IMG/VR virus record: IMGVR_UViG_3300010167_000008 | Coordinates: 1 to 32,394 of that record | Strand: one strand, 5' to 3' | DNA: 32,394 nucleotides | Origin: a virus | In this document: positions 1 to 32,394 of the stretch, one piece after another | Layout: each line of letters starts with the position of its first letter | Position numbering within the stretch: position 1 is the first letter of the stretch | Notes under the pieces: model-generated | Told to the model about the DNA's origin: nothing | The model's database searches: none | The model's input: the letters and a program-made list of their open reading frames with translations, nothing else | Made by a program: the position numbers and the translations under genes

Positions 1-123
1 CAACAATGCCTGCAAAGTCTTTTATTACTTTCCCCAAATTTGGAAACGTGTCGCTCGTGATTAACACATCGCCACCGCTGCCATGACTTGCGATTGCAAG
101 GAAACGCCACATGTGCGCAAGTG
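1..123. repeat. Terminal overlap, copy 1 (identical to 32272..32394); marks circular closure, unique genome length 32,271 bp
   Basis: Direct comparison: the 123 nt caacaatgcc...gtgcgcaagtg occur at both window ends and lie inside the terminase large-subunit reading frame. Confidence 0.95.
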
Positions 124-223
124 TCTTTCCCGAACGCCGCCCGCCGCGAAGTATAATGACGGGCTCCCGTGTGGTTGCCTTGAAGAAATCGATGTAAACT
201 TGGTCGGGGCGGAGTAGTTGCAT
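1..223 (-). CDS. terL: Terminase large subunit, 5' part of the gene (ATG at 223..221); continues across the circular junction into 31352..32394
   Basis: Reverse reading from 223 gives MQLLRPDQVYIDFFKATTREPVIILRGGRRSGKTLAH then MWRFLAIASHGSGGDV, in frame with the 31352..32383 ORF; Walker A GGRRSGKT encoded at about 122..148. Confidence 0.85.
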   Translation of the reverse strand, partial: MQLLRPDQVYIDFFKATTREPVIILRGGRRSGKTLAHMWRFLAIASHGSGGDVLITSDTFPNLGKVIKDFAGIV

Positions 224-228
224 GGCGG

Positions 229-636
229 TTATTCAAGGTCGGTTAATGGTACAATGTCCGTGTCGTCCGTCTGAATGACTGTCGTGCTCTTCAACGTGTC
301 GCGGTCGCGTTGTGTCCCGTAACGCTTGATAAATAGTGCAAACTCCGCAGCCCCCGCCCGTGCTGTGTCCAACTTGTTGAACAGTTTTAAGTCAGCCCGC
401 TCAACGAATGTCGCACGGTTGTCGTCAAGTGCCTTGCGTATGGCGTAGAAATCATTGTGGCATTGAACAGTCCTTGCGGTGCAATGGTAGTGCTCGCCAA
501 CCTGATAAGTGCAGGTGTATTCGTTTTCTTGAATAACTTCTATAACCTCTTGAACGTCAATAGGTAACTTTGCGGGTTGCCCTCGTTTGAGCTGATTTGT
601 AGGTGGTTGCGTTGTGATTGGTTTGTCGGGTCTCAT
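229..636 (-). CDS. Putative terminase small subunit (135 aa)
   Basis: ORF immediately upstream of terL (5-nt gap) and first gene after a long intergenic region; assigned by position and size only, no motif recognised. Confidence 0.45.
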   Translation of the reverse strand: MRPDKPITTQPPTNQLKRGQPAKLPIDVQEVIEVIQENEYTCTYQVGEHYHCTARTVQCHNDFYAIRKALDDNRATFVERADLKLFNKLDTARAGAAEFALFIKRYGTQRDRDTLKSTTVIQTDDTDIVPLTDLE

Positions 637-776
637 ACTAAACTATTTCAAAGCGCGAAAGTAAGGAAAGTTTCTTTTGCCGCTGCCTGTCAGCACGGTC
701 AGCGGGTTATCTATTTGATACAGAAAGGAATAAAGTTTTTGCGGGTTATTAAACCAACGGAAACGCTATAAAGAAG

Positions 777-1003
777 CCATATAATAACAATATAACAATA
801 CATTTAACAATATAATATAAAGAACAACAACTATTTATGTTTGATTATTATATTATTATATAGATCTATTGATATGTATATATATTGATGTTGTTTTTTT
901 GAGAATTTTTTTTGTTTCTCTTTATGCAAACTTATAACTTTTAACAATCGCCCGAAACGCGCTATGTGTTAATACTTTCCGCACTTAAAAACGTTGTTAA
1001 ATG
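777..1003. repeat. AT-rich intergenic element, copy A (227 bp), homologous to 14299..14525; bounded by the inverted repeat CATTTAACAA (801..810) / TTGTTAAATG (994..1003)
   Basis: Blocks shared with copy B: CCATATAATA, CATTTAACAATA, TTCTCTTTATGCA (916..928), TTAACAATCGC (941..951), ACGTTGTTAAATG (991..1003); three TAACAATA copies at 785, 793 and 805. Confidence 0.8.
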
Positions 1004-1095
1004 GTTTTATTCGTATAACAATTTTATATCTGTGTGGTTGTGTGGTTGTTGCGGGCTGATTTTTGGCAGTTTTCGGCTCGAAACTCGATGGAACG

Positions 1096-1130
1096 ACAAA
1101 AAAGGCACGAGAATTGCTTCCCGTACCTTG
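1096..1130 (-). terminator. Rho-independent terminator after the lysis cassette
   Basis: Minus-sense AAGGUACG (1129..1122) pairs with CGUGCCUU (1109..1102), with one G-U pair, followed by a U run (A run 1098..1103 on plus); starts 18 nt after the stop at 1148. Confidence 0.6.
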
Positions 1131-1147
1131 TTAAATTTTAACATTCA

Positions 1148-1696
1148 TTAACGTTTGTAAAATTTGTAAAGATATGCCACCCGTGCCTCGTTGTTCAGTA
1201 CGTCGTAACCGATGAGGAAATTGTTCCCTTTGATTTCGAACCCGATTTGAGGTGCGAGCGATATTTTTGCAGATTTGATATTGTAACCAACCTCCGCGCC
1301 TGCCAAAAGTCCCCATTTTTGATAATTGTGGTTAGTGCGGTCGATGGTGTGTGTAATTGTAGTATTTTTTTCTCGATACTTGAGACTGTCAAGCCTGCAA
1401 TCGTAACCCGTAATCCATGCCTGATAATTTGTGTCAGAGTAATAGTACTCTGAAATAGGTAACGGAACGGACAATGTGGTGTCGTTTGCAGTAATGGTAT
1501 AGATAACAGTATCAACAACTCGCTCAATGTGAAACACGGGTGTAATAATGCTCACAACTGAATAATCAACGATTGTGTCGCGTGTTTCACGGACTTCAAC
1601 CCTGTCAATATACGATACTTTTTGGTTACATGATTTAGCAAAGAAAACTAATGCCAACGCCACCGCTGCAATTATGATATAATCTTTGTACGTCAT
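1148..1696 (-). CDS. Putative lipoprotein of the lysis cassette (182 aa; spanin-like or outer-membrane associated)
   Basis: N-terminal signal peptide with a lipobox-like ALVFFAKS|C; beta-rich C-terminal part; ATGA overlap with the upstream ORF at 1693..1696. Confidence 0.45.
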   Translation of the reverse strand: MTYKDYIIIAAVALALVFFAKSCNQKVSYIDRVEVRETRDTIVDYSVVSIITPVFHIERVVDTVIYTITANDTTLSVPLPISEYYYSDTNYQAWITGYDCRLDSLKYREKNTTITHTIDRTNHNYQKWGLLAGAEVGYNIKSAKISLAPQIGFEIKGNNFLIGYDVLNNEARVAYLYKFYKR

Positions 1697-1956
1697 TGTT
1701 CGGGTGGTGGTTTAAGTTGCTCGTTTCCGAGATTTGCGAATTCTCTTTCCATTGTATCGAGTTCGTTACGAACTTGTATGTTCATGTAACCAACAAGTTC
1801 GGGCGATACGTTAATCACACGGATTTTCCCTTTTGGCGATGTAAGAGTAAGAACGGATTGTTCTTTCATAGGTTCTTCAAAAATTTTCAGATAATGCTGA
1901 TAAGCGGTTATCATGAAATCTAATTGGTTGGCTCTTGCGAGCAATTCTTGTGTCAT
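1693..1956 (-). CDS. Hypothetical protein (87 aa) in the lysis cassette
   Basis: Internal ATG at 1956..1954 (MTQELLARANQ...) lies 11 nt after the endolysin stop; the longer track ORF (to 2052) would overlap the endolysin. Confidence 0.5.
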   Translation of the reverse strand: MTQELLARANQLDFMITAYQHYLKIFEEPMKEQSVLTLTSPKGKIRVINVSPELVGYMNIQVRNELDTMEREFANLGNEQLKPPPEQ

Positions 1957-1967
1957 AGGTAATAAAA

Positions 1968-2330
1968 TTAATAGAGCCAAACTACGTTCTGAGGTAACGT
2001 CTTTCCGCTTCCGATGTGAATAAAATCTTTGTGGATTCCGATACGATTGCATCCCTCAGCGAGAGCAGCCTTGATGATTCCCATCTTGGATGTTCCGTCT
2101 TTTGCAATAATATCTGTACCTGTTCGATTCGGATGGTCGCCACTTCCTGAGCGACCTTTCGATTTTTCCCATGCCACAGAACGAAACGCGCTTGTAAGTA
2201 TCATCGCCTTCCCGTAACGCGCACGGATACGGTCAAGGAGATTCATGTGGTCTTGTGTCATGTCTTGCAATGAACACGGGGGAGAGCATTTCTTAAATTC
2301 CTCCTCCTTGAAATACTTTGACGTTATCAT
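1968..2330 (-). CDS. Endolysin, peptidase M15A-like (zinc D-Ala-D-Ala carboxypeptidase fold), 120 aa
   Basis: MITSKYFKEEEFKKC..., TSAFRS, H-x6-D (GDHPNRTGTDI) and FIHIG match the M15A metal-ligand pattern; ATG at 2330 forms an ATGA overlap with the stop of the upstream ORF. Confidence 0.7.
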   Translation of the reverse strand: MITSKYFKEEEFKKCSPPCSLQDMTQDHMNLLDRIRARYGKAMILTSAFRSVAWEKSKGRSGSGDHPNRTGTDIIAKDGTSKMGIIKAALAEGCNRIGIHKDFIHIGSGKTLPQNVVWLY

Positions 2331-2761
2331 GGCTTGATAATTGAAAAAGTGATGTAATAGTTTCCGTCGTCGTCTTTGGTATGGCTGCAATAGTCGCTCA
2401 TTGCTATCTGATTGACTGCCTTTTGTACACCTAACTTCCGAAAATAGTTGGCTTCTTTTTGTGGTGTCTTGAACTTGCTGGTCTTCTTCAATGGGAAGCA
2501 CTTGCGCTCAATTGGGATAATAATACGGGCAAATTGGTCTTTCAATTTCTGATACTGCTCCTTGAAATTCTGCTCGGCGTTGTCAAGTTCTTGTTTGTGC
2601 CGTTCGGCGTCCGTTTGTTTTTGTCCGAGATAAATCTTGCGGAGGTCAATGCCAACGCTCTCGGTTACGCGCCGCGTGGTTACTTTGGCGCAAATCATCC
2701 ACGCAATTATGAAGCCCGCGAGGATGAATAGGGGGGCGGTGATAATTAAGATAATACTCAT
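2327..2761 (-). CDS. Membrane-anchored coiled-coil protein (144 aa), holin or i-spanin candidate
   Basis: N-terminal TM segment IILIITAPLFILAGFIIAWMICA followed by a charged helical region; first gene of the lysis cassette. Confidence 0.5.
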   Translation of the reverse strand: MSIILIITAPLFILAGFIIAWMICAKVTTRRVTESVGIDLRKIYLGQKQTDAERHKQELDNAEQNFKEQYQKLKDQFARIIIPIERKCFPLKKTSKFKTPQKEANYFRKLGVQKAVNQIAMSDYCSHTKDDDGNYYITFSIIKP

Positions 2762-2778
2762 GATGTAAATAATTAAAT

Positions 2779-2786
2779 GTTAATAA
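2779..2786 (-). promoter_or_regulatory. TTATTAAC motif (mRNA sense), 17 nt upstream of the ATG at 2761
   Basis: GTTAATAA on plus; one of eight similarly placed sites. Confidence 0.35.
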
Positions 2787-2956
2787 TTTACGGTCTTATA
2801 TGACACGCATTTGTGATTTTCTTTTGGATTGACATTTCCGTTGCGTGAGTTTGCACGTTGGTTCTGTCTCGAATTTGTTCTTTTTTCTATCAAAAAGGTA
2901 AAGGCATTTTTTCGGTTGGGACATTTTGTTTGTGTTTATTCAGTGGATTAAATGGC

Positions 2957-3022
2957 AGGGGACAGTCCGTTTGGCAGGCACGATTTAAATTAACCGCGCA
3001 CACGTCTCGGCGCGTGTCCCCT
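2957..3022 (-). other. GC-rich structured element between the methyltransferase gene and the lysis cassette
   Basis: 8-bp stem aggggaca (2957..2964) / tgtcccct (3015..3022), plus an adjacent 5-bp stem cgcgc (2995..2999) / gcgcg (3010..3014). Confidence 0.35.
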
Positions 3023-3056
3023 TCCCTCATAGTAATTAAAAAGCGGCAACGTTCAA

Positions 3057-4742
3057 TCATGGTTTTTTGAAGATTAAAACGTTCTGATGCACTCTGACGA
3101 CTTTGCTCGTCTTCATGCAGTTGTTGGCTCGCATTCCCGCGTTGCCAAATTTATTAACGAGGATAATCTCGTTGTAAAACTTGCAGCCCGCGTCCGTGAA
3201 CGCTCGGATAGTGTCGGGGACGAACCCATAGTAATTCCCGTCCTTGTCGCGAAATTCGCTAACTACAAAGGCAGCAAACCCGCCACGTTTGAGCACACCG
3301 CAAGACTTTTCTATTATCTGTCGGTACACCTGCATAAACGCGGGATATTTCATCGTGGATAGGTCTTCTGGAATGTCGCTGTACACTTCGAGGTCTCCAT
3401 ACGGAGGGCAACTCATAACCATATCAAACTCCGCTCCTTCGAGCATATCAAGGATTTGATTGCTGTCGCCGATAATCCAATTCGGCATCTTGATTTCAGG
3501 AGCCGCAACGGGGGTGCGCATGGTGGGTCGAATGCCAACTATCCACAGTAGGTCAGCGGGTTGTAGAAAGTCAATACACTTCGCCTCGTAGTATGGGTCG
3601 AGTTGAATTCCATTGTAAGTAGTAACCATTGCAGCGGAATGATAATCGCTACCATCGACGTCGACGATAGTAACCATGTCCCTCCAATTTGGCGGCGCGT
3701 ACTTATCAAGTCGCACCTCAGGGTCAGCACCAACGCGCACCGCAACAACGGGGATGTCCCGCATAGTGTCGCGCAACCCCCAAAGTACACCCGCAAGGGT
3801 CATGCCGCTTCCGCATGGCATTACAATCCGATTGACTTCGGGTGGAATGTTCTGAACTTGTTGGCGGTTCTGAGTAACAGCCTCTTCGCACTCCATACCA
3901 AAGGGGACGTCAAGATAATTCTCGGCGGCGGCAAATTCTCGGCTCCGTGCAATAATGACGGAGTTATAACCTTCCTTGTGCTGAATTATCCTCGCGCCGC
4001 TGTCTTGCGCCGCAATTAGTTCGTCGGATAACTGACCTTCGGGCGCGTGTACCACAACGGGAATGCCAAAGGCTTTTCCAATTTTGGCGAGGATATTGAT
4101 TTGCGGGCTGCTTCTGCTCCCCGCCGTTGTTATCCCCTGACCGACCGTGCGGTTCTTGATAACGAATTGAGAAGCCGTGCGAGCCTTCCCGCCAACCGCG
4201 CCACCGATTTCGAACAAGTCGTCCCGCTTGAAATAGACGTCGTCTATCAGTTGCACGGGGGTTAATTCGTTCGGGTTGCTGATGATTTGCGGTTTGGCGT
4301 TGGCAGGTGATTTGAATATTTCGCGGGCTTGCTCGTAATTGCTCTCGACCTGCTCCTTGCGGAGTTCAATGCCCGTGTAATCATAACCGAGTTTGTTGGC
4401 AACAATTCCTCGAACGGAGCCTCCTGCAAATGGATCAAGAATAGTCCCTCCCGTTGGCGCAAACCACTTGTATAACACTTCGCAGAGTGTCGCGCTGAAT
4501 ATACTTATATTAGATTTGAATTGTGTGCCAAATCTTGCATTATTCCTATTAGCGCCGCACCGTTCATTTCTTCCTAATTCTGACTTGATTCCCTTGCGTA
4601 ACCATTTGCCCTCGTTTTTATTATAATCGCCCGAGCGGGTGTCAATTATGGAAAATGGGTTCAGTAGGTACTTCCCCGCGCAAGTGGTTGTCGCGTCGAC
4701 CTTGTCGCCGAATAAGTTGTAATTTTTATTTTGTTCTGTCAT
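3057..4742 (-). CDS. Fusion protein (561 aa): permuted N6/N4 DNA amino-methyltransferase with an inserted ACC-deaminase/D-cysteine-desulfhydrase-like PLP enzyme domain (aa ~158-407, nt ~3522..4271)
   Basis: MTase motif I ILDPFAGGSVRGIVANKLGYDYTGIEL (aa 101-127) and motif IV FDMVMSCPPYGDLEVYSD (aa 439-456). Insert carries TPVQ, FKRDDL, GGAVGGKAR (K186), ITTAGSRSSPQ, PCGSGMTLAGVLWGL and GIQLDPYYEAKC. ATGA overlap with the helicase gene. Confidence 0.8.
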   Translation of the reverse strand: MTEQNKNYNLFGDKVDATTTCAGKYLLNPFSIIDTRSGDYNKNEGKWLRKGIKSELGRNERCGANRNNARFGTQFKSNISIFSATLCEVLYKWFAPTGGTILDPFAGGSVRGIVANKLGYDYTGIELRKEQVESNYEQAREIFKSPANAKPQIISNPNELTPVQLIDDVYFKRDDLFEIGGAVGGKARTASQFVIKNRTVGQGITTAGSRSSPQINILAKIGKAFGIPVVVHAPEGQLSDELIAAQDSGARIIQHKEGYNSVIIARSREFAAAENYLDVPFGMECEEAVTQNRQQVQNIPPEVNRIVMPCGSGMTLAGVLWGLRDTMRDIPVVAVRVGADPEVRLDKYAPPNWRDMVTIVDVDGSDYHSAAMVTTYNGIQLDPYYEAKCIDFLQPADLLWIVGIRPTMRTPVAAPEIKMPNWIIGDSNQILDMLEGAEFDMVMSCPPYGDLEVYSDIPEDLSTMKYPAFMQVYRQIIEKSCGVLKRGGFAAFVVSEFRDKDGNYYGFVPDTIRAFTDAGCKFYNEIILVNKFGNAGMRANNCMKTSKVVRVHQNVLIFKKP

Positions 4743-6178
4743 ACTTTTTTTGATTTAGTTGGTAGTGAAAAAGGGTCGAGTTCGCCGAAGCAAAAGTCAA
4801 GGTCGGGCATCGCCCAATCGAGACCGACATAGCAATAACAGTTTTCGAAGCCCTTGCGGTTTACGTTCTTTTTGACAACGCCCTGCCTTGATAACTCTTG
4901 GTCGATGAGTTTACGGGTTGCAATCGGCAACACCCCAAAGGTGCTCCGCAACTTGTCGTTCACGTCTTTAACCGCAAGTATTGCCAACGGGTTATCCTTG
5001 TCAATCATAAAGATTTTCATATACTCCGAATAACTCGTTTGCACGGTTTTATCCGTTCGGTTGAGTTTGGGCTTGTAACGGAAACTTTTAATAAAATCGA
5101 CAATAATCTTGTTGCGTTCGGGTTGGAATACGTCGAGGAAGTTGGTGTTTCTGTCCCACGCAATTTCAAGCGTTTTCTCGGGACTTTCATATTCAATCAT
5201 ACGTCTAATTGTCCCGCTGTCAATATCGTTTATTACAATGGGATTATTACTGAAATACACCACACTTGCGCACACTTGCAACGTGCCGCCGTTGGTACTC
5301 AATTCACGATAAGGAACGCTCGTGCCACTTGTAATCCTCTTGATGAGGTTGTTGTCTTTTTGGCGTTCGTTGCTTTCGTCAATCAGTATCGTCGAGGCGC
5401 GGTTCATCTTGCGTTTTTCGACGATAAAGTCGTAACCGCTGACCCGTGTGCTGAATGCCTCCTCAGTAATCTCGCAGATAAGTCCGTCAAAGATTTGGCA
5501 CATGAGAGCAACGAATGTCGATTTGCCGCTCCCGCCTTTTCCTTTGACAGATACAAAGTATTGTCCGCCCCGTGTACGTTGGAGCGATTTGCTGAACACC
5601 GAAAGGAGTTCGTAGTATTCGTCCTCATCCTTGACGCCGAAAACATTGTAACAAAGTTTCCGAAAGTTGCTCGGCGGCTCTTTGTCTTCCCAATCGAGAT
5701 TATCCACGAGTACGCTGTCAATGCAGCACACCTCGCGGCATCGCGGGGATAATGTTTCAGGTTTCAGATATCGAACGATGTACGGGTGCGGCTTGAGCCA
5801 CAACCCGAGTTCGATGTTGTCGTCGGCGTGGTTACGGAAGTGCAAATTGCGCTCGTAACCATTTGCCGCCGCCCGCTGTTCGCGGTCAATTATACGCTTG
5901 AAAATCTGGTCGATAAAGTCTTTGCAGTCTATAAGTTCCTGTCGGTCAGTGAGTATCTCTTGGATGTCGGGATACTCATGCTCTTCGGGTGTCATATTCG
6001 CCAACACCCGCCGCGCAATAAGGTAACAGACGGGGAATTGTGTACTCGATTCCTTGACCGAAATCTTATACATTACTCCCTCGTCGTTGAACCAATATTC
6101 GCCGCCATAATAGACAATGTCGTCAATCCAATACTTTCCGCGTGATGTGATATAGGTGGAAAAATCTTTGCTATCCAT
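4739..6178 (-). CDS. SF3 helicase, D5/P4-type NTPase (479 aa)
   Basis: Walker A VKGKGGSGKSTF, Walker B-like ILIDES, then LIKRITSGTSVPYRELSTNGGTLQVCASVVYFSNNP, typical of P4/D5 C-terminal helicase domains; no primase motifs recognised. Confidence 0.7.
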   Translation of the reverse strand: MDSKDFSTYITSRGKYWIDDIVYYGGEYWFNDEGVMYKISVKESSTQFPVCYLIARRVLANMTPEEHEYPDIQEILTDRQELIDCKDFIDQIFKRIIDREQRAAANGYERNLHFRNHADDNIELGLWLKPHPYIVRYLKPETLSPRCREVCCIDSVLVDNLDWEDKEPPSNFRKLCYNVFGVKDEDEYYELLSVFSKSLQRTRGGQYFVSVKGKGGSGKSTFVALMCQIFDGLICEITEEAFSTRVSGYDFIVEKRKMNRASTILIDESNERQKDNNLIKRITSGTSVPYRELSTNGGTLQVCASVVYFSNNPIVINDIDSGTIRRMIEYESPEKTLEIAWDRNTNFLDVFQPERNKIIVDFIKSFRYKPKLNRTDKTVQTSYSEYMKIFMIDKDNPLAILAVKDVNDKLRSTFGVLPIATRKLIDQELSRQGVVKKNVNRKGFENCYCYVGLDWAMPDLDFCFGELDPFSLPTKSKKV

Positions 6179-6399
6179 TATATTTCGATATAGAATTTTC
6201 CTCCTTGTTTAATTACTTTGCGCCCGCTCTTTTTTGCGCAATGAGCGTAAAAAAGTTTGTTTCCGCCCTTTACTTTTTCGATAAAATCGAACACGTTGGC
6301 AGCGGGGGACACTTCCTTGAATTCCTCCTCGCAAAGTGCAAGAAATTTCAACGCCTCCTCGCGTTGTATTTGATTAAAAGTTTTTCGTTTTTCGTCCAT
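6178..6399 (-). CDS. Hypothetical protein (73 aa)
   Basis: ORF with TAATG stop/start overlap with the helicase gene. Confidence 0.5.
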   Translation of the reverse strand: MDEKRKTFNQIQREEALKFLALCEEEFKEVSPAANVFDFIEKVKGGNKLFYAHCAKKSGRKVIKQGGKFYIEI

Positions 6400-6589
6400 A
6401 GTTCTTCCGATTTAAGATTAATGATAATATGATGACAAGGAAGCCCGTGCCAAAGGTTGACCAAAGTGGCGCGGTTATCCACAGCCAACTCCACGACACA
6501 GCGTCGAAGAGTTTCATGAGTAGAAAGCAAATGAATATCAGCAAGATAAACATGAGCGCAATGGTTGATGATGTTGTAGGTTCTTTCAT
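6374..6589 (-). CDS. Small membrane protein (71 aa, 2-3 TM segments)
   Basis: Hydrophobic stretches IALMFILLIFICFLLM and FGTGFLVIILSLIL; overlaps the next ORF by 26 nt. Confidence 0.5.
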   Translation of the reverse strand: MKEPTTSSTIALMFILLIFICFLLMKLFDAVSWSWLWITAPLWSTFGTGFLVIILSLILNRKNYGRKTKNF

Positions 6590-6675
6590 AGTAAAATTTT
6601 ATTTGTAAGTAATTGATTATCGGCACGATGTACGATCTTTTTAAACTCGTATGGTAGTGCCATTTTAAAGGAAAG

Positions 6676-6708
6676 TGCGACAAAATGCAAGAAAAGTGCC
6701 TTGTCGCA
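6676..6708 (-). terminator. Candidate intrinsic terminator or attenuator between the MBL gene and the membrane-protein gene
   Basis: 8-bp stem tgcgacaa (6676..6683) / ttgtcgca (6701..6708) with a 17-nt loop, followed in minus sense by CUUUCCUUUAAAAU. Confidence 0.35.
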
Positions 6709-6726
6709 AACGTTAATATTTACAAG

Positions 6727-7410
6727 TCAGACGATTATCGTTGTGCCGCGAACGGCAACGCGAACCCGATTGAAGCCCGCACGAGCGAACTTCGCGAGTA
6801 TCATTCCCGCCCGTGCGCCGCTTTCTGATTTATGCAGTGTTATAATTTTGGTGGTCTTGTTGTGCGCAATTCTGCTCACATAGTCGACACACTTGTCGTC
6901 TGAACAATGGTTGCGCAACCGCTCTTTTTTATCCTCGTCGAGGTCTTCAAAAATGAAGTTGTTGTAACTGCATTCAATCATAATCGCGTCGAAATTGTAG
7001 TGGCTGAGTTGGTCGATGACCTCGTCGTCAATGTGATAAAAGTCGGTTGCGTATAATATGGTCTTCTTGCATTTGGTTTGTATTATAAAGCCGTTGCAAG
7101 TTGAGGCGTTGTCGCGCAAGATTTTCGCATGATAATCGTGATGCACGGGGAAGGAGTACACGTCGAATTCCGTTACCTGCTTTCCGAAGAAAATCTCGTA
7201 TTGCTTTGAAACGTTAAAAACGAAGTGGTCGGAGTGTCGGTGGCTGACAATGAAGCCGCAATATTCTTTCGCCTCCTTTGTGTTGGCGATGACGGAGGAG
7301 TAGTTGAGCCACGCCTCAACGACGAGGCAGTTGCCCGCCTCGTCGATAAGAGCATAACTGTTTCCACTGCTACCTGTCCCGAGTACTTTAATTGTCGCCA
7401 TTGATGTCAA
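6727..7410 (-). CDS. Metallo-beta-lactamase-fold hydrolase (227 aa), probable nuclease of the recombination module
   Basis: IKVLGTGSSGNS near the N-terminus and an HxHxDH motif (VSHRHSDH). Confidence 0.7.
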   Translation of the reverse strand: MTSMATIKVLGTGSSGNSYALIDEAGNCLVVEAWLNYSSVIANTKEAKEYCGFIVSHRHSDHFVFNVSKQYEIFFGKQVTEFDVYSFPVHHDYHAKILRDNASTCNGFIIQTKCKKTILYATDFYHIDDEVIDQLSHYNFDAIMIECSYNNFIFEDLDEDKKERLRNHCSDDKCVDYVSRIAHNKTTKIITLHKSESGARAGMILAKFARAGFNRVRVAVRGTTIIV

Positions 7411-7651
7411 ATTTTAAAAGAAAACGTTTCTTTAAGTTTGAATTACAAACAGTTGTAGATTCTAAAATAGACTTTTCAAATGCTTTTATTGCTTTTTCTA
7501 TTATTTCTTCTTCGGAGAGTTCAACTGCTTTAATTGCATCTTTTTTAAGAATCGTTTCGATTGTGATTTTTTCATTGCTTAATATGTTTCCATTATAAGA
7601 AACAAATACTATCGCATTATCGATAAATTTACTTGCGTTTTTACTTTGCAT
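7388..7651 (-). CDS. Hypothetical protein (87 aa)
   Basis: ORF whose start shares one base with the RecT-like stop; AT-rich. Confidence 0.45.
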   Translation of the reverse strand: MQSKNASKFIDNAIVFVSYNGNILSNEKITIETILKKDAIKAVELSEEEIIEKAIKAFEKSILESTTVCNSNLKKRFLLKFDINGDN

Positions 7652-8577
7652 TAATCGAATGGGTGTTCTTCGGGTTCGGTTGTTACGGGTTCGGGTTCGG
7701 ATTTGAGCCCTGCAATAATTGCCTCTTTTTTTGGCGGCGGTGGTGTGTCCGCTTGCGCGGGTGGGTGTTGCGTTTCTTTCTTCGGTTCGGATACTTTGGT
7801 TAATACCTTGTTATCTTTGACCTCAACGTATTCAACGTCAATCGGTTTGCCTTCGTTTTCTTGCGAATAACCTGCAAACTCGTTCGGGAATGCTCGCTCA
7901 AACGCTTGCGCGAGTGCCACCTTGCAAATCATGAACGCGGGGCGCGTGAGCCATATCTCGTTCACTTCCTTGTCGGTGTACTTTCTAAGTTTGTCGTCCC
8001 AGTTGGTATTCTTTGCATTGTTGAAGCGGTTTTCCTCGAAAGATACTTCGCTGATTTCGTGGTGTTCCCAATCCTTGCGATATACCTCCGCCCATCCTGC
8101 AATGAGGATTTCCTTTGGCAGCAACCACTCGCCCGCACGACGAACGAGTTCGCCTTTGTCGGTTACAACGATGATTCCGTGTTTGCAGCCATTGTAGTTC
8201 GGGCTCATGGCAGCGCGGCGCATGGCAACCTCGTAGGATGGCATTAACACCACTTTTCCGCCTTTCTTTGTAATGGATACATCGCGGCTTGCGGGGTTGA
8301 GACCGAGAATTTGCGCGTCGATAAATACCTGCAATAATTCGCCATAATCCCAACAATTTTCGAAGTCTTTCTTCGCTTGGTGTGGCAACTCTGCCTCGCA
8401 GGATTTCCCCATATTTTTCAGAAAATCCTCCTTTGATGTAATGTCTTTCAAGCCAAAGAAGGCTCGCATGGTTATTCCGCATCTCTCCTTACAAAGTGCG
8501 GCGGCTTCCTGAGCCGTTGCAAGTGCAATCGCCTCTTGCATGGTTACTTTTTTGATTGCTTTGGTTTCGTCACTCAT
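7651..8577 (-). CDS. RecT/Bet-like single-strand annealing protein (308 aa)
   Basis: LGLNPASRDVSITKKGGKVVLMPSYEVAMRRA and WLTRPAFMICKVALAQAFERAFPNEF resemble the RecT-family core; Pro/Glu-rich acidic C-terminal tail ending EEHPFD. Confidence 0.6.
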   Translation of the reverse strand: MSDETKAIKKVTMQEAIALATAQEAAALCKERCGITMRAFFGLKDITSKEDFLKNMGKSCEAELPHQAKKDFENCWDYGELLQVFIDAQILGLNPASRDVSITKKGGKVVLMPSYEVAMRRAAMSPNYNGCKHGIIVVTDKGELVRRAGEWLLPKEILIAGWAEVYRKDWEHHEISEVSFEENRFNNAKNTNWDDKLRKYTDKEVNEIWLTRPAFMICKVALAQAFERAFPNEFAGYSQENEGKPIDVEYVEVKDNKVLTKVSEPKKETQHPPAQADTPPPPKKEAIIAGLKSEPEPVTTEPEEHPFD

Positions 8578-8746
8578 TTTCTTTTAAATTAAGTTGATAA
8601 TTTGTTTGTTGCAATAATGCTTCGAGGGCTTCTTTTTGGTAGTAACGGCGATTCTGGTCAATGGTTGCCCGCCATATTTCGTCGTCCAATTTTTTAATCA
8701 TCTCCTCGAGCGATTTCCGTTTGTGTTCATCGAGATTTGTTGCCAT
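8570..8746 (-). CDS. Small coiled-coil protein (58 aa; below the ORF-track cutoff)
   Basis: Hand translation gives MATNLDEHKRKSLEEMIKKLDDEIWRATIDQNRRYYQKEALEALLQQTNYQLNLKENE; its stop overlaps the RecT-like start (ATGAGTGA). Confidence 0.45.
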   Translation of the reverse strand: MATNLDEHKRKSLEEMIKKLDDEIWRATIDQNRRYYQKEALEALLQQTNYQLNLKENE

Positions 8747-8758
8747 ACTATAACGGTT

Positions 8759-8890
8759 TTAAAAGTGCAACGGATCCGCGAAACGGTTGGTAGGTTCGCT
8801 CGCAATGTAACATATTGAGCCGTGTTTGCGTTTGAATTTCAGCCACCTCTTTTGTTCTCGCAGGTGGTCGCGATAGTCTTCAAAGGTCAT
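8759..8890 (-). CDS. Small hypothetical protein (43 aa; alternative start at 8920)
   Basis: MTFEDYRDHLREQKRWLKFKRKHGSICYIASEPTNRFADPLHF; the longer track ORF (to 9205) would overlap 8880..9305 in another frame. Confidence 0.3.
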   Translation of the reverse strand: MTFEDYRDHLREQKRWLKFKRKHGSICYIASEPTNRFADPLHF

Positions 8891-9305
8891 TCCTTTGGGA
8901 CGGGAGGATAAAATAGTCATCGGGATTAAATTTTGGTTTGTACTTCTTTTCGTAAAAATCTTTAACTTTTTGGCACTTTTCAGCGTCTTGGAAGTTGTTG
9001 GTGTACTTCTTTGCCTTTCTGAATAGATCGTGGAACTCATGCAAGTTTTCGGACATTTCTTGCAGCCCTTTCCGTATGGCAGCCCATCGGGATAATTCGG
9101 CGAGCATCCGCTCATTTTCCATCTGAGCAATCTCGGGCGTGATATACTTTGTCTTCCGTTGTTGCGCCGCGTGTGCCGTCTGCAATTCACACCTGCCATT
9201 TGCACGGCATTCCCCGCAAGGTGTGAAGCAAGGGTGTTGCGAGTAGTTTGGGTTGCGGGGAAACACTACTCGTTCCATAGGATAATTCGCCGCTTGATTA
9301 GTCAT
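8880..9305 (-). CDS. Hypothetical protein with an N-terminal Cys cluster (141 aa)
   Basis: CFTPCGECRANGRC; ATGA overlap with the stop of the Rad50-like gene. Confidence 0.5.
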   Translation of the reverse strand: MTNQAANYPMERVVFPRNPNYSQHPCFTPCGECRANGRCELQTAHAAQQRKTKYITPEIAQMENERMLAELSRWAAIRKGLQEMSENLHEFHDLFRKAKKYTNNFQDAEKCQKVKDFYEKKYKPKFNPDDYFILPSQRNDL

Positions 9306-11233
9306 GACTCAATAATTAACGGGGAATTTTCTTTAACCCGTAACTCCACGAGGCACGGCAACAACGGCATATTCTTTTTCTCGCAGTTTTCGGCATTGTC
9401 GAAAAAGATAGGAAGGGCAACGGCGAAATGGTCTTGAAATCGTTGGCAGAGCATTGATAGTTTCGCATTTGCGCGGCTTGTATTTGGATTTTCAAACCCG
9501 TCAATCTTCATAATGGCAACCTCTTCGAAGCCCTCTTGCGTTATAAGTTTACGGAACAAAGTGATTTCAATTCCATCGGGAAGAAACTTGGAAATAGCGT
9601 CCTGACAATCAGTGCGATAATCGTTCTCAGCCTGCTCAATGGCAATCATTTGTCGCTCGTTCTCAATTAACGCCTTGCGCACCATTTCCGAACGGGCATC
9701 ATTTTTCGCAATCTGCTCGTCCGCCGTTGCATACCCATACGCAATCTCATCAGCCTTTTTGTCTTCGGATTGTAACTGCTCGATTTCGAGTTTGGCTGCT
9801 TGGATTTTTTCGCTGTTATTCACACCCTTGAAATCCGTGATGATTTTGGCTTGTAACTCCGCAATCCTCTTCGCCTTGTCGTCTTCCCACTTGCAAAGGT
9901 TGGCAGCGTTTTCGTCGTTGATAACCTGATTGTCGTGCGAAAACTGTTCACGGGCTTTCGCGTTGGTTTCGTTAATGGCAGCGTTACGGGCGGCGATTTC
10001 CTCGTTCTCCTTCTTTATTGCTTCGTTCTGCAATTCGATTGACTCGTTAAAAGTCTTGTCAAGGTTGCGCAATTCCGAACCTTGCTTTGTAACCGCGTCA
10101 ATCTCGGCAACAATGGCGGCTTTCCGCTCTTCAAGATTTTGCACCGATTTGTCAATCTCTTCCAATTTGGCAGCAATTTTCAGAGCGGCGTCAGCCTTGC
10201 TCGTATTGCGTTGAATTTCGGCGCAATCGGCATTCGTGCAGTACGGGCAAACCATACAGATGAAGTCCTCTTTATCGGCGGCGGCGGAGGTTACACTTGC
10301 AACCGTTTCTCGCTGTTTATTCCAATATGCAATCTTTTCATCGATGGCTTCGCGTTCTGCTACCTTCCCGCGATAAGTTACCAACAACCGCTCAATTTCG
10401 GGGTTCTTCTTGAGTTCAAGGTACATTTTAGGAGCCTCAATTTCGGCGGGCGTGAAAACGAGTTGCGGTTTGGGTGTAAACTTTTCGCCGTGAATATCTT
10501 GTATCTTTTCGCGGAGGCTTTGATTTTCCGCTAAAACATCGCTTGACACGGCGGCACGTTCTTCTTCATACATTTGCTCGATTTCTTTTTGAAGTGCGCT
10601 GATTCGGGCTGTATTGCGGTCGGTTTTTGGTTTTTCAGCGAAAGTCTCCCGCAAACTCTTTGATTTTATGTTCAACTCCTCCATTTCAGCCTTCTGCTCG
10701 TTGATTTCCTTGCGCAACACCGCTTTATTCGGAAGTTCGCGAATATAGTCAATCAGGTTCACGTTCACAATGGAGGAAATTATCTTGAGTTTATCCTTTT
10801 GCGCAAGGCTGATGAAATATTGCGGGTTTGTGAAAAGAGCAAGGTCGTAACCCTTGCAAGTATCCGCGATAGCGGCATTGTAGTCCGCCAACTTTACGGG
10901 CGTTTCGTTAAGAAAATATTCGCAGTTCAATTCGGTTTTTAACTTTTCGTCGTCCGTGCCGCGCTCGCGGGAATATAGTGGCTTTGCAGCCTTGCGGAAA
11001 ATCATGTCGTCCGTGTGGAAGGCAACTTCGGCAAATCGGTTGCCGTCCCTGTCTTCGTGGTTGTACACGTTGGACGATGTGAATTCTTTCATGTCGATAG
11101 AGCGTTGGTTCATACACCATAAAAAAGCATCTAAAATGGTGGTTTTTCCGCTCCCGTTTTCGCCGCTCACGGTGGCGGGGAATGCCACCGTGAGGTCGTG
11201 GTGTTTCTTGAATCTTTTAATTTCGATTTTCAT
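9302..11233 (-). CDS. Rad50/SbcC-like SMC-type ATPase with a zinc hook (643 aa)
   Basis: Walker A GENGSGKTT, long coiled-coil middle, mid-protein CPYC hook (aa 329-332, nt ~10238..10249), C-terminal Walker B-like LPIFFDNAE. Confidence 0.7.
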   Translation of the reverse strand: MKIEIKRFKKHHDLTVAFPATVSGENGSGKTTILDAFLWCMNQRSIDMKEFTSSNVYNHEDRDGNRFAEVAFHTDDMIFRKAAKPLYSRERGTDDEKLKTELNCEYFLNETPVKLADYNAAIADTCKGYDLALFTNPQYFISLAQKDKLKIISSIVNVNLIDYIRELPNKAVLRKEINEQKAEMEELNIKSKSLRETFAEKPKTDRNTARISALQKEIEQMYEEERAAVSSDVLAENQSLREKIQDIHGEKFTPKPQLVFTPAEIEAPKMYLELKKNPEIERLLVTYRGKVAEREAIDEKIAYWNKQRETVASVTSAAADKEDFICMVCPYCTNADCAEIQRNTSKADAALKIAAKLEEIDKSVQNLEERKAAIVAEIDAVTKQGSELRNLDKTFNESIELQNEAIKKENEEIAARNAAINETNAKAREQFSHDNQVINDENAANLCKWEDDKAKRIAELQAKIITDFKGVNNSEKIQAAKLEIEQLQSEDKKADEIAYGYATADEQIAKNDARSEMVRKALIENERQMIAIEQAENDYRTDCQDAISKFLPDGIEITLFRKLITQEGFEEVAIMKIDGFENPNTSRANAKLSMLCQRFQDHFAVALPIFFDNAENCEKKNMPLLPCLVELRVKENSPLIIES

Positions 11234-11315
11234 TGATTACTTTGGTGTTAAGATATTTTTGATACAAGTTGTAAAAAAATGCAGCACGGCGGATTTGAGA
11301 TTGATATTCTTCAAT

Positions 11316-11474
11316 TTATTTTTCTGCCTCTGCCTTGCGTTCCTCAGCGGAGGATAACATAGTTTTATAATCCCTGATTTTCTTTTGGGAATGGTACATG
11401 GCGTCGCTTATGAAAGCACTTTCTTCGGCTTCAATCTTATAGATGAGAGCGTCTAATGGTTCGGGTTGTTTCAT
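11316..11474 (-). CDS. Small hypothetical protein (52 aa; below the ORF-track cutoff)
   Basis: Hand translation gives MKQPEPLDALIYKIEAEESAFISDAMYHSQKKIRDYKTMLSSAEERKAEAEK; starts 1 nt after the stop of 11476..11733. Confidence 0.35.
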   Translation of the reverse strand: MKQPEPLDALIYKIEAEESAFISDAMYHSQKKIRDYKTMLSSAEERKAEAEK

Positions 11475-11475
11475 G

Positions 11476-11733
11476 TTAGTCAATGTTAGCGATTATGTCT
11501 TCTTTATTTTCGTATAAGTTCCACTCGTTAGCGGTTGATTCGTGTTTACAACCGTTGCGGTTGTCGGCGGTTATTACCTCATAGAGTACATGAGTATCAA
11601 TTTCCTCATTTCCGTCTCTTTGGCTTCGATTTTGGGTTTGGGTTTGGATTTTTTTCACAGTAACGCGAATAATACTGCAATGGTCTATTAAATAAACCTC
11701 TTGTCCGATGTTGAATTTTGTTTTAATGTCCAT
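11476..11733 (-). CDS. Hypothetical protein (85 aa)
   Basis: ORF on the coding strand within the early operon. Confidence 0.5.
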   Translation of the reverse strand: MDIKTKFNIGQEVYLIDHCSIIRVTVKKIQTQTQNRSQRDGNEEIDTHVLYEVITADNRNGCKHESTANEWNLYENKEDIIANID

Positions 11734-11754
11734 AATGTAATGAAATTTAATTTG

Positions 11755-12339
11755 TTAAACGTTATAATCTGAAATTGCAAGCGGCATAATAACCGCGATT
11801 GAATTTTGCCAACGGGGTTCGTCGGATGTGCAAACAATCGGAACTTTATCCCCTTTGAAGTTGTAGATGATTTTCTTGTGCGCAAAGGCGTCAATCAACG
11901 AGCGATAAATCTCTGAGTTGATTGCAACCCGTGTAACGCCATTTTCGCAACCCTCTTGAGGTTCGAGTTCTTTGGCATTTTTTATAAATTCGTCAATGTC
12001 GGGAAATTTCAGTTCGTCGCCCGAATAAAAGGCAAAGAATGCTCCTTTGATTCCTTTTGCGTTGGTACATTGAATTCCGTCCTCTTGGACGATAATAGAA
12101 TGACATCCGAGCATTGCTGCATAACTTTCGCCATGCAAGATTTTCCCGTCAAGGAGTGTAATTTGCTCCTCGCTGAGGTTGCAGATGTCAGTCAGGTAGT
12201 TTTTAATCGCGCAATGTGCGTCAGTTGCATACGCAAACCCACCCTTGAAATGAATGTAATTCATTGCGGGGCGAATTTCGTCTTTGAGACACGCCTTGTG
12301 CATTTTCACAGACGAGTAGAAGTTGATTTTTTTTGCCAT
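11755..12339 (-). CDS. Sliding-clamp (DnaN)-like domain protein (194 aa)
   Basis: EIRPAMNYIHFKGGFAYATDAHCAI resembles the DnaN domain-I RP...TD pattern; KFPDIDEFI resembles the clamp FPDY..VIP linker; C-terminal IAVIMPLAI. Weak, by eye. Confidence 0.4.
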   Translation of the reverse strand: MAKKINFYSSVKMHKACLKDEIRPAMNYIHFKGGFAYATDAHCAIKNYLTDICNLSEEQITLLDGKILHGESYAAMLGCHSIIVQEDGIQCTNAKGIKGAFFAFYSGDELKFPDIDEFIKNAKELEPQEGCENGVTRVAINSEIYRSLIDAFAHKKIIYNFKGDKVPIVCTSDEPRWQNSIAVIMPLAISDYNV

Positions 12340-12354
12340 AATGATAAAATTTTG

Positions 12355-12362
12355 GTTAATAG
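12355..12362 (-). promoter_or_regulatory. CTATTAAC motif (variant of TTATTAAC), 15 nt upstream of the ATG at 12339
   Basis: GTTAATAG on plus. Confidence 0.3.
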
Positions 12363-12366
12363 TTAA

Positions 12367-13242
12367 TTATAAGGAGTTTACATAATCCTTCAATTCTTGG
12401 ATATAGGTAACGCGCTCGCGTTCTTCTGTGTCTTTTAGTTCAAAAAACAAGTTTTCGTCAAACACGCTGTTAATTGCTTCCTCACACATGGATTGTATTT
12501 TTTCTGGGCGCACGGCGTCGAGTTCCACTTGTCCCAACCCATCCCAATTCGCTGTCCTGCTATCCGTAACCTTTGCAGGCGCGGGCGGCAACTTCCACTC
12601 GATAACTTGGTGCTCCATGAGCGAAATCCGTCTCACGTCCACGTCCACTCCGAGTTTCATGAGATTATCCTTGATTGCGCGTGGTATGTCCTCCCCACTT
12701 GGGTCATAGTCGCCAAAGTACAATATCACGGGTGTTTTTCCATGTCTCACGGCACGTTTGAAACGGCGGGATGCTTCATATAGAAACGTCAAAGAAGGAT
12801 AACCCTTGCAAGCCCCCAACCCGACGTCGTGTTTACTGCACACCTTGTCAAATACTCCCTCGAGTGCCTTTTTTTCAATAAATACCTCAGGATAAATCGG
12901 TTGATTTTCCCAACGGTTTTTTCTGTAAACCGTCATCCACAATCCGACCTGACGTTGTCCTTCGTCAATCTTGTCAGATAACACGGTTTCGTCGGCGTTG
13001 GTGTCGTTTGCCATTTCTCTATCCCTGTCGCAGAATGTATCAAAATCAACAAGCCCGTCCCACCTTGCAACGCCCATCGCCGCAACGACGCGGTCGTAGT
13101 GTTGTTGTGTGTTGGTCATGCCGATAGATACGAGTTGGTAGTGGAGTGCTCTGATTGTGAGCACTCCTTTTTCGTAGCGTTTGATAATCTCTAGGCTGTT
13201 CTCAATTATCCATTGTCTTGTAAATTGGTCTCTTGCTGCCAT
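12367..13242 (-). CDS. Spo11/Topoisomerase VI-A-like protein (5Y-CAP + Toprim), 291 aa
   Basis: R31-A-L-H-Y35 matches the R-x3-Y catalytic Tyr motif; Toprim Glu in VFIEKKALEGVF; KGYPS; DxD in ILYFGDYDPSGEDI; C-terminal GQVELDAV. Confidence 0.65.
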   Translation of the reverse strand: MAARDQFTRQWIIENSLEIIKRYEKGVLTIRALHYQLVSIGMTNTQQHYDRVVAAMGVARWDGLVDFDTFCDRDREMANDTNADETVLSDKIDEGQRQVGLWMTVYRKNRWENQPIYPEVFIEKKALEGVFDKVCSKHDVGLGACKGYPSLTFLYEASRRFKRAVRHGKTPVILYFGDYDPSGEDIPRAIKDNLMKLGVDVDVRRISLMEHQVIEWKLPPAPAKVTDSRTANWDGLGQVELDAVRPEKIQSMCEEAINSVFDENLFFELKDTEERERVTYIQELKDYVNSL

Positions 13243-13251
13243 AACTACCTC

Positions 13252-13686
13252 CTACCATTTAACCTCGAAGTCAGACTTCGACGTTTGATTTACAATTTCC
13301 ATTCCCAAATCTATCGCCTGCTTTGGCAACACGATATTCTCGGCGCGATACGCTTTCACTATTACTCTCTGAATGGCTTGAAGAGCATACCATTCTTCGC
13401 TCGTGTATGTTCCCCGCTTGATAGTCGGATAATAGTAGGAGCGGGCGTTTTTTGTGCAAAATCCTTTAAATGAACACTTGTAAGTACGGGCGGGCATTTC
13501 GGTCGATACTATCATCTCCTCGCCGTCAGGTGCTTGGAGGTCGAGTACAACCATTTTTTCGGGGATTGCTTCCCGCCTCACGAGTTCACTTTTTTTCCAA
13601 TCATTCGTGAAAATGATTGTGTTGGTAGCGTTTCCGCAACGTACTTCGTAGCGGGCATTTTTGTCGTTCAATTTGTTTTTTATCAT
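13252..13686 (-). CDS. Hypothetical protein (144 aa), first gene of the early operon
   Basis: ORF on the coding strand after the ~900-bp non-coding region. Confidence 0.55.
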   Translation of the reverse strand: MIKNKLNDKNARYEVRCGNATNTIIFTNDWKKSELVRREAIPEKMVVLDLQAPDGEEMIVSTEMPARTYKCSFKGFCTKNARSYYYPTIKRGTYTSEEWYALQAIQRVIVKAYRAENIVLPKQAIDLGMEIVNQTSKSDFEVKW

Positions 13687-13705
13687 AATGTACTGAAATT
13701 TTTTG

Positions 13706-13725
13706 GTTAATAATGTTGTTAATAA
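13706..13725 (-). promoter_or_regulatory. Two tandem TTATTAAC motifs (13706..13713 and 13718..13725) upstream of the ATG at 13686
   Basis: GTTAATAA twice on plus; the proximal copy is 19 nt from the ATG. Confidence 0.35.
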
Positions 13726-13740
13726 ATATACTATATAAGT

Positions 13741-13783
13741 GGCGGGCGGCGGTTGCGAGCCGCCATTGTGTTAAACGCCCGCC
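13741..13783 (-). other. GC-rich stem-loop with alternative pairings in the early-operon leader
   Basis: ggcgggcg (13741..13748) pairs with cgcccgcc (13776..13783); ggcgg (13748..13752) can instead pair with ccgcc (13760..13764). Confidence 0.45.
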
Positions 13784-14298
13784 GTTAATGTTTTATGTTG
13801 TCATCTATAAGTACTCGCGCCTTTTTTCCATCCGCTTTCGTTTTTTCGCAAAGTCTCAGATATTGTCGTTGAGGTTGGTAGTTTGAGAGTTCTTTGCTTC
13901 GAGGTTTATACTCCCCTCGCTCTGGAGGTTTTTAGTCGGTGGCTCCCGCCGTTCCGCTTTGGTGTTTTTTTCGCAGGTGTTCCCGTCCTGCATCAAAGAG
14001 CGCGTTTTTTTTGTGTTACTTTCGTTTAGTTTCACACCGCAAAAATAAAACTATTTCAATACAAAAATTTTTATCTCGCATTTTTTTTGCATTTTTTTTT
14101 GAAAATAATGTTAAGTTGTTGAAAATAAGCCGATAAAAATGTTTACTTAATAATCAAAGTTAATTAGGAACGTAAAGTGCTGATTATCGCAAAGATAAAC
14201 GATCTATCTCGCAGAGGTATAAACACACGAGAAAAAAAGAAGTGCCGTTAAATCGCACAAAATCGGCATTGTCGGGCAAATTGCTTTTCTTATAATAT

Positions 14299-14525
14299 CC
14301 ATATAATACACATTTAACAATAAAAATAACTATATAATATAATAATAATCAACAAGTTATGTTTTAGAATTATATAATTATATTGATCTTATATATACCT
14401 CTGATTTTTTGGTGTTTTTTATCGATTTTTCTGTTGTTCTCTTTATGCAGGTGTTTAACAATTTAACAAATCGCGTCAAACGCTGTACGGGTGCGGTTTC
14501 TCGCGGTTAAATACGTTGTTAAATG
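14299..14525. repeat. AT-rich intergenic element, copy B (227 bp), homologous to 777..1003; inverted repeat CATTTAACAA (14311..14320) / TTGTTAAATG (14516..14525)
   Basis: Same shared blocks as copy A: TTCTCTTTATGCA at 14437..14449, TTAACAAATCGC at 14463..14474, ACGTTGTTAAATG at 14513..14525. Confidence 0.8.
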
Positions 14526-14535
14526 TTAAATGAAC

Positions 14536-14558
14536 AAAAAAAAGCGGCACGGAGCCGC
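14536..14558 (-). terminator. Rho-independent terminator ending the late/accessory transcription unit
   Basis: Stem gcggc (14544..14548) / gccgc (14554..14558) with a 5-nt loop, followed in minus sense by eight U (A run 14536..14543); lies ~30 nt after the stop at 14591. Confidence 0.65.
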
Positions 14559-14590
14559 CATTTTCGAAAAAGTAAGTTTTTCGCAATTCA

Positions 14591-15085
14591 CTACAAACAG
14601 AAGTATTTTCTAACGTCGAATTTTCCGTCCTTGTCCTTGAGTTTGTTCAGCGCAAGGGCATGAATGAGGGGGAGCATTTCTCGGTCGTCTACCTCCTCCG
14701 CACGGTTGCGGCTGAATGTGAATAGTGCCAAAGTGGGAGCGTCGTCAGAATAAATCATTGAACACACGAGCCAAAGTGCATAACAGTTGTACACACTCTC
14801 CTCGTCTTTTTCAAGGTTCAAGGATTCGATGTGTTGTAAAAACTGAGAGTGATTCCACTTTGGAGCGGGCGTCATCGTTTGATATACTTTCTCGGCTTCC
14901 TCTTTGGTTACATATTGTTTCCAACCCATGCCCGACAACTTGTCGATAACACGTTTGGCAGCGTCGGAATACTTATCAGCACACCACGCAAACAAATCTT
15001 TGAAGGCACTGTCAAACAGCGTGTAATCGCTGTCTTTTTTGCGGGCTTTCATCAATTCATCAAATTTTTCAATATATTCCTTCAT
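14591..15085 (-). CDS. Hypothetical accessory protein (164 aa)
   Basis: Last ORF of the late unit, followed by the terminator. Confidence 0.55.
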   Translation of the reverse strand: MKEYIEKFDELMKARKKDSDYTLFDSAFKDLFAWCADKYSDAAKRVIDKLSGMGWKQYVTKEEAEKVYQTMTPAPKWNHSQFLQHIESLNLEKDEESVYNCYALWLVCSMIYSDDAPTLALFTFSRNRAEEVDDREMLPLIHALALNKLKDKDGKFDVRKYFCL

Positions 15086-15102
15086 AATAGATTGATTTTA
15101 AG

Positions 15103-15110
15103 GTTATTAA
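15103..15110 (-). promoter_or_regulatory. TTAATAAC motif (variant of TTATTAAC), 17 nt upstream of the ATG at 15085
   Basis: GTTATTAA on plus; overlaps the stop of the 41-aa ORF. Confidence 0.3.
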
Positions 15111-15232
15111 TCACAAATAGTGCAATATCCACAAGAGTAACATTTGCCGTTGCTCATCTTGGATCCACACACGGGACACTCCCCGTTGAGTAAGTCGTTG
15201 GACTCCTTTTTTGGTTTTTTTTCGTCAGACAT
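15107..15232 (-). CDS. Zinc-ribbon mini-protein (41 aa; below the ORF-track cutoff)
   Basis: Hand translation gives MSDEKKPKKESNDLLNGECPVCGSKMSNGKCYSCGYCTICD; CxxC...CxxCxxCxxC; start overlaps the stop of 15225..15476. Confidence 0.45.
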   Translation of the reverse strand: MSDEKKPKKESNDLLNGECPVCGSKMSNGKCYSCGYCTICD

Positions 15233-15476
15233 TGTCGTTAAGTTTTAAGGGTTCGTCAATTACGGTCGGGGTTTTCTTCTTTGGTACAATATTCATCGCG
15301 TCAATCGCCGCGATAATTTGTTTGAGTGTGGTTTCTAACTGCTCCACTTTTGCCCCGATACGCTTGGTGCGAGATTGGGTCATAATGGCGGCGCAAGATA
15401 AAACATCATAATCGGGCTCATCGAGCACGAGTTGGCATGTGGCACAATCGCCGAGACACATGAATTTTTCCATCAC
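15225..15476 (-). CDS. Hypothetical protein (83 aa) with N-terminal CxxxCxxC
   Basis: ORF; ATGA overlap with the upstream ORF at 15473..15476. Confidence 0.5.
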   Translation of the reverse strand: MMEKFMCLGDCATCQLVLDEPDYDVLSCAAIMTQSRTKRIGAKVEQLETTLKQIIAAIDAMNIVPKKKTPTVIDEPLKLNDNV

Positions 15477-15715
15477 TTTTTGAATTGCATTGCAAGGGGA
15501 ATCACGGACGCGATGTTCTTGATGCCACCCTTGACAATCTTGTTAAACATTTCACGGATAACTCCCTGATTCTTGCGTATCATCGGGGCTGCCGATAATA
15601 AGTCCCCACCATTTAAGCGGAGTATTCCCGACAGTTCGTCGAGAACTTGCTGAACTTGTTGTGTTTCAGCGTCGTCGCGGCAATCAACCGCTATATTAAG
15701 TCTTTTCCAACCCAT
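15473..15715 (-). CDS. Hypothetical protein (80 aa)
   Basis: ORF tightly packed with its neighbours. Confidence 0.5.
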   Translation of the reverse strand: MGWKRLNIAVDCRDDAETQQVQQVLDELSGILRLNGGDLLSAAPMIRKNQGVIREMFNKIVKGGIKNIASVIPLAMQFKK

Positions 15716-15716
15716 A

Positions 15717-16133
15717 CTATTCAGATTTTTCGGTTAATATTTCGTCATCATACACAATCGGCTCGCTCACAATGGGCGTGTTCTCGGTTGCTTCGGCGAG
15801 TTTACTGCCTGCCACACCACCGAACACCGCCGAAGCCGCGCCGATAAGAATTGGTTTGCCAACCTCTACAATGGAAGGATTTTCCTTCATGAAGTCGGAA
15901 ATAGTTTTCAAAGTTTGGAGCCACCCTTTTACACCCTTTTCCTTGATTTCGGTGCGCGTTGGCAACGCCATACGTTCGGCATATTCGGTCGAGAATTTGA
16001 AAGCGCGTTCCGAAGCATTTTCAATGTCCACCCCGTCGCCTTGCAACTTTATGAATAGATATTGATAAGCCTCTTGAGCACTGCCAAACACTTGAACTTC
16101 TTTTTTGCTGCTATTACTGAATATCATACGCAA
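15717..16133 (-). CDS. Hypothetical protein (138 aa) with one C-proximal hydrophobic segment
   Basis: PILIGAASAVFGGVAGSKLA; follows a terminator-like hairpin. Confidence 0.5.
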   Translation of the reverse strand: MRMIFSNSSKKEVQVFGSAQEAYQYLFIKLQGDGVDIENASERAFKFSTEYAERMALPTRTEIKEKGVKGWLQTLKTISDFMKENPSIVEVGKPILIGAASAVFGGVAGSKLAEATENTPIVSEPIVYDDEILTEKSE

Positions 16134-16147
16134 AGAGAATTAAAAGA

Positions 16148-16179
16148 ATCGGGCGAAAATCTTGCGACTCTCGCCCGAT
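16148..16179 (-). terminator. Candidate rho-independent terminator inside the accessory cluster
   Basis: 9-bp stem atcgggcga (16148..16156) / tcgcccgat (16171..16179) with a 14-nt loop, followed in minus sense by UCUUUUAAUUCUCUUU. Confidence 0.5.
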
Positions 16180-16185
16180 CTATCT

Positions 16186-16710
16186 TTATCCGTTACATAC
16201 ACAATCCTCAATCACGTTAGCGGTTGGAGTCCCCGCTGTGTAAGGTGTGGTTGTGATGAATTTCCGTCCGCAATTTCCGTGTCTGTGTTCGCCGCAACCG
16301 CCGCGTTCTTCACGTCCACGTCTTCCGCAACCTAACTCGTCGCCGATGTAACCGAAAGGATAGCATCTTTTTTCAAGTTCGGAAATTTCTTCCTTGTTGC
16401 TGCATACTTGCGCCTTCACGAAATCGAGTTGACCGTGAGTTACATAGTCATGCTCTTGCAGGCGGGCAACTTCGCGCTCTAACATCTTGATTGAGCAACC
16501 ATGTTCGCCGCGTTCGGAATGGTAGGTTCTTTCGGATCTGTGGTCTTCGCAACGTTCGTCGTGATGACGTCTGAACCAAAATACGATAATTGCGAGCACA
16601 ATAACAACACCAATAACCCACGCGATACTCTTGAGAGCGTGGTGGTCGCCGTGCTCAGTTTCCAGATCGCGCAAGGCGATCACATCTTGCATTGACAAAT
16701 CTTTGTCCAT
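16186..16710 (-). CDS. His/Cys/Gly-rich single-pass membrane protein (174 aa)
   Basis: TM segment IAWVIGVVIVLAIIVFWF, then HHDERCEDHRSERTYHSERGEHGC ... GCGRRGREERGGCGEHRHGNCGRK ... DCVCNG. Confidence 0.55.
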   Translation of the reverse strand: MDKDLSMQDVIALRDLETEHGDHHALKSIAWVIGVVIVLAIIVFWFRRHHDERCEDHRSERTYHSERGEHGCSIKMLEREVARLQEHDYVTHGQLDFVKAQVCSNKEEISELEKRCYPFGYIGDELGCGRRGREERGGCGEHRHGNCGRKFITTTPYTAGTPTANVIEDCVCNG

Positions 16711-16790
16711 AATGAAATAAATTTATTGCCCTCTTACTGCTTCGGGCATTGCGCCGCGAATAAAGGACAAAGTAACCGCGAACAACGCGA

Positions 16791-17147
16791 TTAACAAAGA
16801 TTTTCCGTGAATAAAATGACGTCCAACTTCCGATATTGTCCGTGTTCCTTGATTTTATGGAACTTGTCGAGAAACTTATCGACAAATCGGCGGCTGATGG
16901 CTTCCATGCCGCAACGTTGGATTTTACGGTTAATGTAACCAATAATCTCTTCAAACTTGATACTTTCGTCCCCGTTGAATTGTAGCAACCGTTGACATTG
17001 CTCATAGGTGGCATTACTGTTCGCACTTTCAAGCCGTGCAATTTGTGCCGCTGCAAAATCACGGGCATCTCCGTCGAGTTCTCCGTTGGCGGCTGCAATT
17101 ATTAACTGCTCCTTTGCAACGCGGTTGAGTGTTTCTTGTTCTGTCAT
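16791..17147 (-). CDS. Hypothetical protein (118 aa)
   Basis: ORF; ATGA-type overlap with the upstream membrane protein gene (17144..17147). Confidence 0.5.
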   Translation of the reverse strand: MTEQETLNRVAKEQLIIAAANGELDGDARDFAAAQIARLESANSNATYEQCQRLLQFNGDESIKFEEIIGYINRKIQRCGMEAISRRFVDKFLDKFHKIKEHGQYRKLDVILFTENLC

Positions 17148-17578
17148 CTTTTGGATGGATTTTTATGTTTATATAAGTAAGTCGATAAGATAATTGCTGA
17201 AATGCAAAGAAACAGCGTGAAAAAATAGATATTCATCGAAAATGTTTCGTCAAATACATATCTATCTACTAACTGCATAATTACAAAATTAGCGGTAATG
17301 AAATAAATTGGAATCTGGTGATATTTGCAGAATTTTAATTGAAAACTTAACACGAGTAAAAATGCCATACATAGATAATTGAATAAGTATGCAAGGAAAT
17401 TAGAAACGGGTGTGTCGTAATAAGTCATCATATATTCCCCTTTGGCATTATACAACGGAATTGAATTTGAAAAATAAAAGGAGTGCAGCGTTTCACACGT
17501 CGCCACTCCAATCATTGCAATAATCACAAACGGAAGTATCCGTGTGAATTTTACTTTGAGTTTTTCTTTAATTGACAT
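17144..17578 (-). CDS. Polytopic membrane protein (144 aa, ~4 TM), AT-rich
   Basis: Hydrophobic segments ILPFVIIAMIGVA, LAYLFNYLCMAFLLVLSF, IPIYFITANFVIMQL and IYFFTLFLCISAIILSTYL. Confidence 0.55.
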   Translation of the reverse strand: MSIKEKLKVKFTRILPFVIIAMIGVATCETLHSFYFSNSIPLYNAKGEYMMTYYDTPVSNFLAYLFNYLCMAFLLVLSFQLKFCKYHQIPIYFITANFVIMQLVDRYVFDETFSMNIYFFTLFLCISAIILSTYLYKHKNPSKR

Positions 17579-17759
17579 TTTTTTTTCTGATTTTGAACTT
17601 TGCCACCAAACCTGTCGGCTTCATTGCGAAAAGTACATTGTCCTCTTCGTCGCAAATCTCAATATCATAATCACTAATGTCAGAAAACTCGATTTCAGCA
17701 TTCAAGGTCAAAAATTCCTCGTCTTGCTGTGTTGATTCGTTTTTTGCTTTTAAGTTCAT
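17568..17759 (-). CDS. Small acidic protein (63 aa)
   Basis: ORF rich in D/E (EIEFSDISDYDIEICDEEDN). Confidence 0.45.
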   Translation of the reverse strand: MNLKAKNESTQQDEEFLTLNAEIEFSDISDYDIEICDEEDNVLFAMKPTGLVAKFKIRKKNVN

Positions 17760-17772
17760 GATGATTAATTAG

Positions 17773-17780
17773 GTTAATAC
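17773..17780 (-). promoter_or_regulatory. GTATTAAC motif (variant of TTATTAAC), 13 nt upstream of the ATG at 17759
   Basis: GTTAATAC on plus; the same variant occurs at 968..975 inside repeat copy A. Confidence 0.3.
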
Positions 17781-17818
17781 GGCGGCAAAAGTAAGTTGAT
17801 AAATCATGTACAACGCGA

Positions 17819-18901
17819 TTACCGGAATAATTGAACTTGCAAATCTATTACATATATTTTTGCTCCAATATCTTTACTCTCAGGAACAATCATTTTGTCT
17901 CTCCAACGTAACCAATTATAAGCAAATAAATTTGATAATACATCAAGATTATAAGTCCTATACGTATAATCTAACATGGAAAAGAATATAATTTCTTTTC
18001 CTGAATGATTATATATAAGTGCATCATTTCTAAATATTTGTAATCCATAAATGAAAGGGTATTGTAAATTAGTATTAATAGATGTTTCATCCAACAAATT
18101 AAAAACAACATACCAACCTGTTCCTTGTACACCCGAACCAATTAATATTTTGTCGTGAAATAAAGCCATTATATTATTCCCGTTACTTCTTGACGCTGCT
18201 GCTAATGTAACTATACGAGTTTTTTCAGTTGTTAAATCTATAATGTCAATAATATTAGTATCGCTTCTATGTACATATAGATTTCCTCTCCACACCACAC
18301 CACAAAACCGATTTGCTGACGCTAGAAGAACCATCATACGATAGGTTTCAGTATTTAAGTCAAAAATGCAACAAAGATTGCTATTGGGTGCGAAAATGTA
18401 CAATGCATCACGATATATAATTGAAAATGTTGTCGAAGTAAAAGGAATATTAACAGTTCTAACTACTTTTGTTTGTGTATTAATTATTTCAATATTTGCT
18501 TGATTGCTTGTTATATATAAGTTATCTTTCCAAGCATTTATTGAATTTCTAACTCTTGAACTTCCCAACGATACTTCGCTTGCAGTTTCAGTAATACAAT
18601 CAAAAATTGTCATATTTTGACTATTATATCCTGCACCATAAAAAACATCATTATGAATACATGATGCTCTTATTTCTCCTTGTTCTGTACGGTTATATGA
18701 CCTAAATTTTGGAGTTGGATCAGGAACTTTTACAACAACGGGATTAAACCCATCAACTCCACTGTCGACGTTGTATGTCCCGTTGGCAGTAACATTCAAA
18801 GGATTAATTACGGGAGGAGTAGTTGTTCCTCCACTCCCTTCGGCTTCAAAGTAGCGGGTAATTATAACCCGTTTTTCTTTCATATCTTTTGATAATTGCA
18901 T
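17819..18901 (-). CDS. Putative receptor-binding tail protein with a ~7-bladed beta-propeller-like repeat domain (360 aa)
   Basis: Seven ~40-aa repeats sharing (W/Y/F)(R/K/H)(D/G)xLY ... hhhDhxTE, e.g. MTIFDCITETASEV, IEIINTQTKVV, CCIFDLNTETYRM, IDIIDLTTEKTRI, VVFNLLDETSI, IFFSMLDYTYRT, IYVIDLQVQ; last large gene of the tail module; very AT-rich. Confidence 0.55.
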   Translation of the reverse strand: MQLSKDMKEKRVIITRYFEAEGSGGTTTPPVINPLNVTANGTYNVDSGVDGFNPVVVKVPDPTPKFRSYNRTEQGEIRASCIHNDVFYGAGYNSQNMTIFDCITETASEVSLGSSRVRNSINAWKDNLYITSNQANIEIINTQTKVVRTVNIPFTSTTFSIIYRDALYIFAPNSNLCCIFDLNTETYRMMVLLASANRFCGVVWRGNLYVHRSDTNIIDIIDLTTEKTRIVTLAAASRSNGNNIMALFHDKILIGSGVQGTGWYVVFNLLDETSINTNLQYPFIYGLQIFRNDALIYNHSGKEIIFFSMLDYTYRTYNLDVLSNLFAYNWLRWRDKMIVPESKDIGAKIYVIDLQVQLFR

Positions 18902-18918
18902 GATAATAAATATTTTAA

Positions 18919-18926
18919 GTTAATAA
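18919..18926 (-). promoter_or_regulatory. TTATTAAC motif, 17 nt upstream of the ATG at 18901
   Basis: GTTAATAA on plus. Confidence 0.35.
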
Positions 18927-18953
18927 ATAAAGTTCAAAAATATATAAATTCTA

Positions 18954-20804
18954 TTAATCCAATAAAATCAGAGTTAATTCTGCTATCCCTTTCTGCCATG
19001 TGCCTCCCGAGCAAGCGTATTTTTTCGCTTTTAAAATAAAGGTTGTTTTTTCTTTAATGTTATGGAATTCATATTGATACATATATAATTTCGCAATAAC
19101 TTCGGTCGATTTTTCATAAATATTATCTAGATGCGAATTTGGGAAGAATTGTATCCTTTTGAATTTTGAATTTGGTGCTGCCATCATTAATTCAGCACCA
19201 TCCCTTTTCAAAAAAAAGTTTACCCCATCAGAATGAATATCATCAGAAAAGGAAACACCGTCTTCTTCGTTAGTTTCCGAAAATGGTATAACGAATAATT
19301 CTTTTTCAACGGGCAAATTATCATTTTCTATCTCTAATACCCTTATTTGATTATTTTTAACATAATCAAGACTATCAAATCTAACTATGTTTTTTTGAGC
19401 GGAATCAATAAATGTTCTTCTTACAGACTTTATAGAAATAATTTTATCTGTAATATCGATTATATTATTATCAGGAAAATTGTAATCAAAGAATTCAATT
19501 TCATTGTCATTAATAATAATTCCATTTTTAGTTAAATTAGATATTGTTAATATCAAATCAACCGCCGTGCATTGTGGCATATTGAATTGAAGATGTACGT
19601 AATTGTTATAGATTAATTCTTCTTGAAATTCTTCTATTTCTGCAAAAAAAAGACCATGCCTACCATTATTTGAGGCATCCGTTCCGAGTGCCTGCGAAGA
19701 ATCTAATTCAACCCACCCGTCAGGTTTGTTATAAGATTCAGGAGTTAATGCAAGGAAATTATGTTTATTCCATAATTGAAAATAAATTTCTTGTCCTTCT
19801 TCGAGTTCATACGGTTTAAATGGCGGAAATGGTGCGGTGTTGTTCTGTCTCCATATAACTAACTGTTTAGGCGTAACATTGTAATAGTTCATATTTTGGT
19901 CAAACGCGAGTTGCCCCCACGTTGATGGTTTAACTAATCCCCATACACTTTGCCCCGTTTGGCTATCTATTCGAATAACATCCCACATTGCAGTAGTTAC
20001 TTTCATTTTTTTATTCGCACGAAAACCATATACCCAATGCCAAACTCCGTCAAGTGTCTGAAATTGTCTACTTACAATAGATATTTCAGATGGATTATTT
20101 GGCAAAAAATATGTTCTGATATTTGGATTAGTAGGATGCGACCCATAACCACCGAGAACTATTATTTCTTTTGTCAAATAGTTAATGCTGCCACCTAAAT
20201 CATTTCTTTTAATATAAACATTGTTTATTAGAGTTGGTATATTTTTTGAAGTAATTCCGAAATTTAATAGGCTTTTTTCTAAAAGATACTTTAATTTTAC
20301 GCTTGGCAAATAATTAATTTTATTCGGTATATCCGCTTCCATTAAATTCAAATATTTTCCAATTCCATAATTTCCAACTTGGTCTGAATTGACAGGTGGA
20401 TTAGTTGCACCCCAAAAAACTTTATCTGAAAGTGTAAGATATGTATCTATTAATCCAGATTCTCGTAATTCCTTCAATTTAATTATATTTCCATACGCAA
20501 ATATGCAATCATAAGAATCATTAAATTCTCGAATTAATAATTCGCCATGTATAACTCCGTTTGGAAAATAAATATTAGCATTCTTCTTCGTTCTAATAAA
20601 TGTACCTCTATATTGTGGAAGATGAGCGAAATTGAATATCCTATCGTTTGTAGGTGTTCGATTTACTTTGAAAGATTGTGTTCTGTTTAATTTCATTTTC
20701 TCAAACATAAATAATGAATTCTCATACATATAAGAAAATGAAATATCGTCTAATTCTATCTCAACTCCGTCTATAAATAATCTGTTCATAATACTGTCCT
20801 CCAA
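18954..20804 (-). CDS. Large tail-tip/baseplate protein (616 aa; alternative start at 20789 gives an ATGA overlap with the upstream stop)
   Basis: Second gene downstream of the tape measure; AT-rich; assigned by synteny only. Confidence 0.5.
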   Translation of the reverse strand: MEDSIMNRLFIDGVEIELDDISFSYMYENSLFMFEKMKLNRTQSFKVNRTPTNDRIFNFAHLPQYRGTFIRTKKNANIYFPNGVIHGELLIREFNDSYDCIFAYGNIIKLKELRESGLIDTYLTLSDKVFWGATNPPVNSDQVGNYGIGKYLNLMEADIPNKINYLPSVKLKYLLEKSLLNFGITSKNIPTLINNVYIKRNDLGGSINYLTKEIIVLGGYGSHPTNPNIRTYFLPNNPSEISIVSRQFQTLDGVWHWVYGFRANKKMKVTTAMWDVIRIDSQTGQSVWGLVKPSTWGQLAFDQNMNYYNVTPKQLVIWRQNNTAPFPPFKPYELEEGQEIYFQLWNKHNFLALTPESYNKPDGWVELDSSQALGTDASNNGRHGLFFAEIEEFQEELIYNNYVHLQFNMPQCTAVDLILTISNLTKNGIIINDNEIEFFDYNFPDNNIIDITDKIISIKSVRRTFIDSAQKNIVRFDSLDYVKNNQIRVLEIENDNLPVEKELFVIPFSETNEEDGVSFSDDIHSDGVNFFLKRDGAELMMAAPNSKFKRIQFFPNSHLDNIYEKSTEVIAKLYMYQYEFHNIKEKTTFILKAKKYACSGGTWQKGIAELTLILLD

Positions 20805-21742
20805 TTTTTAACCTGCATTGTAAAGATAACCGTTTGCGTCACTTGTTTTTCTTCGACCCTGAATTGCTTTTCTTTTATATTGACGGGAAGCCATTTGCCG
20901 CTAACTTCGTCAAGATAAGCAACACTGTCAGATAACACAATGTCGCTCAAATATTTACGTGTCAGCAAATCGGCGTTTTCGTGTCCTATTATAATGTCTA
21001 ACAACTTGTCTGACATTGTGTTATATCCGTCAGGATTTGACGTTTTAAACACGTCTATTGACTTGCTCGTGCTGTGGATAACAGCATGGCGGGAAAAGTA
21101 CCAATATTTTGTAAAATTATTTTGAGACAGCCACCTGATACATTGGTAGTAAATCCCGCAACGAGGCTGAAAGAATTCAATTATGTAGCGGTGGTCGCTT
21201 CCATAGTAATGTTCAAACGTCTTGTCGAAAGTGTTGTCAAAAGTACCCGCGTGTTCAAAGATTTCGCCGATAGTAAATCGTTTCGTGCTTTGCCACACAT
21301 TTAACGATTGTACCTTGTTTTCGACTGTTCCCCACACGGTTGAAGTTCCGTCATAGTTTACACGCCGAATTTCTTGTCCAACCCTATCAGGCATGAAAAA
21401 CAAGACAGGAAACGAACCACTTATTGACACAATAGGTATTTTTAACGGAGGATAAATATCTTCAAATAAAATATTCGCACCGTTTTGGGCTGACCAAGTC
21501 AGCGTCAAAATCACCCCGTCGTTATGATTTCGCACAAGAAATTGTCCGCTATGATACACACGGATATAATCAGTAACGTCGACAGTTATTGTGTTGGCAT
21601 AGAAATTGTACCAAATTTCATTCACTTTGATACGTGGAATATTCGTTGCTTTTCGGGTTATAGTGATAAGGTGTGTTTCCCACCAATTTGTCCTGTCGTC
21701 AAAATATTCTATTTTGAAATCGTTGTTGTTAAAAATTCTCAT
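20786..21742 (-). CDS. Distal tail protein candidate (318 aa)
   Basis: Immediately downstream of the tape measure gene with a 4-nt overlap; assigned by synteny only. Confidence 0.45.
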   Translation of the reverse strand: MRIFNNNDFKIEYFDDRTNWWETHLITITRKATNIPRIKVNEIWYNFYANTITVDVTDYIRVYHSGQFLVRNHNDGVILTLTWSAQNGANILFEDIYPPLKIPIVSISGSFPVLFFMPDRVGQEIRRVNYDGTSTVWGTVENKVQSLNVWQSTKRFTIGEIFEHAGTFDNTFDKTFEHYYGSDHRYIIEFFQPRCGIYYQCIRWLSQNNFTKYWYFSRHAVIHSTSKSIDVFKTSNPDGYNTMSDKLLDIIIGHENADLLTRKYLSDIVLSDSVAYLDEVSGKWLPVNIKEKQFRVEEKQVTQTVIFTMQVKNWRTVL

Positions 21743-24675
21743 ATCGTAATGTGTTTTTCCATTAAGTCAATACCTTTTTCAAATTCCGTAAACTCGCGAT
21801 AATCCATTAGTAGCGTTATTTTTGACGCTGCGTCTTCAAACACTTCTCCGAGTGCCTCGTAATCTATTCCCCTGCCAAAGTTACCATTTTCAATCGCGCT
21901 CCATAATTCCCTCTGTTGCCCCTTATTCATCACTATTTCTCCCGTGCTGAGCCTTGCGTTTATCTGGTCGGAATATGAGTTACCTTGAACAATACCACCG
22001 CCCGCGAATTTGGGGCTTTTTGGCGGTTCTTTCAATACATTGTACGCTCCAACGATGGCGGCGGCAACCGCTCCAACACCCGTCGCAATGGCAACAAGAT
22101 TTAACGGGAACATCTGACCCGCCCCCGCTGCAATGGCTTCTGAAATTCCGACCGCAAGGTTGGCTCCGATTTGGAACAGCGCAAGGGCTTTCGTGAACCC
22201 CGCCATCGTTTCATTATCCTCCGCCAAAGTGGATATCATGTCTTTAAGTGCGCCCGTAATAGAACCCATTGCGGCGATGTTTGTTTGCGCCGTTTTTCGT
22301 ATGGTCTCAGCCACTTTCTTTTCCCCCTCTATAACTTCTCTTTGTGCCGCAAGTTTCGCCGCCTGATACGCTGCATCGCTTTGAAATAACGCCGCTTTTG
22401 TCTCTGCATCGAGGTTAATTAGAAAATCAGCCCGTTGTTGCGCTGATTCCTGCTCTATTATCGCGGTCTGCACCTCATCGTCCATAAACAACTGTAATCG
22501 CTCCTCGTAACCGTTGGCAACGGCGAGCGTTTGTGCTTCAATTCGGTTACGGATTTCCTGATTTAACACCTCCGTCTCCTGCATTGCGTACTTCTGCGAT
22601 ATGGCGTTCAATTCAATAATCGAATTCTGCCATATAGAGAACTCCTCCGCGCTTCCTGCTTTCACGCCTTGCAACCTTGCGTCGAGTGTCTTTTGATATT
22701 CATGCAGTTCTTCCGTGCGCAAGGATTCAATCATTTTCAACCGCAAATCTCTCTCCTCCGCGCTGCCTTTGGCGGCAACTTCGAGCAACAACTGTATCCG
22801 CTTTTGTTCTTGCGTTACCTGCTTTTGAAAGGCTTCCTCGCTATATTTTACCTTTATGTCAATTATACTCTGCTCGCTGCCTTTTTGCATGGCTTCGATT
22901 GTGGCTTGAATGCTCGCCCGTGCCTCCTTTGTCAAGGTTTTTTCTTTGTCGAGCCTCTTTTGCAGGTCTTCAATCTTGCGGCGTGTGGCAACCTTTTCCG
23001 CCTCTATATCTCGCTCCTCCCCCGCCTTGCGTAACTTGAGCAATTCATCCTCAAGGTTACGGGCTGCGTCGAGCGTTTCTTTGATACGTTTGGCACGTTC
23101 ATCGGCGGCTTGCTTTCCCGCGTCCTTTTGCGCCTTGACAGCGGCGTCTGCGATGTCTTGCAACTTTTGTTCGGCGGTTTTTACCTCCGTTGTAATCTCG
23201 ACCCCGATTTGCACTTGCGCCTCAAACCCTTCAATCTGCTCTTTCAATTCCTTCAATTCCTTGTCAATCTTTTTGCGGCGGCGGCGTCCCGCGTCTTCTC
23301 GTTCCTTTTCAATAGCACGCTCTTTATCTTGTGCCTTTTGTAGTAATAACTCGTTGTTTTTCAGGTTTTTAACCTCGTTTTCGTGTTCGCTCTCGCGTTG
23401 CTTTGCCGATGCCAACCTTGCATCCGCCAACTCCTGCTCCGCTTTCTGAATGTCTTTGGTTGCTTCGCCCCGCGCTTTCATGCGGTCGATGTCCCGTTGT
23501 TGCGCCTCAAAGACTTCGTCTTGTGCCTTTTTCTGACGCTCCATAATGCGAATATTTTCGCGCAATTCTTCATTATAATCGGCTTGCGCACTTTTCGCCT
23601 CTTTGCTACTACCTATTAACATCGCGATCCCTGCTGTCAATGCAATTAACGCGGTTAATATCAATATTGCGGGGTTGGCTGACAACGCTGCATTCAGCAA
23701 CCACGTTGCCGCCGCCGCGAGTTTGGTTACGACCGTTCCTGTTCCCATGACTGTCGCCTTTGCCGCCTCCGCTTTCGTTTGCGCCACCGTTTGCGATAAA
23801 CCTATCTTGTCGAGCAAGTTTTTAGAGGCTTGAAAAACGAGGCTCTTCTGATTGAGCATGATATTAACTTGTTGAACGGTGGAAAGTGCCACCATTGCAA
23901 TCTGAAGTTTCTGCATTAACTCAGCCGCCCGCTCGTTGTCTATGTTCAACGAGTTCAGCGTGTTCTGAAATAACATCATGGAGGTATTAACCCCCTGCAT
24001 TGCACCTTGTAACGCTCCGATATTTGTACTCGATTTTGCACTTGCATCAAGTTCGGCATTTAAGGAGTTGATTTGTCTTTTTACTTCACCCGCCTCTTTT
24101 GCAATCTGTCGATATTCCTCGCTGTTCTTTCCCCCCGCTTGCGCTAACACGTCCATTTCGTTCTTTAATTCCTTGAGTGTGGTTTTAAGGGTTTTATTGC
24201 CGACCTCATAGTTACCAACTTGTCGGGTGTACACGCCGAAAGATTTTTCGGTTTCGAGAACCTTTGAATTCAGTTCTGCCAACGTCTTGAGCATTTCCTT
24301 TCCACCCGTACTTTGACGCTGTTCTTCGCTCAAGGCTGCATATTGCTGTTTCAAGTTCCCAATCGCCGCCCGTTGTTCGTTGAGCGAACTGCCATAACTG
24401 AGCGTGTCCTTGTTCAGCGTGTTCAAGGTTTGCACGGCGGTCTTCTGCTCCGCTTGTAACATCTTGAGTTCGCTCTTGTTGTCCGCTATTTTGGCGGTGT
24501 TCTGCGCAATCTGTTCGGCATTTGCCTTGTAATTATCCGACAGACTTTTGTTTGCTGCTTCAAGTTGCGCCGTTTCATTCTTATTGTCTTGAATGACTTT
24601 GACAAGGTTCTGCAACTTTGTCATCGTGTCGGTTTCGTTTATTTCAACGTCTATAATTACTGTCGTGTTTGCCAT
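21739..24675 (-). CDS. Tail tape measure protein (978 aa)
   Basis: Largest ORF; extended Ala/Gln/Glu/Lys-rich helical sequence; central hydrophobic segments (AAAATWLLNAALSANPAILILTALIALTAGIAMLIG) and a second near the C-terminus (LAVGISEAIAAGAGQMFPLNLVAIATGVGAVAAAIVGA). Confidence 0.8.
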   Translation of the reverse strand: MANTTVIIDVEINETDTMTKLQNLVKVIQDNKNETAQLEAANKSLSDNYKANAEQIAQNTAKIADNKSELKMLQAEQKTAVQTLNTLNKDTLSYGSSLNEQRAAIGNLKQQYAALSEEQRQSTGGKEMLKTLAELNSKVLETEKSFGVYTRQVGNYEVGNKTLKTTLKELKNEMDVLAQAGGKNSEEYRQIAKEAGEVKRQINSLNAELDASAKSSTNIGALQGAMQGVNTSMMLFQNTLNSLNIDNERAAELMQKLQIAMVALSTVQQVNIMLNQKSLVFQASKNLLDKIGLSQTVAQTKAEAAKATVMGTGTVVTKLAAAATWLLNAALSANPAILILTALIALTAGIAMLIGSSKEAKSAQADYNEELRENIRIMERQKKAQDEVFEAQQRDIDRMKARGEATKDIQKAEQELADARLASAKQRESEHENEVKNLKNNELLLQKAQDKERAIEKEREDAGRRRRKKIDKELKELKEQIEGFEAQVQIGVEITTEVKTAEQKLQDIADAAVKAQKDAGKQAADERAKRIKETLDAARNLEDELLKLRKAGEERDIEAEKVATRRKIEDLQKRLDKEKTLTKEARASIQATIEAMQKGSEQSIIDIKVKYSEEAFQKQVTQEQKRIQLLLEVAAKGSAEERDLRLKMIESLRTEELHEYQKTLDARLQGVKAGSAEEFSIWQNSIIELNAISQKYAMQETEVLNQEIRNRIEAQTLAVANGYEERLQLFMDDEVQTAIIEQESAQQRADFLINLDAETKAALFQSDAAYQAAKLAAQREVIEGEKKVAETIRKTAQTNIAAMGSITGALKDMISTLAEDNETMAGFTKALALFQIGANLAVGISEAIAAGAGQMFPLNLVAIATGVGAVAAAIVGAYNVLKEPPKSPKFAGGGIVQGNSYSDQINARLSTGEIVMNKGQQRELWSAIENGNFGRGIDYEALGEVFEDAASKITLLMDYREFTEFEKGIDLMEKHITI

Positions 24676-24677
24676 AA

Positions 24678-25193
24678 TTAGTGAATTGTCAGTGTTTTAA
24701 CAACGTTATCGAGTATAACTTTCTCTATTTCTCTGACCGCGTCAGGCACAACGTTTGAATATATGTCGTTGCGCGGGTTTCGGTGTCTGTCCGTTCCTTT
24801 TTCTGCGATATTGTGCGCAATGGCTCCCGCCATTGCATCAAGTCCACGCTCGGCGGGGTCTTTGGGCGGAAAACGCCTTTGCATTGCTTCGCTATTCAGA
24901 TATCGCTCGGAGTATTGCAACGGCGCAACGGTTATGCCTTTGTCTTTTATCCATTGTTTGATGATAGATCGAAAACCTTGTGGCACGTCGCCCGCTTCCC
25001 TACCTATTTCCAACGTTCCAATCGGAGCCGTCCCTTCTCCCCCCGCAACCAACCGAACACCGTTGTCGTCTATTTCAATGTGAAAACTTTCGCTCGTCCG
25101 ACCGCTCGCGTTAATACCTTGCGCCTGCATATTATTTTGAATTTGCACGGCAACACCTTCGAGAACTTCTGCTACTTCGTTTTTCATACGCAA
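24678..25193 (-). CDS. Virion-module protein (171 aa), possible head-tail joining protein
   Basis: Position upstream of the tape measure; weak resemblance to HK97 gp10-like proteins by eye only. Confidence 0.4.
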   Translation of the reverse strand: MRMKNEVAEVLEGVAVQIQNNMQAQGINASGRTSESFHIEIDDNGVRLVAGGEGTAPIGTLEIGREAGDVPQGFRSIIKQWIKDKGITVAPLQYSERYLNSEAMQRRFPPKDPAERGLDAMAGAIAHNIAEKGTDRHRNPRNDIYSNVVPDAVREIEKVILDNVVKTLTIH

Positions 25194-25618
25194 ACTCCTT
25201 TCGTTTCTCGAAGTGTAATCATTAACGCCACCCCTGTCGTTGTTATGTCGAACTGTTCGTAAACCTTTTGAGTATTGTACTCGTTCACCCCGTACTTTAT
25301 AATCTCCACATCGCTCGATTTTCTGAAATTTCGTACCAACGAAATTCCGAGATTTTTCATGGAAGTTATAATTTCCTCGTTCTCGAATGCCGTGAGGTCA
25401 AATTCAGTCTTATCCACCACAAAGAGCAACCAATCGCATTCCTCGCAATAATTCCCAAAATTATTATGCCACTTGCTCTTCGGGTTACGGTATGCAACAA
25501 CACACGGAAGAACAGAAGTATCTACCTCGTTGTTTGCACGGACGAGTTCGTTATAAATAAACGGAAGACTATCGGTTTCGTTTATTATTGATTTTACTTT
25601 TTCGAGTAAGTTCGGCAT
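25184..25618 (-). CDS. Virion-module protein (144 aa), possible tail-completion/neck protein
   Basis: Size and position only. Confidence 0.4.
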   Translation of the reverse strand: MPNLLEKVKSIINETDSLPFIYNELVRANNEVDTSVLPCVVAYRNPKSKWHNNFGNYCEECDWLLFVVDKTEFDLTAFENEEIITSMKNLGISLVRNFRKSSDVEIIKYGVNEYNTQKVYEQFDITTTGVALMITLRETKGVCV

Positions 25619-26105
25619 GATGGCGTCTTTGAAATGTTTCGGTTATAAATGTGTGTTTTTTGGCGAGTAGATATTCGAGGAGCGTAATCCGTTCAGCCGC
25701 CCCGAAGTCTTGCAACCCAAAATATTGACGGGTGAAAATGAGCATTGCTTCAATAATGCTCGGTTGTAACAGCCCAGAGCTTGCAACCTGCTCGGCGGCG
25801 GTTTGCGGGACTTTGTATTGCTCATGTAATTCGTTGAAGAATTTCATGAACTTGTCAACGGCATTGCGCACGGCAACTACCTGAAAGACGGTAACACCGA
25901 TATTGCTGAGTTCAGAATGTAAAACGCGGGGCAACTTGCATTCAAGTAACTCCGCGAATTGTCCGATAGTGAGTTGGTTGAAATCAAAATGGTGGCAAAC
26001 TGTGTATTCCTTTTGAATTTGCTCTATAAACGTATTTAATTGAGCGTCTGGAACTTTGCCTTTGAATTCGTACCATTTTGTCCTATCGTTAATTTCCAAC
26101 CTCAT
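25569..26105 (-). CDS. Virion-module protein (178 aa), possible tail assembly chaperone
   Basis: ATG at 26105 (MRLEINDRTKWYEF...); the longer track ORF would overlap the upstream gene by 68 nt. Confidence 0.4.
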   Translation of the reverse strand: MRLEINDRTKWYEFKGKVPDAQLNTFIEQIQKEYTVCHHFDFNQLTIGQFAELLECKLPRVLHSELSNIGVTVFQVVAVRNAVDKFMKFFNELHEQYKVPQTAAEQVASSGLLQPSIIEAMLIFTRQYFGLQDFGAAERITLLEYLLAKKHTFITETFQRRHHAELTRKSKINNKRNR

Positions 26106-26418
26106 CGTCAAAGTAATGTTTGAGGTTATCCTTGAGCATTCCTTCCTTGATTTCATCCGTTATCGTTGCGCTATTTACACGAACGCCGCGCCAACGTATA
26201 TCAATACCATCTTTTAATTTCAAGGCGTTGTCGTGGCTTGATTTTGCGTTGTCGCTGATATGTTTTAGTAATACAATGGCTTGGTCTTGATAACAGTTGG
26301 AGCACGCCAATTCGGGAGTCCAATCTATCCCGAGTTCTTTGCTCGTGTCCATTACGAATTTCTTTTCCTCTTCCGTGATGGTGCGCTTCCGCGCTATTTT
26401 TCTAAGTTCTTCTTGCAT
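26089..26418 (-). CDS. Hypothetical virion-module protein (109 aa)
   Basis: ORF preceded by a TTATTAAC motif. Confidence 0.45.
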   Translation of the reverse strand: MQEELRKIARKRTITEEEKKFVMDTSKELGIDWTPELACSNCYQDQAIVLLKHISDNAKSSHDNALKLKDGIDIRWRGVRVNSATITDEIKEGMLKDNLKHYFDDEVGN

Positions 26419-26429
26419 TCAGTAGGTTT

Positions 26430-26978
26430 TTAAGGGTTAATAATTACATCCACTTTCGTTTCAAGTTGTGCCGTGCGAGATTTCAATGATACTAATGTGG
26501 TTTCTATTTCTGAAATCGCATTATCTATCAAATCAACAACTCCCTGAGTTACAACGCTATTCTGTAACACATTAACGGCATTTTCAACCGCCGAAACATC
26601 TGTTCTGATGTTATTAACAGCATCTTCAACCGCACGTAAATCAGTATCGAGTTGATTTGTAATATTTTGAAGAGTTACAATGCCTGACTGCATACCTGCG
26701 AAAGTAGTCATCGCGTTGGTGGTGTCGTTAATTGCACGTTGTACGTCCACGTCCATATCTTGAACGTCTTCATAGAGCATACGCTCAGCGGGCAACTCTT
26801 GTTCCGTGTCCCATGTATCAAGGCTTGACACTCCTACCTGCATTTTCTTTACAATGTCGTAAAAAAGTTGTCCGATACGTTGCGCGGTGTTGGCTTCGTA
26901 AGTTGTTTCGTTACTAACTTGCAGAGAACGTGTTAATAACGTTGAAAATGGTACGGTTGAGGGGATTTTAATGTTCAT
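26430..26978 (-). CDS. Coiled-coil fibre-like structural protein (182 aa)
   Basis: Repetitive heptad-like segment LQNITNQLDTDLRAVEDAVNNIRTDVSAVENAVNVLQNSV. Confidence 0.45.
   Translation of the reverse strand: MNIKIPSTVPFSTLLTRSLQVSNETTYEANTAQRIGQLFYDIVKKMQVGVSSLDTWDTEQELPAERMLYEDVQDMDVDVQRAINDTTNAMTTFAGMQSGIVTLQNITNQLDTDLRAVEDAVNNIRTDVSAVENAVNVLQNSVVTQGVVDLIDNAISEIETTLVSLKSRTAQLETKVDVIINP
26436..26443 (-). promoter_or_regulatory. TTATTAAC motif, 17 nt upstream of the ATG at 26418
   Basis: GTTAATAA on plus; overlaps the last codons and stop of 26430..26978. Confidence 0.35.
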
Positions 26979-26993
26979 TTGATTTCTTTTTTT

Positions 26994-27055
26994 GCTGCCA
27001 TTGTGCCGCCGAGTAACAATTAACTATTAAACAAAATAGCGGCGGCACGGACAGC
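26994..27055 (-). other. Long imperfect hairpin after the 199-aa structural gene (terminator/attenuator or RNA-stability element)
   Basis: Core 9-bp stem gtgccgccg (27003..27011) / cggcggcac (27040..27048), extended by gctg/cagc; 28-nt AT-rich loop containing GTAACAATTAAC; the T run follows on the plus side, not the minus side. Confidence 0.45.
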
Positions 27056-27061
27056 GGTTTT

Positions 27062-27661
27062 TTAAGCAGGATAAGATTTCAGCATCAACGCGTCAAACGC
27101 GGCTCGGCTTGTTTGGTAGTTAGTCATGAAGAGGTTTACTTCTGCGAACTGAGCACCTTCTTCAACTAACGTAACAATCCACGCTCCGCCCGTTGATTTG
27201 TCAATGTTATTACGGGTTTGCGTTGTACCAACGAGACCCGTTTCTGAACCAACGATAACGAAAGAACCGTCTCCTACTTTATCTTTCGTTGCCAAAACAA
27301 CCACAAATCCCTCGCGATTTTTCATGAGCGGTTCGATGATGTCTTTGGCAGTATCCGAGCCTCTTTTTGGCACGGCAAAAGAAACGGTCTTATTGTATGC
27401 AGGCATCAATCCGTCGAGGTTTGCCTCGTCCTGAGTTCCGTCATACGGATCGGTCGTTGGGTTGTAAATGGCAACCGTTTTCGCTCCCGTTTTCAGTGTT
27501 ATGTCTGAAATCATACGGGGGTTCGTTGCATCGCGAACATAGTCATCAATATCTTGTTTGTTGATAAGAATGGCGGTGTCTTCGTAACCTGCGAAAATAG
27601 GGTTTGCACAATCAAGAGCTATATTTGCCGCCACTTGGGAGGCACATTTGTTAATCGGCAT
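27062..27661 (-). CDS. Abundant virion structural protein candidate (199 aa), possibly the major tail tube protein
   Basis: Position in the head-tail module and a strong downstream hairpin; no motif recognised. Confidence 0.4.
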   Translation of the reverse strand: MPINKCASQVAANIALDCANPIFAGYEDTAILINKQDIDDYVRDATNPRMISDITLKTGAKTVAIYNPTTDPYDGTQDEANLDGLMPAYNKTVSFAVPKRGSDTAKDIIEPLMKNREGFVVVLATKDKVGDGSFVIVGSETGLVGTTQTRNNIDKSTGGAWIVTLVEEGAQFAEVNLFMTNYQTSRAAFDALMLKSYPA

Positions 27662-27665
27662 AATT

Positions 27666-27974
27666 TTAAGATTTTTTGTTAATAATTTCCTTTAATTTGT
27701 TGTTCTCTTTAACGAGTTCATCTTGTTTACGTTCAAGGTGGTTTATTTTGATTTCGAGTTCGCGTTGGTTAATTTTTAGTTGCATAATTTGAACGTTCTG
27801 TCCGTCTAAGACTTCGAGTAGTAATTTCATGCTATCTTGTTTTTTTTCAATAACTTCGAGTTCTTTTACGTCGGCTTCGGAGTTGGCAGTCCGTTTTTGT
27901 GCGCGGGCTGATATGATGTAAGTCAAGCCTCCGCCGCCAATAAATGATAGTAATGCAATAATAATTTCATTCAT
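27666..27974 (-). CDS. Membrane-anchored coiled-coil protein (102 aa) within the structural module
   Basis: N-terminal TM segment IIIALLSFIGGGGLTYIISA followed by a heptad-rich helix. Confidence 0.5.
   Translation of the reverse strand: MNEIIIALLSFIGGGGLTYIISARAQKRTANSEADVKELEVIEKKQDSMKLLLEVLDGQNVQIMQLKINQRELEIKINHLERKQDELVKENNKLKEIINKKS
27678..27685 (-). promoter_or_regulatory. TTATTAAC motif, 16 nt upstream of the ATG at 27661
   Basis: GTTAATAA on plus, within the last codons of 27666..27974. Confidence 0.35.
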
Positions 27975-27978
27975 AATA

Positions 27979-28380
27979 TTAGTAGTTGAAAAATGGTAAT
28001 ATTAACGGGAATTTCTCGTCAAGGAACTTATTCATTATATTAATCGCCGCGTTGCGACAGTCGGCTTCTTTTTGCACGTCGTACACGGGTTCGCCCTTAA
28101 TTAACTTCGGGTCGACAGCCGTGCCTGCCTGCGTCTTTTTCAGCCTTTGACTTTGCTGCCATACGGCATAAGTCCAATATCGCAACGCTTCGAGTTTTTC
28201 AATATTATCCACAAACGCTTCGGAAATCTTGAAATTGGAGCAAAAGTCCACCGTTGCCAAATCAATAACGCCCGTAAGCCGCGCAATGTCGCGAGGCATA
28301 TCGGAGCGGACGGGGACATAATAGAATTTGTCCTCGTTTATCATTTCGGCGGGTGTGATTAGTGCTGCCATTGTGTTCAA
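27979..28380 (-). CDS. Head-tail connector/adaptor candidate (133 aa)
   Basis: Immediately downstream of the major capsid gene; assigned by synteny only. Confidence 0.4.
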   Translation of the reverse strand: MNTMAALITPAEMINEDKFYYVPVRSDMPRDIARLTGVIDLATVDFCSNFKISEAFVDNIEKLEALRYWTYAVWQQSQRLKKTQAGTAVDPKLIKGEPVYDVQKEADCRNAAINIMNKFLDEKFPLILPFFNY

Positions 28381-28382
28381 GA

Positions 28383-29666
28383 TTACGGAGTTGGTGTGGT
28401 TTTAAGGATTGCAGAAGAAAGCAAGTCATGGATTTGCCCCCCGATGTTTCTTTCTTTTTGGAAGTTCTGAACGTTGTTTTCCCAAAATGGATAAGCAACT
28501 GAAATGTAATTCTTTTCCTTGACCCAATAACCGTCAGGGATAAAACAGATTGCCGCAAGATTAGGGATTTTCAAGATTACGTCCGTGATGTAAATCTCGT
28601 CAACGCCAAACTGTCCTCGCATTTCTTCAATCATACGATAGAAGGAGTCTCCTCCCGCTGCATAACGGAAGCCGCTCAAGCGGGTTAATTCTTGTTGCGT
28701 AAGGATAAGAACCTTCTTCTTATTGTTGGGGTTGCGCACCATGTCGCACATGATACGAATGTCCTGAACAGTAGATTCCGGAGTAGTAACTGTTTTAATG
28801 CTCGTGAAAGCGTCAGCAACCGTTTTCGTTCCAATCGTTTCGAAAGTAGTAATTCGGTTGTTAGTAGTGTTGATAGCATCGCCAACTAAAATCGAAGTGA
28901 TAATCGAATTGATAATCATCTTGTCGAGTTCTTGGTTGAGCCAAGATAGGAAGCGAGTCCATTCGCCTGCTTGTTCAATCTCATCGATATCTTCAAAGGC
29001 GATTTGCTGACGCTTGTAAACATACTGCGTCAAAATCTGCTTCGTAATCGCTGTGATTTGTTGAATGATTTTTTCGCCAGTGTTCGTTTTTTTCCATCCT
29101 TTTGCAAAAATTTCTACGTCAAGCATATCTTGCGTGGTGTAGTGAAATTTCGTGTAGAAAGTCTGGTGGAGCATCGCGTAAAGTGGATTGAGGTCTTCCC
29201 ATTTGTTAGAGATGGTAAAGTCCACAATCTCTTGGAAAGCCAAGCCTGTGATTCCGTTCTTAACCATTACAGCGTTAACCGCATCGGCAACGGCTTTGTT
29301 TTCGCCCACAACGGACGGGGTGCGTAGAATCGCTGCACAAATCTGATTCTTGATTTCGGGCGTGAAGCGGTCGTTCGGTTTGATAGAGTTTTGAACGAGT
29401 TTAAATTTCTCGTTCATTGCGTTGGTTAATTTGTCCGTAACCGCTTGATTTTCTGTACCGATTATATCTTTGACGATACTTTCGATTTCATCTTTCAAGT
29501 CGGTAACGTCAAACTCAACCTCAGAAGTTTCGAGGCGGTCGATTAACGCAAGGATTGCGTCCCGTGCCTCCGCGCCTTTTTCAGTAAAGGCGTTCATGAC
29601 TTTGCGGCGAATGTCTTTCAACTCTTCCGCCGCAACGTTCTTGATTTTCATTGTCTTTTTTGGCAT
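28383..29666 (-). CDS. Major capsid protein (427 aa) with an N-terminal scaffold-like (delta-type) helical region
   Basis: ATG at 29666 (MPKKTMKIKNV...), 10 nt after the protease stop; ~100 aa charged helical N-terminus; directly follows the prohead protease gene. Confidence 0.7.
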   Translation of the reverse strand: MPKKTMKIKNVAAEELKDIRRKVMNAFTEKGAEARDAILALIDRLETSEVEFDVTDLKDEIESIVKDIIGTENQAVTDKLTNAMNEKFKLVQNSIKPNDRFTPEIKNQICAAILRTPSVVGENKAVADAVNAVMVKNGITGLAFQEIVDFTISNKWEDLNPLYAMLHQTFYTKFHYTTQDMLDVEIFAKGWKKTNTGEKIIQQITAITKQILTQYVYKRQQIAFEDIDEIEQAGEWTRFLSWLNQELDKMIINSIITSILVGDAINTTNNRITTFETIGTKTVADAFTSIKTVTTPESTVQDIRIMCDMVRNPNNKKKVLILTQQELTRLSGFRYAAGGDSFYRMIEEMRGQFGVDEIYITDVILKIPNLAAICFIPDGYWVKEKNYISVAYPFWENNVQNFQKERNIGGQIHDLLSSAILKTTPTP

Positions 29667-29676
29667 GACATTTGAT

Positions 29677-30306
29677 TTAATTGAACATTGAATTGAATTT
29701 ATCGATAGGGTCTTGATTGACCTTATTCTCATAATGCAGGGCGTTTTCTACCTTTGTCTCTTGTACCTTTTCAAAAGCGTTGGCGTTGGCAGGTATGGCA
29801 ACAAGGCTCATGCTCACAATGGACATTTTCTTGATGTGAACGTGGCTGAATGAGCCGTCCGTGTTGTAGATGTAATCGTAATCGTAAGCCCAACCACTTT
29901 TTGAAAATCCTTGAATTATTCCCTCTTGCAAAAGGTTTTTTAAAGTGTCATAATGCAGGTAGGTTTTCGGAACATATACTACAAAGTAGAACCCGACACT
30001 ATTAACCTCGAACACCAACACGCGCCCGCAAAGGTGGTTAATGTCATCGCGGTGCTGAACGTCAACGGGGAGGTTTAACTTGTTTTTTACAAAATATTCC
30101 TCCACAAATTCGTCGAAACAGCCTTGCTCGAATGTTTCGCCGTTGGCATTTTTTGCGGAGTTGAATTTCGTTTCGTAACCTTTGATAATCAGTCCGTTGA
30201 GTACTGCTCCGCTTGTATCCTTTTTGTTAATGGTTGTTGCGGGAACGTTTGAAACTTCCTCGTAACTCCCGATTAGTGTGGCGTCTTGAATTTTAATCCG
30301 TTCCAT
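29677..30306 (-). CDS. Prohead protease, HK97 (S78/U35)-like (209 aa)
   Basis: Position between the portal and capsid genes; GETFEQGCFDEF, LPVDVQHRDD and GFSKSG resemble the HK97 protease His/Ser regions. Confidence 0.65.
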   Translation of the reverse strand: MERIKIQDATLIGSYEEVSNVPATTINKKDTSGAVLNGLIIKGYETKFNSAKNANGETFEQGCFDEFVEEYFVKNKLNLPVDVQHRDDINHLCGRVLVFEVNSVGFYFVVYVPKTYLHYDTLKNLLQEGIIQGFSKSGWAYDYDYIYNTDGSFSHVHIKKMSIVSMSLVAIPANANAFEKVQETKVENALHYENKVNQDPIDKFNSMFN

Positions 30307-31286
30307 TAGACAGTCGTTTGTGTGGTTAATAATGGCGCAAGTGTGCGCGTTGGCTTGTTGTATATTGTGTAATCAAGGTCGATCCCGATTGCAATACCGA
30401 AATTTATAAACGTTTGATTTAAAAGCCTTTCAAACGATTGGTATTTCATGAAGTCACCCTCGCGAAGTTCGCTGCCATTGCTGAGGCTTTTTGCCGACAG
30501 AGCGTCAATGATAGCGACCTGATTTGCAGGTACTTTCACGCGGTCGCAAATTGCAAGGATGGCGAGTTTCATCTTTTCATTTGCCTTTGTGTCAATGGCA
30601 GAAAGCGCAACCGTATGAAAGTTCATCGGGCGGTTGAATAGTAGAAACTGCTTTTGTTTGCGCAAACTTCCATAATTTTCCGAAACCTCTTTTGCAATCT
30701 GTTCACGTTGGTCAGGCTTGAGCAATTCGGTTGCTGGGTTCTGTGTTGGCTGAGTTGGCGTTGCTGCAATAAGCGCACCCATACGGGCGGAAACGGTGTT
30801 GCTCCCGTTCATGATATTGTCAATATATTGCAGGTATGGGAGGCAAAGTTGGCGGTCGCTCATTTGGTACTGCTCAAACGTTTGGCTCCGCATGACGTAA
30901 ACCTGCATTGACAGGTCAATGGCTTGAATATAGTTCCATTTGTCCTCCGACCGTGTGATGTATTGGTCGGGGCGTAACAGTTTGAAACCGAGCGCATTGT
31001 AACCGATAACAGCGTATCCGTCGCTGAAAAGTTTGTTGAGCGTCATTTTGCCGTAATGGTTAAAAAACCACTTGAACTCCGCAAGGAGCAAGGCGTCCGC
31101 ACCGCTTGTCTTTGGCATTAAAGTAACGTCATTGACAAGGTCTGTTAATAAATCGCAAATATTGATAAAAATCGCGTTTGCAAACGCAAGGCGGTTTTCC
31201 ATCCAATCCCCGAACATTGCGAAACTTGTGTTCAGGCGGGCATGAGACGGTCGAAATAGTGCAACAATATTATCTATTATTTTCAT
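30306..31286 (-). CDS. Portal protein candidate (326 aa)
   Basis: Lies between terL and the protease gene; ATG at 31286 is preferred over the GTG at 31301; its stop shares one base with the protease start. Confidence 0.6.
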   Translation of the reverse strand: MKIIDNIVALFRPSHARLNTSFAMFGDWMENRLAFANAIFINICDLLTDLVNDVTLMPKTSGADALLLAEFKWFFNHYGKMTLNKLFSDGYAVIGYNALGFKLLRPDQYITRSEDKWNYIQAIDLSMQVYVMRSQTFEQYQMSDRQLCLPYLQYIDNIMNGSNTVSARMGALIAATPTQPTQNPATELLKPDQREQIAKEVSENYGSLRKQKQFLLFNRPMNFHTVALSAIDTKANEKMKLAILAICDRVKVPANQVAIIDALSAKSLSNGSELREGDFMKYQSFERLLNQTFINFGIAIGIDLDYTIYNKPTRTLAPLLTTQTTV

Positions 31287-31351
31287 GCAGCAAATAAACA
31301 CGTTTTTCTTTACGCTCAGCGCACATCTAAAATTTTCTTTATATCAGTATG

Positions 31352-32394
31352 TCAAACAACAAGTTCGCGCATGACAACCATTATGAAAACGTAACGGGCG
31401 GCATCTATGATATTGCGAGCACCCTCGTACACTCCTTCTTTTACTTTATAGTCCTTGAATTCACTTTGAGCATTTTCCCCGCACACATAAATCGTCCACA
31501 ATGCCATTTCCGCAACGCTACTATCAACGTCCATCTTGACTATTGGAACGGTGTACAAATCAAAGTCGGGGTTCTGATGCATATTTAACACACGTGTTCC
31601 ACCTGCCATTGCATTTTCGTACACCATGCAGCGAGCGTCCCGTATGATATTAACTCGCTCCGCTATGACACTATCGGCAACAAATGCCTGATAAAGTTCC
31701 TCCGCAATATAAATTGCTTTGTTGACATAATCGAATTTAACGCTGCAAAGGGCGTTCGGCGCGGTTGTGTCCCCGAAGTCAATACCGAGATACTTGACAA
31801 AGGCATGGCGGTCGAACGTGGCGCGGTCTATGTGGTGTACCTTGTTGAACACCCGCCCGCCGAGTGTTGCGTATTCTCCGAGTATTTCGTTGGCATAACG
31901 TTTGTACTCCGCCGAACCGATTTCGGCATCTTTTCCCTCCTCTTCGATTTTCTTAAACCGTTGCTTTTGCTCGGTAGATAGAAAACTGTTATGCAGGTAG
32001 GAAGTGATTAATGTGTTGGCGGGTGTTTGCAATTTGCGACACCAATGGTCGCTATCTGTCGGGTTCATGTCGCACACTATTTGTCCCTCAACGCCAACCT
32101 CGAGCATTTCATACAGTTCTTTATCAATGCCGTCCAACTCGTTAATATATAACCACTTCATTCGTGTACCTTTGGCGTCTTGCGGTCGGTTGAACGACCT
32201 GAACCGAAATGTCATACGCTTGTAACGTGCGATGTATTCTCCTTCCGCCTGCTTATATTGCGGCGCAATGCCAACAATGCCTGCAAAGTCTTTTATTACT
32301 TTCCCCAAATTTGGAAACGTGTCGCTCGTGATTAACACATCGCCACCGCTGCCATGACTTGCGATTGCAAGGAAACGCCACATGTGCGCAAGTG
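31352..32394 (-). CDS. terL: Terminase large subunit, main part (reading frame continues past the window edge; true 5' end at 124..223 after circular closure; ~380 aa in total)
   Basis: ATPase region continues from the Walker A encoded at the junction; C-terminal nuclease-like region (CDMNPTDSDHW, GIDFGDTT); sits upstream of the portal gene. Confidence 0.85.
   Translation of the reverse strand, partial: LAHMWRFLAIASHGSGGDVLITSDTFPNLGKVIKDFAGIVGIAPQYKQAEGEYIARYKRMTFRFRSFNRPQDAKGTRMKWLYINELDGIDKELYEMLEVGVEGQIVCDMNPTDSDHWCRKLQTPANTLITSYLHNSFLSTEQKQRFKKIEEEGKDAEIGSAEYKRYANEILGEYATLGGRVFNKVHHIDRATFDRHAFVKYLGIDFGDTTAPNALCSVKFDYVNKAIYIAEELYQAFVADSVIAERVNIIRDARCMVYENAMAGGTRVLNMHQNPDFDLYTVPIVKMDVDSSVAEMALWTIYVCGENAQSEFKDYKVKEGVYEGARNIIDAARYVFIMVVMRELVV
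32272..32394. repeat. Terminal overlap, copy 2 (identical to 1..123)
   Basis: Direct comparison of the window ends. Confidence 0.95.

Follow-up and report, generated by a model that had tools for sequence, protein, structure and literature searches.

Takahashi et al. 2019 (NAR Genom Bioinform 2019/2020; PMC7671362) described Mini-A as a subfamily of the A subunits of type IIB topoisomerases. [quoted passage not shown] The family is already known, being published and routinely annotated as "DNA topoisomerase" in GenBank phage records. In vitro, mouse SPO11 alone is sufficient to make covalent double-strand breaks (PMC11922746). JetD/MksG is a dimeric, ATP-independent DNA cutter, the MksG Toprim nuclease cleaving without ATP (PMC10123090). 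For Mini-A itself we found no functional study, of activity or genetics, in the literature, including reviews up to December 2024, which agrees with the preliminary description of this DNA, where the function of stand-alone phage homologues was said to be unreported.

The DNA analysed here, referred to as the window, is a virus record of 32,394 nucleotides (IMGVR_UViG_3300010167_000008). It is a closed circular assembly, with an exact terminal overlap of 123 bp and 32,271 unique bp, and its structural genes include a terminase, a portal, a prohead protease, and a tape-measure-like protein. Judged by its nearest relatives, this 32.3-kb phage probably has a host among the Bacteroidota. The Mini-A gene occupies positions 12367 to 13242, has an ATG start, and encodes 291 residues comprising a truncated 5Y-CAP/winged-helix domain and a Toprim domain; the ORF claimed earlier is real, and we can add that it lies on the minus strand, as do all other genes and motifs given below. 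The protein matches PHROG 6247 ("DNA topoisomerase") with an E-value of 1.8e-61 and is 36% identical to NP1 gp49 over 255 residues (BLASTP, E 8e-43). Its AF2 model (mean pLDDT 93.5) has a helical N-terminal domain followed by a C-terminal domain of alternating beta strands and helices, which we read from the model as Toprim-like. The family is large: 1793 homologues are present in a set of 5.8 billion proteins, and an exhaustive search with the protein matched at least 6084 cluster representatives (50% identity) at E ≤ 1e-3. By contrast with these profile and homologue searches, a single-sequence Pfam scan gave no matches even at E ≤ 10, single-sequence NCBIfam and PDB searches returned nothing useful, so that Topo VI-A is reached by profiles only, and no phage genome was matched when the 4-kb region was compared by megablast.

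By its sequence, the gene is a member of the Mini-A subfamily. The homology to NP1 gp49 is complemented by three comparisons with Topo VI-A. With a profile of the family, Topo VI-A 1D3Y is the best PDB match (hmmsearch, E 0.0032). Alignment by hhalign to a full-length Top6A taken from genome contigs gives a probability of 92.7% (E 4e-7) over 233 columns, pairing residues 4 to 288 of the query with residues 74 to 357 of the 369-residue template. In Foldseek, the first and second PDB ranks are the Topo VI-A chains 9o8p_A and 9o7o_A, with a TM-score of 0.33; this low value suggests that the relative arrangement of the domains may differ from that in Top6A, and the model-based support for homology is weaker than that from the profile search and hhalign. 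Against BFVD, the only significant Foldseek match is a truncated half-protein from phage PDS1. The Pfam families TP6A_N and TOP6A-Spo11_Toprim are matched weakly by 9 and 7 of 94 relatives, with best E-values of 0.024 and 0.0013, respectively. The profile alignments place R31 and Y35 on the catalytic R99 and Y103 of Top6A of the M. jannaschii type (family profile against PDB, and hhalign) and the DxD motif on the Toprim DxD, so the Topo VI-A/Spo11-like assignment proposed earlier stands, with the tyrosine aligned. Membership of an unrelated Toprim family of the OLD or primase type was considered and rejected, since such families are never a leading match: OLD, Gabija, and PARIS models are absent from the PADLOC, Pfam, PDB, and Foldseek matches, primase/helicase matches in the BFVD fold search rank low (E above 0.01), and Toprim_2 is matched by 2 of the 94 relatives.

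The preliminary description had listed five motifs (R-x3-Y, the Toprim glutamate, KGYPS, DxD, and ELDAV), and all are present at the residues given; together they far exceed chance expectation. Their conservation was counted in an alignment of 94 diverse Mini-A relatives with identities of 29–60%. Eleven residues are invariant (R31, Y35, E123, K124, G147, S150, D178, D180, G183, E240, and A243), and the invariance of R31, Y35, E123, D178, D180, and G183 at such low identities argues for selection on catalysis. The predicted catalytic tyrosine and the conserved arginine lie in R31-A-L-H-Y35 (residues 31–35; 13138 to 13152); the histidine at position 34 occurs in 8 of the 94 sequences, with tyrosine in 68 and phenylalanine in 18. 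The segment EVFIEKKAL (residues 119–127; 12862 to 12888) would form the first Toprim strand, ending in the putative metal-binding or general-base residue E123 and followed by K124, and the AF2 model has a beta strand at 116–122 and a helix at 125–137 around this residue. Here hhalign is off register by approximately 13 template residues, placing E123 on the glutamate of NLETDA and not on that of AIETSG, which we take to be the Toprim glutamate site of the Top6A template. K146-G-Y-P-S150 (12793 to 12807), with Y148 in 86 of 94 relatives, is the counterpart of the Top6A KGVPA and is aligned by hhalign to LKGVPA. The predicted metal-binding DxDxxG site (D178, D180, and G183) is contained in ILYFGDYDPSGEDI (residues 173–186; 12685 to 12726), which aligns to VFTDGDPYG of 1D3Y. 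Further along, the block LPPAPAKVTDSR (12556 to 12591) is shared with LPTHPLKEQD of Top6A, as aligned by both the profile search and hhalign, and its K224, D227, and R229 are kept in 93, 93, and 88 of the 94 sequences. The Mini-A form of the T2BI box, V239-E-L-D-A-V244 (12511 to 12528), reads QVELDAV with the preceding residue; D242 is found in 92 relatives, column 239 holds W in 45, V in 39, and Y in 9, and column 244 holds L in 59, I in 19, and V in 11.

Upstream of the gene, a terminator-like hairpin with a T-run (14559–14543, minus strand) directly follows the preceding gene, within a non-coding region of 904 bp with 65% A+T that extends from 14590 to 13687. Neither tRNA genes nor Rfam families were found in this region, and the search for iterons gave only weak two-copy repeats. 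The first gene after it is a 144-codon ORF (13252 to 13686), which has no Pfam or PHROG match and is 75% identical to the neighbour in the sister-phage locus L172; Mini-A starts 9 nt after its stop codon. The arrangement of hairpin, gap, 144-aa ORF, and Mini-A fits the earlier view of Mini-A as the second gene of an operon, whose early timing we infer. Downstream lies a 194-aa ORF (11755 to 12339) with a weak match to phrog_3007 (E 3e-6), for which only 4 homologues were found and which is 63–80% identical in the sister phages. In the same co-directional gene string, 1.1 kb downstream of Mini-A, is a 643-aa SMC/Rad50/SbcC-like ATPase (9302 to 11233; Pfam AAA_23, E 8e-12, and SMC_N; PHROG 77 "SbcC-like", E 6e-11) with a Walker A motif at residue 24 and a hook-like CPYC in the middle of the protein at residue 329. 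It is followed by a RecT-family single-strand annealing protein (7651 to 8577; Pfam RecT, E 2.4e-21; PHROG 2760, E 5e-30), a metallo-beta-lactamase-fold hydrolase that is a possible nuclease (6727 to 7410; PHROG 392, E 1e-25; Pfam Lactamase_B_2, E 1.6e-5, under the curated cut-off), and a primase/helicase-like protein (4739 to 6178; PHROG 1156 "DNA primase", E 7.5e-16; Pfam DUF5906).

Because the genome is closed and circular, the absence of a GHKL partner can be assessed. Pfam scans of every listed ORF of at least 200 residues and of six shorter ORFs detected neither a HATPase_c nor a Topo VI-B domain, which bears out the earlier claim that no such partner is encoded, and the precomputed Pfam matches of the 28 called genes in the 20.9 kb around Mini-A (L086) likewise contain no GHKL domain. 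A very divergent B-like protein may nevertheless be present, the AF2 model of the 194-aa product having a pLDDT of 34. The picture is the same at other loci. Across the 83 loci in which Mini-A could be placed, no conserved partner gene was found outside the PDS1-like phage group, and jackhmmer, seeded with the window neighbours, detected homologues in two other loci at most. When 120 distinct neighbour clusters were scanned with Pfam, no family exceeded 3 matches, no GHKL domain was among the 25 most frequent families, and AAA_23 occurred in only 2 clusters. We also considered an SMC/Rad50-like ATPase as a general "Mini-B" and rejected it, since jackhmmer detected the PDS1-type ATPase in only 21 loci, nearly all of the PDS1-like group, and did not detect the window ATPase at any locus beyond its own.

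Comparison with the sister phages indicates that Mini-A moves as a single gene. In blastn alignments of L172 and L173 to the window, similarity at the DNA level ends at 13252 and is regained at 12367, delimiting an exchangeable cassette (12368 to 13251) between the 144-aa ORF on the left and the 194-aa ORF on the right, both of them conserved; in the sister phages the slot holds an unrelated PP-loop-like gene of 333–336 residues. Through this one-gene swap between conserved flanks, Mini-A behaves as an autonomous, exchangeable cassette, which speaks against its being an indispensable, central part of that replication operon. Phage PDS1 and three metagenomic loci carry frameshifted copies. In addition, copies 60–72% identical to Mini-A occur in phages that have almost no other detectable genes in common with this one, suggesting horizontal spread. 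Its neighbours elsewhere include a Sak4-like annealing protein, a ligase, and a Cas4-type exonuclease in NP1, RuvC-like resolvases or exonucleases in PDS1, TCUEAP2, and BirdInFrench, and a RecN-like ATPase in PDS1-type phages, with no annotated SMC-like gene nearby in NP1, BP12C, Delta, or Bhz60. The commonest neighbour families, counted without a background control, are DNA methyltransferases, one of which is directly upstream in Bhz60, and NP1 and chi-like phages have DNA-modification-type genes nearby (QueC/QueE and PAPS-reductase kinds). Homologues in Microbacterium and Curtobacterium phages are annotated as "DNA binding protein" in some SEA-PHAGES records.

Our preferred explanation, which we hold tentatively and at somewhat below an even chance, is that Mini-A is a partner-free, Spo11-like maker of DNA breaks that feeds phage recombination or replication as a self-contained, exchangeable one-gene module rather than as a core replication factor that the phage could not do without. 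By analogy with Topo VI and Spo11, we infer dimerisation, cleavage, and covalent attachment. Mini-A would act as a homodimer without a dedicated ATPase subunit, in which Arg31 would position Tyr35 for attack on the DNA backbone next to the Mg2+ site of the Toprim domain of the other protomer, composed of E123, D178, and D180. The product would be a staggered double-strand break, with the 2-nt 5' overhang expected of type IIB enzymes, and Mini-A would be linked covalently to its 5' ends. Directed strand passage would not occur in the absence of an ATP gate, so that the reaction would end in reversible cleavage or, as for Spo11, in a protein-capped break rather than in true topoisomerase turnover. 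Cleavage without a partner is plausible given that mouse SPO11 acts alone and that MksG cuts without ATP. The most likely use for the phage would be the creation of DNA ends, which could then pass to the SbcC/Rad50-like ATPase, RecT, the MBL-fold hydrolase, and the primase–helicase encoded in the same gene string. RecT and the SbcC-like ATPase in the window, together with the recombination genes of NP1, PDS1, TCUEAP2, and BirdInFrench, point to a link with recombination; such genes are, however, common in any phage DNA-metabolism module, which makes their co-location weak evidence. For a suicide-type, protein-linked break, the ends must be cleaned, an activity that is visibly encoded in only some Mini-A phages, the SbcC-like ATPase not being general. 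The replacement by a PP-loop-like gene, which shows that this replication module can do without Mini-A, and the frameshifted copies also count against this explanation.

The clean swap with an unrelated gene between conserved flanks could also point to a use outside the phage's own replication. Mini-A would then belong to a set of early accessory cassettes that can replace one another, and would cut the DNA of the host or of prophages, plasmids, or rival phages, unmodified DNA being one example; alternatively, it would disturb a host defence. We consider this rather unlikely. The position of Mini-A close behind the likely start of the operon, its apparent horizontal spread among dissimilar phages, and the likeness of its Toprim domain to that of the JetD defence nuclease all fit such a role, as do the frequent methyltransferase neighbours and the modification-type genes of NP1 and chi-like phages; the methyltransferase association, though, lacks a background control, and genuine replication genes also undergo cassette swapping. 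Moreover, a tyrosine-linked enzyme is stoichiometric unless it religates and would make a poor degradative nuclease, and the invariant R-x3-Y is exactly what MksG/JetD lacks. The PADLOC library is made up of models of defence systems and not of anti-defence ones, and a marginal match to JetD is all that it gave.

An active site that is, by its residues, intact for cleavage and religation in a protein of a type IIB A-subunit family raises the question of a true topoisomerase, in which cleavage and religation by the dimer would relax or decatenate the phage DNA during replication. This would need no ATP, or it would depend on a recruited host factor or non-GHKL ATPase, possibly the SMC/Rad50-like one nearby. 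That ATPase is only 1.1 kb away, a RecN-like one is close to Mini-A in PDS1-type phages, and pairings of ABC/SMC ATPases with Toprim proteins recur in Wadjet, OLD, Gabija, and PARIS. Yet neither the window ATPase (0 other loci), the PDS1-type ATPase (21 loci), nor AAA_23 (2 of 120 clusters) is a conserved companion, NP1, BP12C, Delta, and Bhz60 lack an annotated SMC-like gene nearby, and Mini-A moves alone. Mini-A lacks the B-subunit-binding N-terminal portion of 5Y-CAP (PMC7671362), the hhalign alignment beginning at Top6A residue 74, and on a two-gate model the opening of a DNA gate without a second gate would give a break and not strand passage. We regard turnover as a topoisomerase as quite unlikely. 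A non-catalytic DNA-binding or structural protein would be in keeping with the "DNA binding protein" annotations and with a winged-helix-like N-terminal domain, which would bind DNA, but the invariance of the tyrosine, the arginine, and three predicted metal-binding acidic residues in 94 divergent sequences is hard to explain without catalysis and makes this very improbable.

What is new here is comparative: the lack of a conserved partner across the compared loci, the single-gene cassette, and the PP-loop-like replacement in close relatives. The window copy itself adds little beyond one further member to a very large viral family (at least 6084 clusters) that keeps the complete predicted cleavage chemistry of Topo VI/Spo11. 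In a wider form, which seems possible but on the unlikely side, Mini-A would be a self-sufficient Spo11-like break-maker of one polypeptide, acting as a homodimer in thousands of phage lineages, and a portable module, either for recombination-dependent replication or for breaking unmodified host or rival DNA. In this phage, RecT and the SbcC/Rad50-like protein would then form the end-processing and annealing arm, and Mini-A would represent the cleavage machinery of Topo VI/Spo11 in its minimal natural form, possibly near the ancestral type IIB state. If Mini-A cuts DNA alone, it would offer a simple bacterial-virus model for the formation and control of Spo11-type breaks, would be a new type of enzyme in phage replication, recombination, or host takeover, and would inform the question of whether stand-alone viral A subunits were the origin of type IIB topoisomerases.

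Among the known systems, OLD, Gabija GajA, the PARIS AriB nucleases, and DnaG-type primases have a Toprim fold and an acidic metal site as Mini-A does; unlike Mini-A, they have no CAP-domain tyrosine, and an OLD-type ABC ATPase is neither fused nor adjacent to the window Mini-A. JetD/MksG of Wadjet/MksBEFG (JetD_C PF09983, DUF2399 PF09664) has a Toprim domain that appears related to that of Mini-A. This resemblance, noted earlier, is real but weak: the PADLOC JetD3 model matches the window protein marginally (E 0.012 over 29 residues at the DxD), DUF2399 is matched by 29 of the 94 relatives (best E 2.2e-6), and JetD_C by 6. MksG lacks a catalytic tyrosine in its 5Y-CAP-equivalent domain (PMC10123090), whereas Y35 is invariant in Mini-A, and JetD sits in a host defence operon, whereas the window gene is in a phage without a JetA/B/C operon; no JetA/B-like genes were found in the window, the only SMC-like gene being the Rad50/SbcC-like ATPase three genes away. 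[quoted passage not shown]

Topo VI-A and Spo11 (TP6A_N PF04406 and TOP6A-Spo11_Toprim PF21180; 1D3Y, 9O8P) have the same order of the two domains, together with a catalytic Arg/Tyr pair, KG(Y/V)P, DxD, and LPxxPxKxxD block that align with those of Mini-A. The window protein falls below the curated Pfam thresholds for both families, and Mini-A is about 70–100 residues shorter, without the N-terminal segment that contacts the B subunit; Topo VI-A/Spo11 works with Top6B, Top6BL, or another GHKL partner, whereas none was detected for the window Mini-A. The published Mini-A proteins, such as NP1 gp49, are the nearest of all. They are viral genes of approximately 300 codons with a truncated 5Y-CAP and a Toprim domain, R-x3-Y, E, and DxDxxG motifs, an xWELDAL-type box, and no Bergerat-fold partner, and the window protein is the same in each respect. 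It departs from most of the family in the histidine before the predicted catalytic tyrosine (8 of 94) and the valine at the tryptophan position of the box (39 of 94), minor sequence variants that are all within family variation, and what sets it apart is its setting in a small 32.3-kb phage, in a slot that is filled by a different gene in the sister phages.

The ATG-initiated Mini-A ORF lies at window positions 12367-13242, exactly where the preliminary description had placed it, on the minus strand, and encodes a 291-aa protein in which all the motifs quoted there occur at the residues claimed: RALHY (residues 31-35), EVFIEKKAL (containing E123), KGYPS (residues 146-150), ILYFGDYDPSGEDI (holding D178, D180 and G183) and VELDAV (residues 239-244). 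It is not a chance ORF. The protein matches PHROG 6247 ("DNA topoisomerase") over its full length (E = 1.8e-61) and has 1793 homologues by word-indexed search of a 5.8-billion-protein set; an exhaustive HMMER search returned 6084 cluster representatives at E ≤ 1e-3 (2965 at E ≤ 1e-10). In an alignment with 93 diverse relatives (94 sequences, 29-60% identity), no variation is seen at R31, Y35, Y49, R60, D72, E123, K124, G147, S150, D178, D180, G183, E240 and A243. Position 34 is H, as in the window, in 8 sequences (Y in 68, F in 18), and position 239 is V, as in the window, in 39 (W in 45); judged from this alignment, H34 and V239, the two residues that deviate from the published consensus, fall within the normal variation of the family.

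Mini-A was defined by Takahashi and colleagues (PMC7671362) as viral Topo VI-A homologues of approximately 300 aa with a truncated 5Y-CAP and Toprim, without a Bergerat-fold partner, and with a conserved R ahead of the catalytic Y, an E plus DxDxxG, and an xWELDAL box as hallmarks; Pseudomonas phage NP1 is one of their examples. Direct homology makes the window protein a Mini-A, as had been proposed: its identity with NP1 gp49 is 36% across 255 residues (E = 8e-43). By tblastn, 84 GenBank phage records carry a homologue. Five are 67-69% identical (Alistipes phage AS73P1, Elizabethkingia TCUEAP2, two Bacteroides phages and Parabacteroides PDS1), and the others are below 60% (33-37% among the matches listed), including the Pseudomonas NP1/PaMx25/JG054 group, chi-like Salmonella phages, and Brevundimonas, Microbacterium, Stenotrophomonas, Xylella and other phages. 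The family is already known: it was published in 2019, forms part of PHROGs and appears in GenBank annotations.

Searches of Pfam, NCBIfam and the PDB with the single sequence gave nothing meaningful. The best PDB match of the family profile is Topo VI-A from M. jannaschii (1D3Y, E = 0.0032), with the DxD region and the LPxxPxKxxD block aligned and, in a sub-threshold segment, Mini-A TLRqlYY lying on TLREAYY. With the Mini-A alignment set against one of 67 full-length Top6A sequences from archaeal and bacterial genomes, hhalign gave 92.7% probability (E = 4e-7, 233 columns aligned), pairing R31/Y35 with R99/Y103, KGYPS with KGVPA and DYDPSG with DGDPYG; near E123 the stretch is low-confidence and its register is off by approximately 13 template residues. 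A confident AlphaFold2 model from the 94-sequence alignment (mean pLDDT 93.5, pTM 0.85) has a helical N-terminal domain followed by a C-terminal domain of alternating beta/alpha, which we read as Toprim-like. When this model was compared with the PDB by Foldseek, only the A subunit of M. mazei Topo VI (9o8p_A, E = 8.6e-4) passed E ≤ 1e-3; next in rank came a further chain of the same subunit (9o7o_A). At a TM-score as low as 0.33, the domains of Mini-A may be arranged differently from those of Topo VI A. The kinship with Topo VI-A and Spo11 thus held up in profile, hhalign and structure searches, none of which placed the protein in an unrelated Toprim family lacking an aligned tyrosine.

Window positions 1-123 are identical to 32272-32394, and this exact 123-bp terminal overlap shows a closed circular assembly, i.e., a complete genome of 32,271 unique bp. 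The identical Mini-A protein is found on seven contigs read, the two shown (ENA and JGI samples) being approximately 32.4 kb each. All likely genes are on the minus strand, among them structural genes such as those for terminase, portal, prohead protease and a tape-measure-like protein. Upstream of Mini-A, the order is a 164-aa gene, a terminator-like hairpin with T-run (14559-14543), a 904-bp non-coding region (13687-14590, 65% A+T) between two co-directional gene blocks, and a 144-aa ORF (g144, 13252-13686); Mini-A starts 9 nt past the g144 stop, an arrangement consistent with its being the second gene of an operon. The non-coding region could hold the operon promoter and possibly a replication origin. 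Matches to sigma-70-like and TAnnTTTG-like promoters are numerous in it, and A/T-rich palindromes lie at approximately 14290-14400.

Downstream and co-directional are a 194-aa ORF (g194, 11755-12339, minus strand), two small ORFs, a 643-aa SMC/Rad50/SbcC-like ATPase (9302-11233, minus strand; AAA_23, SMC_N), RecT, a metallo-beta-lactamase-fold hydrolase, a DUF5906 primase/helicase and a DNA-methylase/PLP-enzyme fusion. g194 has only 4 homologues in the 5.8-billion-protein set, a weak match to phrog_3007 ("RusA-like") and a still weaker one to a sliding-clamp PHROG; AlphaFold2 gave no usable model (pLDDT 34). The ATPase has a Walker A at residue 24, an atypical Walker B-like motif (IFFDN) and, nearly exactly mid-protein at residue 329, a CPYC that resembles a Rad50/SbcC zinc hook; a canonical ABC signature motif was not found in it, and its immediate neighbours include no evident nuclease of the Mre11/SbcD type. 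The 561-aa fusion (3057-4742, minus strand; N6_N4_Mtase and PALP; PHROGs 12517 and 498) unusually joins a DNA methylase and a pyridoxal-phosphate-dependent enzyme domain, and may point to DNA modification beyond simple methylation.

No GHKL/Topo VI-B domain was found among the listed ORFs of at least 200 aa in this closed genome or in the precomputed Pfam matches of the 28 called genes in the 20.9 kb around Mini-A, in agreement with the preliminary description. We called and clustered ORFs in 85 additional Mini-A loci, of which 80 are viral contigs and 5 are GenBank phages; the window brings the total to 86, and in 83 of these the Mini-A gene could be located. Flanking genes share almost no clusters outside the PDS1-like phage group, and only two window genes besides Mini-A cluster with any other locus. 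By jackhmmer, the ATPase, RecT, primase, g144 and g194 occur in no other Mini-A locus, which rejects the ATPase as a conserved partner; the metallo-beta-lactamase-fold hydrolase occurs in just two others, and the PDS1-type RecN-like ATPase in 21, nearly all PDS1-like. Among 120 distinct neighbour clusters, no Pfam family is counted more than 3 times, and the 25 families listed (among them DNA methylases, primase/helicase domains, AAA_24, PD-(D/E)XK nucleases, SNF2, ParB_N, HNH, AAA_23, ThyX and Mu Gam) include no GHKL domain. Mini-A lies near ligase, Sak4-like annealing protein, Cas4-type exonuclease and helicase genes in NP1 (L002), near ThyX and PAPS-reductase-like genes in chi-like BP12C (L003), near ThyX in Brevundimonas Delta (L169), near a methyltransferase in Stenotrophomonas Bhz60 (L171), and near HNH and RuvC-like genes in BirdInFrench. 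In the unrelated lineages L002, L003, L169 and L171, the adjacent or nearby genes include ThyX and other nucleotide-metabolism genes or DNA-modification genes (QueC/QueE-type, PAPS-reductase-like, DNA methyltransferase), a putative association.

Through the four g194 homologues we reached sister phages, namely L172/L173 (on a 32,980-bp contig) and L174/L175, in which g144 (75% aa identity), g194 (63-80%) and the ATPase-RecT-hydrolase-primase string (67-88% nt identity) are retained. Their Mini-A slot is filled by an unrelated 333-336-aa protein (window 12368-13251 versus L172:785-1801 and L174:3099-4100, flanks conserved), and the blastn breakpoints, at window 13252 and 12367, are the Mini-A ORF ends. 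The replacement has a PP-loop-like SxGxDS (VGFSCGLDS or VGYSSGFDS) and a C-terminal CxxCxxC; its two versions are only 34% identical, and it matches Pfam ATP_bind_3 at only E = 0.013 and PAPS-reductase-like and QueC-like PHROG families at approximately 1e-3. Phages with which the window otherwise has almost no detectable genes in common carry Mini-A copies of 60-72% identity to its own. Frameshifted copies occur in cultured PDS1 and three metagenomic loci. In PDS1 (L005, MN929097, 8986-9872) the break is directly past the Toprim glutamate and the two parts bear the annotations "DNA topoisomerase" and "DNA primase"; L054 and L055 share one identical frameshift in two metagenomes, and L059 is also split. 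Sequencing error or genuine pseudogene formation could account for these copies, and in the latter case Mini-A is dispensable. Taken together, the slot swap, the high identity across unlike phages and the frameshifts indicate, from comparative sequence data, that Mini-A is exchanged horizontally as an autonomous gene and that this replication module does not need it. Such single-gene cassette behaviour is new here.

Two bacterial contigs, L176 (107 kb) and L177 (412 kb), carry close Mini-A homologues (66-71% identity) placed a few small genes into apparent integrated elements that adjoin ordinary bacterial metabolic genes, in one case followed by a 1319-aa DnaG-type primase fusion. They fit temperate or integrated carriers of the cassette.

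The alignments show a Mini-A with a conserved putative active site. By analogy with Topo VI-A/Spo11, it would form a homodimer with two hybrid sites, in each of which Tyr35 and Arg31 come from one protomer and E123/D178/D180-Mg2+ from the other. Both strands would be cut, with protein joined to the 5' ends via phosphotyrosine, and the outcome would be either cleavage that can be reversed or a break capped by protein. That cleavage could proceed without a partner is plausible: mouse SPO11 alone makes covalent double-strand breaks in vitro (PMC11922746), MksG cuts DNA without ATP (PMC10123090) and one Topo VIII linearises plasmid (PMC7671362).

The neighbour comparisons agree, and thus Mini-A sits in replication, recombination, nucleotide or modification modules with no fixed partner. 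We tentatively suggest, at somewhat less than even confidence, that it generates ends for recombination-dependent replication or recombination, which the SbcC-like ATPase, RecT and the hydrolase would process. The cassette swap and frameshifted copies disfavour an essential role. We consider it rather unlikely that the gene is an accessory weapon or counter-defence cassette. Many phage Mini-A genes are annotated "DNA topoisomerase" in GenBank. As Mini-A has neither a B subunit nor an ATP gate, it would not be expected to pass strands in a directed way, and a genuine topoisomerase, possibly with a non-GHKL ATPase, appears improbable. Reviews up to December 2024 call the role of Mini-A unexplored, as the preliminary description had it, and we found no functional study in the literature searched. 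That role is an interesting question on which the locus alone gives no better handle; it adds three comparative clues, namely no conserved partner, single-gene mobility and a PP-loop-like replacement.

The suspected likeness to JetD does appear at the profile level, though it is weaker than that to Topo VI-A. PADLOC JetD matches the window protein at E = 0.012 over 29 residues, and DUF2399, which we take to be a JetD-type C-terminal domain, is touched by 29 of the 94 family members (best E = 2.2e-6), compared to 6 for JetD_C, 9 for TP6A_N and 7 for TOP6A-Spo11_Toprim. The 5Y-CAP-equivalent domain of MksG/JetD lacks the catalytic tyrosine (PMC10123090), whereas in Mini-A Y35 is invariant and, with R31, aligns on the catalytic Y103 and R99 of Topo VI-A, which places Mini-A mechanistically with Topo VI-A/Spo11.
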